A stretch of DNA of 64,000 nt, taken from IMG/VR virus record IMGVR_UViG_2935124990_000001, positions 27,888-91,887 of that record, one strand, 5' to 3'. The position numbers and the translations under genes are program-made. Positions 1 through 64,000 of this stretch are shown here, one piece after another (position 1 is the stretch's first letter; each line of letters begins with the position of its first letter). This DNA comes from a virus. Its lineage: Duplodnaviria; Caudoviricetes. The notes beneath the pieces are model-generated. The model searched no databases and was not told the origin of the DNA. It worked only from the letters and a program-made list of their open reading frames with translations.

Positions 1-386
1 GCCCGCTCCACCCGGATCGGGTGGACGCCCCCGGTAGTGCCCGGGGGTGCGTCGTCGGGGGCGGTGGTGGTGTCGGTGCGGCGCCCGGTACGGGCCTTCC
101 TTGCCGCACACGTACACACCACGCACCGGCAGCCGAGCACGTTGTACCGGTACTCGTCGTGCGGCACCCCCTCCCGCCGCACCTTCGCCCCCACCGTCTT
201 CGCCTCCTTCACAGCGGCCGCGAACTCCGGGTCCGTGCGCGTGTACCGGGTGGGGACTGCCCGGCTGATCTCCAACTCGTCGGCGGCGTCACCGAGGCGG
301 GCCCCGTGGCGCAGCAGGTCGAGGTACGCGGCCTGGGCGGCCGGCCCGAACACGGTGGGGCGGCCTCGGCCCCGGGTGGCGGTCAC
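1..386 (-). CDS. HTH-like phage protein with GCRCxxC metal-binding motif (3' partial)
   Basis: Own translation from GTG 386 (GTGA overlap): MTATRGRGRPTVFGPAAQAAYLDLLRHGARLGDAADELEIS...YRYNVLGCRCVVC; open to window edge. Confidence 0.65.
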   Translation of the reverse strand, partial: MTATRGRGRPTVFGPAAQAAYLDLLRHGARLGDAADELEISRAVPTRYTRTDPEFAAAVKEAKTVGAKVRREGVPHDEYRYNVLGCRCVVCTCAARKARTGRRTDTTTAPDDAPPGTTGGVHPIRVER

Positions 387-844
387 CAGGCGTCCTCGTT
401 CCGGCTGATGGTGCCGGGCTCCTCGCCCCGGTACCAGGCGGACTGTTCGGCGTCGGCAGGGTGCCGGGGTGGGTGCACGGTGGCGGACCGGGCGGCGAGG
501 CCGCCCATTGCTGTGTACCCGGCGTCGTCGAGGGCGGCCCGCAGCCGGTCCAGGGCGTCCCGTGTCCATGTTGGGCGGGCCGACAGTTTCCCGGCCTGGT
601 AGCCGACGGGGAGGGCTGCGTCCCACACGGCCTGGACCATGACCGGGTCCCAGTCGGGGAACAGGTCGGCGGGGAGCTTGCGGACGGTCCCTGCGGCTTC
701 GAGGTGGGCGGCGGCGAGGATTCCGGCGAGGTAGTCCCCGGAGGTCTGGCACCGGTCGGCGAGCACCTGGTCGACGTGGGCCGGTGACGGGGCGTCGGGG
801 GCCAGTGCGGGGGCGGAGTCCGCGGTGGTGGTGGGCTGGTTCAT
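383..844 (-). CDS. Hypothetical phage protein
   Basis: C-terminal part of ORF 383..1639 from MNQPTTT; ATGA overlap with upstream gene. Confidence 0.7.
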   Translation of the reverse strand: MNQPTTTADSAPALAPDAPSPAHVDQVLADRCQTSGDYLAGILAAAHLEAAGTVRKLPADLFPDWDPVMVQAVWDAALPVGYQAGKLSARPTWTRDALDRLRAALDDAGYTAMGGLAARSATVHPPRHPADAEQSAWYRGEEPGTISRNEDAW

Positions 845-1710
845 GCTGCGGTCTCCAGGATGCGGGTAGGGGCGGAGGCGACCATCGCCACCGGGAAGAG
901 AGGCACCGCGACGTACCGCACCACCCGCAGCCGGGCACTGGCAGCAGCCAGCTTCCGGCGCCGGGTGCGCGGTCGCGGAATGAGAGCGGTCAGCGGCAAA
1001 TCCGGGGCTATCCGGCGCTGCCGTACACCGTCCGTCGTCGGGGCGGCTGCGATGGGCCACAGCCCGTCCCACACCACCCCGGCCGCAGACGGGAGCAACC
1101 CCCGCAGGACGGCGGCCGTAAGGAGCTCGTCGCGGGTCGCGGTCTCCTTGTCCAGTTCGAGGAGCGAGCACAGGGCGGACCGGTGCCAGTTGCACGTCCG
1201 CAGGTCCATTCCCGCACGGCGTGCCACCCGCTCGTCCGCGACTTCGGCGGCCAGGGCGCGCAGCACCGCGACCTTCTGCGGGGTGCGGGCATCCACCAGG
1301 CCCTGGGCGGGTGCCACGAGCTCGGGCGCTTCCTTGACCTTCCGCTTCACCAGCGCCCGGTGTCGGGTCAGCGCCAGTTCCCCGCCGAGAATCCCTTCGG
1401 GTTCGACGAGCCGCTCGATCTGCCGGCCGTGCGCGTCGGCCTCGACCACCGTGGTGTTGCCGTAGGCGCGGCACAGGGCGAGGACCGGGCACCGCTTGCA
1501 GATGTCCTTGGCCGCCTTCTCGCGGTCCAGGCGTACCTTCTGGGGTTCCGGGCCGTCGTCGGTGTACGGGCCCCACGCGTCCAGCGGCACGTCCGGGTCC
1601 CCCGCGGACATGGTCGGCAGGTCGGGGTCGGGGGCGCATCCCCGGTACTTGTAGTGCCGGTCGTCCACCAGGCGCTGCCTCGCCGCAATCGCATCGACGG
1701 TCGTGGTCAT
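841..1710 (-). CDS. WhiB-like Fe-S transcription factor fused to LuxR-like HTH
   Basis: Four Cys (GCAP...AKDICKRCPVLALC), GILGG turn, then TPQKVAVLRALAAEVADERVARRAGMDLRT HTH; ATGA overlap. Confidence 0.75.
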   Translation of the reverse strand: MTTTVDAIAARQRLVDDRHYKYRGCAPDPDLPTMSAGDPDVPLDAWGPYTDDGPEPQKVRLDREKAAKDICKRCPVLALCRAYGNTTVVEADAHGRQIERLVEPEGILGGELALTRHRALVKRKVKEAPELVAPAQGLVDARTPQKVAVLRALAAEVADERVARRAGMDLRTCNWHRSALCSLLELDKETATRDELLTAAVLRGLLPSAAGVVWDGLWPIAAAPTTDGVRQRRIAPDLPLTALIPRPRTRRRKLAAASARLRVVRYVAVPLFPVAMVASAPTRILETAA

Positions 1711-2108
1711 GGGGTGTCCCCTTCCTGCGGGTTGTGGTGTGTGGCGCGGGCCAGCTCGGCAGTGACGACCGCGTCCGCGGCGGCCATCACCGCCAGCTCG
1801 GACGCGGCACGCCCGGTGAACTCCTCTGCGGCCCGCTGTTCGGCGACCGCAGCAGCGACCCGGGTACGGAACGCCTCCAGGTCCCGGTGATGCACCGCGT
1901 CCGCCAGCAGGGCGGCAGCGCGCTCCGCCCGCAGCACACGGCGTAGGCGGTGCAACTGCCACCACACCCGGCTAGCGCCCGCCACGACGACGAGCACCGC
2001 GGCCGCGGCGGCGTACTGCTGGGTGGTGGTCGTGGGCTTCGCCTCCTCTCCGGGGCGCCGGAACAACACGGGCACGGGCTTGGGTCTCGGGCTGGCCTTC
2101 GGGGTCAC
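1707..2108 (-). CDS. Membrane-anchored hypothetical protein
   Basis: GTG start overlapping upstream stop; one hydrophobic segment AAAAAVLVVVAG followed by a helical region. Confidence 0.6.
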   Translation of the reverse strand: MTPKASPRPKPVPVLFRRPGEEAKPTTTTQQYAAAAAVLVVVAGASRVWWQLHRLRRVLRAERAAALLADAVHHRDLEAFRTRVAAAVAEQRAAEEFTGRAASELAVMAAADAVVTAELARATHHNPQEGDTP

Positions 2109-2251
2109 CGCGGCACACCCCCGGTGGGGTTGGGCGGCAGGGGCATCCGGCCCGACCGGTACCGCCACACCGCCACCAAGAACGGCGAGGCCACCAGCAA
2201 GGACAGGACGACGTAGACCAGGGCGATGAGCACGGGGTGCCTCCAGGGCAT
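2105..2251 (-). CDS. Small membrane protein (48 aa)
   Basis: MPWRHPVLIALVYVVLSLLVASPFLVAVWRYR; coupled to next gene. Confidence 0.55.
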   Translation of the reverse strand: MPWRHPVLIALVYVVLSLLVASPFLVAVWRYRSGRMPLPPNPTGGVPR

Positions 2252-2319
2252 GGGGAACGGAACGGCCGGCCCCAGAGCGGGACCGGCCGGTGGTTTGCAG
2301 CAGGTTGGCAGTAGCCGGT

Positions 2320-3102
2320 TCAAGCAGCAGCGAACAGGGCGGACGCCGGAGCCGGCGTTGCGGAGAGCGCATCGTGCAGAACCCTTGCCAGCCGTGGGGG
2401 GCAGGCGTTCCCGATCTGCTGGGCAACGTCCTTGCCCGACCACGGGTAGTCCGCAGGGAACGACTGCAACAACCCGGCCTCCGCATGGGAGAACCGCGGC
2501 AACTCCGCACCGCCCGGACCGACGACCCGGGACCGGGACACCTTGCCCGTGACCGTTGCTGCCGGCTCGAAGCTCGTACGCCGGCCACGGTTCTTCGGGT
2601 CGCCGCCAGTGCCGTAGTTCGAGATCACCTCGAAGGGTCCGGGCCGGTCCAGCGCCTCGCCCATCGACACCCACGGCAACAACCCCGGATCACCTGCCGA
2701 GCGGGCCACACCCTTCCGGTACGGGCGGCGTGTTGGCGCTGGCAACTCAACGGGACCGTCGAGACGGGCCAGGAGCACCGACCGGCGCCGCGTCTGCGGC
2801 ACCCCGTACTGCTCCGTCCGCAACACCCCGGTAGCCACGTGATACCCCTCCGCAGTCAACAGCACCGCGTACTCGTCCCACACCTGCTGCACCTGCTGCA
2901 CCTGCTCCAGCAGGATCGTCTCGTACGGGCGGCCCATGTCCACCGCGGTCAGCGCCCACCGCAACGGCTCCAACACCAACCCGGTTCGGTCGTCGTCGAA
3001 GACGTGCGACACCTTGCGGCGGGCCGCCATGTCCCGTGCAGCCACCAGGATCCCGTCCAGGGCAGCCCGGCCGGAGCCGGCGAAGAGGTCCACAGAGGTC
3101 AT
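2320..3102 (-). pseudogene. C5 cytosine DNA methyltransferase with in-frame loss of motifs II-IV (no catalytic PC)
   Basis: DLFAGSG (I), EQV (VI), YGVPQTRRR (VIII), LQSFP (IX) and QIGNA (X) present; no Pro-Cys motif IV. Confidence 0.75.
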
Positions 3103-4100
3103 CAGGCGGCGCTCCTCTCGCGGGTGTCGGCGTGCCCGTTCCGCTCGGCCTGCCGCGCCTGCTCCTTCAGCTCCTGGATGCGGGCGGTCACCATGTCGCC
3201 GAACTGGACGACCGTGCCGCTGACCGGGCCGTCGACCTGGCGGAGCAGCTGGTTACGGCGGCTGGCCTCGGCCATGACCTTCGTGAGCTCCGTGACGTCG
3301 TTCCACCCGCGCTGCATCTGGCCGATCAGGTTGTCGATCGGGTCCGGGCCGGCGCCGTGCTCGGCAGCCACCTGCGCGGCCGCCGCCGGGGCCTCCTGCG
3401 CCTGGCGCTCCTCGCGGGCCGCCAACTCGTCCTTGAGGTGCCGACCGCGGGACACAATCAGCTCCCCGAGCGTCGTCTCCCCATCCGGGCCCTGCACCGC
3501 CGAGCCCAGAAGGCCGTCACCCTTCGCCTCCGCGTGCATCGCGGTTAGCGCCGTCACGTTGTTCCACACCGCGGGCTTCCGCAGCCGCTCCATGTAGACG
3601 TCGGCCGGCGACCGCTGCCCCACCGGGTGGTCCCGGTCCCCGTCGTCCAGCGACCCGGCATCCACCGGGATCATGAACGTCTGCATCAGGGCGTACTTCA
3701 GCGCCGCGGACATTGCTTTGTTCGACGCCTTGTCCGCCGTGTCGGATGCCTCGCCGAGCGTGCTGGTGGTGACCTTGTCGCCGGCCGGGCCGTGGAAGTG
3801 GAACGCGACCCGCATGTGGACGGCGTTCATCTTCCCGCGGACGGAGGTCTGGAAGTCGAGGATCTCCGTCATCATGAACACGCCGTGGTCGCGGAGCGGC
3901 TGGGCGAGGGCGCCGATGAAGTCGTCGACACCACGGAACTTGTAGCCCTGGTGCTTGTTCTCTCCGTTCTTGCCGACGTCTCGGACGTCGCGCATGACTA
4001 GGGCCATCAGCTCGTAGATGGTGGGAACAGCCTGGTTTTGGGTGTGCGAGGTGGGGCCCTCCGCCGTGACGCTGGCGGGGGCCTCGGTGGCCGTGGCCAT
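3102..4100 (-). CDS. ERF-family single-strand annealing protein with C-terminal extension
   Basis: VGKNGENKHQGYKFRGVDD...DKASNKAMSAALKYALMQTFMIP is typical of the ERF family. Confidence 0.85.
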   Translation of the reverse strand: MATATEAPASVTAEGPTSHTQNQAVPTIYELMALVMRDVRDVGKNGENKHQGYKFRGVDDFIGALAQPLRDHGVFMMTEILDFQTSVRGKMNAVHMRVAFHFHGPAGDKVTTSTLGEASDTADKASNKAMSAALKYALMQTFMIPVDAGSLDDGDRDHPVGQRSPADVYMERLRKPAVWNNVTALTAMHAEAKGDGLLGSAVQGPDGETTLGELIVSRGRHLKDELAAREERQAQEAPAAAAQVAAEHGAGPDPIDNLIGQMQRGWNDVTELTKVMAEASRRNQLLRQVDGPVSGTVVQFGDMVTARIQELKEQARQAERNGHADTRERSAA

Positions 4101-4175
4101 GAGGTCTCCTATGGGGTTATCGCCGCCGGTCGGCGGGCCCGGGTGTGCTCACCGGCGCCCGCCCCGGGCGGAGGG

Positions 4176-4679
4176 CTACTCGGGGTCGGACTGTTCCGTG
4201 AAGTTGTCGATGAGCCAGGACCGCAGAACCTGCGACGTGATCGGAGCCCAGTCCAGCTCCCCGTCCGCCAGCAGCTTCTGCCCGTACTCGTCGACCCGGC
4301 GGCGCAGATCTGCGTTCACCCGGATGTTCAGGTTCGCGACCGGGCCTTCGTGCTCGCCGCGGACGGGGCGCAGCGGCGTGTACTCGTCGGCGAGGAACGC
4401 GTTCAGCGCGGCCGCCGCCTCCGCAGGGAGGGACGTGCCCTTCTGCTGCACCGTGGTCTTGATCTCGTCGCGCAGGGCGCTGGGCATGCGGACCGCGAGG
4501 TTCGGGCTCTCCTGCTCCAGGTCCTTCCACCGCAGCCGGCTGACGAAGCGGGCCCCTTCGTCGGTGAGGACGAAGTCGACGGTGTCGGACAGCTCTGTGG
4601 GGGCGCCCGAACTCCTCAGGTGTGCGGAGGCCTTCTTGAGCAGGTCGACGCGGTGCTGGTCCTGGCGGCTGAGTGCCAC
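4176..4679 (-). CDS. Tandem ribbon-helix-helix DNA-binding protein
   Basis: Two RHH-like units NLAVRMPSALRDEIK and NLNIRVNADLRRRVDE; GAGG RBS before GTG 4679. Confidence 0.65.
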   Translation of the reverse strand: MALSRQDQHRVDLLKKASAHLRSSGAPTELSDTVDFVLTDEGARFVSRLRWKDLEQESPNLAVRMPSALRDEIKTTVQQKGTSLPAEAAAALNAFLADEYTPLRPVRGEHEGPVANLNIRVNADLRRRVDEYGQKLLADGELDWAPITSQVLRSWLIDNFTEQSDPE

Positions 4680-4768
4680 GGGGCGGGGTCCTCTCGGCGG
4701 GCGCCGCCCGTGCCGAGGGTGGCCGGGCGGGCGTGCATGGGCGTGTACCACGTCATCGTCCTCCATTT

Positions 4769-4787
4769 CGTATTGCTACGCCATGCC
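4769..4787 (-). promoter_or_regulatory. Operator copy 1 over leftward promoter (-35 TGGCGT, 17 bp, -10 GACGAT)
   Basis: CGTATTGC-TAC-GCCATGCC; matches the palindrome at 55793. Confidence 0.55.
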
Positions 4788-4846
4788 CGACGGGTACGGC
4801 GGCCGGGAAGCGGGTGTTCCTGGCTGATGCCAACCCTACGCGCTTT

Positions 4847-4865
4847 CGTATTGCATTGCAATGCG
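4847..4865 (+). promoter_or_regulatory. Operator copy 2 over rightward promoter (-35 TTGCAT, 17 bp, CATTGT)
   Basis: CGTATTGC-ATT-GCAATGCG; one mismatch from the perfect palindrome. Confidence 0.7.
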
Positions 4866-4910
4866 TTCTGTGTCATTGTGGTCGCACACCACAACACGCG
4901 GGGGCACCAG

Positions 4911-5357
4911 ATGCGACACACCAACCAGCAGACCAGCACCAAGACCCTCGCCGACCTCTACCGCGCCCTGGACCGCGCTAACGCCGTGACCATCACCTAC
5001 CTCAAGCCCGGCGAGACCGAGCCCACTGTGAGGACCATCGAGATCACCGAACTCCGCACCACCAGCGTGCGCATCCGCAAGGACGGCGCCGTCAAGGGCG
5101 GCGGCATCATCGTCATCGCCATGTGCCGGCTTCGGGGAGAAGCCCGGGAATTCCACCTGTCGGGCATTCTCAGCTACACCGTCCACCGCATGGCCTACGT
5201 CCTGGACCGCCCGACCCCCACCAAGTACGTCCGGCCCACCCCCGCGCCCGTCTCCGACGCGCAGGCCCTGTTCTTCTACGAGCTGGCCCGCGACCAGGAC
5301 GACGCCGACTACACCCCGCGCACCCTGATCCCGTCCGACACCAGCCTCGCCGCCTAA
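4911..5357 (+). CDS. Stand-alone WYL-domain protein
   Basis: AVTITYLKPGETEPTVRTIE...AMCRLRGEAREFHLSGI matches the WYL pattern; no HTH. Confidence 0.75.
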   Translation: MRHTNQQTSTKTLADLYRALDRANAVTITYLKPGETEPTVRTIEITELRTTSVRIRKDGAVKGGGIIVIAMCRLRGEAREFHLSGILSYTVHRMAYVLDRPTPTKYVRPTPAPVSDAQALFFYELARDQDDADYTPRTLIPSDTSLAA

Positions 5358-5371
5358 CCCGAAGGAACCCC

Positions 5372-5521
5372 ATGAACGACTGCCGCACCTGTAAAGGCGA
5401 AGGCGCCCACCCCCAGTGCGACGGGGCCGGCTGCTTCGACTGCGACCCGGACACGGGCAACTGCCCGACCTGCTGCGGAACCGGCAACGACCCCAAGCAC
5501 TGGATGCGCGCCCGCGCCTGA
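5372..5521 (+). CDS. Cys-rich microprotein with CxxCxGxG (DnaJ-like) zinc motifs
   Basis: MNDCRTCKGEG...CPTCCGTG; AAGGA RBS. Confidence 0.65.
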   Translation: MNDCRTCKGEGAHPQCDGAGCFDCDPDTGNCPTCCGTGNDPKHWMRARA

Positions 5522-5611
5522 CCTCCGCGAACTCGACCGGGACTACCTGCCGGCCCGCCGCATCGACCAGACTCACACCAGCCTCGCCGCCTGACCCCGA
5601 AAGGACCGACC

Positions 5612-5713
5612 ATGTGGACCTGCGAGAACTGCGGTACCGAAAACCAGCAGGACGACGAGCACTGCCAGAACTGTGACACCTGGCGCAGCGAGCAGGAAGA
5701 CGACAAGGAGTAG
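5612..5713 (+). CDS. 33-aa RanBP2/NZF-pattern zinc-finger microprotein
   Basis: Own translation MWTCENCGTENQQDDEHCQNCDTWRSEQEDDKE; AAAGGA RBS. Confidence 0.65.
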   Translation: MWTCENCGTENQQDDEHCQNCDTWRSEQEDDKE

Positions 5714-5717
5714 ACCG

Positions 5718-5927
5718 ATGCGATCCCTTCCCGAGCCCCGCTACCCGCTGCTCGTAGCCCTCCCTGACGGTCGGGTCCAGCACGCCGCCCGACTCGTCGG
5801 CGACGGGCCCGCCGTGAACACCCTGTGCCGGAAGCGCGGCACCCCCACCGGAGACGGCGACGGGCTCCCGTACTGCGCGGGCTGCCGCAACCGGCCCAAC
5901 CCAATCAGCCAGCAGAGCCATCTCTGA
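5718..5927 (+). CDS. Small hypothetical protein (His/Cys motif)
   Basis: AAGGAG RBS; H...LC...CAGC. Confidence 0.6.
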   Translation: MRSLPEPRYPLLVALPDGRVQHAARLVGDGPAVNTLCRKRGTPTGDGDGLPYCAGCRNRPNPISQQSHL

Positions 5928-5992
5928 CCGTCCCCTGGGCTGCTGTGTATGGCTGTGTACGGCACGGCAGCCCACAACCCGAGGAGAACACC

Positions 5993-6166
5993 ATGAGTGG
6001 CATCTACGACGACGGCGCCACCTACGGCCCGGACCCCACCAATACCGTCAACGAACCCCAGACCGACCCCATCTACGACGACGGAGACGTCTACGGGCAG
6101 CCCACCACCCGCGACGGGGCGATCGAGGTCATCGAGATCGCCGAAGCCCGCCGGGAGGCGCCGTGA
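5993..6166 (+). CDS. Small acidic protein with duplicated IYDDGxxYG motif
   Basis: GAGGAG RBS; IYDDGATYG and IYDDGDVYG. Confidence 0.6.
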   Translation: MSGIYDDGATYGPDPTNTVNEPQTDPIYDDGDVYGQPTTRDGAIEVIEIAEARREAP

Positions 6167-6363
6167 GGGACACCGCCGCCCGCATCCTCAACCGGCTCCA
6201 CCAAGAAGCCCTCGACGAGAACGAGGAACGCGACTGGTACCGCACCGGGCGCATCCCCTGCCACGACTGCGGTACCAACGTCCGCACCAAGACGCTGGAG
6301 TCCCTCCCGCCGCACAACTGCACGCAACGTCAACAGGAAGCGCGAACCGGCCTGAACGGGTGA
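6163..6363 (+). CDS. Small zinc-binding hypothetical protein
   Basis: GTGA overlap; CHDC...HNC. Confidence 0.6.
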   Translation: MRDTAARILNRLHQEALDENEERDWYRTGRIPCHDCGTNVRTKTLESLPPHNCTQRQQEARTGLNG

Positions 6364-6382
6364 GAGCAGCCCAGGCATACCG

Positions 6383-6413
6383 AAGGCCACCGCCCCGTCC
6401 GGGTGGTGGCCTT
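6383..6413 (+). terminator. Intrinsic terminator-like hairpin
   Basis: AAGGCCACCGCCC / GGGTGGTGGCCTT after the WYL microgene cluster. Confidence 0.55.
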
Positions 6414-6493
6414 GCTCACGGGCACAACCGTGAGATCACGGCGATTGTAGACCGCCCCTCGCACCAGCCGCCACCAAACCGGACACTAACCCC

Positions 6494-6701
6494 ATGGCCC
6501 GCGACAACCGGAACTCCCAAGCCCACCCTCATCGACGACCCCAACACCGGCTACCGGCACCGGTACTGCCGACGCTGCGGACGCCCCCTGACCGTGCTCA
6601 GCTCACGGTTGAATGGGTACGGCCCGGCCTGCGACCCCAACCGGCACCCCGGTGCGGCAGCACCCCACGAAGTCGACCAAGATGCTATCCCCGGCACCTG
6701 A
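6494..6701 (+). pseudogene. DUF6011-like zinc-finger protein with apparent 1-nt frameshift
   Basis: CRRCGRPLTVLSSRLNGYGPAC is out of frame with the only nearby ATG (6494); removing one A in CCCAAGCCC fuses them. Confidence 0.45.
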
Positions 6702-6707
6702 CCGGCC

Positions 6708-7853
6708 TCACACGCCCGCAGGCGGCCCGTCCAGCGGCACCACCGTCACCGACCGGCGAACCTGCTCCATCCGCACCGGCAACGGCTCCCACCCCCGCGA
6801 CCCCGCCATCACCCAGTTCAAGGCCGCAATGCCCTTCGTGTACGACCGGCGCAACCCATCCGGCAACAACCGCACCCCCGCCGGGCCCGCCTTCGACGCC
6901 TGCAACGTCACCCACAACCCCCGCCGCGACCCCGTCAACGGCAGGTCCTCGACCACCTGCTCCCGCACCTCCAGCCAGCGGCGCACCGCCACCCGCGACC
7001 CCTCCCGCAGCGCATACCACTCCACCTCCGGTGCCGGCCCCAACTCCTCAACCGCCGCCAGCACCCGCTGCCTCGTCGCCTCCGACCGGGCCTCCAAGCG
7101 CCCGCCGAGCACCGCCTTCACCGACTCCGGATGCACCTCGGCGAGGGCGGCGATCTCCTCCACCCGGTTCGCCGGCCCCTTCTGCTGCCGCCGCCGCACC
7201 CCCACCGCCGACAAGTCCTCCGCCAGGTCGTCCACGTTCACCGAAGCCAGCTCACCCGACCTCGGCCCCGCATCCAGCACCACCGCCACCATCGCCAACA
7301 GCCGGGCACGCTGCTCGAACGACATGCCCACACCATCCCGCGACAACGGGCCCCGGGCGGCCAGGTCCACCATCCCCCGGTACAGCGCCTCCAACGACCG
7401 GGCCTCGACCATCGGCTTCAACTCGGGCTGCGGCAGCACCGGCAACACCAACCCCACCCCAGGGGCTACCACCGGGCCGAGCAGGGCCACACAGTCCAGG
7501 AACACCCGCTGCGACGCCAACGGCACAGCCCGGCCCCGGTCCTCCGCCCGGTAACGCAACTCCCCGGCCGCCACCAGGTCGAACACCGCCCCCAACACCT
7601 CCGGGGCGAACAGCCGGCCCGCCGACCGCAACACCCGCCCGCCGGCCACCTCCGGGCGGCCCACCGCACGGTCGAACATCCCCACCACCGCCCACAACTG
7701 GTGGGCCCGCTGCTGTGACACCTGCACCGGAACACCACCAGCCCCCGGCACCCGCAACCGCCCCTCCCACCGGCCGGCATCACGCGGCGCGACCCGCTCC
7801 ACCACCGCGGCGAGCTGCCGCACCGCCGGGGAACCGTACTGCCTGGGCGTCAC
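6708..7853 (-). CDS. Tyrosine-recombinase-like protein lacking the catalytic C-terminus, with an inserted LacI-like HTH
   Basis: RARLLAMVAVVLDAGPRSGEL box I; ends shortly after MEQVRRS with no Tyr; insert EEIAALAEVHPESVKAVLGG...SEATRQRVLAAVEELG. Confidence 0.75.
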   Translation of the reverse strand: MTPRQYGSPAVRQLAAVVERVAPRDAGRWEGRLRVPGAGGVPVQVSQQRAHQLWAVVGMFDRAVGRPEVAGGRVLRSAGRLFAPEVLGAVFDLVAAGELRYRAEDRGRAVPLASQRVFLDCVALLGPVVAPGVGLVLPVLPQPELKPMVEARSLEALYRGMVDLAARGPLSRDGVGMSFEQRARLLAMVAVVLDAGPRSGELASVNVDDLAEDLSAVGVRRRQQKGPANRVEEIAALAEVHPESVKAVLGGRLEARSEATRQRVLAAVEELGPAPEVEWYALREGSRVAVRRWLEVREQVVEDLPLTGSRRGLWVTLQASKAGPAGVRLLPDGLRRSYTKGIAALNWVMAGSRGWEPLPVRMEQVRRSVTVVPLDGPPAGV

Positions 7854-8998
7854 GAGGGCTCCTCAGTCCGGGCGGCCGCCTTCTTCGCGATCTGAGACAG
7901 CGGGTTGCGGTCCCCGGTGCTGTCCTCCTCGTCGATGTACCCAATCAGGGCCTTCGATCGGTCGTCCCACCCGCCGTGCCGGCCGATGTCGACGATGTCC
8001 ACCCCCGCCGCCCGGGCGCTTTTGACCAGGCCGCGGCGCAGCGAGTGCGACGTCCACTTCCCTGGCAGGCCGGTGCGGTGGATGGAGCGGCTGACGATGT
8101 CGGAGGCCCCGTTGATGCTGATCCGCCCGTCTGGGTCCCCGATCGGCTCGCCCTTGCGGGTCATCTCGGCGCCCATGTATCCCCACTGGTCGATCCGCAT
8201 GAACAGCGGCCCCTTCGTGTGCCCTTCGTGTGCGAGGGCGTCCACCAGGTCCCGTACAGCGGTGACGGTACACAGAGCCGGGTCCGGGTCGGGCTGCACT
8301 TCGACGTTCTGCCACTTCTTCCGCTTCTTGCGGTACACCCGCACGGTGAACCCGCCTTCGGGCAGGTCGGTGAAGCTGCCCGGCCAGTTCAGGGGGGCGA
8401 GTTCGCTGCCTCGGGAGGCGATGGCGTGCCCGAGGAGCATGAGGGCGGCGTCCCGTTTCCCGACGAGGGTGTTCCGGTCGAGGTGGGAGAGGGCTTCTGC
8501 GAGGACGGCACGGTCGGCGGCCGCCGCCTTGCGCGGGGTCGCGGCCGGGTCCTGGGCCTCGGACAGCTCCCGCCGGTACCCGGCGACGACCTTGCGGGCC
8601 CCCATGGTGTCCGGCGGCTTGAACCCGGCGGCCCGGTGGGAGGAGCGAATCGACGCGATGATCCGGTCCATCGACGCCGGACCGTACGGCCGCCCGGTTC
8701 GCTTCCGGGGGGTGCGCTTCAGGTACGACAGGTACGCGGTGACGGTCTGCGGGGCAGCAGGGAGGACCCGGCGGCCGACCGTGTCGCACCAGGCGGCGAA
8801 CTGCTTCATGTCGCCGTCGTACGCGTCGCTGGTGTCCTTCGGGATGCCCGCCCGGACGTCCGCCTCGGCCTCTGGCGGCAGCCACGCGTCGGGGTCCTCC
8901 TCGGCCAGCGGAACAGCCGGGGCCCGGTCCTCCGGGATCGCGGGGAGCAGGCCCTCCTCGACCAACTCCCCGTCCACCACGCCGTCGCGCTCGCTCAC
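7850..8998 (-). CDS. Cre-like tyrosine recombinase (resolvase/integrase)
   Basis: RDAALMLLGHAIASRGSEL, KKRK, HSLRRG, GGW and GYID give an intact R-K-H-R-W-Y set. Confidence 0.9.
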   Translation of the reverse strand: MSERDGVVDGELVEEGLLPAIPEDRAPAVPLAEEDPDAWLPPEAEADVRAGIPKDTSDAYDGDMKQFAAWCDTVGRRVLPAAPQTVTAYLSYLKRTPRKRTGRPYGPASMDRIIASIRSSHRAAGFKPPDTMGARKVVAGYRRELSEAQDPAATPRKAAAADRAVLAEALSHLDRNTLVGKRDAALMLLGHAIASRGSELAPLNWPGSFTDLPEGGFTVRVYRKKRKKWQNVEVQPDPDPALCTVTAVRDLVDALAHEGHTKGPLFMRIDQWGYMGAEMTRKGEPIGDPDGRISINGASDIVSRSIHRTGLPGKWTSHSLRRGLVKSARAAGVDIVDIGRHGGWDDRSKALIGYIDEEDSTGDRNPLSQIAKKAAARTEEPS

Positions 8999-9246
8999 GG
9001 CCCGGTCACCTCAGCGATCCAACGCCGCAGTGCGCCCACCTCGTCCGGGGATGCGTGCTCCTGGGCGTACTTCATGACGACCGCGTACAGCGCTCCTTCG
9101 AGGTGTTGACGTTCCTCGAACTGCCGGAGGACAGCTCTGGAGAAGTCCCCAATGCTGGAGTCGCCCCGCTCATCTGCGCTGGCAGCCGCGTCATGGAAGG
9201 CCGCCGTTACCAGGAGGTGCGCAGTCGCCTCATCATCCGGGCTCAC
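8995..9246 (-). CDS. Hypothetical protein
   Basis: GTGA overlaps on both sides; from VSPDDEATAH. Confidence 0.55.
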   Translation of the reverse strand: MSPDDEATAHLLVTAAFHDAAASADERGDSSIGDFSRAVLRQFEERQHLEGALYAVVMKYAQEHASPDEVGALRRWIAEVTGP

Positions 9247-9746
9247 GGCCGCCACCCTTCCTGGTAGTCCTGGTGGTCCGCGTACGGCACGGCCAGGGCG
9301 CACAGGGTCGGGCACGGCATCTCCGGCCAGTCGGCGTCGGTCGTATTCGCGTCGCACGCATGGCACACCTCCACCGGATCGGCGGGGGAACCGTCCTGGT
9401 GAACCAGAGTCGTTGTCCGTACCGCGCGGTGCAGGACGACGACGCGGCGCTTCGCTGCGACCTCGGCAAGCACGCGAGCCGGATCGTGGAGGGCGATGTG
9501 CAGTGCATCCTCTGTCGACTCGAAGACGGATGCCTCCCCGCCCCAGCGTCCACCCCCGACCACAGTGCTGCCGTCGGCGCCGTAGATCGCCTCAGCGAAT
9601 CCCTTGTTGTCCACTCTCCACGGACCATCGGTGGCTGCCCGCGCGGCCCTCTCCTCTTCGTCCAGCCTGGCCGACAGGAACGCCGCCACACCACTCTGTG
9701 CGGACGCTTTCCACGCTCTCCATGCCGCTTCGCTCTGTGGCTCCAT
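9243..9746 (-). CDS. DUF6221-like protein
   Basis: AFLSARLDEEE...HIALHDPARVLAEVAAKRRVV...LAVPYADHQDYQEGWRP. Confidence 0.75.
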   Translation of the reverse strand: MEPQSEAAWRAWKASAQSGVAAFLSARLDEEERAARAATDGPWRVDNKGFAEAIYGADGSTVVGGGRWGGEASVFESTEDALHIALHDPARVLAEVAAKRRVVVLHRAVRTTTLVHQDGSPADPVEVCHACDANTTDADWPEMPCPTLCALAVPYADHQDYQEGWRP

Positions 9747-9766
9747 AGAAGGAACATTATCTGGAG
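9741..9766. other. Candidate tyrosine-recombinase site (dif-like, 6-bp spacer)
   Basis: CTCCATAGAA-GGAACA-TTATCTGGAG; arms 8/10 inverted. Confidence 0.45.
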
Positions 9767-9808
9767 TGATGCACGCCGATGCCTCCGCCAAGCCGTTCTG
9801 CGGCAGCG

Positions 9809-10027
9809 CTACACCTTGATCGAGTGGCGCACGGGAGACCAGCGGGCGGGGAGCTGCACATCGCAGTCCGGGCATAGGTGCGCGACCAACTCGCCGACGG
9901 GCTGGGCGTGTACGGGTACAGCCCCAGGGTGTGCGCAGCCGAAGCCCTCCGCGCGAGCGGCCTGGGCCAGTCGATCTCCGAGCGCACGCCAGGCGTCACG
10001 CTCTCTTCGGACAGCCCGCCGGATCAT
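9809..10027 (-). CDS. Small zinc-binding hypothetical protein
   Basis: GGAGG RBS; CAH...LCPDC. Confidence 0.55.
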   Translation of the reverse strand: MIRRAVRRERDAWRALGDRLAQAARAEGFGCAHPGAVPVHAQPVGELVAHLCPDCDVQLPARWSPVRHSIKV

Positions 10028-10046
10028 GAGCGCCTCCTGGTAGCTG

Positions 10047-10077
10047 CACCTCGGGTAAGGAGAGGTTATCCGAGGTG
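10047..10077. other. Candidate lox/dif-like recombination site
   Basis: CACCTCGGGTAA-GGAGAGG-TTATCCGAGGTG; 12-bp arms with one mismatch and an asymmetric spacer. Confidence 0.55.
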
Positions 10078-10114
10078 AGACGCAGCGTTCCGCCTGGCGC
10101 GGTGGGCCGGAGCG

Positions 10115-10483
10115 TCAGCGGTTCCCCTCGGGGCCAAGCAACTCGCACTGCTCACACAGTGCTCCGTACGCCAGGTTGTTGCAGTCCGGGGTAGCACAGC
10201 GCGAGGCGATTGCCCTCGTCGGCCTGACCGGCACCTTCGCAGACCCGCGCATGAGCTGCTCCAGGATCACGCGTGCGTGGTTGATCTCCCGGCTCACGGC
10301 CTCATCGCCGACCAAGTCGTCCAACGGGAGGGGAGGGTTCTCGGAAAGGTAGCTGGCGTGGGTTTCCCGGAGCACCTCCCACAGTGGTCCCTCTTCGCCG
10401 TCGACAACCTTGACTTCGAATGCGTGCACAAGAGCCAGGAGCCGAGCGTAGTCATGGCTACCTATAGGGCGTTCATCAGGCAT
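10115..10483 (-). CDS. Hypothetical protein with C-terminal Cys4 motif
   Basis: CATPDC...LCEQC; possible leaderless promoter (TAAGCT). Confidence 0.6.
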   Translation of the reverse strand: MPDERPIGSHDYARLLALVHAFEVKVVDGEEGPLWEVLRETHASYLSENPPLPLDDLVGDEAVSREINHARVILEQLMRGSAKVPVRPTRAIASRCATPDCNNLAYGALCEQCELLGPEGNR

Positions 10484-10521
10484 GACATGTGAGCTTATCG
10501 CGGGTCAGAATCCGGAGGATG

Positions 10522-10557
10522 CCGCCGTTTCTGCTCTGTGCGCCATCCTAAGGATCA
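10522..10557. repeat. 36-bp direct repeat, copy 1
   Basis: CCGCCGTTTCT-GCT-CTGTGCGCCATCCTAAGGATCA; 33/36 identical to 11555-11590. Confidence 0.85.
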
Positions 10558-10576
10558 CCCCGGTTCGCGGTCGGGA

Positions 10577-11476
10577 TCAGCGAGAGCGAGGAAAGCGGAA
10601 CCCGCCTTCCCGGAGAACGCGCCGGAGGGTCGGGTCGGTGATGCCGTACGCCTTGGTCAGATCGGTCAGCTTCTCGCCAGACTTGGCCCTCTCAAGGATT
10701 TCGCGCTCCGGCAGGTCCTTCCGAGGAGCACCCTGTCCACGGAGCGCCACGCCTGCGTCTTGCAGCACCTTGGAGATGGTGCGCCATGCCATGCCGTTCT
10801 GACGCGCGAGCTCCTGGATGCCAACCCCGCCCTCGTAAGCGGCAATGATCTCGGCGTTTGACTGGCGCGCCTTCTGGTGTGAGTCCGGACCCCGGACCCC
10901 TCGAACGGCATCCTTCATGACGCCTTGTGACACGCTGAACCGCTTGGCCAGTTCAGGGGTGCTGACGCCTTGCCCGCGCAGCCTCCGGGCTTCCTCTTTC
11001 TGCTCGTCGCTGAGCGCAGGGGCATACCCGGTCGACCTCATCTCCACGCCCTGCTCGGCAAGTACGCGCCTGATTGGACCATCGGAGACGCCGTAGGTGG
11101 CGGCGAGCGCGCGGATGGTCTCGCCCGAGCGGTAAGCGGCAGCGATCTCTTCCGCTGGCAGGTCCAGCGGCGGTTGCTTGGCGGGCCGCCTCTCGACCCC
11201 CGCGTCTACCAGAATCCGGCGGATCTTCGTCGTGTCGACGCCGTAAGCCTCGGCAAGCTCAATGATGGTCTGCCCGCCTCGGTACTTCTCGACCACTTCC
11301 CCGGATTCCGCGAACGGCTTCCAAGGGCCTCGTGGCCGTCGTTCCTCCGCAGGAACGGCCTTGAGGACAGTCGGGCGGGAAACGCCGTACCGCTCGGCGA
11401 TCACGGCAGTTTTGACCCCATCGGCATACAGGGCGCGGATCTCCTTGACCTGCTCATCAGTAAGCGCTCGCGGCAT
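10577..11476 (-). CDS. Protein made of six tandem HTH domains
   Basis: Six repeats of Y..G.T...LA..YGVS...I...L; start taken at MPRAL. Confidence 0.8.
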   Translation of the reverse strand: MPRALTDEQVKEIRALYADGVKTAVIAERYGVSRPTVLKAVPAEERRPRGPWKPFAESGEVVEKYRGGQTIIELAEAYGVDTTKIRRILVDAGVERRPAKQPPLDLPAEEIAAAYRSGETIRALAATYGVSDGPIRRVLAEQGVEMRSTGYAPALSDEQKEEARRLRGQGVSTPELAKRFSVSQGVMKDAVRGVRGPDSHQKARQSNAEIIAAYEGGVGIQELARQNGMAWRTISKVLQDAGVALRGQGAPRKDLPEREILERAKSGEKLTDLTKAYGITDPTLRRVLREGGFRFPRSR

Positions 11477-11554
11477 CACACCGTGCCTCACCCTCTGCTT
11501 ATCGTCGGTCTTTATAGTATAGAGGGTGAATTAACAAACTTTCCGTCGCCAGCC

Positions 11555-11590
11555 CCGCCGTTTCTTTGCTGTGCGCCATCCTAAGGATCA
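11555..11590. repeat. 36-bp direct repeat, copy 2
   Basis: CCGCCGTTTCT-TTG-CTGTGCGCCATCCTAAGGATCA. Confidence 0.85.
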
Positions 11591-11689
11591 GGCCGGATAC
11601 AGGCCGAGCCGCTGGAGCAGCACCGTGATCCCGTAGATCACGACGGATCCCGCGACCCAGACCGTCACGGCGAGCACCCGGTACTTCAC
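11588..11689 (-). CDS. 33-aa single-TM microprotein
   Basis: Own translation MKYRVLAVTVWVAGSVVIYGITVLLQRLGLYPA; GTGA overlap; stop lies in the repeat. Confidence 0.5.
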   Translation of the reverse strand: MKYRVLAVTVWVAGSVVIYGITVLLQRLGLYPA

Positions 11690-12375
11690 CGTGACTCCTC
11701 TATGTCCCACGTACGGTCGGCACCACATACAACGCTCACAAGCTCGCCCAGCTCTCCGGCGTCCGGGGTTAGCGCCCCGGTGCGGTGATTGAACAGGGCC
11801 ACCTTGAGCCTGTCCCGCACGCTGATCTCCTGGTCAGGCACCGTCGTGCGCAGCTCACCCTCGCCTGACGTCCGGACGACTTCGTCCGCCCACACGTTGC
11901 GCCACACCACCGCCGGACGACGCATCACCCGGTAGGTGGTGGCCGACACTCCGACGAGGTCCCCCAGGTCCGCGCGGCCCAGATCCTCCAGGTCCGCCAC
12001 CTCAAAGCGGGAGAAGCAGTCGGCACCACGCAAGTTGGGCTTGCAGTGCACGACCCAGCCCCGCTCGTGGTCCGCGTAGATCCTGCTGTGACCGGCAGGG
12101 ATCTCCTGACTCGCCTCGCGCAGTCGGTCCGCAGAAGGTGCGAGTTCTTGCTGCCTGCCCATCTCTCGCAACATCGCCCGGACGACCCAGATGTAGGGGA
12201 TCCCCAGGGCGACCGAGAGCGCTGACATGGTCCAGAGCACCGGACCCCAGGCTTCGGGCGTTACGTAGATGGATGCCGCGAGATAGGCGAAGCTCAGGGC
12301 GATCGAGACGGCAGTGACGATGACGGTTCTGTGTGCTCTGCGGAGCTGGCTGGAGAATGCGCAGGAAGAGGCCAT
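11686..12375 (-). CDS. Membrane protein (2 TM plus soluble domain)
   Basis: Two N-terminal hydrophobic helices. Confidence 0.65.
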   Translation of the reverse strand: MASSCAFSSQLRRAHRTVIVTAVSIALSFAYLAASIYVTPEAWGPVLWTMSALSVALGIPYIWVVRAMLREMGRQQELAPSADRLREASQEIPAGHSRIYADHERGWVVHCKPNLRGADCFSRFEVADLEDLGRADLGDLVGVSATTYRVMRRPAVVWRNVWADEVVRTSGEGELRTTVPDQEISVRDRLKVALFNHRTGALTPDAGELGELVSVVCGADRTWDIEESR

Positions 12376-12666
12376 GCGTCCAACGTCGCACGCGTCAGGC
12401 GAAACGCTCCCCCTGCTCCGTCATGGGTACAGCAGCCGGGACAGTGGCATGGGTCGGGCACCGGGCTCGTGCGGGCGTTCCGGCGGGTCGGGTGGTTCGC
12501 CGGGGTGTGGGGTGTCGTCGGGGCCGGCCGCCTCGGCCTCGCGGGGGTTCGGGTCGGTGCTCATGGTTCAAGGGTGCGCCTGGTGGGCGGAGTTGCTGCC
12601 CCAGGCCACGCGGCTTTCTTGAAAAGAGACTATGAATGCCAACCAAGAAGCGCTACCTTGGTCTGT

Positions 12667-12972
12667 ATGACGAAGAACCTCCCCCGACTCATTCCCACCG
12701 GCAAGTGCTTCTGCGGCTGCGGAACCGACATCGGCCTCGGCAGCTTCTTCGCGCGCGGCCACGACAAGGTCGCCGAAGCCGCCCTCATCGCCGTCGAATA
12801 CGGCGGCTCCGTCGCCCAGATGCTCCACGCCAAGGGCTTCGGCCCCAGCCACTCCGTCACCCACAAGGCCATCACAGACGCAGGCTGGGAGGAGTGCGAG
12901 CGGTGCGGCTACATCGGCGCACCGGCCAGCATGCGCAACCACGAGAAGAAGCCCCACCAGAGCGACCAGTGA
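12667..12972 (+). CDS. CxCGCG...FxxGHD zinc-binding phage protein
   Basis: CFCGCGTDIGLGSFFARGHD; TACCTT 7 nt before ATG suggests a leaderless mRNA. Confidence 0.75.
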   Translation: MTKNLPRLIPTGKCFCGCGTDIGLGSFFARGHDKVAEAALIAVEYGGSVAQMLHAKGFGPSHSVTHKAITDAGWEECERCGYIGAPASMRNHEKKPHQSDQ

Positions 12973-12983
12973 GGACCGCAACC

Positions 12984-13247
12984 ATGGCCATCTCCGCCGA
13001 AGACCAGATCATTCACCACCTCAAGGACAGCGTCGGCCTTGCCGAAGCCGACCGGCTCGTAGCCGAGCTGCAGAGGCAGCGCGAAACGATGTACGAGGCC
13101 GGCGAGAACAGCGGATACGCCGACTGGGACAACGCCCTCGACGGCCTCCTCCCCGACAACGTCGAACCGCTCCCCACCCAGGTAGCGGAGTACGTACGGA
13201 AGCTCCAGCAGGAGATCGCCCGCCTCCGCACCACCACCGAGCAGTGA
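12984..13247 (+). CDS. Hypothetical protein (cassette)
   Basis: GAGGA RBS within junction repeat; ends TTTEQ. Confidence 0.7.
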   Translation: MAISAEDQIIHHLKDSVGLAEADRLVAELQRQRETMYEAGENSGYADWDNALDGLLPDNVEPLPTQVAEYVRKLQQEIARLRTTTEQ

Positions 13248-13261
13248 GGACCACGACCATG
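13231..13261 (+). repeat. 31-bp gene-junction repeat
   Basis: CCACCACCGAGCAGTGAGGACCACGACCATG; identical at 14374-14404, variants at 12954 and 13605. Confidence 0.9.
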
Positions 13262-13444
13262 GCGCCCACCGATTACGGGATTGCGTCCCCGTCCCGCCCC
13301 GACGACATCGAGCCCCTCGGCCGGCTGAACCGTCAGGCCGCCGAGGCCCGCATCGCGGACAGCCGCATCGCCTGGCCTGACGTCTACCTCGTCCAGCGCA
13401 CCAACCGCGCCTGGACGCCCGTCACCGACACCAAGGAGAGCTGA
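13259..13444 (+). CDS. Small hypothetical protein (cassette)
   Basis: ATG supplied by the junction repeat. Confidence 0.65.
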   Translation: MAPTDYGIASPSRPDDIEPLGRLNRQAAEARIADSRIAWPDVYLVQRTNRAWTPVTDTKES

Positions 13445-13446
13445 CC

Positions 13447-13623
13447 ATGTCGACCTACATGCCACCCGTTGGTGGGGAGAAGCGTGACTACTTCCCGCTG
13501 GAGGACGACTGCGTTGGCCCGGACGGTGAGGCGTACCCGGAGCACGACTACCCCCCGGTCGGGGAAGGTGACGAGTGCCGCCGCTGCGGGGCCGAAGCCG
13601 ACGACACCACCACCGATCAGTGA
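13447..13623 (+). CDS. Small acidic protein (H...CRRC)
   Basis: Own translation MSTYMPPVGGEKRDYFPLEDDC...ECRRCGAEADDTTTDQ; AAGGAG RBS. Confidence 0.65.
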   Translation: MSTYMPPVGGEKRDYFPLEDDCVGPDGEAYPEHDYPPVGEGDECRRCGAEADDTTTDQ

Positions 13624-13634
13624 GGAGTGATCGC

Positions 13635-14342
13635 ATGAGCAAGGCAGGCGAGGCATTGGCCGCAGATCGCATCGCCGCCGCCGGTTACCGCGCCTTGGAA
13701 CCGTTTCCCGGCAAGGTCAATCAGCGGTGGCTCATGGAGTGCACTGAGTGCGGCGAGCAGCAGCGACTCCGCCCGGACACCAAGCTGAAGCCCTGCCAGC
13801 ACAAGAAGCGGGAACAACAGCACCAGGAGGCCGTCGCCAGTGAGCAGCGCCTCTATGACGCCCTCGTGGCGGTCCGAACGCGGGCACTGAGCACGAAGAA
13901 TCTCCGTGCACTGGAGCCCCACCCGGGCATTGAGGGCACCCTCTGGTGGGTCGAGTGCAAGCACTGCGGCCGTAAGTGGCACATGAAGGAAGACCACCTG
14001 CGCGCCTGCCCGCACAAGGGTTCCGGTGACGCGGGGGCGCCGCTACCGCCAGCGAAGCCCGTGCCGAAGAAGCGGACGAGGAAGCCGAAGGATGGGGACC
14101 CGTCCTTCGAGCGCTTCTGGGAGCCGTTGCCTGTGTGGTGGACGGTGCGGGGCCTGCCTGAGGGCAGCAACCGGTACGAAACCGCGATCATGCGAGGCTG
14201 GTGGGACAAGGCGACCGCACGGGAACGCGAGGATCGTCTGGCCGAGCAGCGCGACCACATCGTGGCGACTGTGGCCAAGGCGAGGGGCGTGGTCGTCGAC
14301 CCCGCCAAGGTCACGTACACCATGGGCGAAGAGCCCCGATGA
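13635..14342 (+). CDS. Protein with two zinc-ribbon repeats
   Basis: LEPxPG...W..EC..CG...CxHK occurs twice; GAGGAG RBS. Confidence 0.7.
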   Translation: MSKAGEALAADRIAAAGYRALEPFPGKVNQRWLMECTECGEQQRLRPDTKLKPCQHKKREQQHQEAVASEQRLYDALVAVRTRALSTKNLRALEPHPGIEGTLWWVECKHCGRKWHMKEDHLRACPHKGSGDAGAPLPPAKPVPKKRTRKPKDGDPSFERFWEPLPVWWTVRGLPEGSNRYETAIMRGWWDKATAREREDRLAEQRDHIVATVAKARGVVVDPAKVTYTMGEEPR

Positions 14343-14373
14343 CCGAACTGACCCAGTCACCTTCGGCACCAGC

Positions 14374-14404
14374 CCACCACCGAGCAGTGAGGACCACGAC
14401 CATG
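14374..14404 (+). repeat. 31-bp gene-junction repeat (identical copy)
   Basis: Exact match to 13231-13261. Confidence 0.9.
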
Positions 14405-14557
14405 AGCACCCCCGACGAACTTCGGGCACGCGCTGACGAGCTGGAGAACCGTGTCCCTCCCGTAACCGCCGGACCCCGCACCGACGACGAACGCATGTGG
14501 CTGGAGAAGGCTGCCGCCCTCCGAGCTGAAGCCGACAACCTCGATACCGACGTGTAG
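14402..14557 (+). CDS. Small hypothetical protein (cassette)
   Basis: MSTPDELRARADELE...; ATG in junction repeat. Confidence 0.65.
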   Translation: MSTPDELRARADELENRVPPVTAGPRTDDERMWLEKAAALRAEADNLDTDV

Positions 14558-14569
14558 GACCCGCACAGC

Positions 14570-14606
14570 GCGACGCCCCGACCAGGACAAGTGGCCGGGG
14601 CGTCGC
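14570..14606. terminator. Hairpin between convergent transcription units
   Basis: GCGACGCCCCGACCA / TGGCCGGGGCGTCGC. Confidence 0.6.
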
Positions 14607-14763
14607 CGTGTCAGCCTACGTGCTGCTGCTTGTTTGTTGAGACGAGCCAAGGAAGACCGCCCAGAGGGGACCGGCAAGGCCGGGAGAGGCGTGCAAGATC
14701 CGGTTATTTAAGTCGCAAAACTATAGGACAACGCCGCAGGTCCAAGGCCCGGAACCGTCCTCC

Positions 14764-16935
14764 CTACAACTGAGTGATCACCAGGTTCCGCCAGAACGGT
14801 CGCGTCGCCAGGTCCGTAATCGACCCGTTCGACAGCCCGGCGTAGCCGCCCCGGTAGGTCGTGTCCGCAATGGCCCCTGTGGTCCAGCCAGTACTGTCCG
14901 TACGGCGCAGCTCGACCGTCGTCGGGGTGACGTTGATCTGGAACGACATAGGGCTGTCCGCAACCGGCGCCGTGGTGGCGATGGTGCTGCCGACCTGCGT
15001 TCCTGCCGTAACCCCAGCGGTGTGCCGGTACAACTGCATGTCCCCCGACGCGCGCATCACCACGTGGTAGCCCCCGGTGGTGTTCGCCGTACCGAACCGG
15101 TACGGGTCGTCGGCCGTCTTCCCGAAGTAGAACCCGCCGTGAACCGTGGCCCCTGGCAGGACCTTGTACTTCATGTCGAACACGATCCGGTAGCCGGCCG
15201 CGCTGCCCTGGATCGGCGAGTAGGTGCCGAGCCCGTAGGACTGGTTCGGCAGGGCGTTGATGCTGACCCAGCCGGCGTCCGCTCCTTCGCCGAAGACAAG
15301 GGCGTAGGCGGTGTCGTAGTCCAGGGTGGGCGTGCCACCGGACTCCTTCACGGCGAGCCCCCACCGGCTGAACGTGCGCTGCGGCAGGTTCGTGGACACG
15401 TACCGGGGGTCGGACGACATCATGCCGACCACACCCAGCCCGGTCAGCCGGGCCACCTGCGACCTGCGGTAGACGGGCCAGGCGAAGACCGGCTTACCGC
15501 GGGCGACAACTTCACTGATGCGCTGGTCGGTGAAGGTGGTGGCGACGCCCCAGTAGTCGACGTTGGTGTCCTTGCCGTCCATGGTGGCGTTGGTGGTGCC
15601 GGGGTCGAGGTACACCCACGTGCGGTAGCCGCGTGTCTTCGCCCACGGCAGGGACAGCGTCCCGATGTGAGCTTTCCAGATCACCGACCTGGGGGCGTGC
15701 GGGTAGTACGTGTCGAGCAACGTTTGGGTCGGCACGACGGCGTCGTTGCCCTTCGGCTCCAGCAGAATCGGGATGCGACCGAGGAACTCGTCGAGGACCT
15801 GCCGCAGGGGCACCATCCGCTGGTCGGTCCACCCGGGGCCGAGCAGCGTCCGCCCGTTCGTGAGGACGGCCTGCCCGACCTCCTCAGTTGTGTACGTGTT
15901 CAGGCTTCCGGTCTGGTACGTGGTCCGGTCCAGGGTGAGGTCGTGGAGACACCACAATTCACCGCTGGCGTCCACGTTCACGGACACCTCAAGGGCGAAG
16001 CCCATGGCCGCGCACGCCCGGTAGCCAACCAGGGTGTGCTCGGGCCGGACCATTCCGCCGCCGCGGTGACCGAAGAACCGCGGGGACGACGGGGAAGCGC
16101 CAGCCAGGTAGGCGTCCACGGTCTGAACGGCGCTCGGAAGGTACAGAGCCGCCGCCGAAGCGACCGCGGTGTCACGGGCGGCGTTGGCCTTTGTGGTGGC
16201 GTCCGAGGCGGCGGTCGCGATGGCAGCGGACTGCGCGGCCGACGCCTTGGACGCAGCATCCGACGCGGCGGCGCTCACTGCCGCCGTACGAGCAGCGTCC
16301 GCCTTCGCCGTGGCGTCGGATGCCGCTGCGGTGACAGCAGCCGACTGGGCTGCCGCCGCAGCCCCGGACGGGTCGTACGCCCCGTCCGCGCGCACTACCT
16401 CCGCCGCGACCACGGTGTCCGTGTACTCCTGGGCCTCCGCCGCACCCGATGGGCCGACCAGCGACGCCAGGTAGTCGGCCTCCGTGCCGGTGTTCCCCGC
16501 CTCCAGCCACACCTCGTACGCCGACAGGCCGTCCGCACCGTCCTGCCCGTCGTCCCCCGGCGGGCCCGGCACGTACACGACGGTGCTGCCCCCGGTCGGG
16601 GCGTCCCCCAGATCGACCCGCAGGTTCCCCACCCAGTGCGGGCCGCCGGTCTCTGGAACCACGATGTGCGTCATCACCGGAGTGCCGTCGTACGAGCGGC
16701 CCTCCATCACCGCCCACACCGTGTCCCCCGCATCCGCTTGGATCAGGGCGTTCGGGATCAGGTCCGCGGACCAGGTGCCGTCCGTCTGCGGCTTCACCAG
16801 GACGGGGCGGACGACCTCGGCCTCCTTGCTGCCGGCGTACCCGATCGCCCGGGCGCCGGTGACGTCGACCAGCTCGATCTCGATCCGGGTCTGCGACGGG
16901 TTCCCGCCGACCAGCTTGCCCGTCACCGTGGTCAT
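14764..16935 (-). CDS. Tail-fibre-like protein with collagen/Ala-rich stalk and glycerophosphodiester phosphodiesterase domain
   Basis: GPPGDDGQDGADG and SAYEVW...GTEADYLASL fibre motifs; GHRGG..PEHT..HDLTLDRTT GDPD motifs. Confidence 0.8.
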   Translation of the reverse strand: MTTVTGKLVGGNPSQTRIEIELVDVTGARAIGYAGSKEAEVVRPVLVKPQTDGTWSADLIPNALIQADAGDTVWAVMEGRSYDGTPVMTHIVVPETGGPHWVGNLRVDLGDAPTGGSTVVYVPGPPGDDGQDGADGLSAYEVWLEAGNTGTEADYLASLVGPSGAAEAQEYTDTVVAAEVVRADGAYDPSGAAAAAQSAAVTAAASDATAKADAARTAAVSAAASDAASKASAAQSAAIATAASDATTKANAARDTAVASAAALYLPSAVQTVDAYLAGASPSSPRFFGHRGGGMVRPEHTLVGYRACAAMGFALEVSVNVDASGELWCLHDLTLDRTTYQTGSLNTYTTEEVGQAVLTNGRTLLGPGWTDQRMVPLRQVLDEFLGRIPILLEPKGNDAVVPTQTLLDTYYPHAPRSVIWKAHIGTLSLPWAKTRGYRTWVYLDPGTTNATMDGKDTNVDYWGVATTFTDQRISEVVARGKPVFAWPVYRRSQVARLTGLGVVGMMSSDPRYVSTNLPQRTFSRWGLAVKESGGTPTLDYDTAYALVFGEGADAGWVSINALPNQSYGLGTYSPIQGSAAGYRIVFDMKYKVLPGATVHGGFYFGKTADDPYRFGTANTTGGYHVVMRASGDMQLYRHTAGVTAGTQVGSTIATTAPVADSPMSFQINVTPTTVELRRTDSTGWTTGAIADTTYRGGYAGLSNGSITDLATRPFWRNLVITQL

Positions 16936-17279
16936 GAGGTGTCTCCCGTACGACTGTCGGAGGTGGGTGCGTGCCGGGCTGGCTGGTGTTGGGCGGTCCA
17001 CACCATCCAGGTGCGCTGCACGATCAGCACCGCGACGAAAGCGAGCAGAGCGGACCGTACGTACCGCAGGACCATGGCCGGGGTGCCGTCGAGGCCGGTG
17101 ATGGTGACGACGACGGTGTAAAGGCCGAGCAGGCCGATCGTCGCGGTGAACAGCATCAGGTGCCATCCCATGGGTGTCCGCCGCCACGGGGCCATCACGT
17201 GGTACGTGAGGACGAACACCAGGGAGCACAGAAATACGAGGGCGCTGACCGCCAGGTTGAGGATCTGCGCGAAGCTCAC
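16932..17279 (-). CDS. Putative holin (3 TM)
   Basis: Three hydrophobic helices, PWRRTPMG motif, located in lysis cassette. Confidence 0.7.
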   Translation of the reverse strand: MSFAQILNLAVSALVFLCSLVFVLTYHVMAPWRRTPMGWHLMLFTATIGLLGLYTVVVTITGLDGTPAMVLRYVRSALLAFVAVLIVQRTWMVWTAQHQPARHAPTSDSRTGDTS

Positions 17280-17485
17280 GCCGATCTCCCCTCTATGGAT
17301 GCGCGGAAGCGCGCTGCGAAGTGGTTCTCTTGCCGGGCGCGCCGTAGCGCCCCGGCGGCCTCGGTCACGGCGGGCTGCCGGTCCTCGGCTTCCTTGCGTG
17401 CCGCCTCGGCCCGTCGCAGCGCGGACTCGGCGGCCTTCTGCCCGTCGGAGGTGGACGGCCAGCGCAAGCGCTTGAACCACTTCAC
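17276..17485 (-). CDS. Lysis-cassette small protein
   Basis: Helical, RQENHF motif, coupled to neighbours. Confidence 0.7.
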   Translation of the reverse strand: MKWFKRLRWPSTSDGQKAAESALRRAEAARKEAEDRQPAVTEAAGALRRARQENHFAARFRASIEGRSA

Positions 17486-17772
17486 CGGGCGTCCACCTCC
17501 GAATCCTCCTCAAGCCCCATGCGCGGCAGCGCCTGCAGCGCATGCGCCGACGTGCGGGACAGTTCCAGTAGTTCCTTGGTCTGGTCGCGCTCCGACGTCC
17601 GTGCAGCCTCGGACACGGTGTGCGCTTCCCTCCAGGTGTCGCGCTCTTTCAGCAGGTCGTCGTAGGTCCTGCGGGGCACCAGGCGCCCGGTGAGGACCAT
17701 GAGAACGACGAGGGTGAGGAGAGCGACTGCCCCGCCTTGGGCGATGTCGATGCCCATCAGGTCGGCGGTCAC
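17482..17772 (-). CDS. Lysis-cassette membrane protein
   Basis: N-terminal TM, GRLVP motif, coiled coil. Confidence 0.75.
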   Translation of the reverse strand: MTADLMGIDIAQGGAVALLTLVVLMVLTGRLVPRRTYDDLLKERDTWREAHTVSEAARTSERDQTKELLELSRTSAHALQALPRMGLEEDSEVDAR

Positions 17773-17810
17773 GGGCGGCCCCCTCTAGGTGTCTGCACGG
17801 GTGGGTCTGC

Positions 17811-18179
17811 TCAGGGCGCGGTGACGGTCCTGGGCGGGCTGGCGGCAACGGGTGCGGTGACCTGGGTGCGATCCCACATGGCGACGACAGCGGCGGCGAC
17901 CGACAGGACAACAGCCTGCTGCTCGGCGGACCAGTCGAGGCCGAAGCCGACCGCCAAGGCGATGGCAGCCTGTATGAAGCCGAGGAGTGCGGCACCGACG
18001 CCGTCGCTGGCCATGACGGCGAGTGCGACACCGACCGCGGCGGCGGCGGCGGCGTTGATGACGGCCTGCTGCTCGCCGGATACCTCGACGCCGAACGCGG
18101 CGACGAGCTTGGCGAGGACAGCGACGAGGCCGAGGAGTACAGCGGGCTCTCTGCCGAAGATCTTCACGGGGTTCTCCAT
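17811..18179 (-). CDS. Holin
   Basis: KIFGREPA start, four hydrophobic segments, RTQVTAP end; follows endolysin. Confidence 0.75.
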   Translation of the reverse strand: MENPVKIFGREPAVLLGLVAVLAKLVAAFGVEVSGEQQAVINAAAAAAVGVALAVMASDGVGAALLGFIQAAIALAVGFGLDWSAEQQAVVLSVAAAVVAMWDRTQVTAPVAASPPRTVTAP

Positions 18180-18200
18180 GATGCGGTTAGGGGTGGGTGG

Positions 18201-19595
18201 TCAGGACTTGGGGACGCGGAGCTTTTCCCAGGAGGACTCGCCGGGGATGCCATCGGCGTCCGCTCCGGAGTAGCCGAGCTTCCGCTGGAAGGCGGCGTAG
18301 GACGCCTTGTCGGCGTTGGTCCAGTTCGGACCGGGCCCGGATTTGTACTTGCCGCAGCCCTCGGCGACGAGCCGGCGGCCCATGGCGGTGATGATCGGGC
18401 TGTGGCGTCCGCCGTGGAAGAACGCAGCCCCGGGGAACGGCTCGTACTGCGGGGCGGACGGCTTCGGCGCGGCCGTGCCGGACATCTTGAGCTTCTGGCC
18501 GACGGCGATCTGGTTCGGGTCCTTGAGCCCGTTCAGCTTCGCCAGGGCGTCCGGCGTCGTCTTGTGCGCGGCCGCGATGCTGGTGAGCGTGTCGCCCTGC
18601 TTCACGGTGTACGTGCCCGTCGGCGTACTGCTGCCGGACCCGGTGCCACCGCCGCTGGAGGACGGCTTGCCCGGGACGATGCTGGTGTCGATCGCCCCCG
18701 GGTCCCAGTGGTCGTTGCCGGGAACCTGGGAATGCCCGTAGTGGCCGCCCTTCGACTGCCAGGTGGACCGGTTGCGGCCCGCCTTCGCCGCGGCGGCCGC
18801 CGACGCCGGGGGCTTTCCTGCCGGCCACGTGTCGGGGATCCCGTGGGCGCGCCCGGCGGCGAGGAGCTTCCGGAAGTTCGGCTTCTTCGCGGGGTCGAAG
18901 CCCTTGGTCCACGGGGAGGCGGCCTTGCCGAGGACCTCGACCTGGATGTTGACCTTGCCTTCGCGGTTCGTGCGGCGGGCGCCGTCGTTGCGGAGGGCGC
19001 GCCCGGACTTGGTGAGCGGGCCGAACTGGCCGAGCTCGTCCGTGATGGGGTCGTAGATGACCTGGGGTTCGGCGCCCACGCGGATGAGGTAGGCGGCGAT
19101 CGATCGAAAGTAGTTCCCGCCGGCCGGGGATTCGGTGGTGTGCCAGGTGAAGCGGGGCGGGTTGCCGGGGGTGTCCATGGCGCCACCGATGGACTGGCCG
19201 CCGAAGCGAACCACACCGTCGATGTACGCCGGGCCGTACGTCGGGCCGGACGCCCCGCGCGGCGGAAGAGCGTACGACTCCATGATGGTCTCGGTCAGAG
19301 ATCTCGTGGCGTCATCGGCGTATCCGCCCTTCGGGGCCGGGTCGGGTTCGTAGACGCGGTAGTCGGCGGCGTTCGTCGGTACGTACACGTCGAGGTCGCC
19401 GTCGTCCCGCAGCACGCAGAACGCCCCGTCGAGCCGCGGGTGGTCCTTCACCCACCGCTCGGAGCCCGGAAGCTCGGCGATCGCACGGACCTCGTCGGCG
19501 TGGGCCTGGTCGACGGTGCCGAGGTAGGTGGTGGTCGGGGTGAGGGTGCTGTCGCCGGGGTCGATGTGGTCGACCGCGACGTGGAAGGTGTTCAC
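18201..19595 (-). CDS. Endolysin: amidase-like domain, LysM and peptidoglycan-binding domain
   Basis: WHTTE...GHSQVPGNDHWDPG; YTVKQGDTLTSIA LysM; ADGIPG PG-binding; GGAG RBS before GTG. Confidence 0.88.
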   Translation of the reverse strand: MNTFHVAVDHIDPGDSTLTPTTTYLGTVDQAHADEVRAIAELPGSERWVKDHPRLDGAFCVLRDDGDLDVYVPTNAADYRVYEPDPAPKGGYADDATRSLTETIMESYALPPRGASGPTYGPAYIDGVVRFGGQSIGGAMDTPGNPPRFTWHTTESPAGGNYFRSIAAYLIRVGAEPQVIYDPITDELGQFGPLTKSGRALRNDGARRTNREGKVNIQVEVLGKAASPWTKGFDPAKKPNFRKLLAAGRAHGIPDTWPAGKPPASAAAAAKAGRNRSTWQSKGGHYGHSQVPGNDHWDPGAIDTSIVPGKPSSSGGGTGSGSSTPTGTYTVKQGDTLTSIAAAHKTTPDALAKLNGLKDPNQIAVGQKLKMSGTAAPKPSAPQYEPFPGAAFFHGGRHSPIITAMGRRLVAEGCGKYKSGPGPNWTNADKASYAAFQRKLGYSGADADGIPGESSWEKLRVPKS

Positions 19596-19635
19596 AGGAG
19601 GGCTCCGTCCAGGTGGCGAGATGCAGGGAGGTGGC

Positions 19636-20010
19636 TCATGCGGGCGGCAGTTCCAGGAACCCGGTGATCCAGAGATTTCCGGAGGTTGCGACGAGGGTTG
19701 CCGGGTCGACCGGGGTGGTTGAGGTGCCGGAGTGCAGGTAGATCCGGGACAGGGCCAGGCCAACTGATGCCCCGCACCGCAGGCCGCGAGCCGCGTACCA
19801 CTCGTCCGGCGTGACCTGCATCGACGACACCCGCACCGCCCCTACGGGGTGCTTGATCTCCAGGTGATCCGGATGCTGCACCACTGCGGTGACCCCGGAC
19901 GGGGTGTGTGCACTGTCGGCGATCAGTTCCCAGCCCGTGCCCCTGTTCCGGATGGCGCACGAGATCAGCGCCAGGCGGGCGGTTGCCGGGGTCAGGATGT
20001 GCGTGGCCAC
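19636..20010 (-). CDS. Hypothetical beta-rich virion-region protein
   Basis: Fits operon between peptidase and endolysin. Confidence 0.65.
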   Translation of the reverse strand: MATHILTPATARLALISCAIRNRGTGWELIADSAHTPSGVTAVVQHPDHLEIKHPVGAVRVSSMQVTPDEWYAARGLRCGASVGLALSRIYLHSGTSTTPVDPATLVATSGNLWITGFLELPPA

Positions 20011-20011
20011 T

Positions 20012-20836
20012 TCAGATGCTCCAGGAGTCGATACGGGGCTGGATGACGTCGGCCTGGGTACGGAGGGCCAGGTAGGTGGAGAGGCGGAGCCGGCCGTCGC
20101 CGTGGTCCCCCCAGGCGGTTCCGTGGGAGTTCCGGAACCGGAGGATGGTGTGGTCAGGCATGAGGGTGCCGTCGTCGAGGGCGACGGCTTCGAGGGCGGT
20201 GACGCACACTTCGTGGCCGCCCTCCAGAGGCGAGTCCGCCCACGCCGGGTCGGCGTCGATGAAGCCGTCCGGGTCCGGGCTGCTGAAAGCTGCGTGCCAC
20301 GGCATTCCGAGGAGAACCGGCCCGGTCTGCAGGAGAGTGCATAGCTCTTCGGCGGTGGTGGCGTGCCCGTACTGGTCGATCAGGCCCCGGTTCCGTAGGG
20401 CCTTGGAGACGCCGAGGCCGGACGAGCCGACGTCCTGGGTGGGCCACGTGTGCTGAGACCACTGGTCGCAGGCGGTGGCATCCGCGTACAGGCCGATCGC
20501 GAAGTGCTGCGCCATCGCCGCATCCGCCAGGTTGAGGGCGGCTGCGTGCGCCTGCTCGGGGGTGAGGAGGATCGACAGCAGGGCGGTCGCGGCGTTGCCG
20601 GTGCAGGACGCGAGTGCGTCGGCGTTCGACTCGAGTCCGTAGGCGTCTGCGGTGTGGATGCCCTGGGCGATCAGGTTGCGCTGGTCGAGGACGGGCAGGC
20701 GGGGCTCCCACGCGGTCGCGCGCAAAGGCTGACCGTCGTACGGGCGCCGGTAGGCCAGGCTCCGCGGGTCCAGAACCATTTGGCGGCCGAGCCCGGGGGC
20801 TGGGTCGTATGTGCGGATTGTGAGATCGGTGGGCAC
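20012..20836 (-). CDS. Papain-like (C1) cysteine peptidase
   Basis: VLDQ, SCTGNA (Cys), GGHEV (His), RNSHG..WG (Asn). Confidence 0.78.
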   Translation of the reverse strand: MPTDLTIRTYDPAPGLGRQMVLDPRSLAYRRPYDGQPLRATAWEPRLPVLDQRNLIAQGIHTADAYGLESNADALASCTGNAATALLSILLTPEQAHAAALNLADAAMAQHFAIGLYADATACDQWSQHTWPTQDVGSSGLGVSKALRNRGLIDQYGHATTAEELCTLLQTGPVLLGMPWHAAFSSPDPDGFIDADPAWADSPLEGGHEVCVTALEAVALDDGTLMPDHTILRFRNSHGTAWGDHGDGRLRLSTYLALRTQADVIQPRIDSWSI

Positions 20837-20988
20837 CGTGCCCGTGCTCCTGCACTCCCCGCGCCCAGAGCAAGTGGTTGGCGTGCTGCGCCGGCCGGGG
20901 CCGGGTGGCAGTCCCTCGGGGATGGTGCGGGGCGGAGGGTCGCCCTATGGGTCAGCGTACGGGTGTACGGCCGGGTTGCTGCCCCTGG

Positions 20989-22599
20989 TCAGTCGAGGAA
21001 GTAGGAGTAGTTGTTGAGGCTGATGTAGCCGGATCCGGTGGAGAGGTAGCTGATGGCGCCGGAGGTGAGGTTGGTCAGGGTGATGGTGCCGTCGGGGTTG
21101 ATGTTCAGGGCGCAGGAGCCGCCGGTGGTCCCGCCGACCCAGGCGGTCTGCTGCCACCAGGTGGTGGGCCGGTATGCGGCGGGGAGGGTGGCGATGGTGT
21201 TGCCGTTGGCGATGGTGGTGGTGGCGGTTCGGCGCATGAGGTCACGAAGGACGATGCTGCCGTCGGGCATGAGGCGGAACCGTCCGGGACCGTAGTTGCC
21301 TCCGTATCCGGACCATCCGGATGCTGGGGTGAGGGTGGACCAGTCCGAGTCGGTGAAGATGCGGCCCTGGATGTTGATTCCGGCCGGCCGGATGTACATC
21401 GACAGGTCGGAGGTGCTGTTCCGGGCTCGCAGCCTGATCTCGCTGCCCGACATGGTGACGTAGGTCCGGGGGCCCAGGAGACCTGTTCCGCCGGGGGCGC
21501 TTACCCCGTCTGCGCAGTACAGCTCGAGAGAGGACGTGCCTGTGGTTCCGTTGGCGGTGTAGCCGTATGCGCGGGAAGCGCCGGATTCGCTGTTGTACGG
21601 GTTGGGGTTGGCGTCGACAGAGAAGCTTCCACCGCGAATGCCGGGCTGGCTCGACAGGAGGCGCAGTTCGGAGTTGACGGGCTGCCCGCCGGGGCCGATG
21701 TTGGCCACGGACGGTGATCGGAGAGAGGCGTACGGGTAGGCGGATGAGTCGTCAGTGACCTGTGCCGACAGGACCCCGGGGGCCGTTTGGGCTGCGGCAC
21801 CGGAGTGCAGCTCGACGGCCGGTACGGTCGACGCCGGATCGCTGGGGTCGGCCGCTTGGGGGTTGAGGACGATGCGCTGCCCGGAGGTTCCGGTTCGGAC
21901 GATGCCTCCGGTGACGACCGCACCGTTGACCTGCCCCCCGGTAATGATCTTCCCGGTGATGGCGTCGGCCCTGAGGGCGGTGGCGTCAACAGACCCAGCG
22001 GCCAGCTTCGGAGTCGTGACGGCGTTCGCGAAGACCTTCGGTGTGGTGACCGCCCCGTCGGCGATCAGCGTCTCGGTGATCTCCCCGATGCCGATCTCCC
22101 CGGCCACCGGCTTCGGTGTGTACGGGCCGACCTGCGCGGTGGCGGGCGACGCGCTGCCGGAGGTGTTGCGGGCCACGAGACGCACGTACTGAGGTGTGGT
22201 GGCGGGGATGTAGACGATGCCGCCCTGTGCCGTCTCAATCGTCGCGACGAGAGACTCCGAGTCCGGGGTGAACCCGTCGGCGGGTGAGGCATGAACCTCG
22301 ACGCGCGCCCAGTCCAGAGGGATGACTGCCCCGTTGGCGAACGTGCCGCCCCACCCTACGGAGATGCCACCGAGCGCCGGGGCAGCGGTGGGCGTGGCCG
22401 GGGCTGGTGGGGGTGCCCCGTTGACGATAGTGACCGCGGTGGTGCCGTCGCCCTGCTGGCCGACGATGCCCCGAAGCGAACCTGTTCCGTCCCTGACGAG
22501 GAGCGCGGTGTCGTCGAGGGCTGCGGAGGACAGGCGGGCGGAGCGCTGAAGCTCCTGTACCGCTTTCTCCAGCGCGGCGATCTTCAGTCCGATGTCCAT
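20989..22599 (-). CDS. Minor tail protein / receptor-binding protein
   Basis: From MDIGLKIAALE; GAVTTPK repeats, TSGQRIVL, SDWSTLTPASGW fibre-tip motif. Confidence 0.75.
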   Translation of the reverse strand: MDIGLKIAALEKAVQELQRSARLSSAALDDTALLVRDGTGSLRGIVGQQGDGTTAVTIVNGAPPPAPATPTAAPALGGISVGWGGTFANGAVIPLDWARVEVHASPADGFTPDSESLVATIETAQGGIVYIPATTPQYVRLVARNTSGSASPATAQVGPYTPKPVAGEIGIGEITETLIADGAVTTPKVFANAVTTPKLAAGSVDATALRADAITGKIITGGQVNGAVVTGGIVRTGTSGQRIVLNPQAADPSDPASTVPAVELHSGAAAQTAPGVLSAQVTDDSSAYPYASLRSPSVANIGPGGQPVNSELRLLSSQPGIRGGSFSVDANPNPYNSESGASRAYGYTANGTTGTSSLELYCADGVSAPGGTGLLGPRTYVTMSGSEIRLRARNSTSDLSMYIRPAGINIQGRIFTDSDWSTLTPASGWSGYGGNYGPGRFRLMPDGSIVLRDLMRRTATTTIANGNTIATLPAAYRPTTWWQQTAWVGGTTGGSCALNINPDGTITLTNLTSGAISYLSTGSGYISLNNYSYFLD

Positions 22600-23699
22600 C
22601 AGATTCCTCCGTACTTGTAGGTGTCGGCCGGCTTGAGGCCGATGACGGCCTGCGGGCCGCCCTCGGCGGCGGGGCGGATCGTCCACCCGGTGATGCGCCG
22701 CCACCCGGTGTAGTCCACCCACGGGTTGCGGACCCGGGTGTACACGTCATCGCCGACCTGCCAGCTACCGAACGGGGCGGAGCTGGTGTTGCGGATGGTG
22801 ATCTGGTCGACCGATCCGAGGACCATGCGCCGCGAGTGCTCGGCCGCGGTCAGCTTGGCGAGGGTGTCGTTGGTCTTGACCTGCGCGAAGTCCTGGGTGT
22901 GCTCCAGGCGCAGCCGGCCGTTGCGGACTGCGGATACCTGGCGCTTCCTCGCGGACCCGTCGCCGTCACCGAGGCCGACGACCACTTGGGCGTACTCGTC
23001 CCCGGAGAACGGGACCTCCGGGTCGTCCAGGATGTTGACCCCGGACTCGAAGGTGATGTCGGTGCGGCGGGCGCCGAGACGTGGCCACCCCAGGCGGATG
23101 CGGCGCACCGGGGCGGTGCGTGCGGGGTTCCAGGCGGTGGTGCAGGTGTAGTCGGGGCTGGCCTCGGCGGACACCAGCTCGTCCACCATGTCCCCGAGCG
23201 GCTTCCCGTCCCACCAGTAGCTGTTGAAGCGTTCGGCGGGGGTGCCGATCGTGGAAGTGGAGGTTGTCGCGTCAACGGCGACACCGAGGTCGCCGTCGGG
23301 GATGGACTGGGCGTAGGCCCAGATGTCGCGGACGACCTGGCACCGGTCCGTGTAGGTCCAGGGGCCGCGACCGCCGCACTGCCCGTCGAGGTCGAACCGC
23401 TTCATCAGGTACGACGACCAGCCAGCCGCCTCGATCGTGAACTCGTTCCCTTTCGGCCGGGCGTCCCAGACGAGGCCGCCCCATCGGATCTGGTCATCGA
23501 CCTCGACGTAGATGAGGGTGGTGCCCGGGTCGAGGAGGGTGGGGCTCTGGGACACCAGGCGCGGGGACAGGGTTCCGGTCAGGCTGCCGGGGCCGTTGAG
23601 TTCGTCCCCGTACTCCAGGTCCCCGACGGGCAGGGCATGGGACAGCCACTCTCCCGTCAGGGCGTGCTGGGTCAGGACCCGTGTGGGTGCGGGGCTCAC
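22599..23699 (-). CDS. Minor tail protein (hub/Tal-like)
   Basis: ELNGPGSLTG..RWGGLVW pattern; position after Dit. Confidence 0.75.
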   Translation of the reverse strand: MSPAPTRVLTQHALTGEWLSHALPVGDLEYGDELNGPGSLTGTLSPRLVSQSPTLLDPGTTLIYVEVDDQIRWGGLVWDARPKGNEFTIEAAGWSSYLMKRFDLDGQCGGRGPWTYTDRCQVVRDIWAYAQSIPDGDLGVAVDATTSTSTIGTPAERFNSYWWDGKPLGDMVDELVSAEASPDYTCTTAWNPARTAPVRRIRLGWPRLGARRTDITFESGVNILDDPEVPFSGDEYAQVVVGLGDGDGSARKRQVSAVRNGRLRLEHTQDFAQVKTNDTLAKLTAAEHSRRMVLGSVDQITIRNTSSAPFGSWQVGDDVYTRVRNPWVDYTGWRRITGWTIRPAAEGGPQAVIGLKPADTYKYGGI

Positions 23700-24631
23700 C
23701 GGGGGGCCTCGAAGAACTCGACGTCAGCCTTGAGGGTGGTGGAGGAGTCAACGGCGACGGTTCCGGTGTTCCCGGTTGTGCCGGTGGCTTGCGCGCGAAG
23801 GGTCTGGGTGGTGCCGCGGTAGGCGTCGGGGATGGTGAGGGTGTCGGCGACGAACACGGTTGCGCGCCGGATCGCGGTCTGGTTGTCGTCGAGGATGACG
23901 GGCTGCAAGGTCAGGGACGCGCCGAAGGTGGCCCGGAGGGCGCCGATGAACTGGGCGACGCTGTACTTGAGCTGGGCGATGTCGACGCTGATGACGGCGG
24001 TACTGGCCCACGTGGGGATGGGGATGCTCCAGCCGATAGCGGTGGAGAAGTTGGCGTAGGTGCCGTTGCTGTTGCTGATGCTGGTTGAGGTGCCGGAGGG
24101 TGACTGGATCCACTGGCGGCGTTCGCGGCGGGGGTTCGCGATCTGCCGCAGGTCCTTGATCATGGCGTTGGTGATCGTGGACGTGGACGCCGGAATGTCA
24201 ATCCGGGCGAGAGGGATGCCAGTGCGCCCGTCGGGGATCGTCGTGGCGGACGAGGACACGTTCGAGATGATCTGGAAGTAGTTGATCTGGTCGACGGCAG
24301 GGTTGAGGCTGCCCTCGTACTCGGGGTCCTCGACCCGCAGGATCAGCATGTCGGAGCGCGGCGACCCGCCCGTCGAGGAGATTCCCACGGTGGCCGACCC
24401 GATGTTGCACACCGAGTACGTGCCCTGGAACGCGGACACCCGCCCGCGAACCACCCCGGACCCGTCACCGACCTGGACGCTGGCACCGGGGGTGGAGAGC
24501 TGGGTGACCTTGAGGTCGGTGCCCTGGGTGATGCCCTCGGCACCGGACACCAGGTCACGGACCATCATGCGGAACTGCTGTGCGGAGTGGGTGGCGCCGT
24601 TCGTGAGGATCGGCACGGGGAAAAGGGCCAT
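23696..24631 (-). CDS. Minor tail protein
   Basis: PRSDMLILRVEDP..PLARIDIPA..ITNAMIKDLR actinophage tail motif. Confidence 0.75.
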   Translation of the reverse strand: MALFPVPILTNGATHSAQQFRMMVRDLVSGAEGITQGTDLKVTQLSTPGASVQVGDGSGVVRGRVSAFQGTYSVCNIGSATVGISSTGGSPRSDMLILRVEDPEYEGSLNPAVDQINYFQIISNVSSSATTIPDGRTGIPLARIDIPASTSTITNAMIKDLRQIANPRRERRQWIQSPSGTSTSISNSNGTYANFSTAIGWSIPIPTWASTAVISVDIAQLKYSVAQFIGALRATFGASLTLQPVILDDNQTAIRRATVFVADTLTIPDAYRGTTQTLRAQATGTTGNTGTVAVDSSTTLKADVEFFEAPR

Positions 24632-24643
24632 GGTGTGCGCTCC

Positions 24644-25540
24644 TCAGAGGGCGGTGTAGGCGTCGCGCCAGGTCAGGCGGAGCCGGGACGTGTTGGTGTT
24701 GTCGAAGCCGGTCCACCGGAATTCGCTGGGGCCGGGCGGCAGGGAGAACAGGTCGATACGGGAAGCAGGGCTGAGCAGAGTGGAGGCGTTGCCGCCGTTC
24801 TCCCGGGTCACGGTGCGGTAGCCGGGGCGGGTGTCGATCTCCACCCACTGGCCGGCAGTCAGGTTGAGGGTGGGCAGGTCGAGGCGGCGCCCGGACGTGG
24901 AGTGAATGACGCTGACGTTGGCGACCGGGCCGGTGATCCGGATGACGGGCCAGGCGTGCCCGGTCCCGTTGTTGTGGGCCCAGCCCGGCCGGTCGGCGGC
25001 CGTGGTCCCGGACTGCACGTAGATCGGGGCGACGATCGGGGCGGCGAACCCTCCGCCGGTGAGCCACCCGAGGGGGATCTCGGTGGTGGTCTCCTCGTCG
25101 GCGTAGAAACCCGGGTCGGTGGCGATGAACTCCAGGTCAAGGGGCACGTAGCCGTGAATGACCTGCTTGTACTCGGGCTCCTCCATGCGCAGCCGCCCAT
25201 TCAGGCGCTTCACAGGCCGACCCGGGCGCTTCAGGCGGAAGGGCATGGTGACGCCGCCGGCGAGCCGGACCGCAGGGTCGTCTGCGGCTGCCTGGAGGGC
25301 GGCCACCACGTCGTGGCAGGCGGCCGGGTCACCGGGGATACGGATTGCAGCGTCGATCTGCACCTGGCGGGCCGCGTAGTAGTCCGGGCCGGCGAACACT
25401 CCGTCCATGGACGGCTGGTCGACGTCGGCGTCGCGGACCGGCGGACGGCCGAGGCCGGTGGTCTCGATGACCTGGATGGGTGTTCCGGCGCCCATGAGGA
25501 CGCCGCCGAGTTCGTACTGCCAGTCCTCAAGCGGTGGCAC
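24644..25540 (-). CDS. Distal tail (Dit-like) protein
   Basis: Directly after tape measure; FIATDPGFY, WPVIRITGP, WRDAY. Confidence 0.8.
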   Translation of the reverse strand: MPPLEDWQYELGGVLMGAGTPIQVIETTGLGRPPVRDADVDQPSMDGVFAGPDYYAARQVQIDAAIRIPGDPAACHDVVAALQAAADDPAVRLAGGVTMPFRLKRPGRPVKRLNGRLRMEEPEYKQVIHGYVPLDLEFIATDPGFYADEETTTEIPLGWLTGGGFAAPIVAPIYVQSGTTAADRPGWAHNNGTGHAWPVIRITGPVANVSVIHSTSGRRLDLPTLNLTAGQWVEIDTRPGYRTVTRENGGNASTLLSPASRIDLFSLPPGPSEFRWTGFDNTNTSRLRLTWRDAYTAL

Positions 25541-28500
25541 GGGCGTTCACCCCTCCCCTGCGAGCCCGGCGGACCTGGCGCCCGACCTGGGAAGCGATGT
25601 CCGATGCCGTTGCCCCGGTGCGGACGGTACTGACGGTGACGTTGGTGTCGCCGCCCTCGCGGACGATGACGAGGGGGCGGCTGCCGGAGACGTCCGTGAG
25701 GCCGACCCCGAAGCGCGCGGCGACGTCGCGGAGGACGTTCGTGGCGGGGCCCCGCTTGTTCGCACCGAGGGGGATGTACGCCTCGCCGCCGCTGGCAGGC
25801 TCGGCGAACGTCACGGCGCCGCCGCGGGTGGAGTAGATGCCCTCCCGGATCCCGCCGTTCTCGTAAGACAACCCCTTGTTCGCCCGGGCGAGGTCGGCGA
25901 TGAACTTCGACGCCCTCGAGCCGAGGGAAGACTTGATCTGCGACTGGGCCTTGGTGGCGGTGGCGATGATGACGTCCTCGCCAAGCCCGGTGGTGTCAGC
26001 GACGTTGTGGATGCCGGTCTTGTTCGTCTTGATCGCCGCGATGATGGCAATGAGCTGGTCGACCTCGTCGTTCGTGAGGGCGGTGTTCGCCTTCTTCACT
26101 GCGGTGTTCGCACTGCCGGCCCTCTTGTTGTCCTTCACCGCGGCGGCGGCGAGCTGCTGTGCGGCGGTGTCGCCCTGGGCGGCGAGCTGTTTGGCGAGGT
26201 CCCCGTACCCGCGGGCCGCCAAAGTGGCAAGGTTCTTCGTGAACGCACTGTCGGCGCCGGTGGCCTTGTCGAGTTGCCGGGTGTAGTCCGTCAGCGACGC
26301 CTTCGCCGTTGCGGACAGGTTCCTGAGCGCGGCCGCCATCTCGTTGATGTACTTCGTCGACCCGTTCGCCATCTTCTTCGCGAGGGCCACACCGTCCTTG
26401 CCCATCGCAGCCAGGGCGTCAGCAACGTCACCACCGACCCGGTCGGCGACCTTCTCCAGGTCCGCGTTCCAGACCCGGGTGGCCTTGCTGTTGGCCTTGA
26501 GCTGCTTTTCGACCGCAGCCAGGGAGAAGTACTCGACGTCCTTATTGGTGACCTTCCCCTTCTTGCCCTTGACCTTGACCTTCTTGGTCTTGTGCCCGGC
26601 CTGCCCGGCGTCGGTCGGCGAGTACAGGGAGCCGCTGTTCGGGTCGTACCGCCAGTCGGTGACGTTGCCCTCGGCGTTCCACTGGATCGTGTTGGGATCG
26701 CCGCCGAGGCGCCGGACGATCTCCTCGGTGATGGCACGGGAGCGGGGGCGTTTCGACGGGGCGAACGGGACGTACCCCTCCCCCATCGTCTCGGGCTCGG
26801 CCCACACCCGCATGGCGCCGGCGGGGGCGATCTGCGCGATGTGGTTCTCGGACCCGGCGGCGAAGTGCTGGACGGCTCGGCCTCGGATCCCGCCGTTGGC
26901 GTAGGACGCGGCAACGATGCCGCCGTCGGCGTAGTGGCCGGCCTTTCCAGGCCGCTTGGCTTCCCCGGTGTTGATGACGACGTGCCGGGTGGTGACGGTG
27001 GCGGTGCGGCCGTCGAGGTCAGCAAGGCGGGCGGCGACGTTACCGATGCCGCTGATGGCAGCACCTGTTGCCGCGGTGACGGTGACCTTGCCGTTCGGGA
27101 GGCGCTTGACCTTGTACCCGAACGCTTTCAGGGCTTCCTCGCCAGCCTTGGACAGCGTCTTGAGGGTGACGGACTTCGCCCCGGGGGACGCCTTGACCTT
27201 GGCATTGAAGGCGTTGAGGTCTGCGGTGGCGTCCTCCGTCCGCATCTTGACCTTGAAGTCTTTGCTGTCCGGGATGTCCAGGAGGGTCTTGGCGAGGGCC
27301 TCGGCTTGGGGCCTGGTGAGTCCCATGGCCTGGCCGGCCTTGATGATGGCCTGTTCGCCGCGCTGGTAGATCCCGTTGACGTACTCCCAGGAGCGGCCCT
27401 GTTCCCGGGCGGAGGCTGCCGCTTCGTCGGTCTTCGCCCCGAGGTCCTGGAGCGCGGTGGCGGCGGCCTGTGCCTTCGGGGAGTTCAGGTCCAGCTCGCC
27501 GTTGATCATCCTGAGTGATCCGGCGTTCTTCTTCGCGGCCTTGTCGGCGGCGTCGATGGCCGCCTCGAAGCCGATCATCCCGCCCAACGCGGCCCGGTTG
27601 ACGTCGTTCAGCGCCTGGATCGCGCCGCGGAGTCCGTCCGCGCTGGCCTTCTGCGCGTCGAGCTTCGTCTTCACGTCCAGGGCCTGCTGCCCAAACAGGC
27701 CCATCCCGGCGACCGCGAGCTCCTGCTCGGCCGCCGCCGCGGCGACAGCTGCCTGGTAGTCGGGGAAGAGAGCGGCGATCTCCTTGGTGGAGTACCCGGC
27801 CTTCTTCGCGGCTGCCTCGATCGTGCTGAAGTCGGCGGCGGCCTGCTTGCCGTACCCGGACTGGACCATGCCCGCCATGGCCTGGTCGAGGCCCTTGAAG
27901 TCGTCCTCCAGGGCGGTGAGCGACTTCTCGCCCTTGGTGAGGTCCTGCCAGAGGTCGTTGGCACCACTGCGCAGGTCATCAAGCGGTTTGATGCCGGAGT
28001 TCCCGAACGACTTGACGTAGTCCTCGTTCTCCTTCGCGGCGTCGCCGAGTTCGCCGATCTTCTTCACGAGGCCGTCGACGTCACCAAAGGTGCTCTTCAG
28101 CTCGCCGGTGAACTTCCCGGTCTCGGCGAGCCGCTTGAGGCTGGTGGTGAGCCGGTCGATGTCCGGGGGTGCGCCGCGGGCGTTCTCTGCGAGCTTGGCG
28201 ACGCCGATCGCTGCGACGGTGAGGACTCCGAGGCCGATCGACGCCTTGGTCATGGCGGTCATGCTGGCGGCGGTGGCCCGCAGGGTGGTGCTGACGCCGG
28301 CGGCACGCATGATGGCGAAGTAGGCGCCGAGGCGGGCCACTGCGGCAGACCCGGTGACCGCGCCGAACGCGGCGGCGCCAAGGGTGATGAGCTTGAACCC
28401 GGCGTAGAGCTGCAGCAGTGTCGACAGGAAGCTGGTGGGGATCGCGTTGACGAGCTGGGCGAACACGTTGACGGCCGTGAGGACGCTGACGCCGACGTCG

Positions 28501-30059
28501 GACATGGCGACCAGCAGGGTGGTGACCGCCCGGGCGAGGTTCATGAGGGTGTCGCCGACCAGCGGCCCGTTCGCGCGGGCGTAGTCGAGGAACTCTCGCA
28601 GGTCTGCCCCGACCTCCCCGCTGTTGAGGGCGCGGGTGAAGTTGACCAGGTGGGTGGTGCCGCGGGCGAGGGACTCGGTGGCGAAGCGGGTGAAGCTGGC
28701 CATGAACCGGTCGAAGCCGGGGGTACTCATGCCGCCTGCGGCAACGTTGAGGAGGCGGTCGAGCTCCTTCGATGTGCCGCGGACCAGAGGGGACAGCTTC
28801 GGGAGCATCGCCCCGAACAGGCCCATGGACTTGGTGAGGACCGGCATGGTGTCGTTGGCGAGCGCGTCGGACCAGTCGGTGTAGTCCTCTTTCAGGACGG
28901 CGAACGCGGCAGCGGTCTCCCGGGCCGCTGGCGGCATCTCCTTGAGGACCCGCAGGTAGGCGGCCTCGGCCTCGACTGCCTGCTGGGATGCTTTGCCGTG
29001 CTCGTCGATCGCGTCCTGGTACTTCGTCTCCGCCTCTACTGCTTCGGTCAATGCGACGATCTGCCCGGCCACCGCGGCGCCGAACGCGCCGATGGCTACA
29101 CCGGAGGCGGTGAGGCCTGCGGCGATCGGGACGGTCGCGGCGGCGATCGGGATGAGCGCGGTGCCGAGGGCGACCGCGGCCACGATGAGGTTTTGGGTGT
29201 TGTCCGCGGCACCGTTCGTGGAGTTGCTGACCGTGCCGAGGCTGCCGTTGAGCCCGCCGAGGCGCCCGGTGACCCGGGTGAGGGTGCCGTCGAGGTCGTC
29301 CAGGTCGCCGCGCAGGGTTCGGGTGCTGCCGGACAGGTCGCCGATGTTGGTGTGTGCGGTGCGGGCACTGCTGCCAACGGAGCGGATCCCGGTTGCCGCA
29401 TGGCGGGCCCGGTCTCCGATCTCGTCCAAGGCGGCGGCCGCCGCGACGGCTCTTCCTCGGAGTGTGCGCAGTTCCCTGGAGAGATCGGCGGCGGCTTCCT
29501 CTGCTGCGCGGAGCGCTACTGCTGCTGCCGCACCCCGGGTGGCGAGGGCGCTGAGCGACCCTTCGGCCCGGCCGGCGTTGGTACGGAGGTCCCGTACGGC
29601 TGCGGCGGTCGCTGCGAGGCGGGCGGGGTCGCCGTCGAAGTCGACGCGGATCCGAACCGGGGACAGGGCTTGGATTTCTGCCAGTGCGGTCCGGAGTGAG
29701 GCGCGGGCGGCGGTGGTGTTGTCGTCGAGGCGGGCGGTGATGCGGATGTCGCGGACGGCCCGGTTGAGGTTGCGTTCGGCGTCGGCGGCGGCCCGGGCGA
29801 GGTCGCGGAGGTCTCGGGCCCCGTTCTGGGCTTGGCGGGCCATGCGCTGGAGGCGGCCGCGGGCGGCGTCGGAGGCGCGGCCGAGACCGGCGATGGCTCC
29901 CTGCGCGGTTCGGGAGGTGGTGCCGAGGCGGCGTACTTCCCGCTCGGCGTCGGAGGTGGCACGGGCGAGGGTGCGGGCGTGGCCGGCGTTGGCCCGCAGG
30001 GTTCTGGCCAGGCTGGTGCCCTGCCCGCGCAGGGACACGTCCAGATTCCAGTGGGCCAC
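25527..30059 (-). CDS. Tape measure protein (1510 aa)
   Basis: Longest ORF, Ala/Leu helical, hydrophobic middle, YADGG / WAEPE..GEGYVP motifs. Confidence 0.92.
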   Translation of the reverse strand: MAHWNLDVSLRGQGTSLARTLRANAGHARTLARATSDAEREVRRLGTTSRTAQGAIAGLGRASDAARGRLQRMARQAQNGARDLRDLARAAADAERNLNRAVRDIRITARLDDNTTAARASLRTALAEIQALSPVRIRVDFDGDPARLAATAAAVRDLRTNAGRAEGSLSALATRGAAAAVALRAAEEAAADLSRELRTLRGRAVAAAAALDEIGDRARHAATGIRSVGSSARTAHTNIGDLSGSTRTLRGDLDDLDGTLTRVTGRLGGLNGSLGTVSNSTNGAADNTQNLIVAAVALGTALIPIAAATVPIAAGLTASGVAIGAFGAAVAGQIVALTEAVEAETKYQDAIDEHGKASQQAVEAEAAYLRVLKEMPPAARETAAAFAVLKEDYTDWSDALANDTMPVLTKSMGLFGAMLPKLSPLVRGTSKELDRLLNVAAGGMSTPGFDRFMASFTRFATESLARGTTHLVNFTRALNSGEVGADLREFLDYARANGPLVGDTLMNLARAVTTLLVAMSDVGVSVLTAVNVFAQLVNAIPTSFLSTLLQLYAGFKLITLGAAAFGAVTGSAAVARLGAYFAIMRAAGVSTTLRATAASMTAMTKASIGLGVLTVAAIGVAKLAENARGAPPDIDRLTTSLKRLAETGKFTGELKSTFGDVDGLVKKIGELGDAAKENEDYVKSFGNSGIKPLDDLRSGANDLWQDLTKGEKSLTALEDDFKGLDQAMAGMVQSGYGKQAAADFSTIEAAAKKAGYSTKEIAALFPDYQAAVAAAAAEQELAVAGMGLFGQQALDVKTKLDAQKASADGLRGAIQALNDVNRAALGGMIGFEAAIDAADKAAKKNAGSLRMINGELDLNSPKAQAAATALQDLGAKTDEAAASAREQGRSWEYVNGIYQRGEQAIIKAGQAMGLTRPQAEALAKTLLDIPDSKDFKVKMRTEDATADLNAFNAKVKASPGAKSVTLKTLSKAGEEALKAFGYKVKRLPNGKVTVTAATGAAISGIGNVAARLADLDGRTATVTTRHVVINTGEAKRPGKAGHYADGGIVAASYANGGIRGRAVQHFAAGSENHIAQIAPAGAMRVWAEPETMGEGYVPFAPSKRPRSRAITEEIVRRLGGDPNTIQWNAEGNVTDWRYDPNSGSLYSPTDAGQAGHKTKKVKVKGKKGKVTNKDVEYFSLAAVEKQLKANSKATRVWNADLEKVADRVGGDVADALAAMGKDGVALAKKMANGSTKYINEMAAALRNLSATAKASLTDYTRQLDKATGADSAFTKNLATLAARGYGDLAKQLAAQGDTAAQQLAAAAVKDNKRAGSANTAVKKANTALTNDEVDQLIAIIAAIKTNKTGIHNVADTTGLGEDVIIATATKAQSQIKSSLGSRASKFIADLARANKGLSYENGGIREGIYSTRGGAVTFAEPASGGEAYIPLGANKRGPATNVLRDVAARFGVGLTDVSGSRPLVIVREGGDTNVTVSTVRTGATASDIASQVGRQVRRARRGGVNARATA

Positions 30060-30092
30060 CGGTCGCCCTCCTCTCCATTAGTGCGCGGTTGG

Positions 30093-30467
30093 TCAGGTCT
30101 TGAGTGCGTCGGCAACTTCCATCGCGGCAGCCACCGACGCGGGAAGCAGGACGACTTTCATGCCGGCCCCGGCCTGCCCGCCGGGGATGTCCTGCTGCAC
30201 GCGCTGGATCTCCTCGCAGCCGAAGCAGCGGCGGGCGGATGCGACGTAGGCGTAGGGGTCGCCGCCGAGGTCGGGGTCCCACTCGTCTTCGCGTGTCCCG
30301 CACGTGCAGACGGTCCGCAGGTACGCCTGGTAGGCCAGGGCCTTGGCCCGGTCGAGGGGAGTCCACGTGCCGGTGCCGACGCCCCGGAATTGGGAGTGGG
30401 GCATGCCGTGGTGGTGGCAGAGCTCCAGCTCGGCACGTAGCTGCTCATCCTCGATCAGCCTTTTCCC
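30093..30467 (-). CDS. Tail assembly chaperone, frameshifted (gpGT-like) C-terminal part
   Basis: -1 frame from GGGAAAA reads KRLIEDEQLRAELELCHHHGMPHSQFRG... Confidence 0.8.
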   Translation of the reverse strand, partial: GKRLIEDEQLRAELELCHHHGMPHSQFRGVGTGTWTPLDRAKALAYQAYLRTVCTCGTREDEWDPDLGGDPYAYVASARRCFGCEEIQRVQQDIPGGQAGAGMKVVLLPASVAAAMEVADALKT

Positions 30468-31003
30468 AGGTCCATGCGGTCCGCCTGCTGGACGCGGAGG
30501 GCGGCGGCGTAGAGGCGCTCGCCTTCGGCCTGCGACCAGTTGTCGAGGAACTCGGTGGCGTCCTCTTCGGTGAGCGGGTCCAGGGACGCGGCGGCGATGA
30601 GGACCGGGGCCATCGTGTCGGGGTTGTAGTCGTAGCCCTTCCCGGCCTGGTCCTCGGTCGGCGGGTGCGCGGCAAGGAGTTCCCTGAACTCGTTGCGGGG
30701 CAGCGCCTGGAAGCGCAGCTCGATGGACGCCTCGTCGAGTGCCGCCTGCGCGGACGCCAGATGGTCAGCGGCAGCCTTGGCGGCGGCCTGGGCGGTCTTG
30801 TCGCCCGGGTTCTTCTCCGCGGTCTCCTGGGCCTGCTCCTCCAGGAGCTGGGCGGTCGCGGCCGCCTTCTTGAGGTCGTCGTCGTCGCAGATCGTCAGGG
30901 TCACGGTGGGGCGGGTGCGGGCGCGGAGCTTGGCGCGCTTCGCTTCCCAGTGCGCGTCGGCGGCAACGGCTTCGGCCGGGGGTGCGGGCTTGCGTGCGGT
31001 CAT
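30455..31003 (-). CDS. Tail assembly chaperone (gpG-like)
   Basis: Between tail tube and tape measure; ends DLGKG. Confidence 0.82.
   Translation of the reverse strand: MTARKPAPPAEAVAADAHWEAKRAKLRARTRPTVTLTICDDDDLKKAAATAQLLEEQAQETAEKNPGDKTAQAAAKAAADHLASAQAALDEASIELRFQALPRNEFRELLAAHPPTEDQAGKGYDYNPDTMAPVLIAAASLDPLTEEDATEFLDNWSQAEGERLYAAALRVQQADRMDLGKG
30461..30467 (-). other. Programmed -1 frameshift slippery heptamer G GGA AAA
   Basis: XXXYYYZ in correct phase just before the chaperone stop codon. Confidence 0.85.
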
Positions 31004-31108
31004 GGGGTGGTTCCTCCGTCAGGGGAAGGGGGGCCCGGCCGGGCGCGCGTGCGGCGCCCCTTCCCAAGACACTGCTCGGGCCCGGCCGGGAGCTGAGGGG
31101 GTGGTGGA

Positions 31109-31591
31109 TCAGGGGCCGGCGGCGGGCACGGGGGCGCCCTGGACCGGCCGGGAGGTGATGGAGCAGGTGACGACGAACTTCGCGGCCTCGTTGTCCGCGG
31201 TGTACTGCGGGGACTGGGAGGCGACGCGGATCGGGAAGACGTCCATGCTCGCGTTCGCGGGTACGTCGCCCTTGCGGAGGATGACGACGTACCCGGTGGT
31301 GCCCTTGGCGAGCATCTCCTCGATGTCGGCGTCGACCTCGTCCTCGTAGAACGTGAAGCTGGAGGAGTCGGCCTTGTCGCTGCCGGGGATCGTCGAGTCG
31401 TAGGTGTCCGCCATGTCCGGCGTTTCGATCTCGTTGTTTGCGACGGTCCAGCCGTCCATCGATGCGATGAACTCGCTGAACTCCGTGCCGGCGGTGAGCT
31501 CGGTACGGGTCGGGATCATCGTTCCGGCGGCGATCGTCTCGAGGAAGTAGAACTTCGACGTTCCGCGCCGCATGTACTTCTTGACCGGCAT
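31109..31591 (-). CDS. Major tail (tube) protein
   Basis: PTRTELTAG..STIPG..GTTGYVVILR..DVFPI actinophage tail-tube pattern; synteny. Confidence 0.82.
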   Translation of the reverse strand: MPVKKYMRRGTSKFYFLETIAAGTMIPTRTELTAGTEFSEFIASMDGWTVANNEIETPDMADTYDSTIPGSDKADSSSFTFYEDEVDADIEEMLAKGTTGYVVILRKGDVPANASMDVFPIRVASQSPQYTADNEAAKFVVTCSITSRPVQGAPVPAAGP

Positions 31592-31659
31592 GAGTGGGCC
31601 CCTTGTCCCGGGGCCGCCTTTCAGGCTCGGGCCCCTTTTACACGTGGTGTGTGGGTGCG

Positions 31660-31689
31660 GCCACCTGCGTGGTGGCGTCCGCGTGGGGT
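31660..31689 (-). promoter_or_regulatory. Conserved leader RNA hairpin motif, copy 1 (before major tail gene)
   Basis: mRNA CGCGGAC-GCCACC-ACGCA-GGTGGC; 25/28 identical to 37915-37942. Confidence 0.65.
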
Positions 31690-31725
31690 CCCGCCGCGGT
31701 GCGGTGAAGCGTGCCTGACCAGAGG

Positions 31726-32175
31726 TCAGGTGGAGGTCAGGTCGAACCTGAACCGCTGTACGTAACTCATGATGGCATCGGCCGGGTCAGATGATCCCCC
31801 CGGTTCGGTGTCGAGGCTCCGCCCGATGACCTTGACGCCGGGCACGACGAGCGGGTGAAGCCAGAGCCCGGTTTCCGGGTCGCGGCCGAGGATGGCCCTA
31901 CGAACCTTGTCGGCCATCCACTCGACCTGGTCGGCGACACCGTGCGAGTCGGGCCGGTTCGGGTCGGGGCCGGAGATCGAAGTGACCTGGTAGACGAGGG
32001 TGATGTCCTCGTTGAGGTCGGTGAACGGCGCTCCGCTGGTCTGGGCGCTCACCGCCTGCAGCAGGTGGTACGGCGGGTTCGTGTTCACCGGCTTGCGGCC
32101 CCGGCCGACGGGGGTGTTGGTCGCGGAGGCCAGCAGCGCGGACAGGGCCATCGTGACGGGCAGACGGGCGATCAT
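31726..32175 (-). CDS. Tail terminator-like protein
   Basis: Synteny; YQVTSIS..QVEWMADKVR. Confidence 0.7.
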   Translation of the reverse strand: MIARLPVTMALSALLASATNTPVGRGRKPVNTNPPYHLLQAVSAQTSGAPFTDLNEDITLVYQVTSISGPDPNRPDSHGVADQVEWMADKVRRAILGRDPETGLWLHPLVVPGVKVIGRSLDTEPGGSSDPADAIMSYVQRFRFDLTST

Positions 32176-32351
32176 CCTGACTCCCCTTCAGTCAGCTCGC
32201 GGCCGTCCAGGGAGGCGTGCGTGACGACCCAGCCGACCGAACCGTCGTCGCCCTTTACCGGCCTGCTGCTCGGTCCGCACACGCAGTCGTTCTCTCCGCT
32301 GGTGTCGTGCTCTATGAGATCCCCGACCGGTGCCACGTGGACACTGCTCAA
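32172..32351 (-). CDS. Small actinophage neck-region protein (59 aa)
   Basis: Own translation MSSVHVAPVGDLIEHDTSGENDCVCGP...GWVVTHASLDGRE; TTGA/ATGA overlaps. Confidence 0.7.
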   Translation of the reverse strand: MSSVHVAPVGDLIEHDTSGENDCVCGPSSRPVKGDDGSVGWVVTHASLDGRELTEGESG

Positions 32352-32737
32352 CCCAGCACCTCCTCAACAGCTCCGAGCATCTGCTCACGCAGGACGGCCT
32401 CCATACGGGGAACGGCGGGCCCGACGTGCGGGTACGGCGGCTGGTAGAAGTGCCGGCCGATGCTATCGGTCATGTCCCAGAACCCGTACTCCAGGCGCCT
32501 GCCCTGTGGGGCGTTGGTGCCGATGGTGCACTGAGCCCCGTGCGGGATGCCCCGGCCGACGACCTCCCAGGACGACCGGTACTTGCCGGTGATGACGTTG
32601 GGGCCGGGGCGTCCGGTGGCGTTGGCACGGATCATGCCGCGTCCGAGTTCGGCGGTGTGGACGACGCGGCGGGCGACGGCGTCGCCGAGGTTGTCGGCGG
32701 CGGCGTCGAGACGGTCGGCCATTTCGTCGGGGGTCAT
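32348..32737 (-). CDS. HK97 gp10-like tail completion protein
   Basis: PNVITGKYRSSW..IGTNAP..RLEYG..PYPHVGPA. Confidence 0.8.
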   Translation of the reverse strand: MTPDEMADRLDAAADNLGDAVARRVVHTAELGRGMIRANATGRPGPNVITGKYRSSWEVVGRGIPHGAQCTIGTNAPQGRRLEYGFWDMTDSIGRHFYQPPYPHVGPAVPRMEAVLREQMLGAVEEVLG

Positions 32738-33195
32738 GGGCCGCCGCCGTTCACGCCGGACGGGATGGTGTTCTGGTCCAGCGGCGTTTTGCGGACAACC
32801 TCGACGGTGCTGGCCAGTCCGGGGCTGGCGCACAGCCAGCTCCTCCCGAGGAGCGACGTGCGAGCCGGGTCGTGGACCTGCACCACGGTGACGCTGGCAC
32901 CCTCCGGCGGGATCGGTGCCGGCAGCGGGGTGAGGAGAGTGAACTTGGCCCGGGTCTGCTGAGTCCACGGCGCCGCAGCTTCGGGCACGGAGATTCCCTC
33001 GGTTGTAGAGGCTCCTGTCACGACCGCGCCTGGCCCCTCGTAGAGGACGTCCCCGTCCGGGTACTCCAGCTCGCCAGTGCTGGTGTTCAGGACGGGCTCA
33101 CCGCCGCCGGGCCGCGTGACGCGAACGGTGTCGATGAGGAGGTTGGTGCCGATCCACCGGGTGACACCGGCGAGCGCACTGTCCAGCCCGGCCAT
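32734..33195 (-). CDS. Head-tail stopper (DUF6093-like)
   Basis: DTVRVTRP..TGEL..VLYEGPG. Confidence 0.72.
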   Translation of the reverse strand: MAGLDSALAGVTRWIGTNLLIDTVRVTRPGGGEPVLNTSTGELEYPDGDVLYEGPGAVVTGASTTEGISVPEAAAPWTQQTRAKFTLLTPLPAPIPPEGASVTVVQVHDPARTSLLGRSWLCASPGLASTVEVVRKTPLDQNTIPSGVNGGGP

Positions 33196-33578
33196 CAGGC
33201 GCCTGCCTTACCGAGGGCCATGTCGGCGAGCTGCATGAGCATGGCCCGGGTGAGTTCATGGGGTGTGCCGTCGAGGTCATCGCGGTTCAGGGCGGCGCGG
33301 CTGAGGGCGGCGGGGTCGATGTTGGCAAGGAACGCTGCGACGGCGTCGCCCGGGTCCTGCTGGTCGCCGACCGCAACGTGCGCAAGGCCGTCGAACTGGA
33401 CGCCGGTCTGGGGTGCGGCGTAGAGGACGAGGAGCGGTGCGGAGCCGAGGCGGGCCTCCAGGTTGAAGCCCTGGACGCTGCTGCTGACATCGGTTCCGTC
33501 GATCTCGACGCTGCCGGTGAGACCGTTGGAGGTGAGGCGGACCTGGTGCGGCCGGTCGGCCATGCTCGGGGCGGTCAC
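33195..33578 (-). CDS. Hypothetical protein
   Basis: GSVEIDGTDVSSSV motif; GTGA overlap. Confidence 0.65.
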   Translation of the reverse strand: MTAPSMADRPHQVRLTSNGLTGSVEIDGTDVSSSVQGFNLEARLGSAPLLVLYAAPQTGVQFDGLAHVAVGDQQDPGDAVAAFLANIDPAALSRAALNRDDLDGTPHELTRAMLMQLADMALGKAGA

Positions 33579-34060
33579 GGCTTGACCTCCGGGTCCTCGT
33601 TGAGGGGCACGGTTTGCAGGACGCATCGCTCGACTGTCACGGCCTCGTTGAGGCCCGGGTCCGCGAACCTCTGTCCGTCCTCGCCTCTGCAGAACTCGGT
33701 GTACCTGATCCGGTAGCCGCCCTCGTTGCCGTTCACCGCGCGTGAGTGCACGGTGATCGGTCCTGCTGCGGACACCCACTTCGGGTCGATGCCGTTCGCC
33801 TCTAGCCAGGCGCGAACGCGCCGCTTCTGCCCTTCGCTGAGCAGTTGGTTGACCTCCATGACGGTGACGACGCGGCGCTGCACAGGGTGGGGAACCGGCT
33901 TGAACTGGGGAGGGACGTGCACCGGCTGGTGGTGCATGAACGCGCCCTCGCCTTGCTGCGTCACAACGGTGACGACCGCTTCGGCGACACGGTCACCTTC
34001 CTCCATGCCGATGACGAGGCCGAGGTCGTCAAGCTGCGCGCCGATCTTCTGGTCGCTCAT
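33575..34060 (-). CDS. Hypothetical protein
   Basis: Translationally coupled; WLEANGIDP. Confidence 0.65.
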   Translation of the reverse strand: MSDQKIGAQLDDLGLVIGMEEGDRVAEAVVTVVTQQGEGAFMHHQPVHVPPQFKPVPHPVQRRVVTVMEVNQLLSEGQKRRVRAWLEANGIDPKWVSAAGPITVHSRAVNGNEGGYRIRYTEFCRGEDGQRFADPGLNEAVTVERCVLQTVPLNEDPEVKP

Positions 34061-34431
34061 GCGGCACTCTCCGTCAGCAGCGCGCCGTCATCGACGCGGA
34101 GCAGGTGCTGGACGAGGTGGTACTCGGCCCGGTGGCCACGGGTGCGCTCCGTGTCCTCGTCGGCTTCCGGCGGGCATCCACGCTCGGCTTCGAACGCCGA
34201 GCCCGGGCCGAGCAGCCGTTCCGGGAGAGTCAGCCAGGCGTAGTAGTCGGCGAAGGTCTTAGACTCAAGCGCCTTGCGGACCTTGACGAGGTAGATGTCC
34301 TGATGGTGCTCCGTCAGTTGCTCCCACGGCTCCCCCACGGGGCGGCCGGACTGGATGTGGAGGAAGGGGCGCATCGTCGCCTCGTACATGGCGCGGGCGG
34401 CCATGGTCAGAGTCTCAGCAGGGATCGTCAC
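34057..34431 (-). CDS. Hypothetical protein
   Basis: From VTIPAETL; GTGA overlap. Confidence 0.6.
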   Translation of the reverse strand: MTIPAETLTMAARAMYEATMRPFLHIQSGRPVGEPWEQLTEHHQDIYLVKVRKALESKTFADYYAWLTLPERLLGPGSAFEAERGCPPEADEDTERTRGHRAEYHLVQHLLRVDDGALLTESAA

Positions 34432-35261
34432 GAGAGGGCTCCTAGGGCGTTGGGGCGGTCGAAGTGCGGGAGGAACTCCCGGATGCAGTGGGCGTGAGCG
34501 GTGGGGTGGGCGAGTGCGTCGTCGATGCTGCGATACGTGCCGTCTGCCAGGTCCGAGTCCTGGTGCGAGGCCCAGCCGCATTCCGCGCCGTCACGGACCT
34601 GGACGCGGGTGCAGCCGAGCTGCTCGTACGCCGTGGTGACGGCCCCGGCGTTGGCGGTCGTGACGGCCTGCCACGACAAGGCAGCCCCCGCCCACGTCTC
34701 GACGGGGTGCCGGGCGTCGTTGACGTAGATGACGGTGCCGAGCGGGTGCTGCTGGCGCAGGGCGTCGGGGTCGAAGCTCCCGGCGTCGAACTGGGTGACC
34801 CGGGCGCGGGCGGCGTCCTGGGCAGCGCGGAGGAACGCCTGGGCGCGGCGGATGGCTTCCTGGAGGCGGCCCATGAGGTCGGCGTAATACTGGGCGGTCA
34901 GGGTGGTGACGGTGCTCTGGTGCCGCCGGGTCCAGGACCACAGGCTGTGAGGCCGGTTGCCCCGGTCGAGCATGGCGAGGGACCCGTCCCGGTAGGCGGT
35001 GGGCAGGTCGGTGGCGGCCCACCGTTCGATGAACGCTCCGGTGTCCCGGCTGAACGTGGCGAGAGCCTGTTGGAAGGCGAGGACGGCGGCGCGGATGCGG
35101 GTGATGGCAGCCCGCCCGGGCCGGATCGCAGCAAGGGCGGCGAGGAGCCGGTCCTGGGCGACGGTGAGGATCCGCCACGCGCTCGTGAGGCGGCTGACCC
35201 CACCGCGGATGAAGTCGAGGAGGCGGGCGCGGAGGGTGCGGCGCCGGGTGGGGGTGGTCAT
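34428..35261 (-). CDS. Minor capsid / MuF-like head protein
   Basis: TTANAG..VQVRDGAECGW..PTAHAHCIREF C-terminal motif. Confidence 0.7.
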   Translation of the reverse strand: MTTPTRRRTLRARLLDFIRGGVSRLTSAWRILTVAQDRLLAALAAIRPGRAAITRIRAAVLAFQQALATFSRDTGAFIERWAATDLPTAYRDGSLAMLDRGNRPHSLWSWTRRHQSTVTTLTAQYYADLMGRLQEAIRRAQAFLRAAQDAARARVTQFDAGSFDPDALRQQHPLGTVIYVNDARHPVETWAGAALSWQAVTTANAGAVTTAYEQLGCTRVQVRDGAECGWASHQDSDLADGTYRSIDDALAHPTAHAHCIREFLPHFDRPNALGALS

Positions 35262-35593
35262 CGGCGGGGCCGTTCCACGAGCTGGATCAGGCCGAAGCTG
35301 CTGGTGTCCTCGTCGTCCGGGGCCGGCGGGTCGTCAGGGGCCGGGGGCTGCCCGGACTCCAGGGCTGCCAGTTGCCGTTCGTAGGCGGCAATGTTCGCGG
35401 ACGTGTTGATGGACACAACACCGGACACGGACACAGACCCGGGTGAGGCGAGGAGGTCGGCGAGGCGTTCGCGGACGACCTCGATGGCGACCGCGCGCCC
35501 GGTGCCGAGCCGGGTGTAGCGGGTGGTGAGGTCTGTGACGTCCGTGCTCCGGCCCAGCTGGGAGAGCAGCCACTCTCGTACGGCTGTGTCCAC
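35258..35593 (-). CDS. Head-tail adaptor-like protein
   Basis: From VDTAVREWL with GGAGG RBS; synteny after capsid. Confidence 0.68.
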   Translation of the reverse strand: MDTAVREWLLSQLGRSTDVTDLTTRYTRLGTGRAVAIEVVRERLADLLASPGSVSVSGVVSINTSANIAAYERQLAALESGQPPAPDDPPAPDDEDTSSFGLIQLVERPRR

Positions 35594-35682
35594 CGGGTCC
35601 TCCAGTCTGGGGATGGGCTGGGAAAGGGGTGCAGGTGCGGGCCCGGCCTGGCGCCCCACCAGGGGGCGGGCCCGCACACCGC

Positions 35683-36060
35683 TTACTGGCCGCCGGTGCC
35701 CTCAGCGGCGGCCGTCCGGCCCCGGGCCGGCTTACGGGCCGCACGGGTGGCGGCCGGCTTGGTGTCGTCGGAGGCGTCCCCGCTGGCGGGGGTGGTCTCG
35801 TCGGACTGGGTGTCAGCGCTGCCGGTGGCGTCCGAGTCGTCGCCAGAGGCGCCGCCCGGGTCGCTTCCGGAAGAGCCGTTGTCGCCCGCCGTCTCCGCCT
35901 TGGCCTTCGGGAGGCGAGGGAGCTTCCCGTCGACCCAGGCGGCCGGGTTCGTCACCAGGGCCGCCAAGCGGGGCTCCGGGCTGGTGCCCGGGTGCAGAAG
36001 CACCGTCTGGTGGGTCTCCGGGTCGTTGACGTATACGGGCCTGCTCAGCTGGGTGCCCAT
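35683..36060 (-). CDS. Small capsid-associated protein with low-complexity tail
   Basis: Follows capsid gene; LVTNPAAW. Confidence 0.65.
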   Translation of the reverse strand: MGTQLSRPVYVNDPETHQTVLLHPGTSPEPRLAALVTNPAAWVDGKLPRLPKAKAETAGDNGSSGSDPGGASGDDSDATGSADTQSDETTPASGDASDDTKPAATRAARKPARGRTAAAEGTGGQ

Positions 36061-36063
36061 GGG

Positions 36064-37128
36064 TCACCACACCGTCGCGGCGATGTGGATGTCCGAGGTG
36101 TACAGCACCGGCAGCGCTGCGGCCGAGCCCTTCGACCAGACCTGCGGCGGGTCGTCCTGGTAGCCGGTCGTGACGATGATGCCGGGGGCCTCTTCCCGCT
36201 CGATCGACGGGTTGCCGCCGTTGGAGAGGAGGATGCCCTCGGCGGTGAGCCCGTACTGGGTCTCACCCATCTGGCGGGCGTTGGGCGGCAGGAGGAAGTA
36301 CATGTTCTCCGGCAGGACCCGCACGTCGGTGCCGTTGGGCAGAGGGACCTTGACGTCGTACGGGGTGATCGGGGGGAGCCCGTACCGGCCGCGGACGACG
36401 TTGACCTCCTGCGGGGAGAGGACCGCGGTGGGGATGGTGTTCGCCGAGTTCACCGACCCGTAGTACGCGGCCCGGTAGGAGTCGTTGCCCATGGCGAGCC
36501 GCATCGCCTTGTAGGAGGTGACGGCACGGTCGGGCGTCGGGGCGCCGGAGGCGCGCAGGACCTCGATCCACCGCATCTCGTCGCCGAGCATGTCGGCGGT
36601 CGGGTCGGTCCAGGCGACCGGTGCGGTGGGCATGTTCGCGGCGGGGACCTTGTGGTCGGCCTCGATGGTGAGGTTGTTCTCCCCGGTGAGGGTGAACTTT
36701 CCGTCGATGAGGAGGTCGCCGGCGGCGAGTTCCAGGCGGTGCTTGATGGACAGGACGTGTGCGGCGGCGTCCTGGTAGACGTCGTCGACGACGTTCTGGG
36801 CGTCCATGCCGCGGGAGACGTTCTGGAGGATGGTCTCCAGCTCGCCGATGATGTACTTCTGGCCGAGCGGCAGGAGCTTCCCGCTGGTCGCGAACTGCGT
36901 GATCTCACGCGTGGCGACCTTGGTCTGCGCGTCCCACGCCCGGTAGGAGGCGGCGGCGACGCGTCGGCGGGTGCCCCGGTTCTCCCACATGACGGAGTTG
37001 ACGGTCCGCTCGGGGATGACGGACTGGGTGAGGAGGTAGTCCGCAGGGGTCTGGATCTCGCGGACGAACGCGTTGATCTCGGTCGGGTTGATGTCGCGGA
37101 GCAGGAGCTCCAGCATGTCGTTCGGCAT
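36064..37128 (-). CDS. Major capsid protein (lambda gpE-like family)
   Basis: 354 aa after decoration gene; ASYRAWDA, LLPLGQK, DDPPQVWSKG..LPVL. Confidence 0.88.
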   Translation of the reverse strand: MPNDMLELLLRDINPTEINAFVREIQTPADYLLTQSVIPERTVNSVMWENRGTRRRVAAASYRAWDAQTKVATREITQFATSGKLLPLGQKYIIGELETILQNVSRGMDAQNVVDDVYQDAAAHVLSIKHRLELAAGDLLIDGKFTLTGENNLTIEADHKVPAANMPTAPVAWTDPTADMLGDEMRWIEVLRASGAPTPDRAVTSYKAMRLAMGNDSYRAAYYGSVNSANTIPTAVLSPQEVNVVRGRYGLPPITPYDVKVPLPNGTDVRVLPENMYFLLPPNARQMGETQYGLTAEGILLSNGGNPSIEREEAPGIIVTTGYQDDPPQVWSKGSAAALPVLYTSDIHIAATVW

Positions 37129-37138
37129 GGTGGGCCCC

Positions 37139-37873
37139 TCAGATTCCGTAGACGAAGTTGGTGTTGGAGCCCGCGGGGATGTCCTTCGGGTCGAAGGCGA
37201 CCGGGAGCTTGGTCACGTCGATCTGCCCGTGGACCATGATCGGTGCGGCGATCTTCGTGGTGGTGGGGTAGAAGGACGCCTCGGTGAAGAGGAATCCGGC
37301 GAAAAGCTGGGTGCCGTCGGTGGCGGTGGCGGTGCCGCCGGCGGTGGTGGTGGCCATGGTGACGCCGGGGGTGGAGCCGCCGGTGAGGGACGCGGTCGCG
37401 CTGATCTGGGCGACGTTGTCGCCGAGGTACTGGCCGCCGAAGGTGAGGGTGTAGGGGCCGCCCGCGTTGCCGGTGACCTTGATGTCGCCGGGGTTGACGT
37501 TGGAGAGGTTCTCCAGGGCGGTCTGGACGGCGGCCGCGGTGGCGTTGTAGGCGATCGCGGCGGTGGTCTGTCCGCTGTAGGTGAGGGTGAAGGTGCCGCC
37601 GGTGGGGCCGCCGGTGACGGTGGCGGTCTGGACCTCGTTGGTGACGGCGGCGTACGGCTCGTACAGACCGGTGGCGGTGTTCTTCCCGAGAGGGATGCCG
37701 GACTTCAGCTTCCGCTCGGGCTGGTACTTCGACGCCTCGGTCCAGTGGAGGTTCTGGTCGAACTGGGTGAGGTCGAGGGTGACGGTCTGGTTGGTCTCGA
37801 TGCCGAGCATGCTCATCAGCCACGGGCGGCCGACGGCGTACGACTCGGTGATGGTGTACGGCTGGATGTCCAC
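37139..37873 (-). CDS. Head decoration protein with inserted beta module
   Basis: KSGIPLGK..GLYEPY and GFLF..HGQIDVTKLP halves interrupted by NEVQT..GGTFTLTYSGQTTAAIAYNA module. Confidence 0.78.
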   Translation of the reverse strand: MDIQPYTITESYAVGRPWLMSMLGIETNQTVTLDLTQFDQNLHWTEASKYQPERKLKSGIPLGKNTATGLYEPYAAVTNEVQTATVTGGPTGGTFTLTYSGQTTAAIAYNATAAAVQTALENLSNVNPGDIKVTGNAGGPYTLTFGGQYLGDNVAQISATASLTGGSTPGVTMATTTAGGTATATDGTQLFAGFLFTEASFYPTTTKIAAPIMVHGQIDVTKLPVAFDPKDIPAGSNTNFVYGI

Positions 37874-37912
37874 GCCGAACCCCTTTCGCGATGATCGCGG
37901 TGTGTGTGAGAG

Positions 37913-37942
37913 GGCACCTGCGTGGTGCCGTCCACGGGGGGT
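37913..37942 (-). promoter_or_regulatory. Conserved leader RNA hairpin motif, copy 2 (before decoration/capsid genes)
   Basis: mRNA CGTGGAC-GGCACC-ACGCA-GGTGCC. Confidence 0.65.
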
Positions 37943-37977
37943 GAGGGCGTGGTCCCTGGTCTGCGGGGTGACGCTGG

Positions 37978-38817
37978 TTATGCGGCTTCGGGGTTACGGA
38001 GGCCCATGCTCACGGCGCGCTCGCGGGCCTTCTGGGCGATGGCGTCCTTGCCGCCTGCGGGGGTGCGCGCCGGGGGGCCGCCGGCCGGTGCGCCGCCGGG
38101 CGCCGGGGGCAGGGTCTGCGGGGCGGTGCCGCCGAAGAGGACGGGGCGCCGCTCCTTGAGGGCGGTGGCGGCTTCGGTGATGGCGGCGTCGTCGGCGTCG
38201 TCGGCGACACGCAGGAGGGCTGCGGCGTCGTCGAGGTCGTCGCCGGTGGCACCGAGGCGGACGAGGGAGGCTCGGATGAGGCTGTCGCGGTCGCGGCGGG
38301 CGGCGGCGGCCTCGCGTTCGGCTGCGGCGGCGTCTCGTGCGTCCGCTGCCCGTTCGCGTTCGGCCAGGGCCTCGGCCTTGCGCTGCTCGTCGCTGAGCTG
38401 CGCCTCGCGGGCCTGCTTGGCGTCCTTGAAGAGTTTGACGAAGGAGGAGGGGTCGAAGGTCTCCGATTCGCTGAGGACGCCGTCGAACGGGATCCCGGCG
38501 GCTTCGGCGAGTTCCCTGAAGGCGTTGAAGCGGCCCTTGCTGTGCTCACGGGCCATGATCTTGCTGAAGCGGGCCTGCGTCATCGCGAGGCCGGTCTCCT
38601 GGTCGACGAGCGGGGCAGGCGGGCCCTGCCGGGTGGCGGGGTCCTGCTGCTGCGCTGCTCGCGCCGCGAGGTCGGCGGGGGTGGGGGCCTGGCCGGGAGG
38701 GTTGGGCGGGTTGCCGCCGTCGTTGTAGAACACCCCGAGGGCGGGGACCCCGGTGTACGGATGGGTCCAGGCCGAGTGGATGGCGGGGGTGCTGTGGTGC
38801 TGCGTGGGGCGACGCAT
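37978..38817 (-). CDS. Capsid scaffolding protein
   Basis: From MRRPTQH with GGAGG RBS; Pro-rich N-terminus, coiled coil, RPVLF. Confidence 0.78.
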   Translation of the reverse strand: MRRPTQHHSTPAIHSAWTHPYTGVPALGVFYNDGGNPPNPPGQAPTPADLAARAAQQQDPATRQGPPAPLVDQETGLAMTQARFSKIMAREHSKGRFNAFRELAEAAGIPFDGVLSESETFDPSSFVKLFKDAKQAREAQLSDEQRKAEALAERERAADARDAAAAEREAAAARRDRDSLIRASLVRLGATGDDLDDAAALLRVADDADDAAITEAATALKERRPVLFGGTAPQTLPPAPGGAPAGGPPARTPAGGKDAIAQKARERAVSMGLRNPEAA

Positions 38818-38844
38818 GAGCGCAAGTCCTCCCAGACTTGTTCC

Positions 38845-38856
38845 AGGCCCCGCGCC
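38845..38856 (-). promoter_or_regulatory. Late-leader motif GGCGCGGGGCCT before scaffold gene
   Basis: Identical 12-mer also at 40775 and 43495. Confidence 0.6.
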
Positions 38857-38882
38857 TTGATCCAAGGAAAGCACGACTCTGG

Positions 38883-40763
38883 TCATTCGTTGCCCCCGCT
38901 CCCCCGGGCCTCTTCGTCCACGGGGTTCTCCTCGTCGTTCTGGGCGGGGACGGGCGGCAGGGTTGGGGCGGGCGCCTGTGTGGTTTCGGGGGCTTCGCGT
39001 CCGAGGAACTTGGCGACTTCCTGGGCGTTTCCGAGGGCGTCGGCCAGCATGCGGGCGTCCTCGAACGAGCGGGCTTGGATCTGCTCGATCTCCTTCTCCG
39101 CGTCGTCGATCGGCCAACCGGCTTCGGTGAGCATGCGGATCGCGGTCTCGAGGCTGATGACCTTCGCCTGGTAGGCGGTGGTGACCTGCTCAAGGACGGC
39201 GCCCTTGTCGGTCGGCGTGTAGGGGCCGCGGATCAGCTTCGCGGGGAGCGGGGTGATTCCGGCCCAGTCGGGGTGCTGGCCGGCGAGGAACAGGCGCTGG
39301 ACGAAGCGGAGCAGCAGCATGTCCTTGTGGGCGCGGGCAAGGCGCATCCCGCCGATGAGGGAGTCGAGGGGGCCGAGGGACAGTTCGAGGGCGTACCCGG
39401 AGGGGACCTTGGAGGGGTCCATGGTGCCGAGGGCGACGGCGGGGAGGCGGGCGACGTTGGAGGCCCGGTCGGCGAGGTCGTGGCCGTGCTCGCGGAGTTC
39501 GCGGAGGGCTGGGGAGGTGTCGATGGTGGTGAGCTTGCCGTCGGCGCCGAGCTTGAAGACGACGCCGGGGCCGACGTTGTACTGCTGCTTGGCGTCGATG
39601 CTGGCCCCGGAGATCCCGACCATGGGGAGGCCGGTGGTGGCGGAGGCGCGGGCGGCGTCGGTGTCGGTGGAGGCAAGCTCGTCGAAGACCTGTAGCGGCT
39701 TCGCGAGGGACGACTGGCCCCAGTGTTCCTCGGCCGGCGGCACGGTGTTCGGGACGTGGACCAGCGGGATGAAGTCCACGTAGAGGTCGAGGCGGTCGAG
39801 GACTTCCCCGGCACCGTTGGTGGCGTACCGGGCACTCGCGGCCGGGAGGTTGTCGACGTCGTGGGGGGCCTTGAGGTCGCCGAGGTCCCAGGTGGCGTCG
39901 GTGAGGTAGCAGGTGCGGTACGTCGGCCGGTCGTTCCACGGGTACTGGCGGCTGATTCCGCCGTCGGCGTCGACCTGGTCGCCGCGGCCGATGAGCGGCA
40001 TCGCGGGGGTGTCGTCGGTGGGGTCGGTCATGAGGGGGGCGCGGACGGGGCGGCCTTGGCGGTCGACGCCGGAGGCGGTGGCGGGGCCGATCCAGTCGAG
40101 CTCGTAGGTGATGCGTCGCAGTCGGCGCTTGAGGCCGCGGGCGGTGTCTTCGGGGAGCTCCCAGGCAAGGTGGACCCGTTGGGGGTAGTCGGCGCCGTCG
40201 CCGTCTTCGGGGAGCACCGGGAAGTAGAAGCCGGGGTCGTACGTTTTCAGGCGCGGCCGCTGCTTGTCGGCGTCCCAGGCGAGGAGGTACACCCCGTCGC
40301 CGAGGCCGACAGCCTTGCGTTCGCACTGGAGCATCCGCATGGGCAGGAGTTCATCCTCGGCCCACTCGCGGAGGAGGTCCTGGACGCGTTCGGCTGCGGC
40401 GGCCGCGGTCTCGTTGTCCGTGTCGGTCTGCTCGGCGCCGGGGACGACGATGTGCTGCTCGCGGCCGAGGACGTGCGCGACGAGGGTGTCGATGAACATG
40501 CTGGGGTCGCCGTACTCGCGGCGTTCCCGGGCGGCCGGGCCGTCCCTCAGTTCGGCGAGTTCGGCGGCCTGGTTGTTGTCGTAGGCGCCGAGGAGCTTGT
40601 ACGCGGACAGGCGGCGTTCATGCTCGGCGGGGACCCAGGAGGCGTGGGCTTCGGGGAAGGCCCGGCGGTGGGGCATGCCGAGGTTGGGGTCGCTGAAGAT
40701 CGGTTTGTAGTTGAGCCACGACCAGGCGTCGATGACCACGTCCTTCAGGCCCACGGGGCGCAC
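38883..40763 (-). CDS. Portal protein
   Basis: 626 aa between terL and scaffold; GLGDGVY, FIPLVHVPN..WGQS, SGYALEL. Confidence 0.85.
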   Translation of the reverse strand: MRPVGLKDVVIDAWSWLNYKPIFSDPNLGMPHRRAFPEAHASWVPAEHERRLSAYKLLGAYDNNQAAELAELRDGPAARERREYGDPSMFIDTLVAHVLGREQHIVVPGAEQTDTDNETAAAAAERVQDLLREWAEDELLPMRMLQCERKAVGLGDGVYLLAWDADKQRPRLKTYDPGFYFPVLPEDGDGADYPQRVHLAWELPEDTARGLKRRLRRITYELDWIGPATASGVDRQGRPVRAPLMTDPTDDTPAMPLIGRGDQVDADGGISRQYPWNDRPTYRTCYLTDATWDLGDLKAPHDVDNLPAASARYATNGAGEVLDRLDLYVDFIPLVHVPNTVPPAEEHWGQSSLAKPLQVFDELASTDTDAARASATTGLPMVGISGASIDAKQQYNVGPGVVFKLGADGKLTTIDTSPALRELREHGHDLADRASNVARLPAVALGTMDPSKVPSGYALELSLGPLDSLIGGMRLARAHKDMLLLRFVQRLFLAGQHPDWAGITPLPAKLIRGPYTPTDKGAVLEQVTTAYQAKVISLETAIRMLTEAGWPIDDAEKEIEQIQARSFEDARMLADALGNAQEVAKFLGREAPETTQAPAPTLPPVPAQNDEENPVDEEARGSGGNE

Positions 40764-40774
40764 CTCTTCACACC

Positions 40775-40786
40775 AGGCCCCGCGCC
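40775..40786 (-). promoter_or_regulatory. Late-leader motif before portal gene, 8 nt after -10-like TACCCT
   Basis: TACCCT-GATCACAT-GGCGCGGGGCCT on minus strand. Confidence 0.6.
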
Positions 40787-40959
40787 ATGTGATCAGGGTA
40801 CGGGCCGAAGTCTCAGGTGTTGCCCCGGGCTGTTCGCGGCCTGTTCGGTCTCTTAGCCGGGTTTCACCCCGCGGAGGTCTTCAGAGTGCTTATGCTGACG
40901 CTGCGGTGACATCCAGTCACAGGCGTGTGCCCCCTTGCACCTATGAGGAAGGGGAGTAC

Positions 40960-41079
40960 ATGCCTGGACGTCACAGGAAGCCGCGAGCTAAACGAGGTGG
41001 GGCCCTGAGGACAGGGCTCACTGTCACATCGCTGATCGTTGGCCTTGTTCGGATTGCAGCCGAACTGGGCCTGATCTAG
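40960..41079 (+). CDS. 39-aa basic/hydrophobic peptide, candidate type I toxin
   Basis: MPGRHRKPRAKRGGALRTGLTVTSLIVGLVRIAAELGLI; AAGGGGAG RBS pairs with upstream CCCCTT. Confidence 0.55.
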   Translation: MPGRHRKPRAKRGGALRTGLTVTSLIVGLVRIAAELGLI

Positions 41080-41112
41080 GACAGCGGTCCTTCCCAGGGC
41101 CACCTCTCGCTG

Positions 41113-41141
41113 GAGCCCGGGGCAGCGATGGCCCCGGGCTT
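41113..41141. terminator. Hairpin after small peptide gene
   Basis: GAGCCCGGGGC / GCCCCGGGCTT. Confidence 0.55.
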
Positions 41142-41306
41142 CTCCATGCTCACCGTCGCGTCGTGTCCACTGACTTACGCAATGGTGTGCGGCTCCCAAT
41201 GTAGCCATGAGACAGAGGGATTACAGCGCTCCGGCGAATACTCACCCTCCTAATTCATAGATTATGAATCCACATTGTCGTCATATGCCCCTGGCAAATG
41301 CGCAGA

Positions 41307-42839
41307 TTATCGGCGCCCCGCCAGCCGCTGATCGCTGTACGCGCTGCTCCCTGCGGATGCTGTGGCCGGGTCGGCAAGCTCGGTCAGCAGGTGGACGGCG
41401 GCGTCCATGCGGTCCGGGGAGTCCATGCCGGGGATCCACGAGACGTACTGGACCTCGAGTCCCGGGAACTCGCCGACGTGGTGGACGTGCCCGTTCTCGT
41501 AAAGCTGCGCCACAGGCTCGGCCCGGAGCCGTTTGCCGACCTTGGCGGTGACCTCGATGATCCGCGGCATGAGCATGCCGCCGGTCAGGCGCTCGCGTTC
41601 CAGTTCCGCCCAGGCCTGGCGGATGATCTGGGCGGCCATGTCGCCGCCGAAGTTCGCCTCGACGACGAACGCGTCCGCCTGGAGCTCGATGGCAAGGAGC
41701 CCGGCTTCGCGCCCCCACTCGGCGGCGCCCATCTTCTTCGACTTGTCTGCGAGAAGGTACATCTCCCCCGCGTTGTCGCGGCCGCCTCCGATGAGGCCGA
41801 CTTCGTCGCTGTCCTCGCGCCCGCCGGCGGTGTCGATGGCGACGAGAGTGCGGGTCAGGTCGACGCCGCGGAACGCTTGGGCGGTGATGCGGTTCTCGGT
41901 GATCCAGGGCCACTTCCAGACGCCGCCCTCGAGAGGTCTGGGTTCCTGCTGATAGAGGGCCCACCAGCCTCGTTCACCGACTGCGCTCTTGAACCGGTCG
42001 AGGTGCTTGCGCTGGAACCGTTCGGGCCAGAGCGGGTCGCCGACATTCCGCCCAAGGGGGTCGTCGGCGGTCATGGCGATCGCGGGGAGGTTGATGACGG
42101 TCCAGTCCTCGGCTCCGCTCTGGAGAATGCGGCCGGCGAGGTCGTTCTCCGACCAGCGGGTCTGAATGACGATGATGGAGCCGTTGGGTTCCATGCGGGT
42201 GTTGATGACCTGCTGCCACCAGTCCCAGAGGGTGGCGAGCTTGACGGGGCTGTCTGCGTCCTTGGCGTCCTTCAGGGGATCGTCGACGATGGCGATGTTG
42301 GCGCCCATGCCAGTGAGGGAGCCGCCGACGCCGGCGGTGACGAGGCCGCCCTCGGTCCCGTCGAGGTCGAACCGGTTCGCGGCCTGGGAGCCGTAGCGGA
42401 GGTTGATGCCGATGGCGTCACCGTGCGCGCGAATACTGTCCCTGATCCACCGGCCGTGGCCCTCGGCAAGCTTGGCGGCGTAGGAGGCGATCATGACGCG
42501 GTGTTCGGGGTTGCGGGCCAGGTACCAGAGGGGGCCCCAGCGTGCTGCCCGAGCCGATTTCCCATGGCGAGGAGGCATGTTGAGGAGCACCCGCATGCGT
42601 TCACCTGCGGCAATGCGCACGAAGGCCTTGTCGATGAGGTCGAGGTGCCGGGCCTGCCACTCCCGGCCTCCCGTGAGCGCGGCCGCCATGGCGCCTGGGG
42701 AGCGTTCGATGGCCATCTGCTGCTCGGCCCACGCCAGGACAGCTCGGGTTTCCTTGTCGGCGAGGCGGACTATCTCGGCGCGCTGCTCGACGGGGAGGGT
42801 CTGGTAGACCGCCACCTGCCGCTCGATGGCGGTCGTCAC
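41307..42839 (-). CDS. terL: Terminase large subunit
   Basis: NMPPRHGKS Walker A, IVDDP Walker B, QTRW, VAID, SPDRMDA nuclease motifs. Confidence 0.95.
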   Translation of the reverse strand: MTTAIERQVAVYQTLPVEQRAEIVRLADKETRAVLAWAEQQMAIERSPGAMAAALTGGREWQARHLDLIDKAFVRIAAGERMRVLLNMPPRHGKSARAARWGPLWYLARNPEHRVMIASYAAKLAEGHGRWIRDSIRAHGDAIGINLRYGSQAANRFDLDGTEGGLVTAGVGGSLTGMGANIAIVDDPLKDAKDADSPVKLATLWDWWQQVINTRMEPNGSIIVIQTRWSENDLAGRILQSGAEDWTVINLPAIAMTADDPLGRNVGDPLWPERFQRKHLDRFKSAVGERGWWALYQQEPRPLEGGVWKWPWITENRITAQAFRGVDLTRTLVAIDTAGGREDSDEVGLIGGGRDNAGEMYLLADKSKKMGAAEWGREAGLLAIELQADAFVVEANFGGDMAAQIIRQAWAELERERLTGGMLMPRIIEVTAKVGKRLRAEPVAQLYENGHVHHVGEFPGLEVQYVSWIPGMDSPDRMDAAVHLLTELADPATASAGSSAYSDQRLAGRR

Positions 42840-43456
42840 CCCTCCGTCTCCTCGCCGCTGTCCTCGGCCGGGGTGGAGGTGGCTGTGTTCTCCGGGCTGG
42901 GGGCGCCGAGGCGGCTGGTGGCGGCCATGATCGCGGCCAGCTTCTCGGGGTCCGCGGTGGACACAGAGAGCGGACCACCGGCAGGTCCGGAGACCTCGGT
43001 CTGTACGGGCGCGTTGAAGCCGTTCAGGCTGGCGCGCCGCTCCCCGTTGCGCCGTCGGGCGTCGTCGATCTTGACGAGCCGGTCGATGGCCTGGAGTACG
43101 GGTCCGTCGTCTTCCATGGGCTGTTCGGTGTCGGGGTGGAGGATGACGCGGCCGTTGTTCACGAGGATGTGCCGGTTGGTGAGCACCTTGCGGGCGGCTT
43201 CTTCGAGTTCCTGGAGGCGTTCGAGTTCGGCGTCGAGGCGTTCGTTCTCCTGCTGCCGGTAAACCTTGGCCTCGGCGGCTTCCTCGTCGTGGTTCTTCTG
43301 GAGTGCGCGGGTGAGGTCCTTACGAGCGGCGCCGGCGGAGGCGTAGCCGAGGTCCATGATGCGGGGGTCGTCGAAGCGAACGCCGTGACGGCGCAGTGCG
43401 AGGAGTTTGGCGCGGCGGGCTGCGGTGTCGGCTTCAATGATCCGGCCTTTTGCCAT
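42836..43456 (-). CDS. terS: Terminase small subunit
   Basis: N-terminal HTH (LGYASAGAARKD), AIDRLVKI..RRASLNG; coupled to terL. Confidence 0.82.
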   Translation of the reverse strand: MAKGRIIEADTAARRAKLLALRRHGVRFDDPRIMDLGYASAGAARKDLTRALQKNHDEEAAEAKVYRQQENERLDAELERLQELEEAARKVLTNRHILVNNGRVILHPDTEQPMEDDGPVLQAIDRLVKIDDARRRNGERRASLNGFNAPVQTEVSGPAGGPLSVSTADPEKLAAIMAATSRLGAPSPENTATSTPAEDSGEETEG

Positions 43457-43494
43457 GGCGGTGGGGCTCCCGCTGTGTGTGGTTGATCTTCGTT

Positions 43495-43506
43495 AGGCCC
43501 CGCGCC
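43495..43506 (-). promoter_or_regulatory. Late-leader motif before terS
   Basis: GATCAT-CAGAAACA-GGCGCGGGGCCT on minus strand. Confidence 0.6.
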
Positions 43507-43575
43507 TGTTTCTGATGATCCCTGATGTGCGGGGTTTCCTTCCCCCTGCCCGGTGGGGGTGTCATCCTGCGGCGC

Positions 43576-44277
43576 ATGAGAGCGATGCGTGGGGTGGGGG
43601 TCGCGGCGGTTGGTGTGGCCGCGGCTGTGGTGTTGTCAGGATGCGGCGGCGGGGGCGAGGAGGCGGCCAGCTCGAGTCCGTCGTCGACTCCGAGTTCAGT
43701 GGTGCCGACGGAGGAGGAGACCACGGAGGTGCCGGAGCCGGTCTACCCGCCGGGGCCGGAGGGGGAGATCGACGAGATTGCGGACGAGAAGGGCTGGGTT
43801 GTCGGTTCGGGTTCGGCGTCCGGGTTCGTGCGGGACATCTGCGACTCGCTGCCGGTGAGCGCGGTGGATGGGGCGTCGCGGCCGCAGTGGCTGGTCGAGT
43901 CGGGACAGATGGACGGCGACAATGGGGAGGCGCTGTTGGTGGGGGTGCCGAAGCTGTGCCCGGAGTGGGCGAAGGCCGTCAAGGAGGCGGCGTCGGGGTC
44001 GTACGAGCGGTGGTTCGGGGACGGTACGTACGTGGTGTCGTCGAAGACGTTGCCCAGGGACAGCATGGGCGAGGATGACGAGGAACTGACGATCCCGCCG
44101 GGTACGTACCGGGCGTCGGGTCGGATGGAGGACTGCTACTGGGAGCGGACGTCGAAGGGCGGGGACATCCTCGACAACCAGCTCGCGACGTCGGCCCAGA
44201 GCATCACGGTGACGATCAGGGCCTCGGACGGGCAGTTCACGTCGGAGTCGTGCGCGGTGTGGAAGCCGGTGAAATAG
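43576..44277 (+). CDS. Lipoprotein (moron-like, opposite strand)
   Basis: Lipobox LSGC; PGTYR..CYWER..IRASD..SESC..W C-terminal domain; CATCCT 7 nt before ATG. Confidence 0.8.
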   Translation: MRAMRGVGVAAVGVAAAVVLSGCGGGGEEAASSSPSSTPSSVVPTEEETTEVPEPVYPPGPEGEIDEIADEKGWVVGSGSASGFVRDICDSLPVSAVDGASRPQWLVESGQMDGDNGEALLVGVPKLCPEWAKAVKEAASGSYERWFGDGTYVVSSKTLPRDSMGEDDEELTIPPGTYRASGRMEDCYWERTSKGGDILDNQLATSAQSITVTIRASDGQFTSESCAVWKPVK

Positions 44278-44299
44278 CAGGTCTGGTCCTGGATGCGCG

Positions 44300-44335
44300 G
44301 CGGCCCCCTCCAGTCCTCGCGATGGAGGGGGCCGC
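44300..44335. terminator. Hairpin between convergent genes
   Basis: GCGGCCCCCTCCA / TGGAGGGGGCCGC. Confidence 0.6.
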
Positions 44336-44581
44336 GGTGCGCCGCCGGGCTGTGGGCCCGGACGTACCCCGACTCCACCAGCCCTCTGCTCAGTTCTGGT
44401 GGGGTCAGGCTGCCGTTGCCGGTACGCCCCCGGCGACGGGGCTGTGTGGCCGGCCGGTCTGGGAGTGGGCGCGGGGACACCGGGGCTCCCTGACCGGCCG
44501 TGCAGTACCAGCGTGACGCACAATCGGGGGTTTGTCCGGGCTGCCCTTCCCCCGGTTCTCGTCGCTCGGCACGATGACGGG

Positions 44582-45070
44582 TTAGTGCGGTAGCTGGTTT
44601 CGGGTGTTCGCGATGACGCCGCGGGTGGTGCTGGTGACGGTCCGGGTGTCGTGGTGGACGGTGCCGTGGAAGTGGTTGGTGACGGGCTGCGGGGCGTTCT
44701 GGTTGGCGTCCTTGACCTTCGCAACCAGGCGGGCCACGGCGAGGGCAGCAACGGCCGGCGAGCCGAAGATGATGCCGAGGGCCCACGGCTGGACCTGGCC
44801 GACGATCCACAGGGCGCCACCAATCGGCAGGGACGCCACGGAGACGGCCTTCAGGACCCCGCTCGCGTCGATAGCCCACTGCGACATCGGGGGCGGGCCG
44901 GGCTGCGGTACGGGTGGCGTGGGGCCGACCGTAGGGAGCGGGGTGGTGTCGCGGTACGAGGTGGCCTGGCTGGCGAGGAGCGCCTCGTCGACTGCGGCCA
45001 CGAGCTGGTCGGCGTTGCGGCGGATAGTGGGGTGGGGCTGCCCGGCGACGGGCTGCTCGGGCAGCTGCAC
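44582..45070 (-). CDS. SpdD-like plasmid spread membrane protein
   Basis: PPVPQPGPPPMSQ..2 TM..HFHGTVHHDTRTVTSTTRG; directly after TraB. Confidence 0.65.
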   Translation of the reverse strand: MQLPEQPVAGQPHPTIRRNADQLVAAVDEALLASQATSYRDTTPLPTVGPTPPVPQPGPPPMSQWAIDASGVLKAVSVASLPIGGALWIVGQVQPWALGIIFGSPAVAALAVARLVAKVKDANQNAPQPVTNHFHGTVHHDTRTVTSTTRGVIANTRNQLPH

Positions 45071-45080
45071 GGTGGCTCCT

Positions 45081-47192
45081 TCAGTCGTTGGGGTTGGCGT
45101 CAGGGAGGTAGTAGCGGGTGGCGCGGCCTTCGCGGCGGCCTTGGATGCCGTGGCGGGTCCATGTCTCCAGGGCGCGCCGGACGGTGTCCCGGGATGCGAA
45201 CGGGCCGGCGTGGGTGAGTTCGTCTTTGGTGGCGTTACCGAGGCGCTGGAATGTGCGGTAGAGGTCGGGCCATTCGTCGTTGGCGACGGGGGTGCCGTCG
45301 GGGTAGCGCAGCGGGGCGGGTACGGGGAACGGGTGGGCGTCGGTCGGCTCGGGGGCGGGTGGTGTCTCGGGGGTGTGGGTGAGGAGGTCGCGGGCTGCGC
45401 GGGCGTGGAGGTGGGAGACGTCGGCGGCGATGTCGGTGTCGCTGACGTACTCGGCCCTGCATTCGCGGGGCTTTTCGTTCTCCGGTTCGGGAGTAGCGAG
45501 GAGGAATTTGCCGGGGAGGTCGAGCTCTTCGGGGCGCCACCCCTTGGCCTGGCAGCCCTGTCCGAAGATGAGGGGGGCGTGGCCAGCTTCGCCGGTTCGG
45601 GTGGAGAGGCGGTTGGCGTAGTTGCCGCGGGCGTCGGTGGAGCCTCCGAAGACTTTGCGGGAGGGCTGTTGGGTTGCGGAGACGTAGGAGATGGCGAGGA
45701 AGCGGTCGATGGCGAGGCGGGACTCGTACTGGGTGGCGACGGGCTGGCGGGCGATGAGGTCGTCGATGTCCATCGCGTCGAGGTCTTCGGCGCTGATGCC
45801 CTTCATCATGATCTTGCGTTCTTCGGCTTCACGTTTGCGGAGGACTTCGTCTTGGCGGATGAGTTCGGCGAGTTCGTCGGTGATGACGACGATGGCGTTG
45901 CCGTGGACGCCCGGCACCCACTTGCGGACGGGGTCGCGGCCGGCGGCGAGCTCCCTGGCGGACAGGTCGGCCAGTATCTTCCCGCGGCGCTGCGACTCCT
46001 CGCCGAGCCAGTCGAGGAGTTCGCGGGCTTCTTCGGGGCCCTTGGCGACCTTCTTCATGAGGGGTTCCCAGGGGCCGAGTTCGACGCTTCCGGGCTTCAT
46101 GTCGATGCCGTAGATGTCGACGTCGGCTCGGCGGGTGAGGCGTTTGATGATGAGGTTGATGAGGCCGGACTTGCCCCAGTCGGAGGCGCCGGCGACGAGG
46201 GTGTGGCGGTAGAGGATGCGGATGTCGACGCTGTCGCCGTACTCGTCGATGCCGAGGCGGAGGGGGTCGGCGATGGAGGTGGCGCTGTCGTCGCTGTAGG
46301 GGATGGTTCCGGCGAGGACGTCGGTGGCGATGAGGCGGACGAGGAGTTCGTCGGAGCCGGTCTTGTTGAGCTGTAGGTCGCCGGGGAGTGCGAGGTTTGC
46401 GGCGAGCTGGTCGCGCTTCTTGATGAGGGCGTCGGGGCTGGTGTTGCGGCCGGCGGGCATGCGGACGCGTGCGATGAATCCGCCGTCGGGGGTGTGGTGG
46501 AAGGCGGTGATCTCGCGGGGGGTGTGGTTGGTGAGGGCGTGCAGGGCGCGGCGCAGGGCGGTCTCTTCGGGGGTGTATCCGACGAGGCCGGGGTCTGCGG
46601 TTTCCATGCCGAGTGCTGCGGTGACGGGGCCCTTGGCTCTGACGGTGTCGATGTGGAGCTTGAGCCGCTGGTTGCGTTGTTGGGTGAGCCAGGGGCCGAA
46701 GGCCCAGTAGCCGATGCCGGTGGAGATGGCCCAGGCGGTGAGGGTGGGCCAGGACAGGCCGGCTGCGGAGGCGGTGGTGAGGTCGGCGAAGGTGACGGTG
46801 GCGCCAGCTCCGGCGTGGGTGATGATGTCGTTTTTGTGCTTGAGGCCGAGGAAGGCGCTGGCGCCTCCTGCGGCGGTGAGGGCACCGTAGGAGAGGGTCG
46901 CGGTGAGACTGTCCTGGGCGAGGCCGAGGATGGTGAGGCTGGTGGTGGCGGTGACGGGGATGAGTTCGTAGCGGCGGCGTGCGATCCACCGCCCGGACCG
47001 GACGAGCCAATCGGCGCAGTTAGGCCACAGTTTCCGTGACGATGATGGCGACGTTGACGACGACGACGGCACGTAGATTGTTGCTGACCTGCGGTTTTGC
47101 AGTTCGTTCACGGTGGGGGTGGCGATCGTCGTCATCGTCGTCATGTCGTGCTGAGCGGGCAAGGTACGGGCCGACTCGAGGTCGAAACTCAT
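45081..47192 (-). CDS. traB: TraB-like FtsK/SpoIIIE DNA translocase
   Basis: N-terminal TMs, GASDWGKS Walker A, IDMKPG, VITDELAEL, ATQQPS, C-terminal wHTH; start uncertain. Confidence 0.85.
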   Translation of the reverse strand: MSFDLESARTLPAQHDMTTMTTIATPTVNELQNRRSATIYVPSSSSTSPSSSRKLWPNCADWLVRSGRWIARRRYELIPVTATTSLTILGLAQDSLTATLSYGALTAAGGASAFLGLKHKNDIITHAGAGATVTFADLTTASAAGLSWPTLTAWAISTGIGYWAFGPWLTQQRNQRLKLHIDTVRAKGPVTAALGMETADPGLVGYTPEETALRRALHALTNHTPREITAFHHTPDGGFIARVRMPAGRNTSPDALIKKRDQLAANLALPGDLQLNKTGSDELLVRLIATDVLAGTIPYSDDSATSIADPLRLGIDEYGDSVDIRILYRHTLVAGASDWGKSGLINLIIKRLTRRADVDIYGIDMKPGSVELGPWEPLMKKVAKGPEEARELLDWLGEESQRRGKILADLSARELAAGRDPVRKWVPGVHGNAIVVITDELAELIRQDEVLRKREAEERKIMMKGISAEDLDAMDIDDLIARQPVATQYESRLAIDRFLAISYVSATQQPSRKVFGGSTDARGNYANRLSTRTGEAGHAPLIFGQGCQAKGWRPEELDLPGKFLLATPEPENEKPRECRAEYVSDTDIAADVSHLHARAARDLLTHTPETPPAPEPTDAHPFPVPAPLRYPDGTPVANDEWPDLYRTFQRLGNATKDELTHAGPFASRDTVRRALETWTRHGIQGRREGRATRYYLPDANPND

Positions 47193-47196
47193 CGGT

Positions 47197-47538
47197 TCAG
47201 GCCGCCTTCGGGGTGGTGTGGGCGAGCTTGGTGGTGCCTACGGTGTGGAGGTGAGCGAGGCCGAGGATGGCGTGATCGAGGGCGTGCCGGAGTCCGGTGA
47301 GGGTGATGCGGAGGGCTTCGGCGGTGATGAGGGTGATAGCGAAGAGGGTGCGGGCGGGAGGCAGGTGCACGGCCTTGGCCAGGCCCAGGACGATGCCGGT
47401 GTAGGTGGTTGCCCAGGCGAGGAGCGGGCCGGGGCTGATGGTGGTGGGAAGCCAGGCGACGGCCAGGGAGGCCGCCAGGATGGCGACGGCGGCGATCACG
47501 GCGAGGGTGTATCGGTCGCTGGTCTGTTGCTTGTTCAT
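47197..47538 (-). CDS. Spd-like membrane protein
   Basis: Three hydrophobic segments; AGGAGG RBS. Confidence 0.65.
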   Translation of the reverse strand: MNKQQTSDRYTLAVIAAVAILAASLAVAWLPTTISPGPLLAWATTYTGIVLGLAKAVHLPPARTLFAITLITAEALRITLTGLRHALDHAILGLAHLHTVGTTKLAHTTPKAA

Positions 47539-47654
47539 GGCGATCCTCCTTCTGGTGGGGCTGGCGTCGAGTTAGGGGTTGCTGCCGGTGACTTTGGTGT
47601 GGATGTCCTTGTAGAGGGCGCGGATGCCGTGGGTCTTGAGCCAGCAGTGGCGGT

Positions 47655-48836
47655 TCACAGGTACATCCCCGTGCCTTCGCTGATCCGGTCGCGGGCGTCC
47701 TTGAGTCGCCGTCCGGCGGTGGCGGGACTCACGCCGAGGAGTTGAGCCGCGGTGGACTTGGTGAGCCGGTCGCCCTGGGTGAGCCGGTGAGCCAGGGCGG
47801 CGATCTGCTTCTCCTTCTCGTCTGAGCCGCCATCCGTCTCACCCGGCTCACCGGTATCGGTCTGAGCCGTCTCAGCGGTGATGGGGGTGGGCTTGGTGAT
47901 GATGGGCTCAGCCGGGATCAAGACGGGCTCACGTGAGACGTGCTGGTCAGCGGGCTGGGTGATGGCGGCCGGGTCGGTGAGGGTGCGGGGTGTCGGCTCG
48001 GGGTGGGGGTCGGTGGCCGGGCTCAGGCTCACGGTGCTGCCGACGAGCTCACGGGGCGGCTCAGTGGTCGGCTCGCCGGGCTCAAGGGGGCGGCTCACGG
48101 GGCGGTTGGGGGTGAGCCGGGTGGTGCCGGTGAGCATGGAGATGAGAGCCGCGTCGGCTCCTTCGGTGAGCCGCTCGCGCTGGACGCCGATGAGCCCTGA
48201 GCCGAGCTGGGCGTCGCCGTCTCCGATGCGGCTCATGAGCTTCCATGCGGCGAGAGCCGACTTGTCGCGGACCTTCTTGTCGGGGTGGCGTTCGGCTCGG
48301 GCGGTGAGGACAGCGACCTTGCGCATGATGTCGGCGTTGCGGCGTTGGGCTTCGACGTCGATGCCGCTGGTGTGTACGACGATGCGGCGGGCGAGGAAGC
48401 TGATGCCTTCTGCGGAGGCGGTCATGGCGAGGGGGGTGAGGCCGTAGACGACGGCTTCTTTGAGGTCGGAGGCGATGACGATGCCCATGGTGGAGGCGGC
48501 GGCGGGGAGGGCCCAGAGGGCGGCTCGGATGATGGTGGGTGCGGCTTGGCCGAGCATGGTGACGCCGATCATGACGATGGCGGCGACGAGGGTGGCGCCT
48601 TCGCCGGCGGCGACGACGCCGAGGGCGGTTTCGGAGCGGTGGAGTTCGGCGGTGGCGTTGGCGTAGGTGCCGATGGCGCCGCCGATGCCGACGGCGATCA
48701 TGGGGATGGTGGCGAGGGTGAGGACCCACCCCTGGCCTCGGGTGAGTTTGTGGGTGCGGGTGGGCTGGTCCCCGGCGGTGGGCAGGGTCCGGCCGTGGGG
48801 GCTGGTGGGCGGCTGCGGGGCCGGGGTGGTGGTCAC
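47655..48836 (-). CDS. SpdB2/SpdA-like protein: four TM, Pro/Thr linker, C-terminal HTH
   Basis: From VTTTPAPQ; TKSTAAQLLGVSPATAGRRL HTH. Confidence 0.72.
   Translation of the reverse strand: MTTTPAPQPPTSPHGRTLPTAGDQPTRTHKLTRGQGWVLTLATIPMIAVGIGGAIGTYANATAELHRSETALGVVAAGEGATLVAAIVMIGVTMLGQAAPTIIRAALWALPAAASTMGIVIASDLKEAVVYGLTPLAMTASAEGISFLARRIVVHTSGIDVEAQRRNADIMRKVAVLTARAERHPDKKVRDKSALAAWKLMSRIGDGDAQLGSGLIGVQRERLTEGADAALISMLTGTTRLTPNRPVSRPLEPGEPTTEPPRELVGSTVSLSPATDPHPEPTPRTLTDPAAITQPADQHVSREPVLIPAEPIITKPTPITAETAQTDTGEPGETDGGSDEKEKQIAALAHRLTQGDRLTKSTAAQLLGVSPATAGRRLKDARDRISEGTGMYL
47743..48236. repeat. Dense cluster of TGAGCC/GGCTCA hexamers within the coding sequence
   Basis: About 19 exact copies by manual count, in both orientations, over ~500 bp. 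Confidence 0.8.
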
Positions 48837-48874
48837 GGCGGTTCGGTGTCCTCTCGGGTTCGGGTGGGGGTGGG

Positions 48875-49156
48875 TTAGGCGGGCTTGGGGAGGGCGCGGC
48901 AGGTCTCGGCGTGGGTCTGCGCCCAGGCGCAGGCGGCGCTGTCGGCCCCGGCGCTGCCGTTGTCCCAGCGGTCGGCGTATGCCGACCATCCGCTGTTGGT
49001 GTAGGCGGGGCAGCCGTTGCACTGGGCGTGGGAGATGTTCGGCTGGGTGTCGCTGGCGTAGCGGGTGTCGTGCGTGATGTCGACGGTGGCGCCGCCGACG
49101 GTGAGGTAGCGGGCGACGGTGTTCTCGGGCCAGGCGGTCTGGGGCTGCGTGGTCAT
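48875..49156 (-). CDS. Hypothetical protein
   Basis: GAAAGGA RBS; ARYLTVGGATV..CNGC..WAQTHAETCRALP. Confidence 0.7.
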   Translation of the reverse strand: MTTQPQTAWPENTVARYLTVGGATVDITHDTRYASDTQPNISHAQCNGCPAYTNSGWSAYADRWDNGSAGADSAACAWAQTHAETCRALPKPA

Positions 49157-49186
49157 GGGGCGTCCTTTCGGGTTGGTGGGTGCGGG

Positions 49187-49453
49187 TCAGGCGGTCTTGG
49201 TGCGGCGGGTGGGGAGCCAGAGGCGGCGTTTCGGCTCGGGCTCGGCGGTGGCCGGTACGGGGTCGACCTTCGGTGGGGCGGCCTGGGCGAGCGCGGTGAA
49301 CGCCTGGGAGATCACGGCGTGCGCGGCGGCCCGGTCGTGGTGGCTGCGGTAGATGTCATCGGAGATGAGGCGGTCGGCTTCCTGCGCGTGCTCGACAGCC
49401 TTGGCGAGAGCCTCGGAGCTGGTGATGGCAGCGGTCACGGTCTGCGTGGTCAC
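49187..49453 (-). CDS. Hypothetical protein
   Basis: GAGG RBS before VTTQTV. Confidence 0.6.
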   Translation of the reverse strand: MTTQTVTAAITSSEALAKAVEHAQEADRLISDDIYRSHHDRAAAHAVISQAFTALAQAAPPKVDPVPATAEPEPKRRLWLPTRRTKTA

Positions 49454-49484
49454 GGCGGTGTCCTCTCGGGTGCAGGCGGTCGGG

Positions 49485-49643
49485 TCAGGCGGCGGGGGCG
49501 AGGAGCTGGCGGAGCCGGTCGGCGGCGGCCTTGATGTCGTCGGGGAGTGCGTCGCAGGCGGCGAGGTTCTACTGGGTTTCGATCTCGGCGGTGGTCCAGG
49601 TGGTGGGGTCGCCATGGGTCTGGCGGAACTCGGTGCCGGTCAT
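49485..49643 (-). pseudogene. Small gene interrupted by in-frame TAG
   Basis: MTGTEFRQTHGDPTTWTTAEIETQ*NLAACDALPDDIKAAADRLRQLLAPAA; TAG at 49569-49571; GAAAGG RBS. Confidence 0.5.
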
Positions 49644-49749
49644 CGGGGTGCCTTTCTCGTCGTTGAGTGGCGGTGTGCAGGGCCGGGGTGGTCCGGGCTG
49701 CCATGCCGTCACCAACCGGTGGGGGTTGGTGGCGACAGGGCGGGCCGGG

Positions 49750-49962
49750 TCAGAGCTGGTTGGGGGTGAGGGAGAAGAAGACGATGGCGATGTCCGTGCC
49801 GTGCTTGTCGGCGAGGTGGTTGAGGACGGTGTTGTAGATGTCGGCGTGGGTGTCGTGGCCGGGGGTGACGGTGATGGTTCCGTCGCTGGTCCTGGCGTCG
49901 CCCCGGGTGCGGACGGTGGCGATCCAGTGGTAGGTGATGTCGGTGATGGTGGGGGTGGCCAC
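49750..49962 (-). CDS. Small hypothetical protein
   Basis: GAAAGGA RBS; ends VFFSLTPNQL. Confidence 0.65.
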   Translation of the reverse strand: MATPTITDITYHWIATVRTRGDARTSDGTITVTPGHDTHADIYNTVLNHLADKHGTDIAIVFFSLTPNQL

Positions 49963-50032
49963 GAGGGTCCTTTCAGGTGCCGGTGATGGCGGCGGAGGGG
50001 CCCGGCCAGGGGGCGGCCGGGCCGAGGGTTGG

Positions 50033-50212
50033 CTACTTCGGGTCGGCGAGCGGGGTGCTCTGGTTGGCCTGGTACAGCTCGGTGAGCTCGGAGCCGTCGG
50101 TGGTGCGGGTGTTGAACCGGGCGGTGACCTCGTTGACGATGCGGCTGGTCGTTTCGGTGTCTCCGGCCTTGCGGGCTGCGATGTAGTCGCTGGTGCTCTG
50201 GTACTTCGGCAT
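50033..50212 (-). CDS. Small hypothetical protein (59 aa)
   Basis: Own translation MPKYQSTSDYIAARKAGD...; AAGGAG RBS. Confidence 0.65.
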   Translation of the reverse strand: MPKYQSTSDYIAARKAGDTETTSRIVNEVTARFNTRTTDGSELTELYQANQSTPLADPK

Positions 50213-50227
50213 GGGTTCTCCTTGGTG

Positions 50228-50635
50228 TCAGGTGCCGGTGATGGTGGCGGAGGCTTCGCTGGCGGGCTGGTGGAGGTCGGGGTCGTTGAGGTGGAACGCG
50301 GCCTGTTCACCGTGCCGCTGGGCCTCCTTCTGGGCGTCGAGGGGGAGCCCTCGGAGCGCCGGGTTCAGGTCGGCGTTGGCGAGCCGTGCGACGAGGTGGC
50401 CGATCGCGGTGATGACGTCGGCGCCGGCGGATCCGGCGAGGGTCGCGAGGAGGGTCTGGGTGGTGTCCGCCGTGTGCCGGTCGAGGGCGAGGTGGCGGAT
50501 GCCGTCGCGGATGAGGTCGATGCCGGGGTGGATGCCGGCGAGGTCGTCGAGGGCCCCGGCAAGGTCGGCGTCGAGCGGGGGGACGGCGTTCCCGGCGGTG
50601 TGGACCGGGCCGTAGGGGTCGCGGGCGGGCATCAC
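50228..50635 (-). CDS. Hypothetical protein
   Basis: Coupled to upstream gene; ends SATITGT. Confidence 0.65.
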   Translation of the reverse strand: MMPARDPYGPVHTAGNAVPPLDADLAGALDDLAGIHPGIDLIRDGIRHLALDRHTADTTQTLLATLAGSAGADVITAIGHLVARLANADLNPALRGLPLDAQKEAQRHGEQAAFHLNDPDLHQPASEASATITGT

Positions 50636-51042
50636 AGCTCCCCGTCCCACTCGCCGGTGACCATCTGCTCGTAGGCGGCGGCCGCGACCTCGGGGTCGTC
50701 GCAGGCGAACACGTCGGGGAGGTACGACTGCGGGTCGACGGCGGCGAAGTGGTCTTCGAGGTCGGCGATGAGGAGCGGGTCGACCTCGGGGGTGGGGGTG
50801 CGGCCGGCCTGGTAGTCGGCGGGCATGGTCAGCGCGTACTCGGTGACGGCGCTGATCGCGAGGGTGGTCTCCTCGGTGGACCGGGCGGAGAGGAGCGCTT
50901 CGCCGATGAGGGTGCCGTCGGCGGTGCGGACCTGGATGCGGGCCGCGGGTACCTGGCCCGGGTTGCCGATCGTGTCGGCGCCGTTGAGCCGGTACAGCTC
51001 GTCGAGGAAGTCCTGCGCCCGGGCGTGGTCGTCGGTGCTCAT
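50632..51042 (-). CDS. Hypothetical protein
   Basis: ATGA overlap; acidic. Confidence 0.65.
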   Translation of the reverse strand: MSTDDHARAQDFLDELYRLNGADTIGNPGQVPAARIQVRTADGTLIGEALLSARSTEETTLAISAVTEYALTMPADYQAGRTPTPEVDPLLIADLEDHFAAVDPQSYLPDVFACDDPEVAAAAYEQMVTGEWDGEL

Positions 51043-51524
51043 GCGGCCACCGCCAGGGGCTGGGGGGAAAGCAGGGCGGTGATGCGGCCCAGGAGGGCCG
51101 TGGTCGTCAGGGGGGTGGTGCCGTCGGTGAGGAGGGCGTGGGCGCGGTCGGCGTCGGTGGTGGCCTCGTCCCAGGCGTAGTCCGCGAGGTCGTGGGCGTC
51201 GCGGATGTTCCGCTCGCTGGTGTCGCGGGTGTGGTAGCCGCTGTTCTTGTTCTCGTGCCAGGTGTGGGCGGCGGCACGGTGGTGCTGGGCGGTCTGGTGG
51301 GTGAGGCGGGCGCTCATGAGGAGGGTGTGGTGGAGGGTGTGGGGGGTGTAGGTGCGGTTGGCCATGGTGGGCTGGTTGAGGCGGCGGGCGAGGTCGGTGA
51401 GGAACTCGCTCGACGGCATCGGCTTGGTGGGGGCGGGGCGGCCCTGGACGCGGCGGAGGGCCTCGTCCATGTCGTTGCTGGTGGTGGCTGCGGTCTGTCC
51501 GGTGATGCGGCTACGCTGATCCAC
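51039..51524 (-). CDS. Hypothetical protein, first gene of transfer operon
   Basis: AGGAGGAG RBS. Confidence 0.6.
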   Translation of the reverse strand: MDQRSRITGQTAATTSNDMDEALRRVQGRPAPTKPMPSSEFLTDLARRLNQPTMANRTYTPHTLHHTLLMSARLTHQTAQHHRAAAHTWHENKNSGYHTRDTSERNIRDAHDLADYAWDEATTDADRAHALLTDGTTPLTTTALLGRITALLSPQPLAVAA

Positions 51525-51657
51525 GCGGATCTCCTCCTGGATGTGCAGGTGGGACGGTTCGCCGGGCTACTTCGGTGGCCCCCTCTGGACCCAGGTGGTG
51601 ACACACCTGGGTCCTTTGGCGTTTCTGGGCCTCCGCCGTTCCCGACAACTCCAATAT

Positions 51658-51715
51658 AGACTAGTCTCGGACCAACACAAGACTAGTATCGAAAAATGTC
51701 ACCTTGGACTAGACT
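51658..51715. promoter_or_regulatory. Three GACTAG(T/A) boxes in the divergent promoter region; likely GntR operators
   Basis: AGACTAGTCT 51658, AGACTAGTAT 51680, GGACTAGACT 51706; related ACTAGT at 52673. Confidence 0.65.
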
Positions 51716-51776
51716 CCGAAGGAGATGACTACTCACAACGAGGTGAGTAGCGGATGACGAATGAGAGGAGGCAGAC

Positions 51777-52523
51777 ATGCCGAAGAAGCCCGGGTCCGCT
51801 GAGATCGCTGCGGAGCTGCGCCGTCAGATGAAGGACGGGACACTGCGGCCCGGCGACGAGGTACCGAGCTACAACCAGATCAAGGGCCAGTACCAGGTAG
51901 CCCACGCCACAGCGGCTCGCGCATACCGGATGCTCAAGATGGAAGGGCTCATCCTTTCCAGGCCGGGCGCCAAGATGATCGTGGCGTCGCCGGCCAGCAC
52001 CGGCATCGGCGCACGGGTGGCCCTGCACGCGAGCACCGGAAGCGCCCTCGGGGACGGCGAGTCCTCGCGCATCCTCGAAGTGGGAACTGTCGGCGCGGAC
52101 GCCCTCGTCGCCACCCGGCTGGAGGTACCGCCAGGGACTCCCGTACAGGTGCGCCGGCGAGTCGTGAGCCGGGGCAACGTGCCCGTGCACCTGAGCAGCA
52201 GCTACTACCCGGCGTACGTCATCGCGGTGACTCCCGAGTTGCAGGAGCCGGTGTCGACCGGGGCCTCACGGGAGCTTGCGGCGGAGCGGCTGGGATCAGC
52301 TCAGGACGAGGTGCTGGAAGAGGTCACCAGCCGGCTCGCCACGGCGGCCGAGAAGGAGACGCTCGGGCTGACCGCCGACACCGTCGTGGTCACCCAGGTC
52401 GTCCGTACGGTCACACTGGCGGACGGCCGCGTCGTCGAGGTGGCGGTGAAGGTCGCGGAGGGATCGACGATCCTCCGCTGGACCACGCAACTGCGCCCAC
52501 AGGAAGGGGCTGATGACGCCTGA
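51777..52523 (+). CDS. GntR/HutC-family repressor with UTRA domain (KorSA/TraR-like)
   Basis: IAAELRRQMKDGTLRPGDEVPS..ATAARAYRMLKMEGLI; divergent from tra/spd genes. Confidence 0.88.
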   Translation: MPKKPGSAEIAAELRRQMKDGTLRPGDEVPSYNQIKGQYQVAHATAARAYRMLKMEGLILSRPGAKMIVASPASTGIGARVALHASTGSALGDGESSRILEVGTVGADALVATRLEVPPGTPVQVRRRVVSRGNVPVHLSSSYYPAYVIAVTPELQEPVSTGASRELAAERLGSAQDEVLEEVTSRLATAAEKETLGLTADTVVVTQVVRTVTLADGRVVEVAVKVAEGSTILRWTTQLRPQEGADDA

Positions 52524-52726
52524 CCCTGAGCGCCCGAGTTTCCAGCTCGGACGCACGAACGGCCGACCGGTGTCCAGACCGGCCGACCGCTCTATGCACT
52601 ACCGGCCTGCGAGCCGGCAGCACGTGACGCACCCACCCCTCATCACAAAAGGAAGGCCGTCGCCTTGAGACTACTAGTGAGACTCACCAGCGCGCAGCGT
52701 GGCCCCGCGAAGATCGCGACCCCCTG

Positions 52727-52981
52727 GTGAGCCCGGCCAAGCACCGCCTCCCGCCGGCGGTGACATTCCAGAGCGGCGCCCAGCTCCTCGTCGAACTCGG
52801 CATCGTCGACCACATCACCCACCAGGGCATCCGGCACATCGCGAAGAGCCACCCCGACTGGCCTTTCGGGCCGGACAAGGGCTTCCCGTACTGGGACCTA
52901 GCGAACGCGGTGGTGATGGAGACCGAGCCGTTCATCGCCTTCTTCCGAGAGCACCCCCGCGCTTCGGGCGGCGAGTCGTGA
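52727..52981 (+). CDS. Small putative DNA-binding (excisionase/AlpA-like) protein
   Basis: VTFQSGAQLL..ITHQGIRHIAKSHPDWP pattern; upstream of rep. Confidence 0.55.
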   Translation: MSPAKHRLPPAVTFQSGAQLLVELGIVDHITHQGIRHIAKSHPDWPFGPDKGFPYWDLANAVVMETEPFIAFFREHPRASGGES

Positions 52982-53209
52982 CGCGCTTACGCTCAGCTAT
53001 GGCCGCGGTTCGCGGTAGTCCTGGACATGCGAAAGGCCGGTGGGCAGCACCACCGGCCTTCCAAGCACAACAGCGGGTTCCCGCCCGCTGCAACAAGAAC
53101 GTCGATCCGTGAGAGAGCCGAGGTCCTCAGTGCTGAGGGTACCCGTAGCAACCCGCGCCACCGCAAGCCCACACTGCGTGATCCTCCGTACGGCGGGGGT
53201 GAGCGCGTG

Positions 53210-54310
53210 ATGCCGCAGGCTGAGGAGCTCAACGAGCACGGCGGCATTACGCGCGCCAAAGCGCCGGTCAGCGGCGTATCCGTCCCCGCCCACATGGGCG
53301 TGGGCGCCGACCTTGTGGACGGCATCGACTACGTGGTGCTGCTCCAGGTCCTCTTCGACGTCGCCTCCGGGATGGACGTCACCCCGTTGAAGGTGTGGGA
53401 GCGGCTGAAGGAGCGCGGGATCCGGTCGACGAAGAACCGGGAGGAGCTCGTCGGCAAGAACTCGGTGTACGAGTCGTTCACCCGGATCATCGCGGCCGGC
53501 TACTTGCTGCGGGTTGAGCTGCCGAACGAGAAGCACCCGGGCCGTAAGGGACGAATCGCGTACAAGCTGTACGACAACCCGGCGTGGAACCCCGAGTGGC
53601 AGGCGCGCCAGGTGGGCAGCGACCCTCTCGAGCCCTCAGAAAAGCAGCAGGTCAGAACACGTTCCGGAACCAGGGAACTGGTGGATGGGGAAGTTGGCGT
53701 TTCGCGGAAAACCGCAGGTCAGAATGGTTCCCGGAACCAGGGATCTGGTGACACCGGTTCCCCAGTTCCGGGACGTGGTGGAAGGCGTGTTCCCGCAGGT
53801 CAGAATGCTTCCCCGGTTCCGGGACGCGTTGAGCCGTCCCCCCCACACCCCCCGGAGGAGGTAACTACCTCCTCCCCCAACCCCCTCACCGGCACCAGCG
53901 GCCCCGGGGCGCTGCCGCCACAGACGGAGGGGGAGGAGGCTGGCTACACCCACGAAGACCTCCAGGCCGCCGCCGACGTGTTGCAGCTGCTGCCCGAGCC
54001 GTGGACGCAGGGCAAGCTGAACGCGGGCAAGCTCGCCCCAAAGCTCCTGACCGTGATGGCCGAGCAGGGCTGGCCCGGCATCCACGAGGTGAACCGCCAG
54101 GTTCTGGTCCGTCAGCTGACGAAGAACCCGCACAAGGTGACGAACCCTTACCGGCTGCTCGCGAGCGACCGGGTACCGAACCTGCCGCGGTACGAGGTCG
54201 TTGCCGCGGCCCCCAAGACCGACTCCAGCGGCTCCGCAGTGGAGATGTGCCCGAAGCACCCGACGTTCCGCGCCGGGTTCCGCTGCATTCCCTGCTGCAT
54301 GCCTGAGTGA
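53210..54310 (+). CDS. Replication initiator (wHTH N-terminus, iteron-encoded linker, C-terminal Cys/His motif)
   Basis: GKNSVYESFTRIIAAGYLLR..YKLYDNP; internal repeats; directly before helicase. Confidence 0.72.
   Translation: MPQAEELNEHGGITRAKAPVSGVSVPAHMGVGADLVDGIDYVVLLQVLFDVASGMDVTPLKVWERLKERGIRSTKNREELVGKNSVYESFTRIIAAGYLLRVELPNEKHPGRKGRIAYKLYDNPAWNPEWQARQVGSDPLEPSEKQQVRTRSGTRELVDGEVGVSRKTAGQNGSRNQGSGDTGSPVPGRGGRRVPAGQNASPVPGRVEPSPPHPPEEVTTSSPNPLTGTSGPGALPPQTEGEEAGYTHEDLQAAADVLQLLPEPWTQGKLNAGKLAPKLLTVMAEQGWPGIHEVNRQVLVRQLTKNPHKVTNPYRLLASDRVPNLPRYEVVAAAPKTDSSGSAVEMCPKHPTFRAGFRCIPCCMPE
53647..53826. repeat. Iteron-like repeats; candidate replication origin
   Basis: GCAGGTCAGAA x3 (53647, 53714, 53795); CCGGAACCAGGGA x2; inverted TTCCCCRGTTCCGGGACG x2. 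Confidence 0.7.
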
Positions 54311-54387
54311 CCGAACAAGGCGGGCCGGACCGTTGCTGCGGTCCGGCCCGTATCCCCTGCCCGACGCACCGAACAGGAGACCCTCCA

Positions 54388-55782
54388 GTGTCAACCACCC
54401 AGCACTTCCCCGCCCCACGCCCCGCCGCCGGCCCCGACGACTCCGACTGGAACGAAAACGGCCCAGCGGGCGCCGGGCTGCTCCGCAGGCCCCCGCACAG
54501 CCTGGAGGCCGAACAAGCCCTCCTGGGCGCTCTCATGACCAGCACAGGCCACGCAGGGCGGTACTTCGCCGAAGTCCTCGAGACCGGCATCACCGACACC
54601 GACTACTACCGTCCCGCCCACGCCACGATCCACCGGGCGATCCTGGCCCTCCACAAGGCCGGTGAGCCCGTCGAACCGCTCGCCGTCGCCCAAGAACTCA
54701 CCCGCCGCGGCGACCTCACCAAGGCCGGCGGGGCCGTCTACCTCCACACCTGCATCCAAGCCGTCCCCACCGCGGCAAACGGGTCCTACTACGCCGAAAT
54801 CGTCCGGGCAAAGGCATACCGACGGGCGGCAATCGAAGCCGCGGAGCAGATCATCCAGTACGCCTACAGCGAGGAAGGCAGCGAGGAGGACGTCCGCAGC
54901 CTCGTCGAGCAGAAGCTCACCGACATCATCACCGGCGTCCCCGGCATCAACGAGGCCCCGCCCACCGTCGGCGACCTCTACCTCGACTTCGTCGCCGAAC
55001 TCGAAGAAATCCAGAACGGCAGGCAGCTCGGGCTCCCGTACGGAATCGCCGACCTCGACACCGTCACCGCCGGCATGAAGCCCGGCAACGTCACCGTCAT
55101 CGCCGCCCAGTCCGGCGTCGGCAAGTCCACCCTCGCCCTGAACGCCGCCGTGCACGCCGCGAAGGCCGGCGCCCAGGTGATGTTCTCGTCGCTCGAGATG
55201 AGCAGCACCGAACTCATGCAGAAGATCGTGGCCGCCGAGGGGAACCTCGCCATGCACCACCTCACCCGCGAAGGCGGCCTCACCGCCGACGGGTGGGCAG
55301 AAGTGAACCGCCTCGGCCCGGCCCTGTTTCAGGCGCTCCCCCTGCGCGTCTACCGGCCCGACGGAGCAGCCCTCCGCGACATCGAGTCCGCCGCCCGGTC
55401 CTGTGTCCGCGCCAGCGGCCTCGACGTCCTCGTTGTCGACTACATCCAGCTCGTCGAGATCGAGCAGACCCGCAACAGCAACCGGGAACAGGCCGTCGCC
55501 GCCGTCTCCCGCGGCCTCAAGAACCTGTCTGTGCAGCTCGGCTGCCACGTCATCGCGCTCTCCCAGCTCAACGACGACGGCATGATGCGCGAGTCCAGGG
55601 CCATCAAGAACGACGCCTCCGTCGTCATCAAGGTGGAGCGCCCGGACATGGAGGAGCCGGAGTCGGCGCGCGCCGGCGAAGTGGACCTGGTGATCGAGAA
55701 GAACCGGTTCGGGCCGCGGGCCACGGTGACGGCTGCCGCGCAGCTGCACTACAGCCGGTTCGTCGACATGAACCGGACCTAG
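54388..55782 (+). CDS. dnaB: DnaB-like replicative helicase
   Basis: PPHSLEAEQALLG, AAQSGVGKST, FSSLEMS, VVDYIQL, LSQLN, KNRFGP; AGGAG RBS. Confidence 0.93.
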   Translation: MSTTQHFPAPRPAAGPDDSDWNENGPAGAGLLRRPPHSLEAEQALLGALMTSTGHAGRYFAEVLETGITDTDYYRPAHATIHRAILALHKAGEPVEPLAVAQELTRRGDLTKAGGAVYLHTCIQAVPTAANGSYYAEIVRAKAYRRAAIEAAEQIIQYAYSEEGSEEDVRSLVEQKLTDIITGVPGINEAPPTVGDLYLDFVAELEEIQNGRQLGLPYGIADLDTVTAGMKPGNVTVIAAQSGVGKSTLALNAAVHAAKAGAQVMFSSLEMSSTELMQKIVAAEGNLAMHHLTREGGLTADGWAEVNRLGPALFQALPLRVYRPDGAALRDIESAARSCVRASGLDVLVVDYIQLVEIEQTRNSNREQAVAAVSRGLKNLSVQLGCHVIALSQLNDDGMMRESRAIKNDASVVIKVERPDMEEPESARAGEVDLVIEKNRFGPRATVTAAAQLHYSRFVDMNRT

Positions 55783-55792
55783 AACCTCGAAA

Positions 55793-55825
55793 CGTATTGC
55801 TTAGCAATACGAGAATGGGTATGTT
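55793..55825 (+). promoter_or_regulatory. Operator copy 3 (perfect palindrome) over promoter TTGCTT-17-TATGTT
   Basis: CGTATTGC-TTA-GCAATACG at 55793-55811. Confidence 0.75.
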
Positions 55826-55965
55826 GGGTGCGCACCCGGGCCTCCGGTTCCGAGGCCAAGGCCACGGGTGCGACTCCCAACCGATCCCTCCCCAGAGGAG
55901 GCCTTCCGGCGTGGTGGCCCCATCGTCCACCAGCACCACCCACCACGCCCCGGAAGGCCCCCACG

Positions 55966-56148
55966 ATGACCAATAACCACCCCACCGGCCAGAACCCGAC
56001 CCCCGCGCACATCACGGCCGCCGCACTGGCACTCACCGTCTACGCCGCCTTCACCCTCACCCCCGAGCAGGCCGAGCACCTCCTGGCCATCCTCGGCATC
56101 CCTGGAGCCATCAGTGGGGTTCTCGTCCACAGCAGGCGGCCGTCCTGA
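55966..56148 (+). CDS. Small two-TM membrane protein
   Basis: GAAGG RBS; two hydrophobic segments. Confidence 0.55.
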   Translation: MTNNHPTGQNPTPAHITAAALALTVYAAFTLTPEQAEHLLAILGIPGAISGVLVHSRRPS

Positions 56149-56186
56149 AACACTCTCCCCAGAGCACCCTGACCCTGGAGAACCTC

Positions 56187-56567
56187 TTGAGCAACAACCC
56201 AGCCCGCCACCTGTCCGATGCCGCAGAGAACATCCGCACCTTCAACCACACCTCCCGCAGCACTGGCGACGACTGGATCTACCCCAGCCACGCGTACAAC
56301 GCCGTCGGGAACCTCTCGCACCTGGTCGGGATGCTCGGTCAGGCCGTTGAGCAGTCCACGGCCCCCGTCAGGAGCACGTACGAGCAGGGTCGGCTCCGCA
56401 TTGACGGGAACGGCGACACGGACGTGAAGTTCGCCGAGCTGGTGTCCGCTCTCGAAGACGCCGTCGCCGCCGCATCCGCGCTGGCCGCGGCCGTGCAGCG
56501 CATGCACAACGCCGTCTCCCCCATGGCGTACGACGACAGCGGCCTCCCGGAGTCCGAGGACGACTAG
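56187..56567 (+). CDS. Helical hypothetical protein (paralog of 58392..58811)
   Basis: DAAENIRTFNH motif; GGAG RBS. Confidence 0.7.
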   Translation: MSNNPARHLSDAAENIRTFNHTSRSTGDDWIYPSHAYNAVGNLSHLVGMLGQAVEQSTAPVRSTYEQGRLRIDGNGDTDVKFAELVSALEDAVAAASALAAAVQRMHNAVSPMAYDDSGLPESEDD

Positions 56568-56700
56568 CCCACCGCGCGTGTTACGCCCGTGCCATCCCGG
56601 CAGCCCCCGTCCGCACCCTGGTCGGGGGCTTCGCCGTACGCGTCAGCCGATCTCACCGAAACCCCGGACAAGCCCCCACCAGGCCGACAAGACTGACCGC

Positions 56701-57264
56701 ATGACAGCCGACCCCGCCACGGGCGCCAGCACCATCACCCAGCCCTACAACCCCGGCTACGTATGGAGATTCACCTCCAAAAGCAATCACACCGCCCCCG
56801 TCGAGTACCTTGAGAAACTCGCCCTCCGCTTCGAGGTCGCCCAAGCCGACCTCTCCGACGGATACCAGCCCGTCGACATCACCCCCGAAGCCCTCTGGGC
56901 GGCCTGGGCCGACACCGTTGCAAACACCTACCACCAGCAGCACCCCGACCAGTTTCGCCCCGGCGAAGTACCGATCTACTGGACAGTCGACTGCCCCGGC
57001 AAAGGAATGATCGAGCCCCCGCCGCACCTTCCCGGGTACACCGAGGACTTCCTCACGTACTACACGCACCCTGTGCACGCTGTGACAGATGAACGGCTGA
57101 ACTGGCTACGGCTCCCGGTCCTGGACAGTCAGTGGAACGAGACCATCACCGACCGCGGCGGGTTCATCCAGCAGGTCACCGGGTGGAAGCCGTCCCCGTT
57201 GCAGCCCACGATGGACGTCCGGCAGATCGGGGCCGCCGCCGGCCTGTACGTCCCGCCCCTGTAA
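56701..57264 (+). CDS. Hypothetical protein
   Basis: EDFLTYYTHP..LNWLRLPV..TGWKPSPLQ. Confidence 0.7.
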   Translation: MTADPATGASTITQPYNPGYVWRFTSKSNHTAPVEYLEKLALRFEVAQADLSDGYQPVDITPEALWAAWADTVANTYHQQHPDQFRPGEVPIYWTVDCPGKGMIEPPPHLPGYTEDFLTYYTHPVHAVTDERLNWLRLPVLDSQWNETITDRGGFIQQVTGWKPSPLQPTMDVRQIGAAAGLYVPPL

Positions 57265-57309
57265 AACCCTCACCCCACCACACCCGCACACCCAGAAAGC
57301 CGCACCCGA

Positions 57310-57552
57310 ATGACCAAGCCCCGCTACACCATGGAACAGCACGAACACCTCGGCATGCGCCTCGCCGTGATCAGAGACGAACTGCTCAACCTGTACGTTG
57401 ACGTCGCCAACGCCTACCCGAAGACCGGCCCCGAAGCCCGCCACCTCGGCCGGGCCTACGAGACCATCGACAAGGCGCGCTGCGAACTCGAGAACGCCAT
57501 GTTCCGAGAGCACCCTGAGGGCTCGACCCGCGTGTACTACCCACGGCGCTGA
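57310..57552 (+). CDS. Hypothetical protein
   Basis: High GC3 ORF, co-oriented with neighbours. Confidence 0.68.
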   Translation: MTKPRYTMEQHEHLGMRLAVIRDELLNLYVDVANAYPKTGPEARHLGRAYETIDKARCELENAMFREHPEGSTRVYYPRR

Positions 57553-57704
57553 GCACAGCATCGCGTTGCCAACCCCTGCTCGCCCCCTGCCCGGTTCGGG
57601 TGGGGGGTGACGTGTTTCCGCCCGGCCTGTCAGCACCAGGTGTCACAGTGAGCGCAGAGAGCTGGCACGCCCGTGCAGGCCGCCTGACTACCGAAAGGCA
57701 GTAC

Positions 57705-58094
57705 GTGAACGCCCCAGCGCCTGTTTACATCCTGATCCGCCCCGACGGCACTGCCCAGTGGGGCCACCGCATCGGCCCTGCCGAGAAGGAACTCGGCCCC
57801 CACGGCATCGGCCGCGCCTTCCTCACGGACGGGTCCCGGCTCCGCATCGCCATGTCGGACTGCGCGCTGCTCCTCCCCGAGGAGTACGCCCCCAACCCGT
57901 ACGCGGCCGCGGTGCTGGCCGGGGTTGCTGGCATGCCCGCTTCCATGGCCCCCGAGACCAGGGGCCCTGTAATCCTCTTCGGGTGGGACGGCATGAACGA
58001 GTGGGACAGCACCCGGCCCTTCACCGCCGACGAGCGCGACACCATCACGGCCGCGCTCACCGCCGCCGAGTGCGTTGCCGAAACCGTCAGCTGA
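57705..58094 (+). CDS. Hypothetical protein
   Basis: GAAAGG RBS; YILIRPDG..NPYA..RGPVILFG. Confidence 0.65.
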   Translation: MNAPAPVYILIRPDGTAQWGHRIGPAEKELGPHGIGRAFLTDGSRLRIAMSDCALLLPEEYAPNPYAAAVLAGVAGMPASMAPETRGPVILFGWDGMNEWDSTRPFTADERDTITAALTAAECVAETVS

Positions 58095-58104
58095 GGAGAC
58101 CTCC

Positions 58105-58392
58105 GTGAAGCACTACGAGACCATCCCCCTGGACGCCCGCCTGGCGGAGAACGTCCACTACGCCACCGACAACCGCATCCGCGCCCTCGCCCAAGCCATG
58201 TGGCGGATGAAGACCGGCAAGACCCGAGAGGACTGGCTCGCCCTCGGCAAGGACCACCCCGACAACCTGATCCCCGAAGCGCGGGACTGGGTGCGTGCCG
58301 CAGTCGCCGCCGGCATCCTGGAGCCACCGGAGCGCGACACCTCGGCGGATGCCGCGTACAAGGCGATGGTGGCCGCTAGGGGGACCCGCTGA
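58105..58392 (+). CDS. Hypothetical protein
   Basis: GAGGAG RBS before GTG. Confidence 0.68.
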   Translation: MKHYETIPLDARLAENVHYATDNRIRALAQAMWRMKTGKTREDWLALGKDHPDNLIPEARDWVRAAVAAGILEPPERDTSADAAYKAMVAARGTR

Positions 58393-58811
58393 TGGACCTG
58401 AACCGTGACCCGCACCGCAGCATTCGTGACGCCGCCGAAAACATCCGCGAGTACAACCACCGCACCATCAACGGCCCCGAAGTCTTCTACGGCGAGCACC
58501 AGCTCATCAACCACGCACCCCCCGCCATCGGGGAAGCCGTCGGCGCCTTGTACGTTCTTTTCGAACGCCTCCCCCAGGCCGTCGACCAGACCGCGGCCGC
58601 CGTACGGCACGTCGAAGAACAGCACGCCATTCGCATGGCCAACGGGGCTGAAACCGACGAGGCGGTGTCCCGGCTGCTGCGGGCGCTGATCGACGCCCGG
58701 CAGTCCATGCTCCTCGCCCAGACGCACCTGCGGTCCGCGGTCCAGGTGTCGTCGAACATGGCCGGCCACTGGGTGGACGACGAGCTCGAGGACGCGGACG
58801 CCAACGCGTAG
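58392..58811 (+). CDS. Helical hypothetical protein (paralog of 56187..56567)
   Basis: DAAENIREYNH motif; TGATG overlap. Confidence 0.7.
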   Translation: MDLNRDPHRSIRDAAENIREYNHRTINGPEVFYGEHQLINHAPPAIGEAVGALYVLFERLPQAVDQTAAAVRHVEEQHAIRMANGAETDEAVSRLLRALIDARQSMLLAQTHLRSAVQVSSNMAGHWVDDELEDADANA

Positions 58812-58918
58812 ACGTACCACTCCGCACCAACCGCCGGCCCGGCACGAACACGCCCCCGCACCCGTGCCGGGCCGCAGCGTGCGACACAGATGCGACACAC
58901 ACCTGCTGTGATCCACCC

Positions 58919-59191
58919 ATGCGAGAAGTTCAAGCCCTGCAAACCGCCTACACCCTCCTCGAGCCCCTCAGTCCCGAGGACCGGCAGCACGCCCTGGCCT
59001 GGGTGACCGCCATGCTCGGCACCCGCAGCCTCACCCCGGAACACACGGCTACCGCGGTCCGCATCATGAAAGAGCCGCATCTGCCGTACAGCTTGATGGC
59101 CTGCCAGGTATCTCTGATGGCTCTGGGGGTGCTGAGAGGTGATGCGCGGGAGCGGTCGGTGCGGTGGTTGACGGAGGTGCTTTTGAGGTAG
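58919..59191 (+). CDS. Small protein with two helical repeats
   Basis: L..L..EDRQHALAW / L..L..DARERSVRW. Confidence 0.55.
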   Translation: MREVQALQTAYTLLEPLSPEDRQHALAWVTAMLGTRSLTPEHTATAVRIMKEPHLPYSLMACQVSLMALGVLRGDARERSVRWLTEVLLR

Positions 59192-59263
59192 CGCACGGTA
59201 TGTCGGGTGCCCCTGGCCGGTGTGGTCGGGGGCTTTGTCGTGCCCGGACACAGAGCCCGCATT

Positions 59264-59296
59264 CGCATGGCTATGCAATACGTTTCGCGGTATCAT
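59264..59296 (+). promoter_or_regulatory. Operator copy 4 over promoter TGGCTA-17-TATCAT
   Basis: CGCATGGC-TAT-GCAATACG at 59264-59282. Confidence 0.68.
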
Positions 59297-59423
59297 GGTG
59301 CATGACCTGCGCGGACCCGGGGGAACGAATCGGCCGCACGGGCTGACCCTGGAAGAGCCCACACCACCCGGAGCCCCTGATGCCCGACACCACCACCGCC
59401 GGCCTCCCCGCTCAGGCGGGCCG

Positions 59424-59615
59424 ATGACCGCCTACGACGCCTACCTCGCCGCTCGCCTCCTGGCCGCCAGTGGCCGCACGGACACCGACGCGGTCACGAC
59501 TGCTGACATGGACGCCGCCGCCGACATCGCTGGGGCCGACCGCCCCAGTTCGGGGCACGACCGGCAGGCCGTCCGCCTCGCCCTCGACACCATCACCCAG
59601 CCCTGGAGCCTCTGA
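59424..59615 (+). CDS. Small hypothetical protein
   Basis: TGATG overlap with next gene. Confidence 0.55.
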   Translation: MTAYDAYLAARLLAASGRTDTDAVTTADMDAAADIAGADRPSSGHDRQAVRLALDTITQPWSL

Positions 59616-60034
59616 TGCCCACCACCCCCACCCCCGACGACGCCCACGTCCAGCACCAGTGGATCCTCACCCACCCCGACACCGACCGCGACGACGTTCA
59701 CATCGAGCTGTGGACCGACGACTACACCGTCCGCGTGACCGGGGGCGACGGCGAGGACAGCGAGGAGGGGCGCCCCGCGGTCGAGGCTCTGCTGACCAAG
59801 TACCAGTCGGCCGGCTACCGGGTGGCCCACGACTACCCGGTGAACGACCCCGCGCCCGAACCTGAGAACACCCCCGAGCCGGAGCTGGCCGAGCCTGACG
59901 GCCGCCCTGACGCCTGCCCCGAGTGCGGCAGCCCCGTCGAGTACGAGCCCACGTACACGCACCCCGACACCTGGGGGGAGGGCCCGGCGTGGCTGTGCAC
60001 CGGCTGCCGCTGGGGCCGGTGGATCACCGCGTGA
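59615..60034 (+). CDS. Hypothetical protein with C-terminal zinc ribbon
   Basis: CPECG..WLCTGC. Confidence 0.68.
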   Translation: MPTTPTPDDAHVQHQWILTHPDTDRDDVHIELWTDDYTVRVTGGDGEDSEEGRPAVEALLTKYQSAGYRVAHDYPVNDPAPEPENTPEPELAEPDGRPDACPECGSPVEYEPTYTHPDTWGEGPAWLCTGCRWGRWITA

Positions 60035-60043
60035 CCAGCAAGA

Positions 60044-60072
60044 CGCCCGCCCGGCGGATATCCGGGCGGGCG
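60044..60072 (+). terminator. GC-rich hairpin
   Basis: CGCCCGCCCGG / CCGGGCGGGCG. Confidence 0.45.
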
Positions 60073-60109
60073 CCCACCGCACACCGTACCGACCACCTTG
60101 GAGCCTCAC

Positions 60110-61165
60110 ATGCCTGACACCTCACCCACCCCCGACGGCCGCCCCGCCGAGAGCATCCTCGGCCCCATCACCCCGATCTGCTGCCCCGAGCCGGACTGCC
60201 ACTGGGCGGTGCACGGGGTGCCGGACAAGTACGCGGACAGCCGGGCGCGGATTGTCCGCGAGCACGTGGCCGCCGAGCACACGCCGACACCGGAGCCCCG
60301 CCCCGCCGCCCTGCTGCGCGCCGCTGCTGTGCGTGCCCGGGAGACCGGCGGCCCGCTGCACACCGTCCTGGCCCTCCTGCTGGACGCGGTGGCGGTGGAC
60401 GCGATCGGCTGCCGGTGTGTCCCGGAGTGCCCGACGGGGGCTGCCCTGGCGGTGGCCCGGCAGCTCCTCGGCACCACGGGCGAGACCACCGCCGTCGAGG
60501 AGCAGGAGCCGATCCAGCTCCGGTGGGGGCTCAACGACGTCATGTACGGCGACGACGACACCACCACCATCCTGCTGTCCGGGCCCGGCCGGGAGCCGTA
60601 CTGGGTGGAGCTGGACCCGGAGCGCACGGCCGCACTTCGCGACGCGCTCGCCGGGCTCGACGCCTCCGCCCCGCCCGCGCCTGCCGACCGGGCCGCGAAG
60701 CGCAACGAAATCCGCGACAGCTACGCCGAGACCATCGCCATGGCCCGCGAGGACCGCGATCACGAAGGCGCCTTCACGCTGGAGTGCCAGCTCCGTGACC
60801 GCGAGGAGCAGTGGCGGCGCGAGGACGACGCTGCCGCCGGAGTGCAGCCGCCCACCGAGGGCGAGGAGCAGGCCGCCAGCCCGCGCCGCCGTCTGGCCGG
60901 TGAGGCTGCCGCCGGGGCACACCAGACCAAGCAGGCGCAGCCGGCGGACGAGGACCAGCCCGTCGTCGCCTACCGGGACCCCCGCCACCCCCGCGTCCTG
61001 TTCTGCCTCGACCACGGCGCCCGCTGGCACGGCGTCGTCCCCGTCACCGCCGAAGACCTCCCCGACGGCGGGATCTGCACCTTCGGGCAGCTCAGCTCCT
61101 ACGCCTGCGGCCGGGACGTCCTGGCCACCCCCGTTGTTCCTGCCGCGCCCGAGGAGACCCAGTGA
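60110..61165 (+). CDS. Mosaic multi-module phage protein
   Basis: C2H2-like start, several short modules, C-terminal CLDH..GGICT..CGRDVL. Confidence 0.68.
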   Translation: MPDTSPTPDGRPAESILGPITPICCPEPDCHWAVHGVPDKYADSRARIVREHVAAEHTPTPEPRPAALLRAAAVRARETGGPLHTVLALLLDAVAVDAIGCRCVPECPTGAALAVARQLLGTTGETTAVEEQEPIQLRWGLNDVMYGDDDTTTILLSGPGREPYWVELDPERTAALRDALAGLDASAPPAPADRAAKRNEIRDSYAETIAMAREDRDHEGAFTLECQLRDREEQWRREDDAAAGVQPPTEGEEQAASPRRRLAGEAAAGAHQTKQAQPADEDQPVVAYRDPRHPRVLFCLDHGARWHGVVPVTAEDLPDGGICTFGQLSSYACGRDVLATPVVPAAPEETQ

Positions 61166-61539
61166 CCACGCCCGTCCGTATCCAACGCCGCCGCACGAAG
61201 GGTTGGCGCACGCCCGACAACACCGTGATCGTCACCCGACCCAGCCGGTTCGGGAACCCCTTCACCCTCGCCATGGCCTACGACCTCGGATACGCCCAGC
61301 CCGGCGAAACGAGCGCTGCCCGCCGTGCCGTCGTCGGGGCCTTCCAGGAATGGCTCCGAGGGAACCGCCTGATGTGGCAGTCCGAGGAAGGCGACACCGC
61401 GCGGCGGCGGCTCCTCGATGGGCTGCACGAGCTGCGCGGCAAGAACCTCGCCTGCTACTGCCCGCTCCCCAAGCCCGGCCAGCCCGACCACTGCCACGCC
61501 GCCGTCCTCCTCAACCTCGCCAACACCCCCGCCGCCTGA
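61162..61539 (+). CDS. DUF4326-family protein
   Basis: RIQRRRTKGWR..RPSRFGNPF..LRGKNLACYC..CHAAVL. Confidence 0.88.
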   Translation: MTTPVRIQRRRTKGWRTPDNTVIVTRPSRFGNPFTLAMAYDLGYAQPGETSAARRAVVGAFQEWLRGNRLMWQSEEGDTARRRLLDGLHELRGKNLACYCPLPKPGQPDHCHAAVLLNLANTPAA

Positions 61540-61604
61540 CCCCTGTCTGCTGTGTGGCCGCCCCACCACCGGGGCGGCCCCCAACCCCGGAAGGACCACC
61601 CGCC

Positions 61605-61883
61605 ATGGCCGACGACGCCGAATACCGCCGCCTCGTGGAGCAGCGCTCCATGGCCCTCGACTACCTCGAAGCCCTCGATACCGACTTCCCGTTCGCCGCC
61701 GCCCGCCGCGCGCTCCTCGGCATCCTCGACGACGGACGCCTCAACGGCCCCCTCTGCGGCAAGACCACCGCCACCGACGGCACCGAGTACCCGCCTTGCG
61801 CCCGGCCAGCTGAGCACCCCGAGGCGTACTGCCGGGCCGCTGGCCGCCAGGCGTACTTCATCGCCACCGAGGGGGCCCGGTGA
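61605..61883 (+). CDS. Hypothetical protein
   Basis: AAGGA RBS; LCG..PCARPAEH. Confidence 0.62.
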   Translation: MADDAEYRRLVEQRSMALDYLEALDTDFPFAAARRALLGILDDGRLNGPLCGKTTATDGTEYPPCARPAEHPEAYCRAAGRQAYFIATEGAR

Positions 61884-62347
61884 CCACCCAGCCCCAGCGC
61901 CTCCACCACCTCCTCGACCGGGCCAGGCGCGGCGTTATCCTCCCCGCCGAGGGTGAGCAGCTCGCCGAGATGGTCGGGGAGCTGGAGCAGCAGGTCGACG
62001 CAGCCCGCGCCACGACCCGGCGGCTCAACTACCGCGCACAGCAAGCCGAGTCCAAGAACGCCGCCTTCCAGCGAGCCGTCGACCAGTGGGACGTCAACGA
62101 ACGCGGCACGTACATCACACACGGCAGCCTCCGGGCCATCGGGATCGCCGCCGGAACGGACATCCTCGGCAGCGTCCGGCACCTCAAGCACTTCCAGCGG
62201 GTGGAACAGGCCGAGGCCCGCGTGGCCGCACTGGAGGCCGACAACGCCCGCTACGAGGAAGTCGTCGGCGAACTCAACGAGGCCAACCTCACACTTCAGC
62301 GCGAGGTGGCCCGCCTGGCCGCCGGGCGCGCACCCACGACCCCGTGA
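61880..62347 (+). CDS. Coiled-coil hypothetical protein
   Basis: GTGA overlap; heptad pattern. Confidence 0.68.
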   Translation: MTTQPQRLHHLLDRARRGVILPAEGEQLAEMVGELEQQVDAARATTRRLNYRAQQAESKNAAFQRAVDQWDVNERGTYITHGSLRAIGIAAGTDILGSVRHLKHFQRVEQAEARVAALEADNARYEEVVGELNEANLTLQREVARLAAGRAPTTP

Positions 62348-62496
62348 CCAGGCACCCCGTCTGCCAGTGGTGCGAGCGCCCTCCCGCCGGCACGCCCACA
62401 TGGTGGGACGGACAGCCACAATGCGAAGACCTCTTCGCCTGCCAACGGCGGGCCGTCGACCAGGACGGGCACAGCGAAGGCGCGGCTGGCACCTGA
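62344..62496 (+). CDS. Small Cys4 protein
   Basis: GTGA overlap; CQWC..QCEDLFAC. Confidence 0.5.
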   Translation: MTRHPVCQWCERPPAGTPTWWDGQPQCEDLFACQRRAVDQDGHSEGAAGT

Positions 62497-62871
62497 GCAC
62501 CAACCGCGCCTTCGACCCTGCCCCGCCCCGCCCCCTGAAAGAGGGTCAGAGAAATGGCGGGAAACCCTGAACCACTTGGCGCGCTGCGATACGCCCAAGC
62601 GTTCCAAAAGCTCCCCGCCACGTTCCGGACAGGTTGCGGGAATTCCCTGCTGCAAGACCGAAACCGAACACGCTTCACGGTTTGGTCGGGATTCCCACAC
62701 ATGCCCCGCCCACCCAGGACGCTGCGAAGATCCGCAGGCCAGCGAGGCACCAGCCCAGCATCGTAGGTAAACAGCCGGTTTTCTAGGGACACTTTTCAGC
62801 GCTAAAGCCAGCACCCGCCACTAGGCTTTCGGCAGTACCGCATGCCGCATACACCGGGGGAATACCAGCAC

Positions 62872-63708
62872 ATGAGCAAGGTTAGTAAGGCAGCCCTTCG
62901 TAATCTTCTGACGGAGCGTCGGGCGCTGATCGACCCCACCGGACACGGCTTCCTTCGCCCCACCAAGCAAGGCCGCCGCGCCCCCGGGCTGACACAACAC
63001 CAGGTCGACGAACTGACCACCCGGTCAGCAGGAACGTACCGGCGCCTCGAATCCGGAACGTACCCGAACCCCCCAGCGGACTACCTGCGTGACGTCGCGA
63101 CCCTCCTCGGCCTCAACGAGCAGGAATGGACCAGCCTCTGCCGGTACGCGGGCATCGGCGACCCCCCAGGACCCCTCACCTCCGAGTCCGGGAAACAAGT
63201 CCCCGGCGTATGGCAGGAAGCCGTCGACGGGATGCTCCACCCTGCCTACGTCACCGACGCATCCTGGGAGCTCATAGCCCACAACCGGGAGTTCGCCCGC
63301 CTCTTCCCAGGCGGGCAGGTGCCCCGCAACACCATGCGGTGGATGGTGTTGGAGAAGGGTGGCCGGCGCATGCTCACCGACTGGCATACCGCCTGGGCGC
63401 CCCTCGTCCTCCCCCAACTCCGGGCCGCCCTCTCCACCCGGCCCGACGACCCGATCCTCCGCCGACTCGAGCACGACGTCCTCGCCGACCCGGACTGCGC
63501 GCCCATCTGGTCCGGGGCGGTCGCCCACATCCACCCTGACGGCGACGAGCGCCCTCTCCTCCACGCCGAGGACGGCCCCGGCTGGGTGACGATGTGCGCG
63601 GCGCAGCCGATGACCGCCCCCGGGGCCCGTCTGATCGTGCTGGTCTTCCATGCCGGGGAGTCCCGGGCGCACGCCCGCACCCCCGTTCTCCGCGCCCCCT
63701 CCACCTGA
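62872..63708 (+). CDS. MmyB-like XRE-HTH regulator with PAS-like ligand-binding domain
   Basis: LRNLLTERRALIDP..GRRAPGLTQ..YRRLESG..PAYVTDASWELIAHN..NTMRW. Confidence 0.85.
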   Translation: MSKVSKAALRNLLTERRALIDPTGHGFLRPTKQGRRAPGLTQHQVDELTTRSAGTYRRLESGTYPNPPADYLRDVATLLGLNEQEWTSLCRYAGIGDPPGPLTSESGKQVPGVWQEAVDGMLHPAYVTDASWELIAHNREFARLFPGGQVPRNTMRWMVLEKGGRRMLTDWHTAWAPLVLPQLRAALSTRPDDPILRRLEHDVLADPDCAPIWSGAVAHIHPDGDERPLLHAEDGPGWVTMCAAQPMTAPGARLIVLVFHAGESRAHARTPVLRAPST

Positions 63709-63728
63709 CGAGCCAGCACCCGCAAGCC

Positions 63729-63770
63729 GAGGCCACCTGCGCGCACCACCCCCATCGCGCAGGTGGCCTC
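63729..63770 (+). terminator. Perfect 15-bp hairpin after the regulator gene
   Basis: GAGGCCACCTGCGCG / CGCGCAGGTGGCCTC. Confidence 0.65.
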
Positions 63771-64000
63771 CTCCATGCCCCAGGCCCGCACCCGAGCAGC
63801 CTTCGAACCGCAGCCACCACCCCGCCGGGCACACCCGCACCACCGGCCACAGCAACCACAAACAGACCGCCCGCCCCGTTCCCCACCCCGCTGATCAGGG
63901 GCAATACCGGCTGGCACGTGCCATATGTTGTGCAGACCACCGCCGCCCAGGCCTGCCGGAGGATGTCGTGCCCGCCTACATAGCCCAACCCGTCACCGTG

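Follow-up and report, generated by a model that had tools for sequence, protein, structure and literature searches.

The window analysed here, a 64,000-nucleotide stretch of a 91.9-kb pZL12-like phage-plasmid of Streptomyces, carries on its minus strand a gene (6708..7853(-), stop codon included) for a nucleophile-less protein of 381 aa with the tyrosine-recombinase fold, which we call TGT. The 381-codon frame is open, as the original prediction had it, and the gene is real since its GC3 is 0.93, it has 204 homologs and its dN/dS is 0.20–0.26. The GTG start codon of TGT and the TGA stop codon of an intact tyrosine integrase of 382 aa ('type A', 7850..8998(-)) overlap: the TCAC at 7850..7853 reads GTGA on the minus strand, in agreement with the translational coupling that had been proposed for the two genes. 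R196, K225/K227, H318, R321, H341, W344 and Y354 of this integrase are invariant in 24 aligned sequences. Another GTGA overlap (8995-8998(-)) couples the integrase start to a small conserved ORF of about 83 aa (8995..9246(-)), which is 80–89% identical upstream of the integrases at four other loci (L007, L010, L024 and L032) and is the first gene of a swappable integrase module. The end of a convergent gene lies only 6 nt past the TGT stop, so that no remnant of a Tyr-bearing end follows. According to the annotated S. californicus plasmid and ZL12, TGT follows the lysis genes and the integrase and precedes the divergent early region; it belongs to the core genes of the pZL12-type phage-plasmids.

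The AF2 model of TGT alone is confident (pLDDT 91.9, pTM 0.82) and has the two-domain fold of tyrosine recombinases. Foldseek matched it to XerA and XerH with a probability of 1.00, and VIA-align placed residues from about 8 to 374 on XerA, XerH, Cre and Tn1549 Int with Z scores of 11–13 (XerA: Z 13.1, rmsd 13.9, 232 aligned residues; XerH: Z 12.3, rmsd 4.3, 255 aligned residues; Cre: Z about 12). The N-terminal helical core-binding-like domain (residues 8–145, 7419..7832(-), helices at 9–129 of the model) can be aligned from model residue 8–16 onward to the corresponding domains of XerH, Cre and XerA. It is followed by the first half of the catalytic-type domain (residues 146–226, 7176..7418(-)), which holds box I and strand β2, and, after an inserted domain, by the second half (residues 277–381, 6711..7025(-)). 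When searched against PDB sequences the family profile found XerA (E 1.3e-6) and XerD (E 1.3e-4) over box I and the β-hairpin; the C-terminal third used as a profile against the same sequences gave chance matches only (E>1) and no recombinase. TGT has no match to PF00589 at E≤1, and its remote relatives match this profile weakly and only up to positions 58–125 of 172. PADLOC assigned no defence family to TGT, and the ESM Atlas places it in a cluster of its own, in unnamed actinobacterial clusters and in integrase clusters. None of the database labels, which are hypothetical protein, LacI regulator and integrase, fits this protein.

The box I arginine previously pointed out in the motif GPRSGEL (residues 196–202, 7248-7268(-)) is R198, which like G200 and E201 is invariant in all 121 aligned sequences. 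Strand β2 contains the sequence RRRQQK, and the basic character of K225 is kept in the family (K in 73 and R in 42 of 121 sequences); this residue lies near the GKGNK of XerD in the HMM alignment. The EQVR motif (residues 363–366, 6756-6767(-)), part of a PLPxRMEQVRR sequence followed by a tail of 15 residues, had been assigned to the HxxR position. R366 and E363 are each present in 119 of 121 sequences, so that the Arg of HxxR is kept and the first His is replaced by Glu. The assignment rests on the ends of several structural alignments, the last aligned pairs being TGT 370 with Cre 296 and TGT 370 with XerH 316. In the residue numbering of Cre and XerH, R366 would lie opposite Cre R292 and E363 opposite H289, a mapping that we infer because the alignment ranges give only the first and last aligned residues. 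The early end of the protein was correctly recognised, although it comes 15 residues after R366 and not about 13, and, as had been seen, there is no second His/Trp and no Tyr; the C-terminal helices are absent as well. TGT thus shares with XerA, XerD, XerH, Cre and lambda Int (PF00589) the fold of both domains, the Arg-x-x-Glu of box I, the second Arg and, probably, a basic residue at the position of the hairpin Lys, but differs from these canonical enzymes by the His-I to Glu replacement, the missing His/Trp, Tyr and C-terminal helices, and an HTH of 45 residues in the hairpin.

The β2–β3 hairpin of recombinases normally reaches the scissile phosphate. In TGT it is interrupted right after K225, between strands 216–220 and 277–281, by 45 residues that form a LacI-type helix-turn-helix headpiece (residues 227–276, 7026..7175(-)). 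The sequence IAALAEVHPESVKAVL...RQRVLAAVEELG (residues 234–272) matches the Pfam LacI family with E=0.0015 and 18.7 bits, a score under the 27-bit cut-off, and residues 227–273 of the AF2 model superpose on the headpieces of PurR, CelR and CcpA with an rmsd of 1.3–1.8 Å over 43–46 residues (30–40% identity, Z 7.3–7.6). The suggestion that an insert of about 45 aa resembling the LacI headpiece follows the Lys loop is therefore well founded. In contrast to the LacI/GalR proteins (PF00356), the HTH of TGT is internal to another fold instead of N-terminal, and neither Pfam nor the model contains a PBP-like effector or dimerisation core, the remainder of the protein being recombinase fold. Among the matches listed, all 120 TGT homologs possess the LacI-type HTH (17 of them with a precomputed PF00356 match); among 71 full-length representatives at a greater distance, 66 lack it. 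DNA-binding modules have been added repeatedly in this family, namely the LacI HTH, an HTH_7-like tail in P0128 and Cys-rich tails.

The family comprises the 204 close homologs and, beyond these, 111 representatives of clusters formed at 50% identity; matches at E≤1e-8 occur in 30 of the 151 Streptomyces species whose genomes were sampled. All 120 close homologs among the matches listed measure 320–401 aa and end at the same place as TGT; the truncation is thus shared, and no full-length close homolog with a Tyr was found. The C-terminus of the integrase (H341-W344-Y354 region) was aligned by none of 231 family proteins (best domain E 19), 147 of 169 motif-bearing proteins end less than 30 residues past ExxRR, and the longer tails of the other 22 are additions of unrelated origin. 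Tyr, Ser, Thr, His and Cys are all missing from the columns that are at least 90% conserved in a 62-sequence alignment. The dN/dS of TGT is 0.20 relative to L004 and 0.26 relative to ZL12, and values of 0.20–0.26, indicating purifying selection, were obtained in each part of the gene that was analysed, namely the N-domain, the catalytic halves, the HTH and the C-terminal tail. Values of 0.42–0.68 for pairs at 55–65% identity were set aside because base composition constrains the synonymous sites, which are close to saturation in these pairs. Given the common ends, the lack of a His/Trp-Tyr end in all 231 proteins and the low dN/dS, the nucleophile region must have been lost long ago and throughout the family, and not by recent decay; the conserved ends and the selection on the gene also uphold the earlier opinion that it is retained and not debris.

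The loss of the Tyr-bearing part together with the gain of an HTH makes it most likely that TGT binds DNA as a regulator rather than recombining it. Our best explanation, which we consider to have about an even chance of being correct, is that TGT may be a non-catalytic protein, exapted from a tyrosine recombinase, which binds specific DNA sites and serves the lysogeny/maintenance module as a regulator or in an architectural role, comparable to MrpR and SroF. We infer the DNA binding, the regulatory role and the existence of target sites; among the roles listed in the original prediction, repression is the one that we favour. TGT would clamp duplex DNA in the manner of a recombinase, its helical N-domain and its catalytic-type domain lying on opposite faces, while R198, E201, K/R225 and R366 would grip backbone phosphates. 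The LacI-type HTH, carried by the hairpin that in recombinases extends into the DNA where cleavage takes place, could add base-specific contacts. Lacking the Tyr, the His/Trp and the last helices, TGT would form no covalent intermediate, and the C-terminal helix that recombinases swap for building a tetramer is missing too. It would probably regulate the module in this way, by maintaining the plasmid-prophage state or by controlling the recombination module, whichever recombinase adjoins.

A catalytically dead recombinase fold reused as a DNA binder is known from yeast Ndc10. Among temperate phages, MrpR (YopR) of the Bacillus phage SPbeta is described as a master repressor with a tyrosine-recombinase fold and no recombinase activity (PMC10516654), and SroF of phi3T as binding DNA via an integrase-like fold (bioRxiv 10.1101/2025.11.27.690993); both use the two-domain fold as TGT is proposed to do, for DNA binding without recombination. 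The TGT model aligns with SroF (chain 9rgl_A) with Z 10.7 and an rmsd of 11.3 over 215 residues. MrpR and SroF are absent from the 28 PDB sequences found with the family profile at E≤10, and no sequence relationship was detected. According to the MrpR report, this protein has kept its Tyr (Y304) and lost arginines and a histidine (PMC10516654), whereas TGT keeps both arginines and E201, lacks the His/Trp-Tyr end and has the inserted LacI-type HTH. Since TGT retains both catalytic arginines and MrpR, on that account, lost its own, the pocket of TGT may do more than bind. Host phylum and phage type differ as well, and TGT looks like an independent exaptation. Dead recombinase folds serving as DNA binders are known as a few isolated cases (MrpR/SroF, TnsF, Ndc10); TGT represents a large uncharacterised actinobacterial family with an anatomy that differs from these cases, since the nucleophile end is removed, both arginines remain and the hairpin of one clade holds a LacI headpiece.

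The original prediction saw in TGT an accessory subunit of the adjacent recombinase. As an accessory or regulatory subunit it would bind a half-site or arm-site, contribute to site selection or directionality, or restrict the integrase to a single pair of strand exchanges; in an extreme form its R-E-K-R pocket would be offered to a Tyr in trans, as in Flp. We regard such a role as possible but doubtful. A same-strand integrase lies upstream of TGT at 21 of 35 genome loci (33 assessable), in a locus set biased to the HTH-bearing clade, and also in ZL12, pCQ4 and the S. californicus plasmid. Together with the coupling observed here this would also fit a joint function of TGT and the integrase, as would the retention of R198, E201 and R366. 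A precedent for a recombinase-derived target selector beside a tyrosine recombinase or transposase is provided by TnsF of Tn6022, which is inactivated, and by its active relative in Tsy, whose gene neighbours that of a bona fide tyrosine recombinase (PMC10293859). Like TnsF, which recognises a DNA site on a mobile element, TGT is recombinase-derived and without the Tyr chamber, a likeness by description; but TnsF, which works for the Tn7 machinery, possesses zinc fingers at its N-terminus as well as tandem CB-like domains (PMC10293859), and Tn7 genes are absent beside TGT.

However, the partner of TGT is not constant. Three integrase types with no more than 30% identity fill the upstream slot, a serine recombinase occupies it in front of an HTH-less TGT relative (L077), and the upstream region is integrase-less at 12 of the 33 assessable loci. 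In the S. californicus plasmid the integrase ahead of a 97%-identical TGT shares just 28% identity with that of the window; the DNA homology begins abruptly at position 7845, eight bases inside TGT, and the mosaic junction thus falls at the start of the gene. An EndoVII-like gene separates integrase and TGT in phage ZL12, and homing-endonuclease-like or other ORFs do so in pCQ4 and NBC_01321. Elsewhere GTGA coupling recurs at a few of the type-A loci alone (L006 and L024), and is shared by some homologs without being general. The upstream integrase is a swappable module. Alignment of the TGT family with the neighbouring integrase by hhalign was weak (E 0.076 for the single sequence, 0.037 for the alignment) and covered only the N-domain to box I, which shows that TGT is not a recent paralog or duplicate of its neighbour, and TGT lacks the C-terminal helices used in recombinase-recombinase contacts. 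Hence the accessory-subunit proposal stands in that the gene is retained and selected, and is not supported as to a dedicated subunit of an integrase that is swappable and often absent.

An unexpected observation was made at loci without an integrase, where TGT relatives adjoin complete Streptomyces telomere palindrome arrays. At 10 of 13 integrase-less HTH-bearing loci TGT is located about 20–250 bp from a complete archetypal array, always in one orientation, and at five of these ten direct repeats of TAAATAAC(A/G)TGA(C/T)C bracket the TGT gene. In other Streptomyces genomes the same first palindrome of the array is located 1–140 nt from the end of a contig or of the chromosome. Adjacency to tRNA genes was also considered as a pattern at the integrase-less loci and discarded, with two tRNAs in 14 loci. 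The gene of the protelomerase TelN of phage-plasmid N15 adjoins its target telRL, and protelomerases use a catalytic Tyr to convert an inverted-repeat site into hairpin ends. The integrase-less TGT relatives, and only these, resemble TelN-telRL in that a recombinase-related gene abuts a telomere-forming sequence. Unlike the protelomerases (TelN, TelK, ResT), TGT has no Tyr, the array of its relatives is one-sided with palindromes of the protein-capped type, and the element of the window contains none.

These observations bear on the unlikely alternative that TGT is a replicon-maintenance or replicon-end factor that would mark a site for machinery of the host or the element, be it for multimer resolution by host recombinases, for partition or at a telomere-adjacent junction, and would have no part in transcription. 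Long-form relatives in operons of the order parA, small protein, TGT-like gene (L074 and L076) also speak in its favour, but this par-linked sample amounts to two. Against it, the element of the window has no telomere-type hairpin array and, at up to three mismatches, no match to the AT-rich motif GTAAATAACRTGAYCC, it encodes canonical ParA/ParB elsewhere, and none of ten true telomere-proximal stretches of 5.5–8 kb encodes a family member. The link of TGT relatives to internal copies of Streptomyces telomeres is directly testable. Quite improbable in our estimation is the idea that the whole family are 'half recombinases', in which the clamp and the R-E-K/R-R pocket would present one site to a nucleophile or machinery acting in trans. 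The Tyr would then come from the adjacent recombinase, or, for the integrase-less relatives, the partner would be the machinery that forms or caps the ends of linear Streptomyces replicons; this would explain together the kept arginines, the stubborn adjacency to unrelated recombinases and the telomere abutment with its 14-bp direct repeat. That TGT is a functionless, decaying integrase remnant is hardly credible: the missing nucleophile, the failure to reach PF00589 and three loci with only N-terminal fragments (L036, L038 and L037, the last cut by a contig end) would suit a remnant, but the 204 homologs of conserved length and ends, the low dN/dS in all four regions, the GC3, the confident fold and the newly gained domain do not.

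The titles and abstract beginnings of the literature on pZL12, Streptomyces phage-plasmids and integrase-like immunity repressors hold no description of the TGT family. Lysogeny control of the pZL12 type is undescribed as far as this literature goes, and a target of TGT would open the system. A search for operators identified no binding site for TGT. The palindrome TATTGC-N3-4-GCAATA was considered as its operator and rejected: around TGT in the integrase-less loci there were zero or one chance-like matches, and since the TGT of these loci has a recognition helix nearly identical to that of the window, the palindrome is not tied to TGT. It follows the switch region of the phage-plasmid beside the WYL gene. 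Within the window it occurs at 4769, 4847, 55793 and 59264, four sites against 0.06 expected, and related loci contain 26 TTGC-N3-4-GCAA sites against 5.8 in shuffled sequences. No other repeated operator on the element is as clear; it lies 1.8 kb from TGT, adjoining the WYL-domain gene, and other candidate regulators on the element include, besides this WYL protein, a GntR protein and several HTH proteins.

TGT, a nucleophile-less protein of the tyrosine recombinase fold, is encoded on the minus strand by an open frame of 381 codons with a GTG start (6708..7853). This start and the TGA stop of the intact tyrosine integrase gene (7850..8998, minus, 382 aa) share four bases (GTGA), so that both the open frame and the coupling of the original prediction stand. 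The motifs it had quoted lie at residues 196-202 (GPRSGEL), 234-272 (the HTH-like stretch) and 363-366 (EQVR), and the C-terminus comes 15 residues past R366. In the integrase R196, K225/K227, H318, R321, H341, W344 and Y354 are invariant among 24 aligned homologs. A convergent gene terminates 6 nt past the TGT stop, and no remnant of a recombinase end is present in any of the three frames downstream of it.

An AlphaFold2 model of TGT with an input alignment of 62 sequences (pLDDT 91.9, pTM 0.82) matches two-domain tyrosine recombinases over residues ~8-374 in structural alignments with XerA (Z 13.1, rmsd 13.9, 232 aligned), XerH (Z 12.3, rmsd 4.3, 255 aligned), many Cre entries (Z ~12) and Tn1549 Int (Z 11.4); Foldseek concurs. 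In sequence searches XerA (E 1.3e-6) and XerD (1.3e-4) match the family profile over a span made up of box I and the next beta hairpin. The last aligned model residue in several structural alignments is 370, opposite Cre 296 and XerH 316. With the catalytic residue numbers that we take to be those of Cre and XerH, these ends of the alignment ranges, as distinct from a residue-by-residue superposition, would place R366 opposite the second catalytic arginine and E363 opposite His-I. The model continues past helix 362-367 only as an extended tail, and the helices bearing His/Trp and Tyr in recombinases are absent, in agreement with the residues originally reported missing. The seven core residues of tyrosine recombinases, as given in PMC10516654, are R, D/E, K, H, R, H/W and Y; TGT has R198, E201, K/R at 225 and R366 and is without the other three.

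The LacI-like insert proposed from the sequence also models as an HTH. Residues 227-273 sit between strands 216-220 and 277-281 and fit onto the PurR, CelR and CcpA DNA-binding headpieces with an rmsd of 1.3-1.8 Å over 43-46 residues (30-40% identity); the Pfam LacI match to TGT is under the cut-off (E 0.0015). On the simplest reading, a LacI-type HTH placed in the hairpin that reaches DNA at the cleavage site in recombinases would provide added sequence recognition.

A word-indexed search returned 204 TGT homologs. The 120 listed among them are 320-401 aa long, and nearly all that are named come from Streptomyces, one being named only 'Actinomycetota bacterium'; when aligned they show almost no variation in the C-terminal block G354-W355-x-P357-x-P359-x-x-M-E363-Q364-x-R366-R367 and have a common end point. 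An exhaustive search of representatives found 111 further clusters. The motif ExxRR, a pattern of our own, occurs in 169 of 231 family proteins, and 147 of these end fewer than 30 residues past it, while the 22 longer tails are unrelated extensions (Cys-rich tails, a helical domain of ~100 residues, an IS-related fusion, an HTH_7-like tail). When the 231 were compared with the neighbouring integrase family, no protein aligned to its H-W-Y end, the sole alignment reaching there having a domain E of 19, and the truncation is thus a trait of the family. All 120 listed close homologs have the HTH insert, as against 5 of the 71 full-length representatives that are more distant; by parsimony, the nucleophile would have been lost earlier and one clade would have acquired the HTH afterwards.

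A DNA-binding protein that would no longer recombine is indicated by the fold, by a loss of the nucleophile end that is complete and ancient, by the lack of any conserved substitute nucleophile, by DNA-binding add-ons gained repeatedly and by the fact that TGT is not tied to any one recombinase. A regulatory or architectural role in a lysogeny/maintenance module has, in our estimate, about an even chance of being correct. The closest functional analogues are MrpR and SroF, integrase-fold repressors of SPbeta-like phages, which arrived there from the other direction, having kept the tyrosine and lost the arginines whereas TGT lost the tyrosine and kept the arginines; a search of PDB sequences with the family profile (E<=10) revealed no sequence similarity between them and the TGT family.

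The genomic setting is that of a phage-plasmid. The source virus record, of which the window is part, measures 91,887 bp and has direct terminal repeats, and TGT shares 87% identity with Streptomyces phage ZL12 gp034 (NC_013420, 90,435-bp record) and 97% with a protein of an 85-kb S. californicus plasmid. Contigs of 85-100 kb are the source of many homologs, and the 57 PLSDB plasmids that encode a relative are all from Streptomyces. Annotated relatives have a phage-plasmid gene order, in which terminase, capsid, tail and lysis genes are followed by integrase and TGT, a short convergent gene set and a divergent early region that includes methylase and RecT-like genes; encoded elsewhere are ParA/ParB, WhiB, SSB, DnaB and a conjugation-type ATPase. 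Given this layout and the separate ParA/ParB, TGT belongs to the lysogeny/maintenance module rather than being the partition protein of the window's element. Three 32-nt direct repeats (53645-53824, spacing 67 and 81, with GGTTCC/GGAACC dyads) inside or beside a 427-aa ORF, upstream of a DnaB-like helicase gene (54307..55782), are iteron-like and may mark the replication origin. A 16-nt string comprising ribosome-binding site and ATG, GGAGACCGCAGCATGA, is identical at three gene starts, at 841-856 and at two sites outside the window.

A palindrome, CGTATTGC-N3-GCAATACG and variants, also occurs six times in the element, twice outside the window and four times within it (4769-4787, 4847-4865, 55793-55811 and 59264-59282), against 0.06 expected there. 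The copies have a conserved flank (..GAATGGGTAtgGTGG). Those at 4769 and 4847, spaced 78 bp, occupy the interval separating the divergent early operon (4176..4766, minus) from a WYL-domain gene (~4911..5357, plus), and TATTGC-N4-GCAATA pairs occur at the same place and spacing in related phage-plasmids. The palindrome is very probably the operator of the genetic switch. It cannot be attributed to TGT, since it was not found in integrase-less TGT loci despite near-identical HTH recognition helices.

A true accessory role in recombination, as originally proposed, appears to us unlikely. It draws on the retained arginines, on the GTGA overlap and on persistent synteny with recombinases: among 35 loci from species-representative genomes, a sample skewed to the HTH-bearing clade, a same-strand tyrosine integrase lies upstream of TGT in 21, three of which (L036, L038 and L037, the last cut by a contig end) have N-terminal TGT fragments only. 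The remaining 14 have none, or 12 of 33 if L016 and L023, too short upstream, are left aside, and Pfam found no integrase in the best upstream ORF of the 10 integrase-less loci checked. The partner is moreover interchangeable. At least three integrase types are found upstream: that of the window, one sharing 25-30% identity with it, and that of pCQ4, which an iterated search started with the window's integrase did not recover. An integrase 28% identical to the window's precedes a 97%-identical TGT and one 82% identical precedes a 59%-identical TGT, so that TGT similarity does not follow integrase type. DNA homology to the S. californicus plasmid starts at 7845 and covers the TGT gene, that to ZL12 starts at 7852, and the integrase, a small ORF and sequence to ~10048 (7854-10048) are a mosaic replacement relative to both, with a GC3 of 0.69-0.76 against 0.93 in TGT. 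That small ORF (8995-9246, minus, ~83 aa), coupled to the integrase gene by a second GTGA (8995-8998), is 80-89% identical in L007, L010, L024 and L032, upstream of integrases 30-82% identical to the window's; it has no family match beyond a chance-level YbaB and may encode an excisionase or regulator. Upstream of the integrase module, a 304-aa protein (10577-11491, minus) has several tandem HTH units (HTH_58, HTH_7, HTH_23 and others).

Just upstream of TGT lie an endonuclease gene in ZL12 and in a 155-kb plasmid, and a 220-aa ORF in pCQ4. EndoVII/HNH-type genes situated precisely between the position of the integrase and TGT (L001 7430-7981, ZL12 gp035; L003 3631-3981) suggest homing-type insertions at this junction. 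The HTH-less relatives (~305 aa, on 49-61 kb contigs) also vary in their upstream neighbour, which in L079 and L083 is a tyrosine integrase of yet another type and in L077 a serine recombinase (Resolvase and Recombinase domains); in L078 and L080 an integrase lies 2-4 kb off on the opposite strand. A long-form TGT-like gene is third in an operon after parA and a small ORF (L074 6608-9740; L076 5520-8261), and these long forms (~430 aa) have an extra C-terminal helical domain ending ..AGWEPxLLxAxD. TGT accompanies site-specific recombination or maintenance modules and no particular enzyme.

A role in replicon maintenance or in marking end-related sites, which we consider quite improbable, is raised by the integrase-less HTH-bearing loci. 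There TGT is flanked by ordinary metabolic and transport genes, with a D5-type primase gene beside it in at least two (L014, L021). In 10 of 13 (L013, L014, L018-L023, L025, L039) an array of 2-6 hairpins lies ~20-250 bp away, upstream in five and downstream in five, with 6-9 bp stems and a TCC loop closed by C and G, the TCC always on the TGT coding strand. The first hairpin, GTCTGCTCCGCAGAC, is present in 11 of 151 Streptomyces genomes; 12 of its 15 occurrences are no more than ~150 nt from where a contig ends, and one 7.57-Mb contig and one 57.7-kb contig have it at both ends. Since the palindrome series that follows it is the same at true ends (L102-L111, L115) as beside TGT, the TGT-adjacent arrays are complete telomere-type sequences, internal to the contig as assembled and continuous on the outer side with other DNA, at junctions that may be biological or a product of assembly. 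The second telomere palindrome was detected in only one or two copies per genome with such an array, the TGT-adjacent copy among them. In five loci a 14-bp AT-rich direct repeat, TAAATAAC(A/G)TGA(C/T)C, stands on both sides of TGT (L014 4937, 6142; L022 4916, 6140; L023 313, 1534; L025 4908, 6101; L039 4872, 6089); its downstream copy includes the TGT stop codon and lies ~5 nt (L025, L039) or ~60 nt (L014) before the first telomere base. Single copies lie upstream of TGT in L013, L018-L021 and L026, and 3-4 kb upstream in the phage-plasmid loci L006, L008 and L032. Against an end-related role, the hairpin array is found in no phage-plasmid locus nor in the window's genome, the repeat is absent from the window, and the 10 true end-proximal stretches examined (5.5-8 kb each) contain no gene of the family.

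That TGT is mere debris, which the original prediction had already rejected, is hardly credible given dN/dS values of 0.20 and 0.26 (relative to the S. californicus plasmid copy and to ZL12, respectively) and similar values (0.17-0.38) across the N-domain, the catalytic halves, the HTH and the tail.
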